64,000 nucleotides of DNA from Oikopleura dioica (GCA_907165135.1 OU015569.1:2976001-3040000); one strand, 5' to 3'. Positions 1-64,000 are shown, numbered from the stretch's first letter. A program made the numbers and translations. The notes: generated by a model from the sequence alone, not told the origin.

Positions 1-384
1 AAAAGAGTACGATAAACTTGGACGAGAGTTAGGTCGACGGCACACAGTTCATCACATGTCAAAATTTTCAACCATGACTGAACAGGAATACGTTCACAGA
101 ATGAATTCGTAAGTCTACTTCCGATTTTGTAAAGGTCTTCTTAAATCGGGATTAAGCTTTGTGATGGACTGGACCTCGCTATTACTCGCTCCGCTTTTTA
201 TACAAGTGATAATGATTTTGATGGGTATTTTCCAGTTTGTGGATGAAGCGGATAAAGAGCGTATTTTCAAATCACTACGGTTAGTTGACATATAGAACAA
301 CTGTGATTCTTTTTCCACAGATCCTTCAGAAGACGAAGGTCGACAACGTGGTCCGAAATCTTCCGCGATCCAGACAACTTCTAA
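1..384 (+). CDS. 3' end of an unidentified spliced gene entering from the left edge
   Basis: Open frame KEYDKLGRELGRRHTVHHMSKFSTMTEQEYVHRMNS, a GTAAGT donor near 109 and a TTTTCCACAG acceptor ending at 320. The last exon reads SFRRRRSTTWSEIFRDPDNF*. No family recognised. Confidence 0.35.
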
Positions 385-1129
385 GGATGACTAGGTCCTC
401 CTGACTCAACTTGCTTTTCTGTACATTTTCGTTAGAAAAAATTACGCCCCGGGATAGCGTGACGTAGAGAGGTCTAAATCGTACGTCACAACTCATGTTG
501 CAATTTTCGGCATTCCAGTTTAGAGTGGGCACGCATTCTTCCTTCTATTTTACCTTTTTCATAACTTACTCAAGTAATTCTAACGGGGAGAGGGCACAAA
601 CAATTCTTGCTTCTTTGATGATTGTACGAAATAATAACTACCCCATTTCACGTTTTCCTGGTGCTATGACGGATGAATGGGCTAAGTTTAATTACGGCCA
701 TTTGAAATTCGACTTCGTGAAATGACCGGTAAAAGTGAAATTTAACCGCGAAAGCTTTTCTTGAGTGGGCGCACTTTATTTAATTGCACCGTTCGATTGA
801 ACAGAGACCAAGGAGACGCTATTATCTCGTCTCTCACTCTTTTTTAATTCGAGCTCAACACGTGAGATTGATTATGAACTTCTCATAAAAATCTACTTTT
901 CTTGTTTTTTGGGATTTGCTAAAACCAATAACAGAATGTTCTATTTTCGCTTTAACAAATTTAAACAGTATCTCGTAGACTTAATCCATCAAATTTGATT
1001 AAATGAAACAGTAAAAGCTTGTTTTTATTGACTTCAATAAGGAAGACGCTATAATTTTCGAGTAAAATGCCCCTTTTCTTTAATAAAAAGATTTATACAA
1101 GAGGGATTAACTCGCGTTTCTACCCTATG

Positions 1130-1223
1130 TGACGTCAGAGAAAGAGGGATGATTCAACTTTGACGCAGATGGTGGTGGCGGTGCACGTTTGGCTTGCCGC
1201 CAGCCTAGTCTCGCGCTATAAAA
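1130..1223 (+). promoter_or_regulatory. Putative core promoter of the trefoil/TSP1 gene (CRE palindrome plus TATA box)
   Basis: Perfect TGACGTCA at 1130-1137 and TATAAAA at 1217-1223, about 75 nt upstream of ATG 1297. Function is inferred from the motifs only. Confidence 0.45.
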
Positions 1224-1296
1224 TGCTCGAAGCACCCGGCTTCTTCCATCAGTCGAGGAGGAGAATTAAAAATTCAACTCGCTGAAAATAAAAAAA

Positions 1297-4200
1297 ATGC
1301 GAATTTTATTGTCGATTTTACTCGGCGGCACTTTAGGTGCGCCGAAAAACAATGAAGCGAGTACTTGCGGTGATCCAGAGCACGAACTTTCCCACTTCTG
1401 CAAAGGAAATGATGACCCTCTTGCCTGCGACGAAAGTCTTTTGTGTGAGTTCTGCCCAGATACTGACTCTTGCTACGTGAGCGATGCAAAGATCGATGCT
1501 TGCAATGAGAAATTCAAAGACGAAGATCAGCCTGTCATGTCTTGCATTTTTTCAAACGCACAGTCACACCTTGCACCCAAAGAATCGCTCAATGAAGAAG
1601 AAGTGGAAGTAGTCAAATCCGTCGTCCAGAAAATCGATGTCGGCGATGCCGATTCTTCAGCGAGTGGGGCAGCGCGTTCTGGATTTCTCAGCCTTTTCAA
1701 TACCGGCGGCTCCTTCGGTCAAGTTTCCGCGCCAATGATGCCTTACGACATGATGTCCGTAAATAACCGACTCTCCGCTCAATTCATCACGTGTCCAGTG
1801 AACGTTCCCTTTTGCCAGCGTCAAGAATGCACATCTTCTATCGGTAACCCGCAGAATAATGCCATGGACTGCTATCGAATCGCTGGATGCTGCTTCGACA
1901 ACGATCTTTTCGTTTACAAGACAGCGTTCGGGCAAGGACTCGCTCTCAACGCTCCTGTTTGCTACCGCGCCATTCGAACACCCCTTTTCCACGTCCTTAC
2001 CGAGCAAATCACTACGACAAACAATTTCCTGCCGAATTTTCTCGTTCCGATTGTCGACAAAGTTGAGGCCTTTATCAACAACGATAAATCCTTCAGCATG
2101 ATGCTCGAATATCATCAATGCCTGTCGACAGAGGGAATGGCGCCAAGCCGTTTGCGACTCGAGTCTTACCTGTCTCAAGTCTGGCCGGGCTATCTCTTCC
2201 TCAAGATGGGACAAAAAGACAACAACTTTCTTGATGATCTCGTAATCACGCTTTCTCAAACTTGTGGATGGCGCGATATCACCAAGTCAGAATGCATGCT
2301 CATCGGATGTTGTTACAATCCAGCTTCGTCAACGTGCACACATCCGACTGATTTGACAAAGATCGACCCACAAAAACTCGTTGCCACTGCAACTTGGATG
2401 CTCACTTACGATCGAACAACTGGAGAAGACGCAACAACGACCCAGGCGCCAACTACAACTGCTGCACCAGTGGGCGGAGGACTGCCACCTATTTTCAACA
2501 ACGATGACGGACGATCTGGAGCAGCACCACCAGGTTGGAACCCAAGTCTCTTTGCTGGTCTAAGCGGACGACGACGAAGAGCCGCTGAGAAACGAAATAG
2601 CAGAAAACGACGTCAGCTCGGTGCTTTCAATCAACAGTTCGGTTCTCAGTTTGGCGGAGGACAGTTTGGTGGCCAACAATTCGGAGGCGGACAACAAATG
2701 AATGTACAGCAGATGGCTATGCAAATGCTCGCTCAAAGACAGCAGAACAAAAAGCAACAAGGAGGCGAGAAAGAAGGAAGGTTTGGACTCATGCAGCCAA
2801 ATTTGTTGTCCACGATGATGATGAACAATCAACAAACAGGAGGGTCTTCATTGTTCGGTGCCCAAGGAGGCGGTTTATCAAGCCTTCTCGGTGGTTTGAC
2901 TTCTCAGATGGGATCTATGCTTGGCAACCTTGGAGGCATGAATAATCAACTTTCAGCGATGATGGGTGTGAACTCGAATCCATTCCTTCAAACAGGAGGC
3001 CAGGAAACGTGTCCAGTCTTGCCCGGAAACGTCAAATTAAGCTGTCTTCAGCCGCCTTCCGAAGATCAAGCAATCGACGCTATTTTCCTGATAAACGAGC
3101 CAAAAAGATGCGAAGTCAAAGGATGCTGCTGGGATCAATCACTCATGAAACAACTTCTTCTTACAAGAAACTCCGATTCTCTTGACTCTTTCAACCAGCT
3201 TGCCTGTCCTTGGATCGTTCCCAAATTTGGCTCGAGCTACGGCTTCCCTGACTTGACGAAATCAATCAAAGGATGTTGCGACATTTCTCCTTGTGTTCAT
3301 AAAGAACTTCCTGCAGATTGGACACTTTGGGGCGAGTGGACACCTTGCACCAAGCTTTGCGGTGGCGGTGAGAGTTCTCGATCTCGAACATGCGTCGGAA
3401 ATGGATTCTGTCCGGGAATGGTCGACGATCGTCAACGAGAACAGATCGTTAGCAAGAAGTGTAACATGAACAGCTGCGAATCCTGGGCTAGCTGGTCTGC
3501 TTGGTCTACCTGTAGTCAAACTTGTGGACAAGGAAGTCAAGAAACTCGCAGATCCTGCATCGACGTTCGCGGCATGGAGATCCAGCCTCCTGGTGAGAGT
3601 CGAGGATGCAAAGGAAACGGATACATGACAAAAGCATGCTTCTCTTCTCCCTGTCCCCAATGGCAGAATTGGATGCCATGGAGCACTTGTTCAGTAACTT
3701 GTGGCGTGGGAGAGTCTCAAAGAATACGTATGTGCAACTTGCCAGGTCGATGTGCTGGTCCAAAAACGGAGAGAAAAACATGCGGTTCTGCTTGCTACAG
3801 TAACTGGAGTATGTGGACGGCGTGTTCCAAATCATGCTACGGAGGGACGAAACTTAGATCAAGAGAATGTATGTACACAGCCGAGACTGGAAAACAATGC
3901 TCCGGCGAATCACAACAGCAGGAAAGCTGCAATACTGGTTTCTGCGAACAATGGGTCCAATGGTCGCAGTGGTCGACATGTCAACACCCAAGTGGAGCAG
4001 ATGAATGTGGACAAGGATCGAAACTTCGATCACGAGAATGCACTGGTGCGCTTGGAGCTCCTGGATGCCAAGGTAATCCTTACGAAGAAGCTCCATGCGA
4101 AACGCGACCTTGCCAGTGGTCCGATTGGCAACAGTCCAGTGCCTGCTCTGCTACTTGTGGCGAGGGACAGGCAAGTTTCATCCGCTCGTGTGAGAAAGAA

Positions 4201-4620
4201 GGGCAGTGTGAAGGCCTTGCAACAGCGACGCGAACTTGCATCGAAGCGCAGTGCCCTGGATGGCAGCCCTGGTCTGAGTGGGGCGAGTGCTCTGTCACCT
4301 GTGGAAGTGGTCGCAAAACAAAAACTAGAACCTGCAACGGACGGCTTCACTATGACTGCCGGGGTTCTTTGGAGCAAGTGATGCAGTGCAACGAAGGCCC
4401 TTGCAATAATGGAATGTTTCCAAATGCTAACTCTGGATGGAACCAAAATTACAACATGTTTGGACAATCCAATACCGGCTATAACAACGGCTACAATGGC
4501 TACAACAATCAAAATAACGGCTGGAGCAACGCGAATTTCTTCGGTGGGAACACTGGAGGTGATGTGATGGATTCTGGGGATAATACTAACCCATGGAATC
4601 AGTTCTTCGGCCTTGGCTAA
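1297..4620 (+). CDS. Intronless secreted protein: trefoil (P-type)-like domains, Q/G/M-rich linker, seven thrombospondin type-1 repeats and an N/G/Y-rich tail
   Basis: 1107-aa ORF with signal peptide MRILLSILLGGTLG. Trefoil-like motifs include CGWRDITKSECMLIGCCYNPASSTC, DCYRIAGCCFD and RCEVKGCCWD. Seven WxxWxxCSxTCG...R(S/T)RxC repeats. Polybasic RRRR and RKRR sites at about 2569-2613. AATAAA near 4660. Confidence 0.92.
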   Translation: MRILLSILLGGTLGAPKNNEASTCGDPEHELSHFCKGNDDPLACDESLLCEFCPDTDSCYVSDAKIDACNEKFKDEDQPVMSCIFSNAQSHLAPKESLNEEEVEVVKSVVQKIDVGDADSSASGAARSGFLSLFNTGGSFGQVSAPMMPYDMMSVNNRLSAQFITCPVNVPFCQRQECTSSIGNPQNNAMDCYRIAGCCFDNDLFVYKTAFGQGLALNAPVCYRAIRTPLFHVLTEQITTTNNFLPNFLVPIVDKVEAFINNDKSFSMMLEYHQCLSTEGMAPSRLRLESYLSQVWPGYLFLKMGQKDNNFLDDLVITLSQTCGWRDITKSECMLIGCCYNPASSTCTHPTDLTKIDPQKLVATATWMLTYDRTTGEDATTTQAPTTTAAPVGGGLPPIFNNDDGRSGAAPPGWNPSLFAGLSGRRRRAAEKRNSRKRRQLGAFNQQFGSQFGGGQFGGQQFGGGQQMNVQQMAMQMLAQRQQNKKQQGGEKEGRFGLMQPNLLSTMMMNNQQTGGSSLFGAQGGGLSSLLGGLTSQMGSMLGNLGGMNNQLSAMMGVNSNPFLQTGGQETCPVLPGNVKLSCLQPPSEDQAIDAIFLINEPKRCEVKGCCWDQSLMKQLLLTRNSDSLDSFNQLACPWIVPKFGSSYGFPDLTKSIKGCCDISPCVHKELPADWTLWGEWTPCTKLCGGGESSRSRTCVGNGFCPGMVDDRQREQIVSKKCNMNSCESWASWSAWSTCSQTCGQGSQETRRSCIDVRGMEIQPPGESRGCKGNGYMTKACFSSPCPQWQNWMPWSTCSVTCGVGESQRIRMCNLPGRCAGPKTERKTCGSACYSNWSMWTACSKSCYGGTKLRSRECMYTAETGKQCSGESQQQESCNTGFCEQWVQWSQWSTCQHPSGADECGQGSKLRSRECTGALGAPGCQGNPYEEAPCETRPCQWSDWQQSSACSATCGEGQASFIRSCEKEGQCEGLATATRTCIEAQCPGWQPWSEWGECSVTCGSGRKTKTRTCNGRLHYDCRGSLEQVMQCNEGPCNNGMFPNANSGWNQNYNMFGQSNTGYNNGYNGYNNQNNGWSNANFFGGNTGGDVMDSGDNTNPWNQFFGLG

Positions 4621-4882
4621 CTATTTCTGTTTCATCAATAAGCCAAAACTACAACTGTGAATAAACCTCATTATATTTACCTGCTTTATCTATTCATTGA
4701 GTGTGATCTTTCAAAAAGTTAAGCATATTCTGAGCTTGTGAACCTCGAGTGCTTTGTATGTGTGTTGGCAGAGCATCTTTTTCTAAAGCAGTGACTGGTG
4801 AATATTAATAGCTGCGCAAATTTGAGCAATTTTGATGTAGCGCGGCAATTTTTTAACTGGGCACATCATTTTCGCGCAATAA

Positions 4883-7208
4883 TGGACGATATTCTTGAGA
4901 ATCTAAGCGCCGAGGAACTTGCCGCGCTTGAGAAAAGCCTCGAACAAGAAGGAACAGATTTCAGCGAGAAGCAAGAATGGATGGAAAAACAGGCCCGTAT
5001 TCAACCGGTGATTCAAGAGAAAGAAAAAACATCAAAGACGATTGAAAGATTTTGCCCGATCACGAGACATTCCGATAATAATGGTAAAAACGAGTTTTTA
5101 TGAAGAAATTAGTTTATCAAGACTTTTGAGATTCGGGGAAAGAAGAGAAACCTAAATCAAGAATGGAAAAAATTTTATCGAACTTGTCGATTGCGGAACT
5201 AAATGAACTCGATGAGATGACATACAAGAAAGAAGACAACATGTTCAAGTCAATGAATAAGGGCTCTTACAAGCGAAGGCAAAGAAAACCTGAGGCTGAA
5301 AAAGATCAGCAGAGGAACGCGAACATATGCGATCTGAGAAGTGAAGGACCAATTCAGAATCAGAATGATCTAGGAAAGTTTTGGTCAAATTTTCTTAGAT
5401 TTTTATTTGACATTATTTATTTCCAAAATTTGAGAGAATTCTTAAAAAGATTCCAGCTGAGGCTAGTTCTTTGAATATGAACAACTTAGGTACCAAATGA
5501 TTAGTTAAAAAAAAACTAACGTACCCCACCCCCTTGCTCGCCCACATTTTGTGAACATTTTTCCCTTGCTCGCTGAGTTAAACTCCAACAAGCCCCCCCT
5601 TGGTCGCTCGCTTTTTGTAACCAAGATCCGTTGGTCGCTTTCCTTCTTTTGCATTCTACGCCCCCTTGTTCGCCCTCCTTGGTTTCGACGGCGCACCTTT
5701 GCTCGCCCGCCTTTCTCCGTCATTTATCCCTTGTTCGCTCTTGGAGCCCCGCGAGAACGCTATATAATGCATAGCTTATCTTCGTTTTTACTTTTTTAAT
5801 TGGATTTTCATGATTTTTTCCAAGCAAACTTATCTTTTCACCTCCATTTTTGTCAAATTTTCATATCTTCTTCATAAGAAGAAAATTTCGGGCTCAATTT
5901 TGAGTAAACATAAGTACTCGGAATACTTCGATTGAGACTTTGAGACTGTCTTTATTAAAAATCTCATGCCTTCTTTCTCAAAATTCATTTATTGAGATTT
6001 CTCGAAAGAATTAGCGGATAAATCTAGGTTACAGTGGGTTGAGCGGATAGTGTACCCCTATTTTTCACCTTAAATTTCAAGGCTTGAAAAATGCATAGCT
6101 TTCGAGTTAGTTGAGATCAGAATTCCAAATTCATCCTTTCACCTTCACCCAAGGGTGAGGTGAAAAAATTTCAACCAAACCTCACCTTTGGGTGTACTAA
6201 GGTGAAAGCCGATTTTCAATAAAATGAGGTGAGGTTTTTGAAAATTTCAGGTGAGTTGAGGTGAGGTGAAAAAATTTTAGGTGAATGATAGGTGAAGCCT
6301 ATTTTTCACTTTCACCCACCTTCACCTAGGTGAAACTTGGGTGAGGTGAATTTGGAACTCTGGTTGAGATTATTTGTTTTTGACGCAAGAAATGAAATTC
6401 TCACGTCCTTTTGTGTAAGGGAAAAATACTGTTCAAAGAAATTACAGAAATCTACTGTGTAATTTTTGAAAATCGCAGGAGTACACTACCCGCTCAATCC
6501 ACAGTACCTAGAATGCTAGTTTGAAATAAGCCCTATTTGCATTGATTAAAAATATTCATTGAAATCGAAAATATAGTTCCCTATAAAAAGCTTGAGTGGA
6601 AAGTAAAAGCGACCTAAGCCGAGCTAGGCTTTGGGGGTCTTGCGGCGAACAAGGGATAAATGGGTGAGGAGGAGCGAACAAGGGCGCGCGAGGTAAAAAG
6701 AAGGATGGCGACTAATGGATCGCGCTGAGAAAAGAATGAGAGCGAGCAAGGGGACTTTAATGAAATTTAACTCAGCGAGCAAGGGAAAAATGTTCACAAA
6801 ATGTGGGCGAGCTAGGGGGTGGGGTACGTTACTTTTTAAAGAAATCGCCGACTCAATGGTCGAGTCTTTGGCCGTGAAAATTCGTCATCTAAAAGACTTG
6901 GAGAAGATTTCTCTTGCATTCAATAAATTGACAGCATCTGGAATTTGCCAAATCATTGATGCTTGCAGCCAGACGTCTGTCAGATTTCTGCAGCTAAATA
7001 ACCAAACAAAACATCTTGGTTATGCCGGAGAGGCAAAAGTAAAAGACAAGATTCTGTCGAAAAACGGTTAGTCAACTTCGGCATTTGAAAAATTAATCAA
7101 CAGTTTTAAGATTTACAACTAAAGAAGCTCAGCATTTCTTGGATGTTTTCTCAGCACCAGGTTGCCGTGGAAAATCATCTTCTAAAATCTCAATGTTTAA
7201 ATAAATAA
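4883..7208 (+). CDS. TMOD: Tropomodulin-like actin pointed-end capping protein (spliced)
   Basis: N-terminal ILENLSAEELAALE and ILSNLSIAELNELD resemble the Tmod LxxLSEEELxxL helix. The LRR part reads RILKKIPAEASSLNMNNL / EIADSMVESLAVKI..LEKISLAFNKLTASGICQIIDA..LQLNNQTKHLGYAGEAKV, matching the Tmod LRR cap. Large intron 5490-6841. Confidence 0.72.
6024..6511. mobile_element. Middle MITE nested in the outer element
   Basis: An inverted repeat of about 32 bp: CTAGGTTACAGTGGGTTGAGCGGATAGTGTAC from 6024 versus GTACACTACCCGCTCAATCCACAGTACCTAG ending at 6511. Confidence 0.75.
6118..6362. mobile_element. Inner hAT-like MITE with an 8-bp target-site duplication
   Basis: TIR CAGA(A/G)TTCCAAATTCA at both ends, flanked by a perfect direct repeat GTTGAGAT at 6110-6117 and 6363-6370. 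The interior is rich in TCACC/GGTGA subrepeats. An 8-bp TSD with CAG termini is typical of the hAT superfamily. Confidence 0.85.
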
Positions 7209-7409
7209 ATAAATCCGTCGCATTCTCAATTTTATTATCATATTTTTACAGACTTGAACATTGTTGCTTTGGCATTCATTTAGGACTTTGTATATGGCAG
7301 ATAGGTAGGTGCAATCACTATGCTATTGTTTGTCGAAACAGGTCGACTTCTGTAAGGGGATTTCGGAAGAGGCTTGTCCGCAAAGACCGCGCCTCTTCTA
7401 TTCAGTTGT

Positions 7410-9470
7410 TTACTCGACGAGGGAGAGGATGTTGGCTCGGCGACTGAGCTTGCCGCTGTGAGCTGATCGAAAAATCAGTAAAATTCGTGGAAAGATCGGC
7501 GCAAGAACCTGTTTTAGGTGACGCTTCCTTATAGCGGTTTGCTGCAAAACTTTTCGCAAAGTAAACATTTTGATCGCTTGATAGCCGTAAATAAGCGGAT
7601 TGACGCAAGCATGCAAGTGCCCAAAAGCATGCAAAAACATGGGTAACCACTTGGGAAGCGTAATAGCAAATGCGGGCTTTATCAGATAAAGCACTCCATA
7701 GCTGTAGTAGGGCATCCAGCAGACGACAAATGAGGCCACCATGACGATGCCACTCATCATTGCTCTTTTGTTTTTATTGAAATTTGTTAACGAAATAGAG
7801 CTATATAATAAACGGTTGCTTCCTCCTTGATTTCAATCAATTCCTGTAAGAACTGGAAGAGAGACGACCCCTGACGCTTGAAGAGTTGAAATCATCTTTT
7901 CTTTTGAATTTGCGCATCGTTATACTATAAAAATAGAAGATTCCTTTGGCAACCCTTAGCGTTACCTATTTCTGATAATTATAGCCAGGTAAACACATGA
8001 CACTAGAATCAGCGGGAAGATAAAGTTGAAAGAAACTATGAGTCCATGATACCAGGCGTAGTAGATCTTGCCCCTCAGAATAATCGTATTCATGCATTGC
8101 TTTGGCTTCTAATTGATACTCAAAGAGTTTCTATTTAGTTCTCTCATTCGATATTTTTCTTATCAATTCCTTTGATTCAGAAGCTTCTCCTGAGAAGTTC
8201 TCAAAGTGGCTTTCAAAAAGCTCTGTTTTGTTGAAAAGCTCGTTTTTCGCCAGGTAATCGGGAAAATCCTCCGTCTAAGTAATAGAATTTACGTAAGAAA
8301 CGTCAAGTCTAGTTACGAGTTCGGGAAGAGAGATGTTTGTATCGGCAGGGATTGTAAGAGGATACTCTACTTCATCCCAGACGTACAGTTCGGGCGCGGC
8401 TGTCAGAATCGCGATGATAACGGCCATCATTCCAGTCCTCTCCGTATCGTAGCTAAAATAAATACACGATAAGCGATCCAGGGTCTAATCTAGCGGTGAG
8501 CATGATTTTACAGAATCTGCTCGCTTCAAAGCAACGTGCTGAACATCATGTTAAAGTCGATAAATTGGGCTCACCAAATCGCTGTTCGCGTGAATTTCTG
8601 CGTCGGTCGGAAGCGCGCGTACAGCCTATCCAGTGCTAAATTCAATGTAACAATTTTCAACGAACTGGCCCAGTTCAACTGGGAAAAAGTTTAGCGCTTC
8701 GAGATAAGATCCGCTGAGCGGCTCAGGGAGCGTCCACGAGGATCACTCACCAATCATAATTATGATAAGACCGTCGGCGGTCATGAACGTCGTCTTAACA
8801 AACGCCTGGATTTTGCAAGGAATTCGCCCAAACGGCCAGCTACTCTGATAATTCCAGACGGCGATGATGGGCATCACGAATGCGCTGTAGATCAGGTTGA
8901 GAATAACCATCAATCTCCTAGATGTCACCACGATACTCTACCTCAATCAAATAAATCATTGCATCGAAAGTCAAAGAAAATCGACATTTTATTTTTAGCG
9001 AAGTGATTTTCTGCTGAGTCAAGTTTTCGGCCATCTTGACTCTTTTGTTTATATTTTAACAAGAAATTACCAAAGCAAGTACTCATCTAATTAGCTAAAG
9101 AATAAAACATGTCAACCCAAAAATGAACTCGCGGTTCAATTGAATTTGCTACTGAATCAATCTTTTAAAAAATCTCGGTATTCATTCTCAGTGACTTTCC
9201 TGACCAAGGTGAATATCTTCGGTTTCGGATTTTTGAGCTTTTGCAGCTTGATCCAGACCAAGCTGAAAAATTGCGATTTCAGGCTCGAGATTTGGTGAAA
9301 ACGAAATTTTCGGTTGTGTGCGAAATCAAACCTGTTTGTGATAACGGCGATTACGGCAAACACGCATACCCAGATTGTGTTTCCGATGAAAATTTCATTC
9401 GATCTTAGCTGTTCTTCTAGCGTTTCCGCGAGTTAACAATTATTATTTCTCGCTTTTTCCTGGCTGTAGA
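7410..9470 (-). CDS. Class A GPCR, GnRH/AKH/corazonin-receptor-like (multi-exon; N-terminus approximate)
   Basis: TM1 IWVCVFAVIAVITNSLVWIKLQK; TM2-3 FVMPIIAVWNYQSSWPFGRIPCK; ALDRLY; TM4 ILTAAPELYVW; QCMN..YYAWYHGLIVSFNFIFPLILVSCVYLAII; TM6 FVVCWMPYYSYG; TM7 ACVNPLIYGY. The VMP..WN...W..G..CK, CWxPYY and LIYGY pattern resembles GnRH receptors. Confidence 0.8.
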
Positions 9471-9970
9471 AAATTTTTGCTAATTGAGAACTCTGCCGTA
9501 TGATAAATAGCTTCTCTTGCTATTTTCTCTGACTTGTTCATTTCTTCTGAAACTTCTTTCTCTGTAAATTCTCTCTTTGAATTTTGTTTTTCTTTGAGAC
9601 TACGCGTTAGTAATTTGTATCTACAGAGAGATATAGGAAGAATAATGATGTATGAATTATAAACAAGTATCGAGCCAATCTGTCGATTTAATGACAGGAT
9701 TCAAAAAATCCACTTACCAGAGCTACATTTCAAAAGTTCTTGAATCTTGATCTCTGATATAGTGCGTTTTCTCGCCCCAGAAGATCTTGAATCGTCCGTC
9801 AAGCTCAATTAGAAGAGTGACAGCTTCTCTTTTCAGAGTCCAAATGGCAAGGTGTCTTTAAGAGAATCGAATTTATTCACAAGTGAGGTGCAGTTGAATG
9901 AGGATCAGAATAGGCTACACTTTTCAAGGCTTAGCTTAGGGTTGAAAACTGCACAGTTAAAATAAAGCTC

Positions 9971-11330
9971 TTACTCGTCCGGTTGCTTTAAAGGCTCAAC
10001 CTTTGCCGGCGTCTTTGTTTCGTTGTCTTCATCTTCGTCTTCGCCTTTTTGCTTCTTGGCGCAGCAGTATTTGAATGTCAGGATAATCGCCAGCAGCACA
10101 CCAATACCTGCAATCATTGCGTTAGTTTCTGCGTCACAGAGATCAAAAACATTTGAATGCGAATGACTATTTCTGTAACAAAAAAAAAAGAATCTACCTA
10201 TTCCAAGAATGATGGGTACGTTGGATCTTGTTGCGCTCGAAATAGTAGGCTTCCCAGATTCAGCGTCGGGCGAGCTCTCCAGTTCGAACTCGAATTTGCC
10301 GACTTGTTTGAGTCCCGGTTGCTGGAGGTTTTTGAAAGTCGGCACGCCAGTGTCAAACTGCGCGTTTTTTAACCTGGGTTGAATATTTGGATACATCCGG
10401 GCATCCTTGACGGCTTCGAATCCGACCATGAACTTTGTTCCTTCAGGAGCGATCGCCTTCGGCGCATACAGTTTGATCGTAACAAAGCGGCCTAAAAGCT
10501 CGTTTTAGAAGTCAAATTCAAGATCCTTTGGCTTTTCGAATTTTGAGGCTTCCCGTCAGCTTTGAGTCAGTTTTGTTATAAATAAAAACACCTTCATTCA
10601 GCATGAAAATGAACTTTTGTTTTATGGAAACACAAGCCTAGTTACTCCTTATTCTAATTACCGTTTTTTATCAAAGCTAGGCTTTTTCTACGTATGCCTC
10701 GCCCAAATCCAACAAAGTATTCTTGTTGCCACTAATATCCAAGTTTCTAGTACCAACACAGGCGCCAATTAACGGTTTATCCCCGCAAGAGTTTTGTTCC
10801 TATTTGATAGTAACAACTCCTAATGAGAAGCTGCTATTTTCTGCTATTATTTGTTACCATGGATTTTTAAACTCTCCTTATGTTATGACGTTTTTGCTAA
10901 ATAAACCCTTGTTTTTGTATTAATGGTAGTGTTTTCTCGGCATTATTAGATAAAGCAATGAAATTATACCTGACGTAACGAAATCAGCAGGCTTCGACCT
11001 GCCGCATATCGCCGTAGAATGTGCCGTCTCCTCTAGCCCGTCGAAAATCGTAATCGAAGCTTTACCGCAGTTGTCCAAAATGAAGTCGCGCCACGTGAGT
11101 TTAATGTACGTCCCGACGGGCGAGCGAATTCTAAACAAAATTTTAAGTCGCTATTCCGTACCCACTCATTCGCATAAACACAACCTAAAGTTCGACAAAG
11201 CGAAACTTACTTCCAAGTGCAGCTTTGGGCGCCTGGATTGATGTTTGGGAAGGATTCGGAAACCAGGTTCTGGCGAAAGCCTATCTGCGCATCGATCATT
11301 TGCGGGTGGCATCCTTAATCGCGACGTTAA
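9971..11330 (-). CDS. Single-pass membrane protein with a CUB domain (5' end unresolved)
   Basis: Exons CHPQMIDAQIGFRQNLVSESFPNINPGAQSCTWK / IRSPVGTYIKLTWRDFILDNCGKASITIFDG..AICGRSKPADFVTSG / RFVTIKLY..GTKFMVGF form a CUB fold. TM MIAGIGVLLAIILTF is followed by KYCCAKKQK and an acidic tail. Confidence 0.72.
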
Positions 11331-11929
11331 TTTTCAACGTATATAAAACATGATATAAACCAAAGAACAGGAGCTTTCTTATCTTTCCCAAGTAAGGTTT
11401 TATCAGCCCACAAAAAGAGCACTTTCAAGAGTTTGTTCCAAGAAAAACGCGTTCTAAAGCAAATTTAGGACTCCTAAAAATCCATTTGCAGCTTTCTAAA
11501 AGCTGATAAAAATCAACGTTGATAATTTAAGGGTGCTCTTAATATGCAACTAAATCATAAGGATGTAAAAGGTAGCCTGGAGGGTTTAAATGGCAGTCGT
11601 TCGAAGAGGGTTCATGATTGCTGATAGTGCGTTTATGCATAACGAAGTTTTGTAGAACACGAAAAAGGGGTTGATTTCGGAAAAGAAGACAAGTTAGGAT
11701 GGAAGGAGTGACCGATCGCGCTTATCAACGCTCGATTCAATAAACGGAAACTCGCTCGTTGAACCTTTGGCCCTCTCTTTTCGGTGAAGCTTCATCAAGA
11801 CTTGTTAAAAATGCGAACTGTTACGAGAAATGGTGTCTAGAAATTCGCATAGAAGCTGTTTCTTTAGTGGGCTCCGTAGAAGCAGCGGATTAGTACGAAA
11901 GAAAAGCAGCAGCTTAAGCTTTTGCTCTC

Positions 11930-13306
11930 AGAGATCAGCCGCCTTCAGAGCCGGAAGATTTACTCTTCTACTAGAATTAGAAGACAGCTCGGCTCGTGTT
12001 GAATTGAGCAAACGTGATATACTTTAACTTGCTTACCTGAGATTTCCCAGCGATGTTGATCCCGATGGCGGGCAGGCTCGGCAGGTGCGTTGTTGTTTTT
12101 GTGGAAAGAGTTCTGCTTGGCGAAAAACTTCGTTTTTCTTAAAAACCCAGTCAACGAGGGAAAGAGGCTGAGAAAGCGATGATGACTGATTCGGACAGTG
12201 ACCAAAACTGTAAGAAATATTTGCGGTTTTTAATCATACCGCGGAGATAACGTTCAAGATACCGAAATATTACGTTGAGGTTCATTTTTGACATAGAACG
12301 TTTTCGCTAATAGCTATTTTTATACTTTAAGTTTGCGAATTAGCAGTAATACTTAAAAATCCTCAAGTCAAGTTATTCGGGTTAGAGCGTATTGATTTAA
12401 ACAAGGCGAGCTTACCGAGGTCTTCGGGGCGAATTCTGCGGTTGCTGAGGCACCTGTTCTTGAAAGCCTAAGGAACCTTGTTGCGGAATATACTTTGAAA
12501 AGGTTAACACGAGTTTTCTTTATTCGCGAATTTGGTTATTTAAGTGCGCGTACGTGTTTATCGAGAAGTACTGGCTCAGAAGCAAGATGAACGCGTAAGA
12601 CTGAGTCCGAGTACCGTGTTATGCATAGAAACATGCTCAACACGTGAAAGCTTCCCTTTATTCATTTCAATTGAACAAGCGCCTTGTGTAACGAAAACGG
12701 AGCGCTCTGCTTACACTAAACATCAAGAGTTGCCATTTCCTACCTTTGATGATATCAGCTCCTTAGAAATTTAGTGCTATTATCGTTTAAAAAGGTTATT
12801 GTTTGACAAATAATCAGGAAGGCCGGATGAACTTTTACTTGAAACCTTCTTCTCCTTTTATCAAATAAGGGTATCATAACGGTAACTCTGGAAAAAAAGT
12901 CTTGTTTATACTGAAAATTAAAGATGTCTAGTCTATTTTTAAAAAGACTTTCGTAACTGTAACCATTCTAGTTGAGCTTCAACTATTGATGGCAAAATAA
13001 ACGTAAGCTGAGTTCAATAAGTTTTTATGTAACTTCACTGCCCTTTAACATCCCCGTATTTTACCACATACACGGGTCAGTACAACGTAGCAGCTCGCAT
13101 AACTGACGCTTCTTGGAATGTGTAATTCCGAGCGCTCAAGACCTTGATCGAACCGCAATAACTAGTAATAAAGTTTTGATTTTTTTGTTAACCAAGCCTG
13201 AGGAACTTGAGGTTGCTGCTGCTGCTGTTGGGATTGTTGAGGATATTGCTGGTATTGGTAGCCAAGAGCGAGCGGGACAAACACGGACTTTTCGAGCTTC
13301 ATTCTC
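11930..13306 (-). CDS. Probable secreted Q/P-rich protein, exon structure unresolved
   Basis: MKLEKSVFVPLALG followed by YQYQQYPQQSQQQQQQPQVPQA near 13200-13306, plus a spliced exon FQEQVPQQPQNSPRRP at about 12415-12470. It could be the 5' part of the CUB gene or a separate gene. Confidence 0.3.
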
Positions 13307-14172
13307 TGTTGAAATCTCTTTACATATGAATTGTCTGTCTACGACTGTACTTGGTAAACTTTTGAGTACGATTTTTTTGGTGCTGGTGCGCGAAGGTAGC
13401 GAAAAAAGTGCTCCCTGGCGCCTCGGGGAAACAGAGACGGGAAGGTGGGGAGGAGCTTCTCCGAATTTCGGAACGAAGACCCCCGGGGGTGCAGGCAACA
13501 GCACCAGCCTCAAAAACGTGCACGGGCGACAATTTATTCTCAAGATTAAAGAAAACCAGCCAGACTTGAGCGAAACCTTTTTAACTCGAAATAACAAACA
13601 CTACACGCTAAAGTATCGAAAATACTATTCTTTGATCCTTCATTACAAGATGGCAATAAATGAATAAATTTCACAAATTCACCAATGACTAAATTACGGC
13701 TTTTTATATTTAATCAATCAAGCGTCTTTTCATGGCCGAAATAAAGAATAAATGAGGACAATGAGATGATTTTTTCAGCGCGCAGATTATTTTTGATTTT
13801 GATCCTCTTCGGCTTCCTGGTCTTTTTTCTTCTAAATTTGTCGGTCAACGCTGCTGATGACGAAAAAAGAGAAGGTAAGTTTGACAATAGTACATTTTTC
13901 TAATTAAACGATAAGTGTTTCTAATGTAATAATAATGCAAATTAACGCGAAGGGGTTTTCAACAGAGATGCTGCATAATTTCCGCATAGTTAACAAAAGT
14001 ACGTGTCCAAAAATGTTCGCGCAAATGTTTACAGTCGGGATTTGTATGATTTGGATGGTGTTTTTATTTGGCGAAAGCAAAGTCCATTTGGTTAAACTTT
14101 AACCTGGAGGCGTGTGTTCCGCCGCGCCGGATTCCTAAGCATCAGTTTCTGAATAAAGAAATTGTAGAGAAC

Positions 14173-14855
14173 ATGTTTCGCTTTACTGCCCTTGGTTAGT
14201 AACATTTCCTCCTTGATTGCGGCCGAATTTGATTTTTAGCCCGCCCCGCTCTTGCCCGCGCCGTCTCTGTCAGACCTTTGAGTGTTTCTGTCCAGAACCT
14301 CCTCGGCTCCGACGCCGTCTTCGCCAAGATGGGTGACAAGATCGACGCCGCCGCCGTTGCCAAAGTCAAGGTATTCAGCAAATTTAATTAAAATCAGCTG
14401 ATTTTTACCCAAAACGTCACAGACTGGACAAGAGTCTGAGCAAAATTATTTCTAATTTCAATGACGCAATGGAAAAATCTATAGATAAATGCCAAGGAAT
14501 TCCTTTTCAGTCTTGAACCAGGACGCATATTTTTGATCTGAAAGCTCAAGACAATAAGAACAACAAGGACTATCTTTATGTTGTCTGAGTTTGTGTTTAG
14601 GGTGTCTTCCGATTCGACATCCAGGAGAAGAAGAAGACCGTCAAGACCTGGACTGCTGATCTTAAGAACGGTGACGGATCCTTGGTCGAAGGCGAGGGAA
14701 CTAAGCCAGACGTTACTATCATCGTTTCCGACGAGGACTTTGTCAAGCTTGCTGCTGGAGAGCTCGACGCACAGAAGGCCTTCTTCTCCGGAAAGCTCAA
14801 GGTCAAGGGAAACATCATGCTTTCCCAGAAACTCGGCGCCATCCTCAAGAACTAA
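14173..14855 (+). CDS. Stand-alone SCP2 sterol-binding-domain protein with an N-terminal mitochondrial-type presequence
   Basis: Exons 14173-14194, 14240-14370 and 14601-14855 splice in frame (GT-AG) to MFRFTALARPALARAVSVRPLSVSVQNLLGSDAVFAKM..GVFRFDI..TWTADLKNGDGSLVEG..PDVTIIVSDEDFVKLAAGELDAQKAFFSGKLKVKGNIMLSQKLGAILKN*, with a classic SCP2 signature. Confidence 0.88.
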
Positions 14856-15302
14856 TTTACACTGTAATTCTCACTCTGACTAAAATAAATACGAATTTAA
14901 ATTTGTGTACTGTTTGTATTTACGACTAAATAACTTTAGTTCTTAAGAAATATCTATTTTTAAAAACCGTAGAAAGTTCGGACAGGTCATAAGCGCGCTT
15001 CTTCGAAAAGTCTCTAGACATATTGTTATCCTTTGGGCGCAGCGCGCGCTTCACGGCAGAGCGGAGGAGCGCAGCGAGAGAAAGAGAGAGACTGAATATC
15101 GGTTTTTTATGACCAAATTACATTCCAGAACCATTACTGTACAGCTGAACACTCACAAAATGTTTGAATTTAGGGTTAGCAGCCACTCTACTTGTCCCGG
15201 CGCTGATTTTTCCACCCTTTTTTCAAAAATTTTGCCATTTTTTCCAATTATTCTAAAATCGTTCTCTCTTTCAGACGAATTCTTGATTTTTCATCGTTTA
15301 CC

Positions 15303-17430
15303 ATGGCTGAACCGGGAAACAACGCTTCTAATTACAACGAGAACAATTTTGGGACGGCTACACACGTGTGCATGACGCATTGTCTCATAGACTTTTTTTG
15401 CGATACAGTTTGTTTGAAAACATGTTACGTAACTGTGTAACCGCCAGTAGACTACCGCAACTTTATCCAGCAGGGTGTCCCCATCGCTGGCACCAACGAA
15501 GTCATCGTGAAAAATGAGGAGTTACCTCAGCAACAAGTTCCCATGTGGGACAACGAGCAAACGGCCACGCTGACCGAGTGCAAGGAAGAACCTGAAGATG
15601 AATACATCCCACAGGTCGAGGGATGCTCCAGTAACTCTTTCGCAGCAACCGAGCCTGTGGATCATCCCTCGTAGCCGGTCAAAAATGATGGACAACAAAT
15701 TGTTATCGCCGACGACGACGAGATCGCTCCCAATTACGTGCAGCCAAAGTTTCATCAGCAACAGTTTAACCAGCAACAGCAGTTCCCTCAAATGTTCTAT
15801 CATATGCAAAACAACCAGACTGTCTATCAAGATCAGCAGCATCACTCTGGACAGTGGCAACAACAACAGGCTTGGCAGGCAAGCTTATTTATTCCAATTC
15901 AAATCGAACGTCCTTTTAGCAGCAAACTGGCCATCAATACCAGCAGTATTCGCCTTTTGTTAAAATGGGCCTGCAAAACAGCAATGAACAACTGTTCCAG
16001 CAGTACCATCAGGGACAAGCAACGACAACTTACAGCACAGCATCTTTCAATGCTCAGCATGGACTCAATATGCATCAGCAGGTTAAAACACTACTTTTTT
16101 TTTCTTCAAGGAGTCTCAGCAAGTCCTCTTTTCTAAATAAGATTTAGCAGGGATGCGTGCCTGTTACTAGCCTTCCAAGCTCAAACTTCATGATGAATTC
16201 GCAGACTCAGGTACCGTTCAAAAACTATTGATAAGTGTAAATTGGCTTCAGGGGCATAATTCGTCAGGCGTCCCTATCAAACAAGTCTTTACTAATTACC
16301 AAGGTAATTCTTGCTTTTCATCTGGATGATATTAATTCATCCTCCTAGGGCAGCAGCTATTCGGACAGCAGTTTAATCAAGGCACTCAACCAAGCATCGT
16401 GATTCAATCTCATCCAAATCATGAGATGTTTAGCGAGGGAACTGGCGAGGAAATGTTCACTCTCCAGCCAGCCATGCCCAATCTCAATGCTAGTTATGGA
16501 AACTTCGTTGAAGACCCCTCAAACTTGTCGAATGAAGAAACCACCACGATCAAACAAGAAGATTGTGATGATGAAGAGAACAATGATGAGCCTGCGCTTG
16601 AACTCAGCACAACATTCGAGAACACCAAAGCTATGAAAGACCACGTCTACTATCGTAAACGCCAAACTTTTATCAAAATAAGCAATCAGTTGTTTAGTTA
16701 AGGATTTAATTAACGACCTCGTGCTCCAAACGAAAATTCACGCGAAAAACTCTGGCCGCTATCGAAAAGCCTGTCAGGACCACGACGATATGCTGCCTGA
16801 TGTTGCTTACGCCGAGTGCAAATCTTTATGTTACAAGACACTCCCAGAGGAATCAGAGTTAAAAGATCAAATTAATCTTATATCATTTATCCAATTATTT
16901 ATATTCTATTCTAACTCGGCATAGATGGCCAGGGACCCACCAAAACTAAACGCAACTCAAATGCGCAAGCTAAACAAGGCATTCAACTCCGTAAGTTGAT
17001 AAATTACGCTCGAAGAATACCACTTTCTTTCAGTTGAAGATCAAGGATAAGCCGGAGCTGCCGGAAATGAAAACTGCTCTCAAAGTTATGTGCGAAATCG
17101 GTAAAATCGATGACGGCGTGGAGCAATTGATTGAGGAATTATGTTTGTACTTCTTATAAGACTTATTGAATAGCGTTTTTAGACACACATCCAGAAGGCT
17201 TTGATGCTTACTGGAATATGCTGAACTCAGGTCAAAAGAAGTGGTTCAACAAAAACCGTAGTCTTGAAGAGAACAAGGTGGTTCCCCGCCCTTCACGTAA
17301 AATGGGTCGACCACGAACAACCCCAACCGTCCGACGTTCTCCTAGAGGCAAAAACAAAAATAATAATGCCAAGAACAAGAAGGGAGAAAAAGCTCAAGAA
17401 GATGCTAAAGCTGGTTCAAAGAAGAAGTAA
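15303..17430 (+). CDS. Multi-exon Q-rich/acidic putative nuclear protein with a C-terminal AT-hook-like motif
   Basis: Spliced Q-rich exons (QPKFHQQQFNQQQQFPQMFYHMQNNQ), an acidic segment IKQEDCDDEENNDE, and a basic last exon RKMGRPRTTPTVRRSPRGKNK. No family recognised, and it may be two genes. Confidence 0.5.
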
Positions 17431-17760
17431 AATATGAATGAGAAGGCCGTCTTTATTCTCTCCCATTTATTTTTATATTCAAACACTTTTAACTGCCACA
17501 ATTATATTTTTCTATTCAAAATATATATTTAAAGTAAAGTCACTTTGTTTCTGAAAAACAAGGTTTCCCCATTGATTTCAGAAAGGCTCCCCTTTTCTTG
17601 CAGACTTCATCACAAAGAAATCAAGAGTTTTTAATGTTGATCGGTTCAAAGATGATATTCCTCTTGTCACAAGAGTCTTGTGACTTACCTTAATCCTTGA
17701 GAAAGATGCACCTGCATCTTACAGATCAAAACACGGCAAGAGGTCCATTTAATTTAAACA

Positions 17761-18680
17761 ATGAAGCTCTCGCTTGCCCTTTTCTCCTCCGTTTTCTGTG
17801 ATACTCTTCCTTACGACACGCAATGCACATCAATCGGTGGTACTTGTACTGATTACAGATATCTAACTTGCATTGCCGGATATGCAACAGGAAAGTGCAA
17901 CGGCGATAACAACAGAAAATGCTGTCTGCCTTGTGATACTAGTTGTCAATTAAAGGTGACGGGAGAAATATATAACTTGAAAAGAGATAAATTGAAATCA
18001 AGGAAGAAAGCGACAGTTTGAACGACGGAAAGTGTACTTCCGCCGGCGGCGAGTGCAAGCACAACACAAACTATTGCAATGGATATTACTCGTCTGGTCT
18101 TTGCGGTGGCGGATCAGCTCGGCAATGTTGTAAAACGGGCTCAACAAACTGCGAGTTGCTCACTTATTCGAACACGTGGGTGAAAGGATACAATGGACTC
18201 ACAGTCAAGATTGATCAGGGATTCAAATCCGCCATGGACACAATGAACAATTACGCGGGACAGTGCGGTGTGACTGTTTATGTTACTCATGCATTCAGAA
18301 AAGAAGGTTCATCCTTACTGTTGACGTCGTAGCGTCATTAAATAATCTAGGACAAGAGATCGGAGGTACAGTTGTGCCACCAGCAAGCCACAGCAACCAT
18401 TTGACTGGCCATGCAATTGACATGAATCTGGACACTCCGAGAGGCTGGTGCAATAGCTCTTGCTTGGCTGCCGAGTCGAACACCAATGCCAAATGCTTCA
18501 CTGATAAGGTACAGATGCTAGCGTAAGCGATTTACTTATTATTTTCAGATTATTGCAAACGCTGGTTTGCGGTGGGGCCAGAGTTTTAACGACCCAGTCC
18601 ACATTGACGATAATCTATGGTACTCGAATTCGAACACTTGGACTGATCTTTACTACAAACATCAAAATTCTTGTTCTTAG
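17761..18680 (+). CDS. Secreted protein with two Cys-rich defensin-like modules and a peptidase M15 (LAS-type Zn D-Ala-D-Ala / L-Ala-D-Glu peptidase) domain
   Basis: Exons 17761-17955, 18003-18306, 18351-18508 and 18549-18680 join in frame with GT-AG introns. Signal peptide MKLSLALFSSVFC. Modules CTSIGGTC..C..G..C....CC and CTSAGGEC..C..GLC....CC. M15 motifs VTHAFR, SNHLTGHAID (H-x6-D) and GLRWGQSFNDPVHID. Confidence 0.85.
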
Positions 18681-18898
18681 TTTCTTCCTGCTCCTGAAAT
18701 TTGAATAGAAACAGACTCGAATCGTTTTATTTCGGAGAAAGTTTCCTCGAAATAAAGACTCTTAATTTTGAGCATGAAATTTATTACGCGGCGGGATGAA
18801 ATTTACGAATTAAAAAATAGAGTCTTACAGTGATAAATAAAAAATAAATGCAGTGATGTAAGAAAATAGTTAAAAAAAAAATAAAAAAGAAGAGATCT

Positions 18899-20767
18899 TT
18901 AGAAATCGAACAAATCGTTGTTCTTCGGAGGGTTGTTTTCTGTTTCTTCACCGATATTGACTATAAAGTGAGTTTCGTTTTGTTCACAGCTGAAATTGTT
19001 TACCTGGCTCTGGGTTCTTGTCAGGCAGCGTATTGAGCCATTCGTTGATGTCTACGTACTGCTGATCGGTGATAACTAAAGATATTCAAAGGTAACTTAA
19101 ATTCTGCGCGCTCGCGATGGTACCTTCTTGCTTCAGAGGAAACTGAGGAGCAGTAGAAGTTGAGGAAGCTGGTGGGGCGTGAAAATGCGCACTTGTAGAC
19201 GGAGCTTGCCAATGCGCACTTGAAGAGGGAGCTTGCCAATGTGCGCTTGAAGAGGGAGCTTGCCAATGTGCACTTGTTGATGGTGCTTCGAAATTGGGAA
19301 ACTGCGGAGCAGCAAAACTGGAGGCAGCTGGTGGAGCATCAAAATGCGCGCTCGAAGACGGAGCTTCAAAATGTGCGCTCGTAGACGGAGCTTGAAAGTA
19401 TGCGCCAGTAGTTGGGGCTTGATAATGCGGCGCACTTGTAGATGGAGTTTCAAAGTTTTGAAACTGTGGAACAGTGGAAGAAGTTGATGGAACCTCATTA
19501 TTTGAATTGCTTTCTTCTAGTTTCACAGCCTAGATTAATAGATATTGACAAGAAGATGAATAGGCACTCTCACTTCGAAGTAAGCCGTCTGTTCGCCTCG
19601 AGAGTTCAAAATTGGCTGGACGACTGTCATTTGACCGGAGAGAAGGGGAAAGTCCGTGATTGGGACCTGAGACTGCATTCCCATTCCGGGAGTAATCGGG
19701 TGGAACTGCGGCTGGATGTTCTGGTGATCGTACTGCTGAATCTCCCATGATGGGGGCTACATTTTGTTGTTATTGATAACTCGGAAATTGATTGTTACCT
19801 GAACCCATTGCTGATTGTTCATTCCATCATGGTGGAAGTATTCTTGATTGTGAGTGGTGGACTCAGTAAGAATATATTCTTCCGCGGCTGGTGGAGCTTG
19901 AAGTTCGAATTGTCTTGTGGGCATGCGATCGGCTGGGTTTGGAGGCTGGTTCAGTTGCTTCTGCTAAAAAAGGACATCAACACTTGCATTGATTTGAATA
20001 AATACCCCGCGGAAGCTATGCTGAGCCTGGGCCTTCTCCTCCTCTGCCACCCTTCGCCTTTGTTCCCTAACTTCCTCAGCCAGTTCAATAGCCTTGGCTG
20101 AGCCGTTTCGGAGAATCCATTTGAGCAGTTCTGGTTTAGCACGCTGGAAGAAGCCGTATTGATGAAGATAGAAGGAGACGTTGTTTGGGTCACTTCCCTC
20201 CTCTTCATTGCGTTTTCTTGAGAGAAAATACGTAAGGAAGGCTTCTTTGGTTTCAGGGATAAATTACCTGAAGCCGTAGAGGTTTAATTGACGGATGAAA
20301 CTAGCAAATTCTTTCGTCTGAATAGGCGCCTTCTCCGCCTTTGGCCGTTGGAGAAATCCCTCGTCGAAAGCTTCGCGCTCGATGACAAAGTATTCCCCAT
20401 ACTCACCCCAGTAGATGAAGGGGTACTCGCTTTCGCTGCTCACAATTTCATAGAGCTTCTGCACAAAAGGCTGGACTCCGTCAGCTGGCTTTGGCTTCTT
20501 TGGCTTTGGAGCGGCAGCTCTTGGCGCAGCGCGCTTTACAGCAGTGGTTTCTCGTCGTTTCACTGGAGCTCTTCTTGGGGAGGCGGAACACGCTTTCGGT
20601 TCCCGAGATTCTTGGGAATCGTTAACTCTGGTTTGCAAAGAACAGAGGCTTACATTAATAATCTTCTCAGACATTCGGATCTTCGCCAACGCTCGTTCCA
20701 TGTGCAGTTTACACGCCAAGGTGAACCGGTCATCATCATCTAACTCGTCTTCTTCGTCGCTCGCCAA
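18899..20767 (-). CDS. Heat-shock-factor-like transcription factor (HSF DNA-binding domain)
   Basis: VQPFVQKLYEIVSSESEYPFIYWGEYGEYFVIEREAFDEGFL..FASFIRQLNLYGFR, then YLHQYGFFQRAKPELLKWILR, matching the HSF DBD. Followed by Q/P-rich exons, 9-aa repeats and an acidic-aromatic C-terminus NDLFDF*. Start codon uncertain. Confidence 0.85.
19140..19480 (-). repeat. Coding 27-bp tandem repeats (APS(S/T)SAH(W/F/Y)(Q/E/D)) in the HSF-like C-terminal region
   Basis: About 10 degenerate copies, e.g. APSTSAHWQ APSSSAHWQ APSSSAHWQ APSTSAHFH, in two blocks each starting F.NFE. Confidence 0.85.
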
Positions 20768-21016
20768 GAAAATGGTCTTTTAGGGAATCAGATATTTTTA
20801 AGAAGGCTCATTTAAAATGTGACTGTAAACGAGAATGTGCTTTCGTCAAGTCTTACCGATAAAACTATCTTCCCATTCCTCATTCACGAATTCAACGTCT
20901 GAATCAGATTCAAGATCGGACGAAGAGACGATCGACTCAGTCAGAGTCGATTCCTTCAAAAAATTAACATTTATAATTCCTAAATTCTCTTCGTTGACTT
21001 CAAAGATCGTCCTTAC

Positions 21017-21989
21017 CTCAGAAGAAGCGGGAACTGTGTCTTTTTCAGCGTCAAAAATGATGCACGGATCGACAGAGGTTTCCATTTTTTTCGGTGGAAC
21101 CTGGTCAGAAACAGTCTTTTCCTATAAAAACAAGTTAGTATCTTCAGACTCCCTTCCTTGACTTCAAAAACCCATCGCTACCTGAGGAGAAGCAGACACC
21201 TTGTCATTTTCGACGTTCTCGGGGTCGACAATGATGAATGGATCGACAGAGGTTTCCATTTTTTTCGCTGGAAGCTGTTCAGTAACAGTCTTTTCCTATA
21301 AGAAGCAATTATTATTCTCAAATTCTCTTCGTTGACCCCCTCAAAAACCCATCCTTACCTGAGGAGATGCAGGAAGTTTGTTGTTTTCAACATTTTCGGC
21401 GGAGAAAATCATGAACGGATCGACAGAAGTTTCGATGTTTTTGGATGAAAGCTGGTCAGTCACAATCGTTTCCTATAAAAACCAATTTGTATCTCCAAAT
21501 TCTTTAGAAACCCATGGTTACCTGAGGAGAAGCAGGCACTTTCTCTTTATCAACGTTTTCGGCGGAAAAAATGATGAACGGGTCGACAGAGGTGTCCATT
21601 TTTTTCGATGGAAGCTGTTCAGTCACAGTCGTTTCCTTTAAAAACCAGTCAGTATCGTCAAAGTTTGAAGTTCAAACTCTTCGTTGACCCTCTCAAAAAC
21701 CCACCCTTACCTGAGAAGATGAAACTTTCTCGGTTTTGACGTTTTCAGCGGAGAAAATGATGAACGGATCGACAGAGGTGTCCATTTTTTTCAATGAAAG
21801 CTGGTCAGTCACAGTCGTTTCCTATAAAAACCAGCTTGTATCTCCAACTTCTTTTCGATGACGTCAAAAAACCACCGTTACCTGGGTAGGAGCAGGCACT
21901 TCGACGTTGTCGTTTTCGATATTTTCGGTGGAGAAGATCATGAACGGGTCGGCAGAAGTTTCCATTTTTTCCGGTGAAAGATTTTCCAT
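21017..21989 (-). repeat. Tandem array of six duplicated exon+intron units encoding a 35-38 aa repeat
   Basis: Exons 21882-21989 (starts with ATG), 21711-21821, 21522-21635, 21359-21472, 21182-21295 and 21017-21121. All are phase 0 and multiples of 3, separated by homologous GT-AG introns of about 50-75 nt. Consensus ETTVTEQLPxKKM(E/D)TSVDPFIIFSAENVxxxKVPASPQ. Confidence 0.88.
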
Positions 21990-22701
21990 AATTAACTACG
22001 GTTCAGGATGCGTTCTGAAATCAAGGACTCTTTAAAAATGATCCACGGTTAGGGCTGTTAACTCATGGGCTGGCAATCGGGCTTTTTTTGCCAAAAATCT
22101 ACGTTTTTTTTCACTTTGCTTCCGAATTGCCACTTTTTCGGTATTTTCCCGAATAAATCACGTTAGTTACCAGTCCTGACTGTACTTCGACATTACTGAC
22201 AGCCCTGACTATCCTGAGACAAAGTTTCGAAGAAATTTTTGAAAATTTTACTTGTTGTTTAAAGCTTAATTTAATTAAATGACTCACAATGAGTAATCAA
22301 CCGAGGCAGTACCTAATCACGAAAAAAGGATTATCCATATTTACGTTTTTATCTCTTCAACTTACGTTTCCAAGGTGAGAAATCGGTGTTTCCTTCAGCG
22401 TGGCTGCGGTGGAATGAGCGCATTCTGACTTTTTGAAAACAAGAAACAAAAGTTCTAGAGAACCGAATGCAGTTGCGGCGCGCGCCGCTCCAAGTCTCGG
22501 AGTCTCGGAGTCAACAATTATGAAGAAAAAAAATCAAAAAAATGGTTATTATTAACTTTTGATGAAAATTAACAATATGAGTATGATAAGTTATAAGAGA
22601 TAACATCAATTAATTAAAAATTTATTAATATTGATAATTTGAATAATAATTATTAATAATTAATAAGATAATAACATATTTTTTAATAAAAATTACACAT
22701 C

Positions 22702-22915
22702 CTAACGGGTAATTTCCTTTAAAACGGCGCCATTTTAACGGATTTATTATTCCTCAGGTCACCAAAATAACGGATTTTAGAGTCTAAAATTTAGACCACC
22801 AGATTTGATAAATATACTTTAAAATTTTATAGAAAAATCCGTTGGAAAAGCGATCTTCTTGAGAAATCATAAACCCGTTAAAATGGAAATATCTTTGAGG
22901 AATTCGCCCGTTAAG
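22702..22915. mobile_element. Degenerate foldback/MITE related to 23294-23507
   Basis: Inverted subrepeats TAACGGG, CCATTTTAACGG and TAACGGATTTT on the left versus AAATCCGTT, CCGTTAAAATGG and CCCGTTA on the right. Confidence 0.5.
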
Positions 22916-23293
22916 ATGCGACCCCCTATAAATTTCAGGTTGATTTTCAAATCAATTTTCTTCGAGAGAGAGAATTAATTACTGTAAATAAGGAGTTGGC
23001 AATAACCAAACAGGTTTCTAATAAGTGGACAAAAGTAAGTACCTATTCTAGTGCAGCGTGACAAAGAAAAGAGACCGACCCTGCGCTGAATTATATATTT
23101 TCAGTGACAATGTACAAACCTTTTTAAAAATTAAGCCTCAGTACAGACAACAGGCAACTTAGCCATGGAAATTGCGAAAACTTAAAACAGAGAAAACGCT
23201 GGAAAATCACTGTCACTGCTAGAACTCGCGCCAGGTATTGAAAAACTAGAGTTTTTTTTAGCATTTCTGAGTCGTTTTCATTGTGAATTATGT

Positions 23294-23507
23294 GGTTCCC
23301 ATTTTAACGTGCAAATAATTCTGAGAGGCCTCCATTTTAATGGATTTGGATTCACTCAAAAGGGTCCTCTATTTAACGGATTTTCTAGCCCCAGGCTTAG
23401 CGTACCAACATTTCTGAAAATCCGTTAAATAGAGGACCCCTTTGAAAAAATTCAATTCCGTTAAAATGGGGTCATCTCAGAACCATTTGCCCGTTAAAAT
23501 GGGGACC
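23294..23507. mobile_element. Foldback (hairpin) MITE of about 215 bp
   Basis: Arm GGTTCCCATTTTAACG..TCTGAGA..CCATTTTAATGGA..AAAGGGTCCTCTATTTAACGGATTTT is mirrored by AAAATCCGTTAAATAGAGGACCCCTTT..CCGTTAAAATGG..TCTCAGA..CCGTTAAAATGGGGACC. Confidence 0.8.
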
Positions 23508-25725
23508 GATTTTATAAGAGAGGAAGTATGATTTTTTTTCATAGAGAAAAAAAACAAGATTTTCAAGCGATACGTAGGTAGATTTTGATAGAGAAAGAAT
23601 TCGAGAGAAAGAATTCGAATTGAGTTCTCATCAGAAGCGGATGATTATGTCCGGGCATTGTGGAATGCTTCTTGTGCTGCCGGTCTTCTCATTGTCACTC
23701 TCGATCTCATTTTGATTGATTGCGCCGCGGTGGGAAGGAGCTATTTTAATGAATTCTGAAATTTTCAACTTTCACTCGACCAAGAAAAAGTTGAGTAAAA
23801 GGATTACATCCCCAAGTCTCATTGAACAGATGGCTCCAATTAATTACCAATTCAAAAAATATGGATGAATATAATAACGAGAACTTATTTAATAGTAGAT
23901 ACAAATAATTTTTTTGAAGAAGCCGCTTCACGGCTCTTTTTACAAAAAAGCCGCTGCGCGGCTTTTGTCGAAACTCTTACAAAAGAAAAATATTTCTTGA
24001 GTTTTAGATTAAGAACTTTAGTTGAAGCGAATTTATGGTCTTGTCTTTTTTGATGAGAGCTTATCAACTGTCGCCGTTTTTTGATGGATGTTTGGGAGCG
24101 GGCTCGATAAAAATGCAGGTACAAATGTTCGATGCAGAAATTCTTGATTCTAGCGCTGAAATCAGAATAGACCAATTACAATTCACAAAGCGCGATTGTG
24201 GCGGTGCTGGTGGCGCTAAAGCTACTTCGGGTGGTGGCGCGCGCCACTCGCCAAAAAATATGAATCTCGCGAAAAAAAGGATAGCCAAGTTGTAACCATC
24301 CTCCTAGATCATCCTTACAGAGATACAGATAGCGACATTCTCATCTTACTGATACGAAAGTCTATAGTAGTGGCTGTTTTTGTAACTAACTTTGCGGTTC
24401 TGGAAGCAAGCGGCTTTGATAATGGTAAGAATTGTTCTTATTTCAATCATTTATTTTAATGCATTTTGGAAAGTTTCAACTTATCTATCATTTTTCCACA
24501 GCTGAGAGGTTTTTTTCAAAACTCAAGCACTCAAAAAAGCGTTCATGTCTCTTTATGAAACCGTCTCTTTGATTCGGACGAACTTAAGGGTCTCCCCGTA
24601 ATTCATATTTCGGTCCGATGTTTCTAGGAATATGACATCTGACAGCTGAGAAAGACTGTAGTCTATAGCGTACGTCAAGTTTTGTAAGCGCATCTTTATG
24701 AGGGCAAAGACTCCTTTGCTTTTTTTTTTCTTAGTTACGTTCGGAAAGCATTATTGATTATCTTGCGACTAGAAATATCTGCCTAAGAGAAAAGTAGGAA
24801 AGCTGCATCATCAGTGCTTCAAGAAAAGAGACACCAAGTGGAGTTGCTCCACAGAACTCGGCAATTAAGACAAAAGAACTATACCCGCCAGAAATTTTTA
24901 CCCATTGCATTTTTTTAACGAAGAGAAGAGAAACTAAGCAGCGTCAAGAACGGGGCTCAACTTCTACCAGTCACTCATAATTGAACATATAGATTCTTTA
25001 TTCATATAGTATTAGACAAGAAAGAAATGTAGTTTTGAAAGAGGAAAATTAGAAAATAAGAACTTATAAGTGGAAAGAAACTGATTTGTGAATTGTCAAT
25101 AGAAAAATACGATTTGATCTCGCTCTTTGAAGATAGAATTTTTGCAAGAGAAGATATTTTTACGAACTAACGAAGAAAAAGAAAGGCCTCAAACTTCGCG
25201 GCCATTGCCAGAACAGGGCAAGTCCTTTTTTTTTGCTCGGATGAAGATTCCATTTGGATGAAATCGGAATTCTGTAAGTATGGAATATCGACTGGATATT
25301 CACTCAAGAGAACTTTTTTCCGCAAAGGGTCCGCCAAGAGATGCTCATTTCCAGGCCTTCGTCAGACACTGCTGCAGGATCTGCAGAAAATCGAAGCACT
25401 GACTACTGGCAGGAGAAATAACTCAGCCTCCCCTCGGTGGCTGCAGGACGTTTCCACGAGGCTTTATGCTGCTGCATCTTTTGCCACGTTTGGGTTAGCT
25501 TCGCATGAGAAATCATAATTGACAAGTAATTTAAAAGAATAACTCGCCCGGAGAATTTGAATGCGCTTATGTGTATAAATTAACGCTAAACCGGTTACAA
25601 CTAATTAGCTCGCCCTCTGTTGCCGGGATTTAATAGACCCTTCCTGGGGCAAGAATTGAGACTCTTTTCGCGGCTTCGAGCAAAATAAGGCCGAAAAAGC
25701 CGCGCTCCGAGCGGCTTACTTTCGA

Positions 25726-25863
25726 CAGTGCTGAAAAAGTCACGAATGTCACGAATGTAACGAATGTCACGAATGTCACGAAAACATGTTTCTTTTTCGT
25801 GACATTTTCAGCAAAATCGTGACATTCGTGACTTTTGTGACATTCGTGACATTTTCAGTACTG
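25726..25863. mobile_element. Small MITE with 9-bp subterminal repeats
   Basis: TIR CAGT(G/A)CTGAAAA. Tandem GTCACGAAT copies on the left arm and inverted ATTCGTGAC copies on the right. Flanked by AAGCCGC-n-GCGGCTT mini-hairpins. Confidence 0.75.
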
Positions 25864-27820
25864 ACCCTTACTTTTCTCTTACTCGAAGCCGCAAGCGGCT
25901 TCTCGATTCTCACGATGTTAAAGGAGCAATTCTCCTTCCAGATCAAGTTAAAATTCCCCCCCCCCAGGCGTGTTTTCAGGTCTCCTTGCGCAAGAAGAGT
26001 AAATTTTCATTTCTACAATTGTGTGGCATTGTCACGACGCATCTGCGCCCGAAAGAATTAAAAAAAGTAAATATTTGTGCATTTCCATTTTTCTACTTGC
26101 AATAAAAGTGGCGTCGAAACAAAGCGCCAGCAGGGTACAATATCCGGCCCTTGCAGAAAAACATTTTCAGTTTTAATTTTAAATCATCTCAGTACTCTCA
26201 AATCAGAGAACATTTATGTAGAAGCGGCGAATAAAGAAAGTATCAAGAGGTAAAAAAAAGTAACATTTTGATTCATTTTCTACAACGCCGTTCTAAATTC
26301 CTGATCTCTAATTTAATTAGATATTTATTTGAAAATATCTTCTTGATTTTGAAAAATTAATTTTACTTCATGACATTTTTAAGAAGATTTTAAGGAAGTT
26401 TGAGGTAAGTTTGACCACTAACCCCTTAAAAATCAACATATGTCGGGATAGAGCTAAATTTGTTGACCCTTATTTAGCAGTATTTTAGCTGGAAAGTTCA
26501 GAGTTCCTTTCGAATTCTAATGCAAAAGAGGCGAAAGGGACACGCGCCCGAGGGCACTTGAGAATGAGATAGCACAATTCACACAAATAAATCGACTGTT
26601 ACAGCCTGATACAAAAGGCCAAACAAGCGGCAAATTATTTTTGTCTCTGACTGTATAAACTATCCTCTCTTCTTTTACAGGCGCTTTGAAATAACAGGTT
26701 TTCAAAAACAGGAGAGGTGACTTCAAACGGCAAATTAGAAAGTATAAAAATTGATCAGCGCGGTTCCTACCTTTGTCTCTTCCTAAAGGAAACTACTTAC
26801 TACTGAAGAACATATTTTCAAGAAAAGATTTTTGTACTTTGCAATTTAAATTACCGAAAATAGCGCTTACTATTACTTTTTAGGCCCTGGCAGCGACGCA
26901 ACTTCTAATTAACGACCAAGGTAATTATTACTATTGTCTACTCTAAAAACTGTATATTTTAAAGTTCCATGAACTTTATGTAAGACAGACTATGCTACTA
27001 TACTAAATCTGTATATAAATATTGGAATTCGTGCACAGAACGGATGCTTCATTCTGCATTGTCCAGAGACCAAACTCTTTTTAATTACATTTCAAGAGAC
27101 TTCTAATTAAACTTTTTTACAGTTATCGAAACAGAGTAGGTCTTGGACTGATTTTCAACTGCTTGTTACACCCATAAACCGATACCCCTTTTTAAAACAG
27201 CCCATAACCCTAATGCGAACCCTAACACTAGGTAGCCTTTATCAAGTTGAATTGTTTCTGCGATAGTGGCACTCGTCGCGGGGCAAATCCAATTTATGAC
27301 AAGGTGATTCTCATCAGAAGGAGCAGAACATTGTTCGTGGTGACAATTGTTAACTTAAAGTGTGATACAACGTAGTTAAGCCATTACTTCGGGATTGACA
27401 CTTCAGCAAAAAAAGACAAATCCCATTTATCTCTCCTCACTGTTAGAGATCAATTCAGCCACCCACCGACATTCCACCAATGACAGTAATTACAGTAGTC
27501 CGTTTTGAGAGAAGGCCTTTTAGGAAACCCAAAATGATTCGAATTTCTAGAGCTCTTTTTTCATATTGAAACAGTGGTCTTTTCTTGGCGGAACAAAGGT
27601 CTGATGCTGGCTGACCTTGAGTGCAGTTATGAAAATCAGTCTTTTTGGACAAAACCGATCAGACTAAAGCATCTTTGAAATCGCGGCGGGGGGCGTTCCA
27701 TTATGTATTCTTCTATACTTATTTTTACTCCGCCACTGGCCCCTAAGAAAAAACGCGATTTCGATAGTCAACGAAATTCACCAAAATTCGAGAATCATTA
27801 AACTCAGCTTTTCAGTAACA

Positions 27821-30800
27821 ATGGTCAACAACAACAAAAGTCAAGAACACAACTCGAACTCGACTTCTTCCAGTGGTAAGTCAAACTGTCCATAAAAACC
27901 TCTTGTTCTGTCTTTTTTTTTTCGCAGCAAAGAAAAGCCCCAAAGTCATTTTTTTCGTAGACAGAGAGGCGAATCTGTTTTACTGCTATTTAAATCGCCA
28001 GCCGTACCCTTAAGTAGATGTCACAAGTATTTCATCTTTCTTCTACTGACATTATTTTCGCCGCAGATAATTGCGATTCGCCCTGTCCTCTGTCTTGAGA
28101 GAAGCCTCCTTAGACGAAAAGTGATATTTTGATTTTTGGCTAAAGGAGACAAGTGTTTTGTTTTTTGGCGTTATGCGTTATTGATAGTGTCGGATGCGAG
28201 CGTAAGGTTTCGGATTGATAAACTCCAAAAACGCCACCTTTCGACGATTGTCAACAGTTTTGTTTTTCAGCTTCTTGTTACGAGTCGCACGATTTTTAGC
28301 TTGTTTCTGCGAAATAATGACTTGACAATTTTTTTAATTATTTTCAATTTTTACGAAATCGGAAAATTAGTAGCTTATGAAAACTGAGAGCGGATGAACA
28401 AGTGCTTCAAGCTCATAAAAGTGGCTGGAAGGTGTGCTCGCTGCTCGAGATTCTAGAGCTGAATAAATACATAATCCAAGATTCTTTCTGCAATGTTTCG
28501 CCTGGGCGCACTATCCGGCGGGACAAAGTACCGCGCATACGAAAATGTTGAACGTATTTGTATTTTTGTGATTTCTTCAATTCTTTTGCATTGACTCTGC
28601 CTAAACGGCGGAGAATCTACTCACGCCCTTTCTTACTGAGAGTCTGAAACTGAATTATTGTCTCTCAATTTATCGACCAATATAGTGACTAGTGTAGACT
28701 ACGCTGTGGAGTAGACTGAAAGATAATTCCAGCTGATAAACTTTTTCCCAATTTTTCACTTTATTCTTTCAGGAGAACTGGAGGAACCAACCAAAGAGGA
28801 AAAGGGATCTTCCCCAGAGTCATCCGAGCGTCGAACCGGCAGCGAGGAGAGCGATGAAATCAACACGAGCCTCAGCTCGCTCCCACAATCACATGCACAG
28901 TTTCCCTTCAGCAAGCTCTATCCAGCGCTTGTCAACCAACAGGAACTCAACAAACAGCTGGTAGGTCGTCTAACACTCCAATGAGCGCTTGCTTTAATTT
29001 TTCTAATTATTTGAATAATCCAGCTCGATGCTTTTGAATATTTGATTTGCAGGTGTTCCTGCCTCAACTTTTATCAGGGCGAAAATAAAACTCAATGGGT
29101 CGAGTTTTGAGTTGAAATTAAAATTTTAGCGTCGATGCAAAATGGGCATATTAGGGCTGGAATTATCCTCTCGACATTCCCATTCAGCCGCGAAAAAGTA
29201 ACAAGTAGTGCCACTTGAGATTGATTTTTTGGGAGGAACTTCGGAAAATAGGAACACCTCTGAATAGCTGCTTGTTATACACTTGAAAATTAGAAAATCA
29301 ACTTTCGATTCCACCTGGCGCCTCTTTTTCTTCATTCAAAATAGTTTCGTTTCAGCTATTTTTTGCCTACCCCTTACCTGTGTCAAAAATCTGAGTCAGG
29401 TTCTAAAGAACCTAAATGAAAAGCCGCGTAGCGGCTTTTTTAAATAAGAAGTCGCGAAGCGGCTTCGCAATAAATATAATCATTTCAAATTATAATTACT
29501 CACTGGCGAAGCCGCTTCGCGGCTTTAATTTAGGCTCTTGAAAACCTGACTCAGGTCTTCTACACAGGCTACCGAGCCCTTACCCTAACCCTTACCCTAA
29601 CCTCAACCAGGATGAAGCTTAATTTTGGCGAAAACGCAGAGCTTGAAATCTCCAAGAGCAGTTGGCCCTTGAGCTCATTCTTTGTGGGAATATTTTGGAA
29701 TTGTGTATTCTAGCCAAATGTTTTGTGAAATTCTGCACAACGCGGCGGTGCGCTTTGATCCTCTCCGCCCGGCCGAACAAAATGATTTTGACAAGTTTTA
29801 GAAAAATGTTTTATTCTCTCCTCGGCGCCACGGCGGTGCAATTTAAAAACAAAAAAAAGCGTTTTGTTTCTGATTTATTTTTTCTATATCTTACTTAATG
29901 CTAAGTATTGATTGATTGTTTTAGAATGCCGAGAGGAGCCAGTCCGACATTTCCGCGATGGAGAAGCAGCTACAGGAGCAGGCCTCCGAGCTAGACATAC
30001 TGAGGACGCAAGTGGCCGTAAGTAAACACCAGATGACAATTTAATGTCACAGTTACAGTCACTTGCCATGCTTTCCGAGCACGCTTTGTTTTCTCATTTG
30101 ACAAAACGTTTGCCTTGAGAATGCTTTCGTCGCGCGAATGCCCTTTATTTTCGCGTTTTTCAAAGGAATACGGCGTTAATTGAATTATCTGTATCTAAAT
30201 GTATAAAAGACTCAATGAGGATGAAAACTATTTTTGCGAATAGAAAGAGTTTTCAACCCTTTGTTCGACTAAAAGATGTCTTTCTATCAAACGTCTGTAT
30301 TCTACGACAAGTGTTTATTTTTCCGTCTGAAGAGTGTTTTCCTTTTCGATTACAATAAAGAGCGCGCGTAAGGAATAATTGAATTCTTCTTGTCAGCGCT
30401 GGAGGAAGGTGGCGTCTTTCTTGCTTGACTGATAACTGCGGTTTTATTGACAATTTCTCCTTTGTGACAATTTCAAAAGTGCCACTCTCAATGTCGATTG
30501 TGGTTTGTCCAGCAGGCGCTGCATAATTCATCCCCTCCGACGCTTTACGGATTATACTTTAATTAACAATCCCAAATGTCCGACAAGCCGCTTTTCAACC
30601 CATCTTTCAACAGAATCGAGCGCCATTATCTTGCCCAAATTATTTTCCTTTCGCTCAAAGAATGCTTGTATTCAAAATTTAATTCGCGATTGACCTTTCT
30701 TTAACCTGAGATAGAAATGAAAATAATAAATAGAAATCAGATCTCTTAGTTATAGAAGTTTTATTATACAGAAGATTTTTCAAGTATTCGTTCTGTTTCA

Positions 30801-32762
30801 ATGACTTTCAATTTGCATACACGGTAAAAGCACAATTGACTCTGTTGGAGTTTTTGCTTCATTTAATTCAACAAACATAAGTTTTGCTCTTCTGAACTGA
30901 TTATGTAGCAATGAGTGACCGAAAGAGGGCGCAACTCGATGCAAGTTCGCAGCGGGTGATCGGCCTAGTTTTCGAAATTGTAGTCAAAATCTGATTCCGA
31001 ACGATCCAATTTTTATAATTTTAGTCTTCTTGACTTAGATCAATTAACGGCAACGATCTTTAGGATCAACACTCACTTTCTTTTGAATACTAAACCTTAC
31101 TTTCTAGCTGCTTCAAAAAGGCGCCGTAATGCAGCAACAGTCGATGAAGTTTCCCACGACGCCAATCGGGCAGAGTCCCTTCCTGCTCCGCGCGCTGATA
31201 GGTGAGTCCTCCTTGATTTCAAACCGTCTGCGTTTTTTATTGTGTTGGGCGTGAGTGTTATCTGCACTGTCAATGTCTCCAGTTTTCTTTGATCTTTTGA
31301 ATGGAAAAAAGGGGAGAATACCTGCGGGCGATTTATGTTGCTTTTTATGGGCGCATTTTAGACCTGGCTTCAATAGTTTTATTCTCGATCTATCAAACAA
31401 TGTCGCCCATTGTGTCGTTTTATAATCAAATGCTTTCAGGAAATCAGCTGTTGCACGCTAGCGATCACATGCAGCAGCAGCTAAACCAGACCTCGCCGCT
31501 GCAAGAAGTAAGCCAGCTAAATCTACTCTCCAACCAACAAGCGCTCAATCACCAGGTAATGTCCGTTTGCTAAAGGAGAATCATGATCACCAGGTGGCGC
31601 TAAAATGACCAATCACAGCGCTCAAAATCAATGCAAGACTGCTTTTTCCACCCTCGAAGCTGCTCTTCTATCATCAATTTTATTCAGGCAAATCTTCTGT
31701 CGCAGCTAAAACAGCCTCTGTATCAGATGGCTCGCTCGTTCAGTCCGTCCCAGCCAAGCATGAGTCCAACGAAGATTCCAATCACAAGTCGTCCTAGTTG
31801 TCACTTCAGCGCTGCGAAAACAGCTTCTCTTCCGTCCCAGGCACAATCCCCGATCGAACTTGCGCAGCAAAACTTGGTCCTATTCGTAAGCTCCTTACTC
31901 TTTACTTAATCTCCTGACTTCTATCCTCACCTCAAGGCGTCAATAGATTCTTTTAGTCCTCCCAGATCGGAAAATCTGATCCCGAGAACAGACGAAATTC
32001 TCCCAGTCCTCCCACAAAAACACACGGCCGTAAGTGTTCCATTTTTTAATTTAACATATTTTATATAAATCTATTTCCTCCAAATAAATTAAACTTAGAA
32101 TCGCCGTACGAGACAAAAATTTACCGCGAACCGCGAAAAAACGCATCTGAACACATAAAACGACCAATGAACGCGTTTATGGTCTGGGCGAAGGATGAAA
32201 GGCGAAAGATTTTAACGCAAAATCCAGACATGCACAATTCAAATATTTCAAAAATTCTAGGCTCCAGGTACGTCGAGTAATACAAATGACGAAAAATGTG
32301 GTTTGTAGTACAGATTTCGTTTTCCATAAACTTTCCTTGACTCGTGGTTAATTTTAAGCCCCGAGGTAACAAGAATTTAAGATGGAAACAAATGTCCCCT
32401 GAACAAAAGCAACCATATTACGAGGAACAAGCGAGACTATCCAAAGCGCACATGCAAAAGTACCCAGACTACAAATACAAGCCCAGGCCGAAGCGCACTT
32501 GCATCCACAATGGCAAGAAAATGAGGATATCAGAGTACAAGGTAGACTCATCCTCCATGTCAAAGCTTAACTTGATCAGGCGCTGATGAAGCAGAAGAAG
32601 GAATCCTTGGGGCACAAATTTCCCTCGATGGACACAGTCGATCTGGTAAGCAAAAGAATCATCACTATTGAACTGGAAAATAGCAGCTTACTTCAGGAAT
32701 TCCCCTCGAGCCCGCCTGACATGGTGATTCAAGAAATGCAGCCAGAAGTAGAAACCGAGTAA
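27821..32762 (+). CDS. SoxD: SoxD (Sox5/6/13 group) HMG-box transcription factor
   Basis: HMG box [39 protein letters not shown]|[50 protein letters not shown] is diagnostic of group D. Upstream exons 27821-27875, about 28773-28960, a coiled-coil exon [21 protein letters not shown] at about 29926-30018, and Q-rich exons at 31400-31890. Upstream exon joining is partly inferred. Confidence 0.92.
29378..29568. mobile_element. MITE in a SoxD intron
   Basis: TIR CCTGTGTCAAAAATCTGAGTCAGGTT versus the reverse complement of AACCTGACTCAGGTCTTCTACACAGG. Internal AAGCCGC-n-GCGGCTT hairpins. Adjacent to CCCTTA/CCCTAA repeats. Confidence 0.8.
29577..29602 (-). repeat. Short telomere-like repeat (alternating CCCTTA/CCCTAA)
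   Basis: CCCTTACCCTAACCCTTACCCTAACC read directly from the sequence. Confidence 0.6.
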
Positions 32763-34130
32763 CCAACAACTTTTCCCAAAACAAATGTAATAGAAATGTC
32801 GCCGATCAGTAAAAATGCCTGTACTCTTCAATAATCTGTGCGAATAATCCCTAGCCCGCCAAGGGCCGACCCTCTATGATGTACACAAATCTGTAAATCT
32901 AATAAAAGTTCAGTGTACTGTAATTTTGTCTTTTCTATTATGAGAAAGGCGGGATGGTTTCAAAAATTAAATTGATAGAAAAAACGGGCGCCTATATAAA
33001 AATTAGACCAAAAATCATTAATGCAGATGAGCTTCTAAATGTGCGAATTAAACACGAGTCGAATGATGATCCCTTTGATCTGAGATTGAGTAGTAAAGGC
33101 CCGTAAGTAACTGAAGTTCGCCCCGGGGCGTTCATCCCTCTCCCAGCGCTAAGGTGACTTTCCAGAAATGTGGCAAGCCCGTGTCTTCGACTCAGCCGGA
33201 CATTTAAGAGAGCTAGAGTGGATCACCCTCGGAGATGTCGTCCCAATATATACAACTTGTCCGAAAGCAGGTAAGCGCAAATTGATCATCCTCAAATTCA
33301 AAATTCGCCAAATTCTAGAGCCCAAAAGAGAGAATCAAAAAAGATGGCTACCACTTGATTCGGCACGGCGCTAAAAAGAAGTCGAAGAGAATCAGTGACG
33401 AAGAACAAGATTCGGACAACGAAGATTCTCAAACTTCAATCAAGGAATCTCTGAAAGGTACAACACGAGCTGTTATGTCAATTTAGCTGGAAATTTTGGG
33501 CTTAAAATTTTACCTAGGAAAGCAATTATTTAGCTTATAATTATCTTATTTAGCTGTTTTCAAACTTTCTTCAGTGACAATTTTTGGTTGACTTGTATTT
33601 TCTTGAAACTGAAATCAAAAAAGTAAATGGAACCCAAATGTTGTGGTCTATCCTTAGGCAGATTTGGCGGTTATCTTCTTAACACGCTCACCATGTAAAA
33701 CTTATCTTTCGATGTCCTCGAATGTCCCGCGCCGGTTTTCCGGAGCAGCGGGCCCAAATCTGCCGCAGCTCTAAATTAACCCGGCTCAAGAATATTTCTT
33801 CTTCGATCTGATTTTCATCCATAGAGAACGTGTTCATGTATCTGCCGCGAAAAGCACTGCCATTCTTCAAAATCGTGTTATCCGTTGGGATCATTTTGAT
33901 GCTATGCTTGATCTACGAAAACTCCGGAGGTAGGAAAAATCGATGGAAAAGTTATATAAGATTTTATATAAGAAGTTATATAAGATTTTGAGAATATATT
34001 CTATGCTGATAGGGCAGAGATTTTGCACCGTATTTAGGCAGAATTCAAATTTGAAGCTTCAATAATCTAATATTAAAAAAAACATGAATACTGACATGTT
34101 TCTATTCAAGACACGCTTCAAATCGACAAC

Positions 34131-35092
34131 ATGAGTATCATGCCTTCAATACCAAATATCCTGGACGGAAATTTCTTCCTCAAAGCAAAGCCTCAGCGAA
34201 TTACAGACTTGATGGGAGACACGCAAAATGTCCGAATCAGAGAAAATATCACCACCATCTTGAACCACAAGACATTCTTCCGGTGCGTTTTTTAATCAAA
34301 GAATTTTCATGAAATTATTTTCGTATATCAACTGGGATTTCAGAGAGTCGATTCCGAAATCGGTCGATTACAACAAAGACTTTGCCTTTGTTCTGTTGCA
34401 TGACAAGCATACTGAAGCACAAGGAGGAACCGGCTGTTGTTCTGGCCTGTGGCTTTGGTTGGGCACCTTTCATAGACTCTCTCGTGAGGGATACAGAGTC
34501 GTGGGCATTGATCTTCCCGGACATGGATTCAGGAACCGTGTTTTCATGCTATCTGTGTTTCCGCTATTCCGTGAGCGATAGAAGTACGCAATTCTGAACA
34601 CGCATAAAGTGAGGGAAACCAACTTGACATCCGCGAGTCTGCTCCGTTCATGAACGAATTCGTAAAGCTTTTCCAGCTGTCCAAGATAATTCTTGTTTCG
34701 CCATCTACCTCTGTCAAGATCTCGCTTCCATTTGCCTCTTCCTCACCGTCTTCTCTCGCCGGGCTAGTCATTCCGTCTCCAGTCACAACACTCAAGTATA
34801 CCAACGAAGCCAACATGCAAAATTTGCAGGTAAGATCAAAAGTCTTCGTTTTGACCGAAAGTGGCAATGCATGATGCTAAACGTGTTCTAGACTCCAACT
34901 TTCATCACATACGGCGCCGACGACAAGAACGCACAGAACGACTACGAAAAGGCGCTAAGCAAGATTCCCAATCACACCAGGAGCGTACCCAACACGAGGA
35001 CAGTCGACGACGGCGTCTCCTTGGTTTACTTAGATGACCCGACCCACTTCCACGACGAAATCATCAATTTTGCCAAAAAGATCGAACTTTAA
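34131..35092 (+). CDS. ABHD14: ABHD14-like alpha/beta-hydrolase fold protein (catalytic His apparently missing)
   Basis: FFRESIP..FVLLHD..LGTFHRLSREGYRVVGIDLPGHG..IILVSPSTS..LAGLVIPSPV..TPTFITYGADD..LSKIPNH..VYLDDPTHFHDEIINF* is colinear with ABHD14B (sequence recalled from memory). Confidence 0.85.
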
Positions 35093-35375
35093 ACTAAATC
35101 AGCATTACTCTTCAGCCTTTTACCAAATAAACTTTCTGTAAACAGCATCAAGAAGCCCATTATTATTGAAATAGTTGTTTAGAAGTCTATTTTTAAGGTC
35201 AAAAACTAAGAACTTGATTGACTTTGTTTTTCACCCATTGTTTTTTGCTCGATAAACCCAGGTTTTTCTGCACCTGCTCATCGAAAAATAAAAATCATTT
35301 CATCACTCTGACGTTCAAAAGCAAATTTTCGTCCAGAGAGAACGTTGAAAATTTCAACTTGAAATAATTTCTACC

Positions 35376-35865
35376 ATGTCCGATACGGAACAAAATTCGT
35401 TCACAGGACGTCATCGTCGAACAATTATAAGAATGAAGAACAATAACCCCTATCCAAGGATCCAAGACCAGCAGAAGAAAGCCGATGAAGCTCTACGTGG
35501 GATCAAGACTGCGATGGCGAGGAAAGTTTACTCTGTGGACGAACGAGAGTCCCGAAAAAATGATGGTACCTAAAGAATCAAAATTAAAATAGCACTTTAT
35601 AATTCAGAACGAAATAAATTTCGACATCGATACAAACAGCTAACGGATGAACATCTCGACAACGCAAAGCGTCTTGAAGAAATCACATTGCTTCACGAAG
35701 AAGGCAAGGGTTGAATTAATTTTTATTCCATCTTATGAAAAAAGATACAGCGACCCAAAAATAGCCAAGGAAGACTATGAAGCTAGCCTTCGGGCGAAGG
35801 CAGCTTACGAAGAAAGTAACCCTGAGTTTATGGACGAACTCACACAGGAAAACTTGGAACAATAG
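35376..35865 (+). CDS. Small charged/helical protein of unknown function (three exons)
   Basis: MSDTEQNSFTGRHRRTIIRMKNNNPYPRIQDQQKKADEALRGIK.. spliced to ..YSDPKIAKEDYEASLRAKAAYEESNPEFMDELTQENLEQ*. Confidence 0.5.
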
Positions 35866-35991
35866 CTTCCGTATCGACAATTTGATATCGTTTTATAATA
35901 TTATAATTTATATATTATATATTTATTTATCTTGTTTATTCAATTTAGCTTTATTCAATTTCACTGAACAAAATCTCATAAACATATTCGC

Positions 35992-37873
35992 TTATTCTAA
36001 ATTTGAGTCGTGCTCGAAATTTCCTTTCGCCGATAAGATCTTTTCTTCTTTTCCTGCAGTGACTGCACTGTTTTGTGCCTTCAGCATCTCTTGTCTCGTC
36101 TCATCCAGTGCTCTATGACAGCTAGTAGATCGCTTGAATGTCAGTGGCAGTTGTAAAAATGTCGGCTAAAGCACTGCTATCCTCAAATAACTCAGGTATT
36201 GCTTACCAGTATTGCAACGCATGCTCCAGCAACAATTGTGTAGTTGAACCAGTCGAGTTCTCCGGAAGTCCGTTTTCTCTCGATAATAGGCTCTTCGGCA
36301 AAGTTAATTAATCCTCCGACGATTTCTATTACAGCAAAAGCTATTCCCATCGTTGAATAGGGAAAGCATATTTCAACACTTGTTAATGCTTTCAAACAAA
36401 GATTATTAGAAAGACTCGACTTGGTTTGAGAGCATTTCCCTGAATAGTTCGTAAAAGTACCCGATTCGCATGACAAAAGATAGGGAAATAAAAACCAGCC
36501 AAAGACTTCCCACAGATGATTGAAAAACCCCAACGGCCATGAGTACCAACGAAAGCATAAAGAGAATATACGGCCAGACAAGTTGGATCAGTCTTTCATC
36601 GTATTTTTCCTTGTTGTATTTGTCGCGCAAGTACTGCATGGCGAATCCGAGAACAGGCGAAGCAGCCGTGTTGATTACAGTCTTGGTGATGTTGAAATAG
36701 CTCAGGTAATCTTCGTATGTGCTGCCAGAATCTTCAATCACTTCTTTTCGATCGTAGATGAAGTCATTGATGAGGGAAAGACTCATGTGCGAGATGAAGT
36801 TCCCAACGGAGAAAAGCAAGACGGAAGAGATGTAAACGGGCGAGGCCAGACAAGCAAGCGTTGTTTTGAAGTTTTGCACAGGAGAAGTGTCTGTTTTCTC
36901 GATCCAACTGTCGCCCGATCGGAAAACAGAAAGAAATGTCCGGCCAGCTCTTGTTTCGGTTGTGACTGTGTACCAAGGAAGAAACAGTGCTCCAGTAACG
37001 ATGGAAAACAGTATCAAGCATGCCCAGATGAGGGAAAGATCTCGCGAAGTCAGATCTGTGTTGTCGCAAACGAGCTCCCACACTTGTCCCATGAATTGGC
37101 TTAAATTTGCACCAAGAGTATTTACAGTTATGAGAAACAAGGACCACTCGAAAAGGCGAGAATTCGGTAAAATGCCGATCATCAGGGTAACTGCAGACCC
37201 GTACTTGACAATATCTCTAATTTATTCGTCAAAATCTTTTCAGAAAACGTGAAAATGCGAAAAAAAGAAGAGACATTTCCTGAAAAACCCAGCCATACAA
37301 CAAGTTATCACTTTCTCCCGGAACTGCTTGCCACATGAGAAGGTACCCAAGCGCGAGGGTCAATTTAGTAGCGATCAACGAAAGACCCGGGCCCAGATAA
37401 TCTCGAATCACTCCAAGGCCGAAGATGATGATTCCTGCAAATGACGCAGAATAGACCATGATTTGGGAAATCTTAGCATTTTGTGACGCACAAACGTCTT
37501 CATCTGCAACACACGCGTCTCTTTGGAAAAAAGTTGATTAAAAAATTCTTATTCCAGACATTTTTTCCTTTTTTGAGCGATATAACTGACTCACTTTATA
37601 TAGAGTAAAATCAGTAGAGAAGGTGATTCTCTAACTAATTTGAATGAAACTGCAGAATAAGCGGAAAAAGCAAAAGTACCTGTAGTAGTTTTCTTTCTTA
37701 TACAAGGCAGTAAGCGCACTCCAACCAAAAATCAACATCGTATGAAGCAGAACATCAACAAAGCCAAAACAGTAGGCAATGCATTTTTGAGTGAAACTCA
37801 TGCATTTATCATCGTCCTCTGCTTCTCTCTTCACTTTTTCTTCGCAAGCAACCTTCATGCTCTCGGCTTCCAA
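35992..37873 (-). CDS. SLC43-like MFS transporter (LAT3/LAT4/ENBT family)
   Basis: Multiple TM segments. LLHTMLIFGWSALTALYKKENYY and IFGLGVIRDYLGP resemble SLC43 TM1 (GWxSL..ILK.EG.Y) and the motif-A loop (G..MDR.GP). Long hydrophobic exons 36192-37182. Confidence 0.72.
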
Positions 37874-38289
37874 CTAAAGTTGTTTTAAAAAGTTTCGCCA
37901 AGTGCACTTTCCAAAATTTTTATAAGCCGCAAATTCGACTTTATGGCAAGTTACCTTTTCATCAAAAAGAGAGATATCTTCCGCTTTGTTTTCAGAACGA
38001 GAATTTTTACGAAATCTCATCTCGATCTTTCGATTCTCTTTGGACTTTAATCTGTCCTACTCTCTATTTCCGTTTTTGAACCTTGAATTATTTTTTTGCA
38101 AAAATGTTTTTCTATATTTTGGGGACTAAATTTCCTCCAATAAGAAGAGGTTAAACTTGGATCAATTCCAAGGATACCCAAGCATTAAGAAATTGAAGGT
38201 TTATTCAAAGTACAGTTAACAAAAAAAGCAATGGATTATTATTCACCAGAGATTTCGGCCTAAAATATTGTCTCAAGGAGTGTACTGTT

Positions 38290-39096
38290 GTTGATTCAAT
38301 TACCAGCTTGTTTTCAGCGATGGATTCGTCGAGAGTGCCGTGGATCTTTTCCAGCGTTGCTTTGAGAATTTGGTTTCCTTCGGCGGCGGCCTGAACAGGA
38401 AACTGTAGCGAGTGAGAAGTTACAGTCGACTTACAGTGCAGGCTTTGGTAAGACGCTTGTTGGAGGCCTTGACGTCAGAGAACTCCTTTTTCAGCTGAAC
38501 GTAGCTCGCTTGTCTGAATGATTTTTTGCAAAAAAACGATAAAATTGGGGAGAAAAGTACTTGGACTCGTTGTTGGCTTTGAGACTGGCGAGTTCACTCT
38601 CGAGCTTGGCGATTTCAGCGAGGTTTTCTTTCTTGTCCTTTTCGAGTTGAGCTTCGCGGTCCTTGATTTCCTGCAGCAGTTTCTCCATTTCTTCAATTTC
38701 AACGTCTTTGGAAGCGATAGTCACGTCCCTGGAGAAAGTTAGAAGACCACTTTGTCTACCAGACAAAAATACCGTAAGTAAGCGATTTCATCCCACTTGT
38801 CGACAATTTTTGTGGACGCTCCGAGCACTCGAATGACGAGTTGCTAATTTTTTATATGTTTTTTTATGAATACAATCAAAATATCAAGTTTAGGGTTCAT
38901 TGAAAATCAAGAAGTTTAAACAAACTTGTCTCGCAGTCTTCTCTCTGGAAGCTTCGCGCTCCTCGTCGCAAATAATCTGAAGATCCTTCTTCAAAATCTG
39001 CATTTCCTTGTTCTTGTAATCCCAGTCGGCCGGCTTTGGCATCGACTTCGCTGGCGGCAGCTCCCGGTTATGAATGTCCATCGCGATCGAAGTCAT
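38290..39096 (-). CDS. Coiled-coil protein of unknown function
   Basis: Spliced heptad-rich exons EIEEMEKLLQEIKDREAQLEKDKKENLAEIAKLESELASLKANNE, with GT-AG junctions visible. Confidence 0.55.
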
Positions 39097-39349
39097 CTTC
39101 TACTTTTTTTTCTCTTGATCCCTTTTACAATTCAGAGATCTTGGAGTCGATTAGTCAACCCTTGCAAGTGATAAGAGCGCCCTGCTGCGTCATATGACGA
39201 GAGAAAGAAAAAGAGGAAATTTGTTCTTTTTTATATTTTATTCAATTGCGAAAATTCTATCTAAAAATAATATTTCCAGTCAGCGCGGATTTTAAGGCAC
39301 ATGTTTTTCTAAAGAGTAAATTGCGAAAAAAAGCTTGAAATGAATCTCT

Positions 39350-39970
39350 ACAGATCGTAGTGAGGAATTCGAAGGTCCGACATCGAGTTTTTCACCTCGG
39401 AAGCACAAGCGATGATTCCAGCCATGTCCGGCTTTCCGTCCAGCGCCAAAGCAAGATTTTTAACGAGACAGCGGCTAGTAATTAATGTTAATTGATACCG
39501 AAAACGCTCGTTTCACGACAACCGTTTTTCTGCAAAAATCAACTAGCCTTGGAGATTTTTCCAGTTTGAGCTTACCATTGAGGCGCCAATTTTTTGACAA
39601 TAGAAAGGTCGACGGTGCGTTCTTTTTCAATGCGTCCAAGTTGGGCTCCGATTGCTGCGCAAATTTGACCTGGGTTTTGGGCGATTTCATCCAAGGGCAT
39701 TGCTTTGAGTAGCTTGTCGACAGGCTCGACAACGGAGAACACGTCGTTGCAAGCGCTCTTCAAGGCCTTGGCAGTTTTCTTTTCCATCAATCCAGTGACG
39801 GAAAGCATTTGAATCGCATCACAGTCTTTAAAAATGCGTTAGCATTCGTCATTATTCAAAAAAGGGTGCCTGTTGTGGTGCTTTATAAATTAATCATCTT
39901 ACCGGCATAATCCTTGATCTTGCTCCAATATGACGCCCCACAATCGCATTCGCAGGTTTCCGGGCATTTC
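39350..39970 (-). CDS. Unknown helical protein (spliced)
   Basis: Exons MPGNLRMRLWGVILEQDQGLC / DAIQMLSVTGLMEKKTAKALKSACNDVFSVVEPVDKLL..KKLAPQW / SLKILALALDGKPDMAGIIACASEV. No family confirmed. Confidence 0.4.
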
Positions 39971-40273
39971 TCTAGTGCAAACGAGATTGAAAAAAGCGCG
40001 GAAAAATAGGCAGCCAATTTCATTTTGTAAAAAAATTATTTGATGCGGCTTTGGAAATTGTAAAAATGAAGATTTACTGAGGGGTAACGATCGTATTATT
40101 CCCCTAGGCCACGTAAACTAAAAGCGACATTGTTCACCGCGCCTTTGTCGATTTTGACGATGAAAAGCGAAAGATTTCGTTGCTTTTCTAGGATGCCGAG
40201 CTTCCTGGGGAAAATTACCTGCTACACTTGCTCATGTTTATGACAAATTATTAGAATAGAAAGTCATTTTGAT

Positions 40274-42163
40274 TTATTGACAGTGCGGCGCTGATTCGAA
40301 TTCTTCCAAGCAAAGGGAGAACATCATTACAGTAAAAATGTAGCTCTGTTCATAAGTTCCAACGAGTAGATGGCTCATCGGGCCGCTTAAAAGACAGTTT
40401 TCTTGAATCACCTTAAATATAATTCTTGCCTGGCGTAAACTGGCACGTCGTCTGCTCCGTGATCAACGTCTCTTTTCGAAACGCTTCCAGGAAATAAGTA
40501 GTCTTTGTCGTGGGTAACTTCTTGCGGTTGATTGTACTTTAATTCCTCCTTTGCCTTGCTTTGGGCGTATTGGATCTTTGTGAAAGAACCTGGATACCGA
40601 GGGTCGTATTTTTCCGAGTACTTCATCGAAATTGTCGCGTCGCCGAACACTGATGAGTTTCTAGCTCCATAACCTGTAATTGTGAAAGAGTGGGAATGGT
40701 CGGCGGTCACGATTACCAGAGTCTCGTCTTTTTGTAGGGTTAGACTTTGCTCAATGAAAATAAAATTAAAGAAGGTACTAAAAGCCTTTCCTAAGTTTAC
40801 ATGTTTCAAAACAGTTTCGATTGTGTCATCGAATTCAACAAATTCTTCAAGCGCTTTGTGAGCCTGATTGGCATGGTGTCCCTATAATTGACCTTGTTAT
40901 ACTGAAAAGAAAACGAGTCGACGAGATCTTACATGATCAATCCTTCCGCCCTCAACAATCATAACATATCCGTCTTCATGACTCTCAAAGTTTTTTAACG
41001 CAGCAATTGTCATTTCAACCAAAGATGGATCGCTTTCAGGGTCTCGGTCTGTTTTGTAAGGCAAGTGGCCATCTGCGAAAATTCCGAGGTAGCTTTCCGT
41101 TTTGTTCAGCGTCATCAGTTCTTCTTTCGTTGAAATCACCTTGTGGGGCGAAGAAAGTCTGGCTTAGGCTTATCATCAATAACTTTATAGAGTAACAATA
41201 TTTTTTATTTCAAATAACTAAGCCTGTCTAGCTCGGGGCCGATGTTTTTCATTCCTCCACCAAAAATTATGTCAAAGAATCGGGCGTTAGAGACGAGCTG
41301 ACGAGCGATAGAAGGACAGAAATCATCATCACCAGATTTCTCGTGCCACCGGTCAGAGTAATGAGCGTAAACAGCGGACGGCGTCGCATGTGTTAACCGC
41401 GTTGATGTTACTTACAATTTATTGGCAATTTATTGAGCTGAGAATTAATGAACCTAAGGCTGTCTTCTTCCCCTGCTTCTTGGCTTTGACTAAAATAGAC
41501 TCTGCTACAGATTCATCACTTTTTCCTTCGTTGATTTCATTCTGCCAACTTTTTTCTTCTTCTGGAAATGATTCACAGTTCTGTCTGAAATCCACTTTTG
41601 CAGTAACACCAGCGGTGGACCAGGTTGTTTTGAAACCTTGATAGCTGAGCTTTATAATATCGAGAACATATGAAAAAGTGACCTGAAAAGAGTGCATTTG
41701 CAGTCGAAGCAGAATCTGGAGTCTGAACGTCAACTGAGTAGGTCTTAGCCATTCCGGTCCAGTCCAGACTTTCCATTGCTGTCACGAAGCTCTCTCCATT
41801 TTCTCCTCTTTTTTGACCCTTCAGAATTCTTCCAGCAGTAACAGTCTTGATCGGGGATGAAATTATTTAATTATACCAGCGTTTACCTTCCATTTAGCAG
41901 TCTTGAAAATGCCCTGCAAATAGTTTTACAGTACTGAATAATTTATCCCTCTTCTGAACACCCATCCCATCTCCCATGAAAACGATCAAATTCTTCGCCT
42001 TCTTATTATTTGGCATTCTTCCTAGGTTTTTCAATAACTGTTTTTTGCCTAGCTCTTTCCAATATAAAACAGTCTCTTCTTCTGCCTTCCATCTTCCGCC
42101 TCGTTTTCCTTCATTACAAAAAACCGTGGAAAAAAGCAGAAAAAATTTTGCTACTTTCATCAT
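40274..42163 (-). CDS. ALP: Alkaline phosphatase (eukaryotic type)
   Basis: Signal peptide, then AKNLIVFMGDGMG, AKTYSVDVQTPDSASTANA (catalytic Ser), TTRLTHATPSAVYAH, DIIFGGG, VEGGRIDH/GHH, DETLVIVTADHSH and HGADDVPVYARGPMSHL. No obvious GPI-signal tail. Confidence 0.95.
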
Positions 42164-43618
42164 TTCAATGAAAAAAAAATTGAAATGAACGATAGTTCTA
42201 ATTTGACTATTACAAAATGTTACTTTATATTGGAGACAGGCAAATATAAACAAGAGACTCTTCTCGATCTTCTCGCCCATCAGCGCAAATAAATTGTTTT
42301 GGTTTATTCTTTTGGCTCCTTCTATATTACAAGCAATCAAAAGAGGACAATCAAGGAAGCCAATTTTCCCCAAAAAGAAATAACGTTTCCAGTAAGGCTT
42401 TTGATGTTTATTGTCAATTGAACTAACGGAAGTATGACATTGCAAAGAAAAGGAGAAGGAAAATATAGGAACCGCCGAGGACGAGCCTTATCAACTTTGA
42501 ATACGAAATGGTGAAAATATACCAGCAGGAGGCGATGATGAAGAGCCAAAACAAAAAGTGAAATAATGGAAGCGGAGTGGCGACATATTCTGAATTAATA
42601 GAACTTGCAACAATTCTAATATGGCTACCTTCAAAAGTGATTCTTTCTTCTGAATAAGAGGTGATTCCAGTTGACGCGCTAGAACTGCCTTCCTTTTTTC
42701 GTTTTCTTTCAAAGCTCTCTCGTTTGCTCTTCTCTACATTTCTGGTTATTCTTTGAGGCTTTTCCTTTTCGACTTCATGTTATTTCAAAAGTTCTCTGAA
42801 AGATGAAAACTGTTCTGTCCGGTATGGTCCTCTGCTAGCCATAATTTGGCCTACAATGGGACTGTATTCTCACCTAAACAATGATAGTTGTCGCGAATGC
42901 ATCGATCTTCCCTTCCCCTGGGACGACAAGTACGGGACCCTAAATATGCTCCAAATAAACACAATTAATACTTTAATGTATGCACCGGGGTTCAATAGAT
43001 GCAATCACCACTCATTTTATCACACAACTCCGCACATACAAGCAACTGGAAAGAAAGCGAGCTCAAAACTTCAAACGCGAATTTCATATAAAGAATAAAT
43101 GTTAATAAAAGATTAAAATTGTATCCTTCATGATTGCACTTCAACCAGACAACTCAACCACAATTCGAATAGGTCAAGATTCAGCGTGATATTCGTGATA
43201 CTTTCCTAGCGTTTTTATACATTTCAATCATATTCAGGAGAATTCTTTCCGGGCTATAAATACCTCCTTAGTAAAGATCTCGTACGCCAGTTTGAAATTG
43301 CTGGGAGTTTTCTTTTAGGGTAGATATCCTGCACATTCTCTCATAGAGCGCTCAGAATGTGCTGATTGCAACCCTTCAAGAACTGCTCAAAATCGACGAG
43401 ATGATGTGCTTTTAGCATTGAGATTTTAGAGCCAGGAGATGAAAAACGAAAAGGGAGTCTTTTCGAAGGTAGAATATAAGCATCTTCTCTAACAGAATCA
43501 AAATAGAATCAAGAGAATTCGCTTATGGCACCTTCGAAGAACTACCCAAAATCGACGAGAAGATGTGCTTTTAGCATAGAAATTTTTCAGCTTGGAAGAG
43601 AACGAAAAAGGAGTCATT

Positions 43619-43928
43619 TTATTTTTTGATACCAGAATGGTAGATAGTCGGAAGGGACAACTCTACTGGTTCCGTAGCTTCGTTTTGAAGCATGTCTGTT
43701 AGGTACTTGATAGAACTTGCGGCGTAGCGAAGTGTCTTGATCTTGGACAGCTTTGTTTCGGCAGGGATGTTTGGAATGTGGCTCCGCAGACGATTGTAAG
43801 CTGAAATGATCAATTTTAAATATGATTAGGGGGCACAAGTTCTTACCGGAGTTGATTGAGGCCGTCCTTTTTTCTCTGCTGCGTTTGCTAGTCTTGGTGT
43901 GGCGAATTGCTGGCACAAGCTCGTTCAT
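43619..43928 (-). CDS. Hand: Hand-like bHLH transcription factor (5' end uncertain)
   Basis: [51 protein letters not shown], with a 45-nt intron at 43803-43847, matches the Hand bHLH ([42 protein letters not shown], from memory). Confidence 0.72.
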
Positions 43929-44300
43929 GGGTACTTGGTACTGCTCATAACTCTAGTAAAGCGCTTGGTTCTCGCAGTTATGAACGAATTGGATTTAATT
44001 TTGACAGCTCGTCTGAATTGTATTTTTTTACAAAAGGCAAAAGTTGCAAATTGGAAAGCATTTGATAAGGTGCATCATGAGATATTCTCGATTTCCTTAT
44101 TCAAACGACTCTTCCGACGCCAAACATCTCGCTATCGAGGAGCCATGCTATCCACGTAGCCTTGTGGGGGTGAATCGGAGCATTTTTCAGTCTGTTTTTA
44201 GTTGAGATAAGTCAAGAGAGATGCTGTCACATGCAATTTATTAATCAACTTGCTGAGTTCTGTTGATATTTACATGTTTAAAGTAATAATTTTAGCGAGA

Positions 44301-45100
44301 ATGGGTAGTAAAGCTGAGAAAGATGCTTATAGTCTTCTCGGGATAAACTCAGATGCAGGAGAAGAAGAAATCAAAAAAGCTTTTCGAAGGAATAGTTTGA
44401 AATTCCATCCAGACAAAAACCCAAACGATCCAAAGGCAAACGAAAGGTTCCAGAGGTTGAAGCATGCCTACGACTTTCTTCTGAAAACATTGAAGCGAAG
44501 AGAACAGCGCAAAAGAGAAGATCAGGTAAAGAAGATTTGAAGGGGTCAATTATGAAAAATTCCAAGCAAAATCGCATTGCTGGTCAGTTGGGAGCGATTG
44601 GTGGAGCAGGTCACTTCTACTGGTCCGACAGAAGCCTCACCAGGGGCAAAGGATTCAGAGACGCTTTTGGAGAGCCTCAAATTAGAAAATTATTAAACTT
44701 CCTGGCTGTTGGAGCGAAGCATATTAATCTAAAGGTAATTTTAAACTCCCTTGTACAGGTTTTATGTTTCAAGTTTTTGTGGGCTGATTGTTGGAACATC
44801 GAAGAAGCGGGATGGATAATGGCGTTCGGGAATGGAAAGGATGAATACGGAGAAACTTGGGTCGACTTGAGCTTTCAGGATAAACGTTTATTCAAAATGT
44901 TCAATCAGAAATTCATTATTTTATTCAGACTGCACTCCGTTCACAGTTGTAGCCCAGGAAATCGCCGAATACAGCGGAGAAGAAAGCAATCGACAAGAAC
45001 TGGGAAGCTCGGCAGTAGGAAACCGTCAAGTCATCAAGTATAAACGAAGAGCTGGTTTCGCTTTTGTACGATTCAACATTTCTTTCTTGTAAATAAACCC
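44301..45100 (+). CDS. J-domain (DnaJ class C) protein with an uncharacterised C-terminal region
   Basis: DAYSLLGINSDAGEEEIKKAFRRNSLKFHPDKNPNDPKANERFQRLKHAYDFL has an intact HPD motif. Further spliced exons run to about 45100. Confidence 0.85.
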
Positions 45101-45339
45101 TTGAGCGATCGGCTTCCATGAACAATTCAAACTGGGCTTATTCTATTCTTCTTTTTTTATGTTAGAGCATTCGGCCACAAATTGTCTTTTTCATCATTCA
45201 GAAATCATCAATAATCATCTGTAAATCAACTGTACGAACTAATAAATACATTTACAAACTGATGCGTGAAAAGTATCTAAATATTCAATGATTATTTCAC
45301 CCAAAAGAGCAATCAAAAGATTTCTCCAACTAGCGAGAA

Positions 45340-47447
45340 AACTTTACCGAAAAGAAAGAGCGTCGAAAGATAAGGACAATGTACAAGATTTTCTATTTTA
45401 TTTTCTGGGCGGTTGGTTTTTTGTATACGTTACGCACGGGTGCAAAGATATAGTTACTTAAAAATAGTCAAGTCTTTGAAATCTTCCTCTTTATTGCCCT
45501 TTCCAGACAACATTCAAAACAATATATTTCTCTTTCTCCAGCGAGAAAGCACAATAACTCAAGCAGATATAACCAACACTTCATTTAGGTCGAGAACTCA
45601 CGTGTTTACTTATCATTAATCTGAGCCATAATGAGTTCTTTCTAGCAGCGTCGAATTTCCCCAAAATTGTAATCTGCGCCGATTCAACTCATTCTCGCAA
45701 GAAACTAATTGAGCATTTTCCGAACGTCTCCAACGAGCTGGTAGAGCGCCTGTACGGCCATGAAATTCCGCGACATAATCGTGACATTTGGGTGTTGAAG
45801 AGCATGTATCCAGATGTGATCAACAGGGATCAATTAAAAAGTATTCTTCTACGAGAATCAAACGAGAAGGGCTGGTCTGAAGTGAAAGATCTAAGTGAGA
45901 TGGGCGTTTGAAGCTTCTTATTTTTTGTTCAGTTTTATTGAAGAAATAAACTTATTAAGATCTGACGGAGTTTTTTCAAACAACGACGACGAAGTACTAC
46001 ATTTTGGAATGCCGCCTTCAGAACATCAACTGCTCAGGCTTGTGGAAGCGTATCTGGACGTTGATGGGGCTGTGTCTCGAGTTGGACGTTCAAAAAGCAC
46101 ACGAGTTGGAAAGAAAGAGGCTGACACTCAATCGACAGGCCGCAACGCTTTTGTCACGCTCGTAAGTTAGCGGGAAATATTCTTTGCTTCTCAATTGAGT
46201 TCTCAAGAATGCAGAATATCGGGCGCCGGCAAGAAACAGACAAGGAGTACGACCGACCGAGCATCATTAAACAGTTAGATTTGACGGCAAGAGAATTTTT
46301 TCATTTCTAAAAAAAGATATTCCCTCATAGGTGGGTTACAATCACTCAGACTCGACCTTCGGCTGGAAAGGGTACAAAAACGCGCTGACAATTTATTATA
46401 TGCACTCGAACGAGAATTTCATGCGCGGCTCGCAAAGACTATTTTAGTGCGTCAGTGTTGAGTTGTTTGAATATTGAGCGCGCTCAGCCGTTGAAAGCAA
46501 GGAGGAGCATTCATACTCGCTCGTTCCCGGCCTAACTCCCGTCGTCAGCGTCAAGAATGTCAGAACAGTCCTTCTAGGTAAACCGTACACTCAGTGCATA
46601 GAAGATATCAGTTACACCACGCAAGGATGTCTCTACGGGTAATTAGCAAGCGTCGATTCTAAATCATAACCATCGCAATTAGGAAATTGCTGGATAGAAT
46701 CGTGCGCATGTGCCAGTGCTATCCAAGCTACGCGGAAGATGGCAAAAAGTTGAAAAAGAAATTTTCTGTAAGCTTCGACACTCTTGGGAAAAAAATAATA
46801 GGCTTATTTAAAAAGACGGTGGACGAGTGTAACTTTTATCTTCATGCGACGTGCGTTTCTTTTGTCAAGGTTTGATGCCATTTTTAAAAGCCCAGCTTGT
46901 TGACATCTACTTTCTAAGGAGCAGTTCGACCAAACCGAAGTCACCTGTGAACCTGCCTGCTACCAGGACTCCATTCATCAAGAATCTATTCCTGGGCTTT
47001 CGAAAAACTGAAAAAAAGGTTTTCGAAAGATTCATTTTTGAAAGCCCGAAAATTCACTACTCAAAAATGGATGACAAAAAGATCGATTTTCTTCAAGTAA
47101 CACGAAAAACTTCAAATCAACTGAATCTTATCTCCACGCAGCTCAAAATGGCCGAGGTTGTTGGAACGATTTATCAAGGTACTCCCGGTCACCATCATTA
47201 TTTTAATGGCAAAAAAAAATAAGAAAGGCCAAATTACACGATCAACGAGCTGGTGGCGGATATCGGCGGGTCATTAGGCCTCGTTCTCGGGCTTTCTATG
47301 ATCGACATGTTGGTGTTTGGAAGAGCCGTCTTCCGAATTCTACAGCGAAAGTGTAACGCAATTCTTAGCACTCGCCACGATCTACGTGCCTTTTTATTTC
47401 CAAAGAAGATTGCTGCGACCTCCAGGGAAGGGGTTCCTGTTTCTTAG
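45340..47447 (+). CDS. DEG/ENaC (ASIC-like) sodium channel subunit, divergent (5' end approximate)
   Basis: Putative TM1 FLFIFWAVGFLYTL, post-TM1 FPKIVICADSTHSR, Cys-rich thumb (IVRMCQCYPSY, DECNFYLHATCV, TCEPACY) and TM2 INELVADIGGSLGLVLGLSMIDML with the GxS filter. Confidence 0.78.
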
Positions 47448-47780
47448 GTTTTATATCTTCTTTTGAAATAAAAATGAGAAGACTATTAAAAATGAAAATC
47501 CAATAAGAAATACGACCGCTACTTTTTCTTCCATCGAAGAGCTAGAAAGATCTCCTGGAAGCGCTAGAAGACCGATTCCGAACCAGGAACTGACGCGAGA
47601 ATTAATTTAGCAAACCCTTCTATGATTTTCTCTCAGTCATAATAAGTCTTCATCAACAGCGCTTTCAATAACCAGCTACAAGGAATTAGAAACAAAAGCG
47701 ATTCTTACAAACTTGTGACTTCTGCTTTCGAATTGAAAACACATAATTTATGTTACTGACATTCTTACTGTATTACAAAG

Positions 47781-49020
47781 CTAGTAACTACCAGGATAGA
47801 CGCCTGGCACAGAGATGTTTCTATAGACGGAGCGGACTCGCTGAAGTTGGTTAGGTTCACCGGTATTCTCTAAATTTTGTTTTTTAAAACATTTCCGAGA
47901 ATCTTTTTACCTCTAAAGAAATAGAGCTTTTTGGTTAACGTCTGTTGGTGTGATCCTTTCATGTATTGCCCAGCTGGTCCTTAAAAGAAAAAGTTAGACT
48001 CTAGAAATAGTTGCTTTCGTACCGATCGGTATTTTCTCATTTTCTATGTAGCGCTGGACATAGAGCAAAATCTCGTAGAGGTCACAATTAGCCCCGTACT
48101 TGTTCAGCGCCCGGTTGAGAATCTCCACATATGGGACCATCATATTTCCATAATTCCGAACTGAAACAAATGTGAAAACATTTCCGACGAGTTAAAAATT
48201 TAGCTCACCTGCGACTTCCCCAGATACGGTAGCAAAGGACGTGATTGTATTCGAAAGCCGATTGGGAATAGCATCGCTTCCGTAGCAGCACTAGAAGGAG
48301 GCACTAGAATCAGACGCTAAAAAGCAAAAAGAAACCTGAGAAAAGACGACTAGTGGAATCTTTGGACTTCCACTGGCGCTTGCGATTTTATCCATGCAAT
48401 TTCTGAGAGACATCAGTTCTCTCTGAATGTCGAATTCTGGCTCATCAGCTGTTCAAGCGATGAAAATCGGTGTTTTTACAGAATCATTATGATTCTTTTA
48501 CGATAAAAAATGATTTTTGACGCGTTCATAAAACAATGCAGCCTTGATAGTTGGGCCCGGGTGCATGGCTGGATACAAAAATCATAACCATATCTGTGTC
48601 TTTTGTGGATTGAATTTTGACCGTAAATTGACGGTCCAAGATTGCCACGATTAGTTTAGAAAAGAATCAATCCGTTTCTTCACAGAGTTGTTCTTTCAAG
48701 CATTGAAAATCCGCTCGTACCTCTGCTTCAGTCGCGTTCCGCCTTTAAATTCACCGTAGAGGTGCTCGTATAAATGTAGTTTACCGAAAACTGACTGAAG
48801 AAAACCCAAGTTTTTCTTCTGCTAATTTCTGAAACTCCTGAGTTGATTTCCAGGTGCCGATTCTATCGGGTACTTTTCCATCAAAAGTCTCCACATTTAT
48901 TCCCAGTACCAGCCTCTTCATAGTCACGCGGTACTCTGTCTCTAAATCCAAGCGATAACAGAATGACAGTCTTTTGTAAAGCAGTTTACCTGGCCTTCTC
49001 TTCGATCTACGTGGCTCCAT
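47781..49020 (-). CDS. Divergent caspase-family cysteine protease with no recognisable prodomain
   Basis: RLVLGINVETFDGKVPDRIGTWKSTQEFQKLAEEKLGFS (p20 start with R..GT), MVMIFVSSHA (catalytic His at 48565-48567), PLVVFSQ|CCYGS (QACxG equivalent, split by intron 48291-48335), ITSFATVSGEVAVRN..YVEILNRAL..DLYEILLYVQ and QTLTKKLYFF (p10 end). The C-terminal end is uncertain. Confidence 0.82.
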
Positions 49021-49158
49021 TACGTTAATATTTTTGCGATTGTCGTAATGTCCGTAAAAATTCTCGCAGTTGTAAGTGACAGCTGGCAGGCCGGAATTCT
49101 GATAGCCACCACGCTAAATCGAAAGATAAGACTTAGTATTGGAGAAAAATTCTGCGAG

Positions 49159-49379
49159 GACGGACGGTGCCGGTACCAATCCAAAATTGGTACCCGGTAC
49201 CAAATTTCTGGTACCCGGTACCAAAAAAATGTCAGGATACCGAGCCAAAAAGGTGTATTTGGTCAATTAATGAAGTTTTCTTACACTTCAGCCGCGGAGC
49301 GGACATAAGTTTTTTGATAGGTCAGAAAAAATGTTTGACTTTGGTACCGGGTACCAATTTGGTACCGGCAGCGTCCGTC
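49159..49379. mobile_element. MITE with GGTACC-rich subterminal palindromes, just upstream of the caspase ATG
   Basis: TIR GACGGACG(G/C)TGCCGGTACCAA at both ends, with repeated TTGGTACCCGGTACCAA units inside. Confidence 0.8.
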
Positions 49380-49469
49380 TCCCAAATTCTGATACCTGAA
49401 TATTACAGCAGCTGTATGTGTTGTTGACGCAAAAAGAACCCTGTCCTTTTTTGAGATAGAGTATGATTC

Positions 49470-50480
49470 CTAAAAGGGGAGTTGTTGAGTGGGTACTGAA
49501 TATAACAAAAGACGCAAAAGCCCTGTAATCCAGGGCCTAGATGAAGTTAAGCACTTTTTGCTCAGTACCCCATTATGATTAGACTTCAATTTGCCAAGCA
49601 TACCGATCAAAATAACCAAAACGACTGCAGGAACAACAAGGAAGATAACGTCGAAGTCCGTTTCTTCATTCTCGCAATCCGCGGCGCAGTCTTTGTAGCA
49701 ACCACATGTCACTAAAAACCAAGTCATTGTCGGTTCAATAAGTTGATATCTACGGTAAAAGCCAGTTCCAGCCTTCTGTGCGTTCATTTTCATGTCATCT
49801 GCTGCTTTTTTGATGAAAGCATCGATGAGCGAGGAGCTTCCGTTGAACTCGATCGTTATGTATATCTGCGTATGCGTTTTCTCCTCGTTCTGACGCCTGG
49901 TTCAAATAATATTGAAGGGATTAATTTTTTTTCTTCTAAAAATACTTTGAGCCAGTGTCTTTACTTTGCGAACGCCTTCGACGCTGACCGCTTTAATGTG
50001 AGTCGGATTGGGCTGAAACTCCTTCGGAATTTCAAAATATTTATTCATTTCGTTGTTGGACTCGTCCGCGTGCAAATACTTCAAATCCTTAAAGCAGTTA
50101 GTTAGCGAAAATAAATCATATGCAATAAATGAGGGCAAAAGCTTCCCAGTCATTCAAGCGAAAATAGTTTTTCTCCGCGCTTGGGCAATTTTAAAGATAA
50201 ATAATAAAAAACAAAAAGAAAGCGAACTTACCTGGTTGACGTCGAAAATAACTTTAACTTCCTCTACTGCATTCTCCGTAGGAATAACACGGACGTTATT
50301 ACAATTCTCTCCGTTGCAGCTGCAGTTTGTCTTGCAGTCATCACATTCCAAGCATTCGAAAAAGTGTCCTGACTGTTTAAAAAGGATTAAAAACAAATCT
50401 TCAAAATATGTTTGAAATAATTAAGCCCTTTCCTTGACGATGAAAATTCCAAGGGAACTCGCAAGAAGCAAGAAACTCAT
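49470..50480 (-). CDS. Probable type I membrane protein with small Cys-rich extracellular modules
   Basis: Signal-like MSFLLLASSLGIFIV, exon FFECLECDDCKTNCSCNGENCNN, and a final exon VTCGCYKDCAADC followed by TM VIFLVVPAVVLVILIGML. Exon joining is inferred. Confidence 0.45.
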
Positions 50481-50529
50481 CAAAAGCAAGCTTGAAAATA
50501 TTTTATAAACCACTTTGGCCCTGAAAACG

Positions 50530-50978
50530 TTACATGATCCGAAAGGCGAATATTTTTCTTCTTCTTGCTTTGTACTTGATCCAAAGAGGGTCGTATACGT
50601 CGTTCCACCACATATCCTTGTCGTGTAAGGTGCACCAGGCAGGAATTAGCACTTCGACCTTTTCTGCCTTCTCTTCAATCGGTTGGTCTTCATTGCTCGC
50701 TAATCTCGGAAAACATTCGTGCTCTGGTATCTTCTCAGCTACTAATTTTTCACTTGGGAACACATCATCAAACTTATCTCGTCCTTGGTAAACCTAGAAT
50801 TCGGATTAGCCATTTGAAACAGAAATAAAAGAAATCTCACCAGTGGATACTCCGGATTGTCGAATTGATCCTTGATCGCCTGTTCATAATCCGGTGGGTC
50901 AAAGCCAGTAATGACCTTCTTCGGTTTCTCATCTAAAATATGGTTCAGTATTCTTGACTGATTGGTCTTGATTTTCAT
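50530..50978 (-). CDS. Unknown small protein
   Basis: Adjacent ORFs ..GFDPPDYEQAIKDQFDNPEYPL and ..IPEHECFPRL..AWCTLHDKDMWWNDVYDPLWIKYKARR with protein-like composition. No family recognised. Confidence 0.35.
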
Positions 50979-51679
50979 TTTTATCTACCATCTGCGTCTC
51001 CTCTTTTGATTGCCATCTTTCGAGGGTCTCACTGAGAAGGTAAGTCTAAACTCGCTTCAGCGAACCTTCAAGGTACTTATCTCTCGTTCTATCGAGTCTG
51101 GCGCCATCAAGCGTGTTAGAAGAGAACGAAGAAAAGAATACACATTTACGCTACAGTGCGGCTACAAGAATAGTCAATCAATTCCAAATCAGCCTGTATA
51201 AGATATGTTTTTGCCTGTTCTCATAACAAAAGCCAAACGGTTTATAAACCTCATGTTACTATCAATTCTAATAGCTCAACCTCAGATTAATTATGTACTA
51301 CTTAAAGAACCAACACAAAAAAAACTACGCTTCTTGTCTCTAGACTCTAAATTTACAACAAGTTGTTATTCTTAAAAAAAACAACAACCAAACTCTGCCA
51401 AAAAAAACTCTCCAAAACTGCTTCTAAGCCTCTTAAAAATCAACGTTTTTGGATGTTTCAGTTAAATTTTATTCGGCGTACATGCGAGAAATAAAATAGA
51501 GAATGTGCGAAAGGCATGAAAATGTTGAAGCACAGTTAGAAAGTGATCTGGGAGACGGTGTTCTTGCTCTTGTTGCGAGCGAAGGAGCTAGCTTTTCAAA
51601 GGATAAAAGCAAATTGTAATTTACATCATGTCAATTCGTTCTACAAGATTTTAAACTACGCTCGATTGCTTTGCCTATC

Positions 51680-52058
51680 TATATACTCTAGGACTATTTT
51701 ATCCTTTCCTGACTCATCATAAGCCTCAGTGTTTGTAGCAGAGTCAGCGGTCTTGACTGCGGCCTGGACGGCGGAAGTAGCGACGCCACCGGCGCTGAGA
51801 AGCGGAGCCACTTCGACCTTTTTTGGAGCAGCAGCGGTAGTTTTTGGCGCAGGGGGATCTTCGCCAAAGAAAATGTTGCTAAAACACGCTTTATTAAAGA
51901 TGGAGGAATATTCTATGATGATAGATTTGGACTCCTATTTTATTACAAAAATCCTGAATATAAGGTACTTACGATCGGCCTCCGGGTGGAGCAAGGACTC
52001 GGGAAGTGTTGCGGGACATGCCGGCCATGGTATTGTTGTTAATCTGTCGATCCATCTG
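51680..52058 (-). CDS. Small A/T/P-rich low-complexity protein
   Basis: MDRQINNNTMAGMSRNTSRVLAPPGGRS with a GTAAGT donor, then exon EDPPAPKTTAAAPKKVEVAPLLSAGGVATSAVQAAVKTADSATNTEA. Confidence 0.4.
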
Positions 52059-52426
52059 GTTTCTGCGATTTGCGACTGTCTTGCTTTTCGGTTTTTTGAA
52101 AGTGACGAAAGAAATGGCGCGTGCCACTGAAATCAACGACGATTCTAGAGATCGCAAGCAAAAATTTTTTTCGAAAACACCTTTTTTCACTATTTTTTTC
52201 GCATGTGAAACTGACAAACAACTGTTTACACAACCAAAGTCAGTTTATTCTAGCGATATAGATATTTTTCAAGACCTTTTATTATATCTTTTATAATAGC
52301 ATATTCACTGAAAGCATTTTCCGTATATTCTATAGTTTATTTTGAAGCAAAGCAGAGTCGGACTATCTTGGCGATTTCAAGGGTGTAGCGCGTTTTCTGT
52401 AATGATAAGTACTCTGTGGCAGAAAT

Positions 52427-55400
52427 TTACAATTGCGTGTATTTCACGTCGATGCTGGGAACGAGATCTGGAACTTCTTCGATGTCGCCTATCTAAAATT
52501 GAGCTTGGTTTCATTTTCAGCAAGAATTTCTCACGTGTTTTGGGTCATCTGTGGCGCGCGTTTTGCGCCAGTCGGAGGTAGAACGCGCAAACGTCGACTT
52601 TCTACCGCTAAAGTCGAAGTGCTCGAAGGTTTCGCCGTGGTTTAGTGAGACGCCCATGGCTGTGTTCTGTCGGCTACCATCTGAGGTCTACTTTCCGGGC
52701 TCAGAGGAGAATGCAAGGAGAAATAATTGGCAGTATAAGTTCTGTGGAAGGAAATGAGGCCAAACTTTTATTTGAATCTGAGCCCTAAATAATAGCCAGA
52801 ACTCTGCTTCGAGCTCGCACTAATCTTCGGCATTGTTCTTTCCGCGGCCAGAAAGTTTGAAGGCTGTTCGGGAGCCAGCCCGCCAAGGAAATTCCTTCCC
52901 TAGTTCAAATTACATTCCGTGACTTTGCGAAGAAAACTTACAGTATCACTTATTTCTATTATTTGAGGGCTTTCGCCAAAACAAACTGAAGGCATTGTTT
53001 TCCTTCTTTTTCCAGTTTCGAAAACATCGTCCTAAATTTGAAGGTTTTCATTACTCATAACAAAGATGTTCTCTTTTTAGTGAATTTCTCTAAAGAGACT
53101 AGCAGTTCACGTTAATAACTTACGTCTGTTTCGATGAAATTAGAACGGCCAGTGTTGTTTCTGGAATGATTTTGCGTGCCTTGTCCCGACTGTCTCCCGT
53201 ACGAGTTCATATTGCCCGATGATCTTTTTGCCGAGTTTCCTTCCGTAATCGTGTTTCTATCCTGTTTTCTAGCGTGCTTTCGGGCTCCGCCGACTGGAGG
53301 CTTCATGATGCTGCTTTGTGGATAGTCTCCGCCGAAAGATTCCAGCGCGTTTATTTGCTCCACTAACCAGTAGCAATCCATTTCGCCTCTTCCTGAAAAT
53401 GAGCTCATTCTCTAGCCCTTTCCGAATCTGAGAAAACCTTTCAAATGAACCTTTCCACGTGATTCAAGATGAAACATGTTGGTTTGAACCAATTCTGCAT
53501 ACGCCTCGCTCGACACGTGAATTTTGAGCTCTTTTCCGTTTGACTTCATTCTGCTGGCCGTGTTGACTGTATCTCCAAAGAGGCAGTATCTGGGCATTTT
53601 TTGGCCAACTACACCCGCAACTAAGCTCCCTAAAAATTCATTTAAATTATTTTTTTATTCTCGTTCTCTTCCTTGATTTCTGAACACTGACCTGAGTGAA
53701 AACCAATTCTCAGATTCTTTAGCCAGAGAACATCGTCAGAATTAGGATCCATCTTATTCAGTTCGACTTTTACATTTTTCATAAGTTCGAGGGAAAATTT
53801 GGCGATTTCGCCGGCGTAATATCCCGGCGGCGGGTTTTCAAGCGGCTCGGGTAGGCCAGAAACGACCATGTAATCTCGAATAAACTGTAAGAATCGATGA
53901 GAAATGCACTTTACTTACCGGCTCCGATCGTCTCGACTTTGTAAATGTCTTTAAAGCGCTCTGTGATGGAGTCGAAAAGAGTATACAGCTGGTCAAGCAT
54001 GGAGACGATCTCCTTAGGACGCGATTCTAGGCATTTCGTAATTTGGGCGAAATTAACAATGTCGGAGAAGAAGACCGTAGCATTGTCAAACTGGCGAGGC
54101 TTAATTGGCCGACCATTCTGAATTTTTGACCGTTCAAATTTGATCTCGCAATTTAGGACGCACCTTCATATCATCCGCAACGCACTTTGGCAGCATTCTA
54201 TACAATAGATCATCTGCGCGTTCTTTCTCCTTTTTGTACTGAATCGTTCTTTCTTCGACAAGATCTTCCAAATGGCAAGAATAGTCTTCCATCCTGTCCA
54301 TGAGCGAGTCCACAAGAGATGATGCTTGCATCTTGGACACAAGTCCTTTAATTATTTGCTCGCTGTCTGACTTTTTCAAACGCTCGTCTGGATTTTTTGT
54401 CCAACAACCTTAAGATAATCATTGTTTATGAATATATTCCTAGAAGTTTTGAAGCTAACCTTCGACCATTGCTTTTAATGTCGGAGAAACGGTGAAAACA
54501 TCTGCGTCTTCCACAGAAAATCTGTCCGGGCGTTCAATATCGTCCAAAAATGGCTGCGAATCGGACTTGGATGCTTCTTTGCGAAACATTCGCTTGATGA
54601 TGTTCTGCGGGCGAGTAAATTCGAAATTCTCTGGCTCTTCGGAATCAGGGCCAAGCCAGAAGAGCCCCTTGCGATACATGATCTCGTGGCAAATAATGCC
54701 GAAGGAGTACATATCCGCGCTTTGCTCTCGTTTCACCTTATCCCTACTCTCAATTTGAATGCTGTCGTAGGTCGACTTTGACGTTGACTTGAAGAGCTGA
54801 ATAACATTTAGAAATAAAACGTTTTCCTTGAGTCTATTTCTACCTCTGAACATTCTAGCATGAGCTTTTCTGGAGCCATCCACAGCAATGCCTGGTAATA
54901 AGCATCAGTTTTTGACTCTTCTTTTTTCAGCCTTTCCTCTTTTCGCGCATGTCGCACGGGATCGAGCAAACTTGCCAGGCCAAAGTCGGTAAGTTTGACA
55001 GTCAGTCGCCCGTCGACGATGCAGTTTTGGGACTTGAGGTTGCCGTGAAAGCCCAAATTCGACTCGCGGTGAATTGCGCTCAATCCTTGAATAACGTCTA
55101 GCATCAGGCAGCGTTTCATTTCCCAAGTAAGATTGAATTTGGACGTGTCTTTGTCTTCGAGGAGATCTTTGAGGGATCCTTTGGTTCCGAACTCGGTGAC
55201 TAGAGATGCTCGTACCTCCCCTTCTACACTGCATGAGTACACGCCGTAGATCTTGGCTATGTGATTATGCTGCAGTTGAACAAGATGACGCAGCTCGCTT
55301 ATGACGCCAAGAGTATTCAGCGACTTCGGCAAATTGTCGATTTCCGGCGACAGTCGCTTCAAAGCGACAAAAGTGTCGGAGTAATACCCGGGAACAATTG

Positions 55401-58400
55401 TCTTTTATGGCCTTCGGCAAAAACTACAGTAAATTTCGAAAGGTCACGCGAATGCATTTTATGAAGTCATGAAGGAATTATTAATGGGAGGTTTAACTTT
55501 CCCAAGCGCAGAGAAAGCGCTTTCGAGGAAGTTCGAATTCTTTACGTATTACGTCTTAAAGACCTGCCTTAGATTTGGAAATAGGAAAGTCGCTCGAGAA
55601 AGAGGACGATAAAGATGAAACGCTGAGGTTTCGAGAGGATCGACTAAAGGACCTGATTCCACTGTAATAACTGTTGTTTGTTGTGGATGTAGGACGATTG
55701 TCGCGAATTTCCGGCTTGAGCTTGATCTCTGATTCCGGAATGATGATGACCAGACCCTTCGAGTCGTTTTTCTTCTTCCAGTTTTTATAGCAAAAGTAAC
55801 CCAGCCCAAGAGCGATAATAACGACGACTCCGACAGTGGTGATGATGCCGGCGAATGCACCCTTGGACAGATTCGTATTTCCAACGCACTTTGAGTTGTC
55901 GAGACCACATTTAGGGTTCCCACTCGGAGGCACTCCACCATTCCATAAAGACATAATTTCTTGAATAGAAATATCGCCAACTTCGGAGATCGTTTGCAAG
56001 CTCAATGCCCATTCGTCGTTTATTGACCGGAATACGTTGAAGTCCATCTGCTCGTCAGAATTTTTGTTCATAACGATTTTCTTGTCCGTCTGTTTGTAAC
56101 TAATCTCTACCCCGTCAAAAAAGCGAACCAAATCGTAAGGATCCGCGTCTCCACCGAGCTCGGACAGGGCCTGCGCGAAACCGTAGAAAGCGTCCGCGTA
56201 GCTCTCAGCAATCATGTTGATTTCTTCGTTTTGATCGTTATTTGGAGCACAGGATTCACTGATACTCGTTCGGAACGTTGTCGTTGCATCTTTTAGTGAA
56301 ATGACCTTTTCGAAAGTTTTTCATTGGAATACTAAATCGAAGCTCGAAGAAATACCAAAGAAAAGTAAGAGTAAGAGATCGCAGTTAGCGATAGTTTTCT
56401 TTTCTTATCGATTTGAAGCCGCTAGAATCTAATAATTATTCTTCGTCTCTGGAAGAATCTTTAGACGTAGAGCATGTGTCGTTTGTAAATGTTTAAGTAA
56501 AACTCTTTCTTGACAGCTTCGCGTACGCCGGTCGTCAACAAGGGCTCCTCGTTCAAGAGGAAACTTTTGTCGATGTAGGAAACATATGGATCCCAGTAAA
56601 AGATGGCCCAATCATCGGGGAACTCACGCGCGAACTCTTTAATCGCCACAAAATCCGTCATCGCCGAGGTGAACACTTCCGGCTCTACGCACCAGAGCTG
56701 TGCTCGGCTCTTATCGTGCAGCTTTCGAAGGAAATCTTCGCTTTCCTCAACCAGCACGTCTTTTATTAGTTTCATTTTTGTGTGCTTAGGTAATCTTTTT
56801 ATATCTAGTAATTAGGTGAAACTCTTTCCTAAAGTCGGTTCCTCGATGTAAAACGTCATGTTTGTCCTGTCTGTAATATCCCTAATTGCATTCAACAGCA
56901 TGTTGCAGTCCGAGGCGAACTGGAAGTCGTAAGGCATTCCGTGCTTGTCAACAGGGATAGTCACGCTTCCGACAGTATCACCAAGCGTTATCAACGCACT
57001 CTTCCACTCATGGCACTTTTGTTTACTTTGTTAAGAATTTAGAGCTCACAAATGTGCGCTTTATCGATTCCATTTTTACGTAGCTGTGAAAAGTAGGGCT
57101 TCGACTAAAATATGCCATGTTTATTATTCCGCCGCCCGTTAATCGCTTATTATTTTCGCCACGTTCTTATTGTCCTGTAATTGGACTTTCAAAGGTCCCC
57201 CTCATAATCGCCGCAAAAAACGATATTTACAGTCAAATAAGCTTCGAAGCGACAAAAGCCAATTAGCGTCTTTAATTAACAGGAAGGGTGGCAAGTGCCT
57301 GGAAGTGAAAAAATGTGCTGGTGTATATTTCAACGTGTTGATGGCGTATCCGCTGCCTTGCCCGTGTTTTTGCCCGCGTAAATCACGGTCATATTGTTCC
57401 AGCGCGGCGTTCCGGCGTTTTCCAGTAGACGGTTGTTGTAGTTGAACAGTTCTGCGAGGAAGTTCGTCACGATCCCTGTTCAAAAGATGCTCAAAAGTCA
57501 CGAGAAACGAACTCGAGAAAAATACAAATAAGCTGGTTTGGTGACAGTCGGAGAAATTAATGCCAGTAGCCCCCAATCCACTTGACTTTTACGACCTTTT
57601 CCTGAGGTGAGACCAGTTCGCACAGTATACGTACTGTCTGTAGAGTTGTCTTTGTTCTGGTAGGACTTGTTTCGCACGAAAGGGGCAAAGACGGGGACAC
57701 GCCAGGACTAAAAACGTCAGAATCTGCTGCAAACAGTACACAGAATACACACAAAGAGGTCAAATAAGCACACATTTATGCTGCTTCAAACTTGCCCTAG
57801 TGCGTCTTAGAATCTGATTTTCACGAATTTTCGACGAAAAAGACGATATTTCGACTGTTTAGCAAAAATGAATATTTACCTTAAAAATCGGCGCTGCTGG
57901 ATTATAGGCATTGTCGCATGTAAGTCCCACGTAAGCATCGTAACAAGGCGTCGAGTCGTTGTACCGATCGTTGACCATCGAATTAAGAGCAATCGAGGAC
58001 TTTCACGGGCGAATCAGACTGTAAAGCAGTGCAAATAGTTCTGCTGCAGCGTTTTTTCAGCGTGAATGTTCACCCGTTCCTGGCACTCGTCAAACATGAA
58101 ATCATAGTTAAACTTGAAGCCAAAATCTTCTTCAATTGTTTTGACCACACGATCTTTGAGGAGGGTTTAAAAATGACGATTGCAGTATTTTCGTACTGCT
58201 TATATTCTTGAAAGGTAAATAGCTTGGAAAAAATGTTTCCAAACTTGAAATTCAAACCCTAACCCAGAGCCGGTCTGAGAAAGCGCTCCTGATGGTAGTA
58301 GCAGCCTGTTGCATCGTCAGAAATGGCAAAGACGGCCAAGTTGTAATCAGTAGATGGCGTTCGCCCCTGGCAGACCTCGTCTATCTCGTTGTCAATCGTA
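52427..58400 (-). CDS. Receptor (membrane) guanylyl cyclase: ANF-receptor-type ectodomain, TM, kinase-homology domain, coiled coil and cyclase domain (5' end unresolved)
   Basis: Ectodomain exons ([21 protein letters not shown]; RWNNMTVIY; [12 protein letters not shown]), [29 protein letters not shown] ([61 protein letters not shown]), [61 protein letters not shown] and [21 protein letters not shown]. Confidence 0.93.
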
Positions 58401-61400
58401 AGACTGGCAACGGGTCAAAAGGATCAAAACTGCGCAAAGTGCATTAAAATCGTTATTGCGCCGCATTTGCGTCACTTTCATGTAAATAGGGACGACATTT
58501 TGTTCCTTCCATCATCAGATTTATTTTCATCAGATGAAAAAGGGTTATTATACCCAGCCACCAGCTTTTTTCATGAAAGAAACATTTATCGGACTGTATT
58601 TTGCATTATTGGGATGAAATTTCTTTTGAAAAAGAAGGCTAGTTATATAACTCGAAAAATATCTTTGGCAGTCATTTTCAGGCAAAAACTGCGCTCATAA
58701 AATTCGCGAAATTGATTGTTGCTTGTTGACCTTGTGCCTGACATTGCCGTCGTCATGGCTGCAGATAGCATCAGTGTCGATTTTGCGGCTCTCTCTTGCG
58801 CTTGTTTCTGCGAGTAAGAAGATGCACAAGATGCTGAGCATGCGCCGCAGACTCTTCCTTTGGGCAGGTTTCGCACTGGCCCGGGGCGCGTTAATAAGTC
58901 GACAGCTTCGCTTCTTCGTTTCAAGGTAATCTCTTCGAAGCTTCAGTAAAAAATCTCTTTCGGTTTAAAAACTAGGTGTATTCCATACGAGGCATTTTCT
59001 GTTTCGGGCACACACTTTTTGTTATTTTTGGGCACACTGCTGAAAATGATATTTGCCTTTGAAAATTGCGCTCGACTTTAGTGCTTGGAAATGGAAAGCG
59101 ATCCCAATGGCGCATTTGCAAATTATTAACTTTGGAGTAGGAACTACTCTCACTCGCCGCGGGGCATTCTCGCCACCGCGGGAACAGAATTATAGCATTG
59201 CTAGTAAACTTTAAGCACCTTTAGATAGCCTCCGGCTACTTGAAGTACAATTTCCGGCGATAAAACCGCGCCCGGGGTCGATTTAAAATGCCAAGTCGCC
59301 AGTACATTCAATCGCTGTTCTTCAAACTCGTATCCTGTAGTCGCTATTGAATACTCAACTTTGGATATTGCCCATTGCTTTGTATTGTACCCGATTGGTA
59401 CTTTTGCGAATCTTGATCAACTTGCTATCCTGATTCTATCTGTCGCCTACGGTGCTTCTCCAAATCCACCGCGAAAACAGTTAGTTAGATTCTAATTTGT
59501 CGAGATAAACGAGTTTTCTCGCGTGTGGCTACGAGAGTCCAGCTGTCAGAGAATATGATCGCAAATGGCAAGTTGAAGTGGCTCTCTCGCCGCTGCTCCC
59601 TAAAAATTGTCGATCTCTTTCGACCGAAATACGCCAAGCTCGAAGCTGAGCCCGCAAGAGTTAGCATTGTTGTTTTCCAAAGGTAATCCGTGAAGCCGAT
59701 GTGCTCAGCCGTAGATTTAATGTTTTAAAAAGCGATTTCGAAGCAAGCGAATGCTTCCTTTTTTAGAACGCTAATTTAGCTCTTTTCAGTTAAAAAATTC
59801 AACTAAAATAACTCAATTTTCGCGCTGCGGTAAATTCATTATTTTATCCTTCTTGGACTTGGTTTATTATGATTTACGTTCAATAGTAACGTGCTTGTAT
59901 GGACCTATATTTATCTGTTACAAGGTGTCGCCGAATAAGCAATCCTAGTGGCAACAAAGCCTTTCAAAGTTTCTTTCGAATCGGGCTCTTAGTTCTAAGC
60001 AGCATAAAAACACAGGTTACTTATTATCCTATTTCTTTTAGAAAACGCCAAGACGAATTGAAGGATCTGCTATTGCCAAATGAAGATGTCGTCTAAACAA
60101 TTTCAGAAGACGATCTAAGTAGAGCTGTTCTCTTTCTAAAACTGTAAAAAATCATTATTATTATCAGCCCTGTATATTTGTCAACCTGTTTATACTCACA
60201 TATCAGCCACTGCAAATTCAAAGTAAATGATTTGAAATAAAACATAATTTATGCACATAAATAACGATGTATTTTGATAACAATAAAATATTTGAGATTC
60301 CTAAGTAAGCACTGCTTTGATTAACAAAGTGCCATTTTTGAAAGCAATTTATTCTGTCAACTAAAACTTAAAAAGATAATAATGCAAAGTTTTCGACGAA
60401 CAAATTGATTCAAAAAGGTTCAATTTTATAAAAAAAAAAAGTTTCAAAAATTTAAAAAAATTGCGATTTCACAGAGCATCTGTGACAGAGGGTAAAGATC
60501 TCTCTTTTTTATTAGATAAATTGAAAATCTCGTGATTGTTATCCTACTTCTGTGAGAACAGTGAAGCCTGCAGGAACACTAGTAGTAGCGAGAACACGGG
60601 TTTTGTTGTATCCACGTGTTCTTCGACGTGGAAAAAAAATTCAATGATTTCATTTTTCGTTTTTTTTTTTTCGGTAAATTTTGAAACAAGGAGTCACTTG
60701 AATTTCCAATGCTTATTTTGTTCTATTAATTGGCCGTTTCTAAAACCGATTGAATGTTCCAGCAAAATGGCGGCCCTTGAAATTCGCTTGTTGATATTCA
60801 TTTCATACAAGAGCATTTCCGCCTTTGAATTCGCGCCCGAATCGAAGTGTTTCTGTTTCAGTCCAAATCTACACTTTTTCTGACATCACCAGCGCTATTT
60901 TCGACGGTGTTACTTTTCACGTTTTCGACTGTTGCCAAAACACAGAAGAATAAGAGTTTACAGCGCATTTAATTGCAATTTGGACTGGCCGTCAATTACA
61001 ATACCCAATTAATTGAAAATTGAAAACTAAAAATTGCTAATTCTAGTAAGCCGCGTATTCTACTTCCTTAATAATTTCAATAGAGTTTTTAATCCGCTCT
61101 AAGTAGTAGTTGAATTTATTCCAGGGGCGACCCTCAAACTCGACGGGTCAATTCGGACATGAATTTAAATTTTAAACAAGTTCAATCACAAATTCTAAAA
61201 CAACCAAATTTATGGCAACAGCAAACTAATAATGTTTATAATAATCGTCGGGGTAGAGGTCAAAACGTACCAGTTGCACAATTTTCGATTGCAAAAGCGA
61301 GCAATAATATTCGTAACTTCGAGATAACTTACTAAATTTAAAGCTCTTCCCACGGAAAAAGAGATGATAAATTTGAAATTAAATTAGTAGGACCAAAACA

Positions 61401-61755
61401 AGCTCTCCCAGCAGTCACATGATCGATGAGGATTCTGACGTTGTTATGTTACTTATGGTTTTCTTTGGCGAATTCGGTGACACTAGAAGGGGGCGCTAGA
61501 ATGGTGCGAGGTGGCGCGGCGGTGCTAGAAAACGAAAGCGATACGCGTGGATACCGCGCGGTGCAAGCCCTCTCCTGCTGCGCTTGTGATTTTCTCAACT
61601 CCAGAACCAAGAGCTCGAAACAGTTTTACAATTTCAGCTAAACTCTGAATAAGGGTGCTAGTTGAAAAGAAATATACATAAACAGGAATCGCAACAAAAA
61701 GGAATAGCGAAAAAGAAATACAGAGAAAAGAAGTACAGATCGAACGAAATCAACG

Positions 61756-64000
61756 ATGAGATTGCTCCACACTACTATTCTGGCTGCTACAGCCGCTTCT
61801 CAAGGTAATTAAAAAAAAAGAAACAGAAGATAGGAATTGAAATAAATTTTGAATAAAACAAAATTCCCGAAAAAGAAAGTTTATTAGAAAAAAGAAGCAC
61901 AGATTTTTTCTTCAAAAAAAATTTATAGTGTCCTCACTGAAAATTGCTTTCTTGAATGTATGATCTTATAAGAGATATTATCTGGTATCGCCAGAATCAC
62001 TTAGAACGGGCCGAGGCATTAACGTGATGCTGCGGGGAAACTAAGTCAAATATGCTGTCCGCACAGATGTCCCTTTTTTGACATGTGAATTTGCATCCAC
62101 CTTGGATCGCTTTTGGGGCAGAACTTTTTATTAACAAAATCAAGTGTCTTCGCCCTAAAATTTCTTATATCTAAAGAAGCTTTAGATCAGTCAGTAGTAG
62201 GTCAATCTGTCTGTCTAAAATCAAAAACCCCTTAAAATATCTTGAAAAGAAACTTTTATCAAACCATTTAAAATATCTCTTCCACGTAAAAAAGCTCGCT
62301 TAAAAGTGGTATGGGTCTGTAAGAGGCTCGGAATGCGCCGCAGCCAAAACGTTTCGAATCTCAGAAGGCTGTAACGTCATAAACGTTTACAGAAAATTGG
62401 CAAGTCCTTTTACGCAAGGGCGAAATATGCGTTTTTTCTTTGGCCAACGTTTTTTTTGTCTTTTCAAATTAGAAAATCAGCAGCCTTTGCTCCGAGCATC
62501 TGTTTTATTAAAAATAAATTCCTTTTTATTAAAAAACCTCTTTCTGCTCAAGTAAAACGTCATATAGCCCCTGTAGCCTACTGTTAAACGTGCGAAAATT
62601 CATGACAGAGTTTTGCTGTGCTTGAAGTATTTAATTCGCTGCGGGAAGATTTAGAAAGTATTTTCGTGCATGAAAATTATGTTTTTGCGTACGTAATTGA
62701 GTGAGACCGGAAGTTAGGATCGTGTTGCCCGTTAAACATGAAATATAGGGAGTTCCCAAGACGCAAAATAGTAAGCTAGGCATTTAGCAAACACCCGTGA
62801 CAGCCCTAAAACGTGCGCTGGCGATGGCACATGGATCGCGCGCGCGGCAGGGTTAAATTTGAAATCATTAAAAACGCCCCTTCTCATCCAGAAATCCGAT
62901 TTTTAACTCATGCGAGAGGGATTATCAGGGAGAATCGAGCCTCAATTAATTTCAATTTCTCTGAAAAATGTCCTGTTTTCCGACAAAATCGCTGAAATTT
63001 CTTTCAGAATCCATATCTTGGCAAGAACAGTTGATCAATCGATTGAGCCAACACACGATTTCAAACAGCTGGAGTCTGCATTCTAGCTCTCTCGAAGAAG
63101 ACGACTCATGCGCCGATCGCTGCATCCTGAACCCATCCAATCGTCTCTCGTGTGGCCGTTCGCGAAGCCGAGACCAGTGCGACTCGCTCAACTGTTGCTG
63201 GGACGCAGATTCCGAAATGTGCTACAAGCAGGTAAGACGCGATTAAACCTGCACTAAGGCCACTTTAAAATTTCTATTCAGGTATTCGATCACTGCCCGA
63301 AGGATACATGCGAGCGCATTGATCCTCAAGATCGACAAATGTGCTCAGAAATTCTCGGCCCAGATCTGAATCAGGAAGAATGCGCAGAACTCGGATGCTG
63401 CTATGATAGGAATGGATAGAAAACGATCTTAGCTTCGATTTTCCGTCACCACTTAAAAATCTATCGTTAGGGTTAGGGTTAGGGTTAGATCCAGGGTTAG
63501 GGCTAGAAATTCTAATTGTGGAAATTTGTTTTATTCATAAAATTTTTCTTGAAAAAAAATTTTGGCATTTTAGAGTAATTTGAGAGTGTGATTTTCTAAC
63601 CTGCTCAAAAAGTTACGTCGACTTTTGCTACTCATCGGTTCCAAAGGAGACCGCAATGGCACCTGCAACACTGGAATGCGAGAGCGTCGAATCTTCTCAG
63701 AAGGAGTCTTGTGGATATGGCCTGTCCCGTGACGCCTGTCTCGAGCGAACGGGTTGTTGCTGGCACGTGGATGAAAACGCATCCACTTATTGCTACAAGC
63801 TAAGGATTTATAATCATAACTAAACTTTGCTCATCAATAATTTGGTCACTTATTGAGACACAGTGAATTGTGTAAAGAAAATAAGAAGATTGAATCCAAA
63901 ATAGTCTGCTATCGTTGGCGCGGCAAACAACTTCACTTCTTTGGCTGGATCGTCTCAAATCGACATTACGGTTGATGACATGGAACTCATGGTTTGACAG
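61756..64000 (+). CDS. Secreted multi-trefoil (P-type) domain protein, truncated by the window end
   Basis: Signal exon MRLLHTTILAATAASQ at 61756-61804. Trefoil 1 CILNPSNRLSCGRSRSRDQCDSLNCCWDADSEMCY, trefoil 2 CERIDPQDRQMC..EECAELGCCYD|SYVDFCY, trefoil 3 CESVESSQKESCGYGLSRDACLERTGCCWHVDENASTYCY. Confidence 0.85.
63467..63502 (+). repeat. Interstitial telomeric-type repeat inside an intron
   Basis: (TTAGGG)3 TTAGAT CCAGGG TTAGGG within the trefoil-gene intron 63410-63612. Confidence 0.7.

Follow-up and report, generated by a model that had tools for sequence, protein, structure and literature searches.

A Rusticalin-like M15 Peptidase Gene with Two Cysteine-Rich Repeats in Oikopleura dioica and the Probable Bacterial Ancestry of Its Peptidase Domain

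Introduction

Rusticalin-like proteins were described in 2019 by Daugavet et al. (Mob DNA 10:4; PMC6339383). Members of this group are about 248–271 aa long and share a signal peptide, two Cys-rich repeats and a C-terminal peptidase of the MD clan that is close to Ply500; the repeats resemble β-defensins and the tick carboxypeptidase inhibitor, and the catalytic and zinc-binding residues of the peptidase are conserved (PMC6339383). The reported range covers tunicates, cephalochordates, one coral and Trichoplax, and two transcripts of Oikopleura dioica, FP744447.1 (263 aa) and GCJN01018270.1 (260 aa), are among those listed (PMC6339383). The rusticalin of Styela lacks about 40 residues at the end, which correspond to the C-terminal stretch encoded by exon 4 of the gene considered here, and it cannot be active (PMC6339383). 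The authors took the shared intron positions in the C-terminal domain as evidence of a single origin, and proposed Listeria phage A500 as the vector, together with an attP/tRNA idea (PMC6339383).

These proteins have been proposed to stem from horizontal transfer and to act against bacteria (PMC6339383; PMC7379824). The Cys-rich repeats, which are almost exclusively eukaryotic, have been found fused to phage lysozyme, zinc amidase and Peptidase M15 across many eukaryotes (PMC7379824). The placozoan (Trichoplax) GH23 lysozyme PLys is the only biochemically characterised repeat-bearing wall hydrolase of that group; experiments showed that the enzyme is stabilised by its Cys-rich repeat domain, which the mature form has lost (PMC12855814, 2026). 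PLys and other animal wall hydrolases carry the same N-terminal β-defensin-like repeats on a hydrolase of bacterial origin as the protein analysed in the present study, but their catalytic domain is GH23, phage lysozyme, amidase or M23 instead of M15 (PMC12855814; PMC7379824).

The gene analysed here was found in a window of 64,000 nucleotides of O. dioica DNA, and all positions are counted from the first letter of this stretch. A preliminary description made from the sequence had presented it as a candidate undescribed system of innate defence or feeding; this part has to be withdrawn, as the same architecture, the inference of horizontal transfer and the antibacterial hypothesis are already found in PMC6339383 and PMC7379824. 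The family has been in print since 2019, together with the domains of its proteins, the taxa that have them, an origin by horizontal transfer and a record from O. dioica, and the gene is a member of a known family. As a discovery it adds little; the contributions of the present analysis are a correction of the emphasis on a phage vector and the observation of intron turnover at the locus.

Gene Structure and Splicing

The predicted gene is located on the + strand at positions 17761–18680 and, as read from the window sequence, consists of four exons and three GT–AG introns. Splicing out the introns restores one frame, which gives a coding sequence of 789 nt and a protein of 262 aa. The features of the locus are listed below.

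17761–17955, + strand: exon 1, aa 1–65, with the start codon, the signal peptide, the first Cys-rich repeat and the additional C58 and C62
17761–17802, + strand: predicted signal peptide, aa 1–13/14, assigned by hydrophobicity
17824–17925, + strand: first Cys-rich repeat, aa 22–55, matching the Cx6Cx6-7Cx8Cx7CC motif of PMC6339383
17956–18002, + strand: intron 1, 47 nt, GT..AG, phase 0, after codon 65
18003–18306, + strand: exon 2, aa 66 to the first base of codon 167, with the second repeat, the linker and the N-terminal half of the M15 domain
18033–18131, + strand: second Cys-rich repeat, aa 76–108, in exon 2
18150 (C115) to 18297–18299 (R164 of HAFR), + strand: N-terminal half of the M15 domain, in exon 2
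18307–18350, + strand: intron 2, 44 nt, GT..AG, phase 1, inside codon 167
18351–18508, + strand: exon 3, aa 167–219, with the zinc-binding motif and the CNSSC pair
18392–18421, + strand: SNHLTGHAID zinc-binding motif with H183 and D190, in exon 3
18509–18548, + strand: intron 3, 40 nt, GT..AG, phase 0, after codon 219
18549–18680, + strand: exon 4, aa 220–262 and the stop codon, with LRWG, DPVH, the C-terminal helix and C261
18591–18602, + strand: catalytic DPVH with D234 and H237, in exon 4
18751–18756, + strand: AATAAA, possible polyadenylation signal 71 nt past the stop codon, read from the sequence

The signal peptide, the two six-Cys modules and the HAFR, SNHLTGHAID and DPVH motifs noticed in the preliminary description are all in place, and its assertion that three spliceosomal introns distinguish the gene from bacterial contamination holds, as the GT–AG introns of 47, 44 and 40 nt restore a single frame. 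The spliced frame contains no frameshifts or internal stops, and, according to the list of open reading frames, retention of any one of the three introns introduces a stop codon.

The three splice junctions are supported by the colinearity of the predicted protein with orthologues and with uninterrupted relatives from metagenomes. On two marine-metagenome contigs (L083 and L084), the coding sequences of relatives continue uninterrupted where introns 1 and 2 would lie, and the residues match. The junction of intron 1, CQLK|EESD, is colinear with the uninterrupted relative on L084; the junction of intron 2, RKE-G-QEIGG, matches both REEGQDLGG of Ciona savignyi and the uninterrupted RKEGQNIGG and RKDGQDLDG of metagenome relatives; and the junction of intron 3, CFTDK|IIANAGLRWG, is colinear with the orthologue sequence CFLNKVTSSGLRWG. 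Across junctions 2 and 3, the spliced protein aligns with the ascidian orthologues without gaps.

The DNA flanking the gene is ordinary intron-bearing eukaryotic sequence. A paralogue of the gene was looked for within the 64-kb window, and none was found.

Relationship to Rusticalin-like Proteins

A phmmer search with exon 2 against 1.84 billion representative sequences revealed 109 relatives at E ≤ 1e-3, and a follow-up search with the best full-length match led to named animal proteins, all of which contain PF13539; two of them bear the UniProt name "Peptidase M15C domain-containing protein". The animal matches came from Styela clava, Ciona savignyi, Clavelina lepadiformis, Plectus sambesii and Oculina patagonica, and cluster look-ups added Ciona intestinalis, Branchiostoma floridae and Seison nebaliae. 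On the strength of these matches, a nematode (Plectus), a seisonid (Seison) and a second coral (Oculina) can be added to the taxonomic range of the family.

BLASTP comparisons of the spliced window protein indicated 58% identity with C. savignyi H2ZDV9 over 248 aa (E 1e-91), 55% identity with the Clavelina orthologue P0112 (window residues 1–261 to P0112 residues 2–267, E 1e-91), and 53% and 48% identity with two S. clava proteins. The similarity to the ascidian proteins in these alignments is far above chance. The window protein has the same architecture, the same repeat spacing and the same complete catalytic set as the rusticalin-like proteins, as well as a similar length (262 aa compared with about 260 aa), and the gene is almost certainly a rusticalin-like M15 gene. 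No essential difference from the family was noticed. The intron positions differ from those of the paralogues compared, and there are small local changes relative to the family consensus: RWGQ in place of RWGG, DDNLW in place of DDGLN and the deletion of two residues before DPVH.

The calculated mass (26.9–27.0 kDa), the pI (about 6) and the charge counts of the window protein are similar, and not identical, to those of the published O. dioica entries (27.2 or 26.6 kDa, pI 5.7 or 6.0). The locus may be the source of one of these two transcripts.

The preliminary description had named widespread, vertically inherited orthologues of known function as an argument against its reading. The orthologues are indeed widespread, being present in tunicates, amphioxus, corals and placozoans, and none of them has a tested function; the literature searched contained no enzyme assay of any animal M15 member. 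The proteins retrieved also include secreted versions without repeats (Ciona P0058 and coral P0120), divergent paralogues in which the motifs are partly lost (P0015 and P0016, with NNY for SNH and PSR or PLH for PVH), and other wall hydrolases with the same repeats, combined with Amidase_2 (P0024) or with an M23-like C-terminus (P0005).

Cysteine-Rich Repeats

The N-terminus of the protein, MKLSLALFSSVFC, is hydrophobic (mean Kyte–Doolittle value of 2.1 for residues 3–13), and 20 cysteines follow the signal peptide. The first module is C22-x6-C29-x7-C37-x8-C46-x7-C54C55 and the second is C76-x6-C83-x6-C90-x8-C99-x7-C107C108; both agree in every spacing with the published Cx6Cx6-7Cx8Cx7CC pattern. 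The proteins retrieved for this analysis include 94 with modules of this type, 198 modules in total. A short linker, KTGSTNC, separates the repeats from the M15 domain.

AlphaFold 2 modelling of the second module (window aa 73–111, using 72 aligned modules) predicted, with a pLDDT of 93.8, a short helix (residues 2–6) and three strands (9–13, 20–23 and 33–38). A Foldseek search with this model found human β-defensins 1 and 2, AvBD11, crotamine and the tick carboxypeptidase inhibitor at TM scores of 0.5–0.6, all with E ≥ 0.6, values that are non-significant for a chain as short as this module. Likewise, a search of PDB sequences with the sequence profile of the Cys modules gave only non-significant matches to defensins (E 3–5). 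In view of the resemblance of the modelled fold, the label "defensin-like" appears reasonable for these modules.

Peptidase Domain

The motifs HAFR (aa 161–164), SNHLTGHAID (aa 181–190) and DPVH (aa 234–237) provide a complete catalytic set, including the substrate-carboxylate Arg R164, the zinc ligands H183, D190 and H237, and the general base D234. The alignment indicates that the window protein retains the family-invariant columns, among them the Arg, S-N-H-x-x-G-H-A-I-D and D-x-x-H-I-D-D; it continues for 25 residues past the DPVH motif.

Exon 3 alone matches Pfam Peptidase_M15_4 (PF13539) at positions 5–37 of 70 with 21.8 bits (E 2.9e-4), which is below the gathering cut-off of 25 bits because intron 3 splits the profile and its remaining part falls in exon 4; full-length orthologues, 48–58% identical to the window protein, score 40–44 bits. 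Pfam searches with the exon pieces and the full-length orthologues revealed no family other than Peptidase_M15_4. Searches with the exon pieces gave no match in NCBIfam and, in PHROGs, only a weak match to an endolysin family (phrog_6523, E 0.065), and a phmmer search of PDB sequences with exon 3 found only chance matches to influenza hemagglutinin (E about 1). An HMM built solely from 79 bacterial homologues drawn from GTDB genomes recognised the spliced protein over aa 128–251 with 134.7 bits (E 1e-43). This score and the 37–45% identity of the domain to bacterial proteins bear out the bacterial-type M15/LAS assignment of the preliminary description.

The fold was assessed on an AlphaFold 2 model of the Clavelina orthologue P0112 (pLDDT 89.6), standing in for the window protein, to which it is 55% identical. 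The best PDB matches of this model were Ply500 (2VO9), LysB4 (6AKV) and ChiX (5OPZ), and the best Swiss-Prot match was CwlK of Bacillus subtilis, all with a Foldseek probability of 1.00. These four proteins share the LAS fold and the H/D/H zinc site of the orthologue model, at an identity of only 21–26% and a TM score of about 0.5. The Hedgehog N-domain and VanXYc also reached a Foldseek probability of 1.00; VanXYc, VanY, VanX and DdpX are lower structural neighbours, and the neighbours that rank below the endopeptidases show 13–19% identity. By its nearest neighbours in this modelled comparison, the window domain is an M15/LAS enzyme of the L-Ala-D-Glu endopeptidase type.

The Hedgehog N-domain, the second group of structural neighbours at 13–16% identity, has the same LAS/Hedgehog-DD-peptidase fold and zinc centre as the P0112 model, whereas Hedgehog carries a C-terminal Hint autoprocessing domain that the window protein does not have. 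A Hedgehog-type signalling domain was rejected on account of this low identity, the rank below the L-Ala-D-Glu peptidases, the absence of Hint and the grouping of the window domain with bacterial M15_4 enzymes; the grouping with Hedgehog that the preliminary description had named as a contrary outcome was not seen.

Origin of the Peptidase Domain

The tblastn comparisons of the window domain with bacterial homologues gave 30–45% identity over nearly the full length of the domain, with E-values down to 1e-30; bacterial homologues are 37–45% identical over the whole 150-aa domain, and they reach about 50% identity to other animal members. The phyla represented include Chloroflexota, Lentisphaerota, Pseudomonadota, Cyanobacteriota, Bacteroidota and Myxococcota. 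Bacterial M15_4 (PF13539) proteins have the same motifs as the window protein, including the CNSxC pair, but they have neither introns nor defensin-like repeats, and their N-terminal partners are wall-binding domains or DUF4157; many of the homologues carry PG_binding_1, SH3_3 or DUF4157. By contrast, a tblastn search with the single-domain Ciona member against 50,697 phage records revealed one weak match, to an Arthrobacter phage endolysin (60 aa, E 4e-5).

The preliminary description had suggested a phylogeny with bacterial, phage and other animal homologues. When 124 domains were placed on a maximum-likelihood tree, the window protein fell within the clade of animal proteins with repeats (SH-aLRT 92), grouped with the conserved orthologues and apart from the degenerate paralogues. 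A branch with 95% SH-aLRT support parts 97 bacterial rows from the side containing all the animal rows and a few prokaryotic MAG sequences. An AU test did not reject a single clade for the 15 animal sequences (p 0.457), and a single origin in animals is possible, being allowed by this test, short of proof.

Sequence comparison gives good support for a bacterial ancestry of the peptidase domain. The idea of phage A500 as the vector has no support here, because the bacterial homologues are far closer than any phage and no tRNA genes were found within 8 kb on either side of the gene; Ply500 is the nearest solved structure only. The introns of the gene, 40–47 nt long, are themselves too short to contain a tRNA gene.

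Intron Positions

Of the five intron positions that the paralogues Ciona P0147 and Clavelina P0016 have in common, two lie within the M15 domain. The three window introns all differ from these five positions, by 2–3, 11 and 12 alignment columns and in phase, in this comparison with two more divergent paralogues. A marine-metagenome relative has intron positions that are different again. Oikopleura is well known for intron turnover. The mismatch is read here as lineage-specific turnover, compatible with membership of the family.

Proposed Function and Alternative Explanations

Taken as a whole, the data make it likely that this rusticalin-like gene encodes a secreted peptidoglycan peptidase of bacterial ancestry with two Cys-rich repeats. 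The protein would be secreted and rich in disulfides, and the peptidase is predicted, with reasonable though limited confidence, to be active on peptidoglycan, where it would cut the stem peptide of the bacterial polymer in a zinc-dependent manner. The bond most likely to be cut is L-Ala-D-iGlu, since the nearest solved folds are those of Ply500, LysB4, ChiX and CwlK. Such an enzyme could serve antibacterial defence, the digestion of filtered bacteria, or both. The double repeat may direct the enzyme to the bacterial envelope or make that envelope permeable; another possibility is a pro-domain with a stabilising or inhibitory role, lost on maturation.

The latter alternative, in which the double repeat is an intramolecular pro-domain clipped on secretion and the gene encodes a zymogen, is compatible with the enzymatic reading, and we regard it as having a real, if less than even, chance of being correct. 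The same class of repeat on Trichoplax PLys is stabilising and is truncated in the mature form (PMC12855814), and the nearest two-module structure is the tick carboxypeptidase inhibitor, an inhibitor of metallopeptidases. In addition, the Gly/Ser linker between the repeats and the M15 domain in the P0112 model (residues 113–116) has a pLDDT below 50, and the secreted Ciona and coral versions mentioned above (P0058 and P0120) do without the repeats. The short linker of the window protein, however, has no evident cleavage site, and β-defensin-like modules are antimicrobial in many animals, both of which speak against a pro-domain.

The remaining alternatives concern the activity itself and the nature of the locus. 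A different specificity, i.e., a D-Ala-D-Ala carboxypeptidase or dipeptidase of the VanY/VanX type, or an enzyme with a substrate other than peptidoglycan, is suggested by the Pfam description of PF13539 as D-alanyl-D-alanine carboxypeptidase and by the presence of VanXYc, VanY, VanX and DdpX among the structural neighbours; it is improbable, as the top solved and reviewed neighbours are all L-Ala-D-Glu endopeptidases (21–26% identity compared with 13–19%), and the close bacterial homologues carry PG_binding_1 or SH3_3, which are typical of lytic enzymes. We consider it decidedly improbable that the protein is a non-hydrolase which keeps its zinc site as a peptidoglycan-binding sensor or signalling ligand. 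Hedgehog N, in the second group of structural neighbours, does keep a similar zinc centre, the truncated rusticalin of Styela, without its last 40 residues, cannot be active (PMC6339383), and in the paralogues P0015 and P0016 the motifs are partly missing; the window protein, however, has all five catalytic and ligand residues and a full C-terminus, groups with the conserved orthologues and not with the degenerate paralogues, and resembles Hedgehog at only 13–16% identity in structural alignments. As for bacterial contamination or a dead pseudogene, the chance is negligible; the 37–45% identity of the domain to bacterial proteins would agree with contamination, but the coding sequence is broken up by three short GT–AG introns and becomes a single open frame on splicing, repeats of the N-terminal type are found almost only in eukaryotes (PMC7379824), tunicate proteins are the nearest full-length relatives (55–58% identity), the flanks are ordinary intron-bearing eukaryotic DNA, and frameshifts and internal stops are absent. 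Contamination and pseudogene were rejected on the introns, the eukaryotic repeats, the tunicate relatives and the intact frame.

The reading as a secreted peptidoglycan peptidase can be extended to a wider scenario, which as a whole is doubtful and is offered only tentatively. The domain would have come from cellular bacteria possessing M15_4 proteins tagged with wall-binding domains or DUF4157, and not from phage A500, possibly in a single ancient entry; the whole ancestral set of introns would have been replaced; and the double repeat would be a general removable pro-domain that turns the wall hydrolases of animals into zymogens. The enzyme would then be a main antibacterial or digestive effector in Oikopleura, whose immune repertoire is reportedly reduced.

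Among the bacterial cell-wall hydrolases that animals have domesticated, this gene is one of the clearer examples; it has a eukaryotic Cys-rich front end, and its host lives by filtering particles of the size of bacteria. Given this domestication, the filter-feeding host and the lack of assays of animal members, the gene is a reasonable candidate for biochemical work on which bond the enzyme cuts, whether it behaves as a zymogen and where it is expressed. A marine oligo-dT metatranscriptome run contains 6% of the sampled words of the region, which is a weak sign of expression.

Architecture and phylogenetic position of related proteins

Cys-rich repeats of the type found in the Oikopleura dioica rusticalin-like M15 peptidase are borne by other wall hydrolases as well, in fusions recovered among the phmmer relatives of exon 2 (P0005, P0024 and P0040). 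P0024 combines the repeats with an Amidase_2 domain, and P0005 carries four of them followed by an M23-like C-terminus, for which there was no Pfam match. The third protein, Branchiostoma C3YYL0 (P0040), is labelled 'Lysozyme g' and matches both Stanniocalcin and M15_4; it may be a merged gene model.

A Foldseek search with aa 73–111, which hold the second Cys module, placed Cypridina luciferase (24ne) first, above the defensins, with 31% identity and an rmsd of 1.9 over a 32-residue stretch, the match being non-significant.

Several of the most similar bacterial homologues (proteins P0116, P0119 and P0124, and the record L023 of Geodermatophilus aquaeductus) contain an N-terminal DUF4157 (PF13699), a hint that the closest relatives in bacteria may be secreted and effector-like rather than housekeeping wall enzymes. 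At its best-supported split, the M15 tree places a few prokaryotic sequences on the same side as the animal ones; they come from the following records:

L004, L025, L052 and L064/L065: Woesearchaeota, Parcubacteria, Azotimanducaceae and Alteromonas

Their placement could be long-branch noise, could reflect contamination of metagenome-assembled genomes (MAGs), or could result from transfer in either direction.

Intron positions and neighbouring genes

Two relatives of the gene were found on contigs from marine metagenomes (ENA ERZ27288795 and Tara Oceans PRJEB4352):

L084, 499–1252: relative of the rusticalin-like gene
L083, 80–584: relative of the rusticalin-like gene

The contigs are short, low in GC and eukaryote-like, and the M15 halves are 64–68% identical to that of the Oikopleura gene. 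Introns are absent from the sites of its introns 1 and 2; those of the relatives lie elsewhere, one near aa 97, within repeat 2, and one after aa 214. Since the sites differ, the comparison suggests that, among planktonic tunicates, this gene gains and loses introns fast.

Operons are common in Oikopleura, and the gene may share one with the ORF upstream of it. The gene is flanked by two ORFs:

17218–17430, + strand: upstream ORF, ending 330 nt before the start codon
19086–19526, − strand: next ORF downstream, on the strand opposite to the gene

The upstream product has a very basic tail rich in Lys/Arg; the downstream one is Ser/Ala/Pro-rich and highly repetitive, with recurring 'APSTSAHWQAPSSSAH' units.
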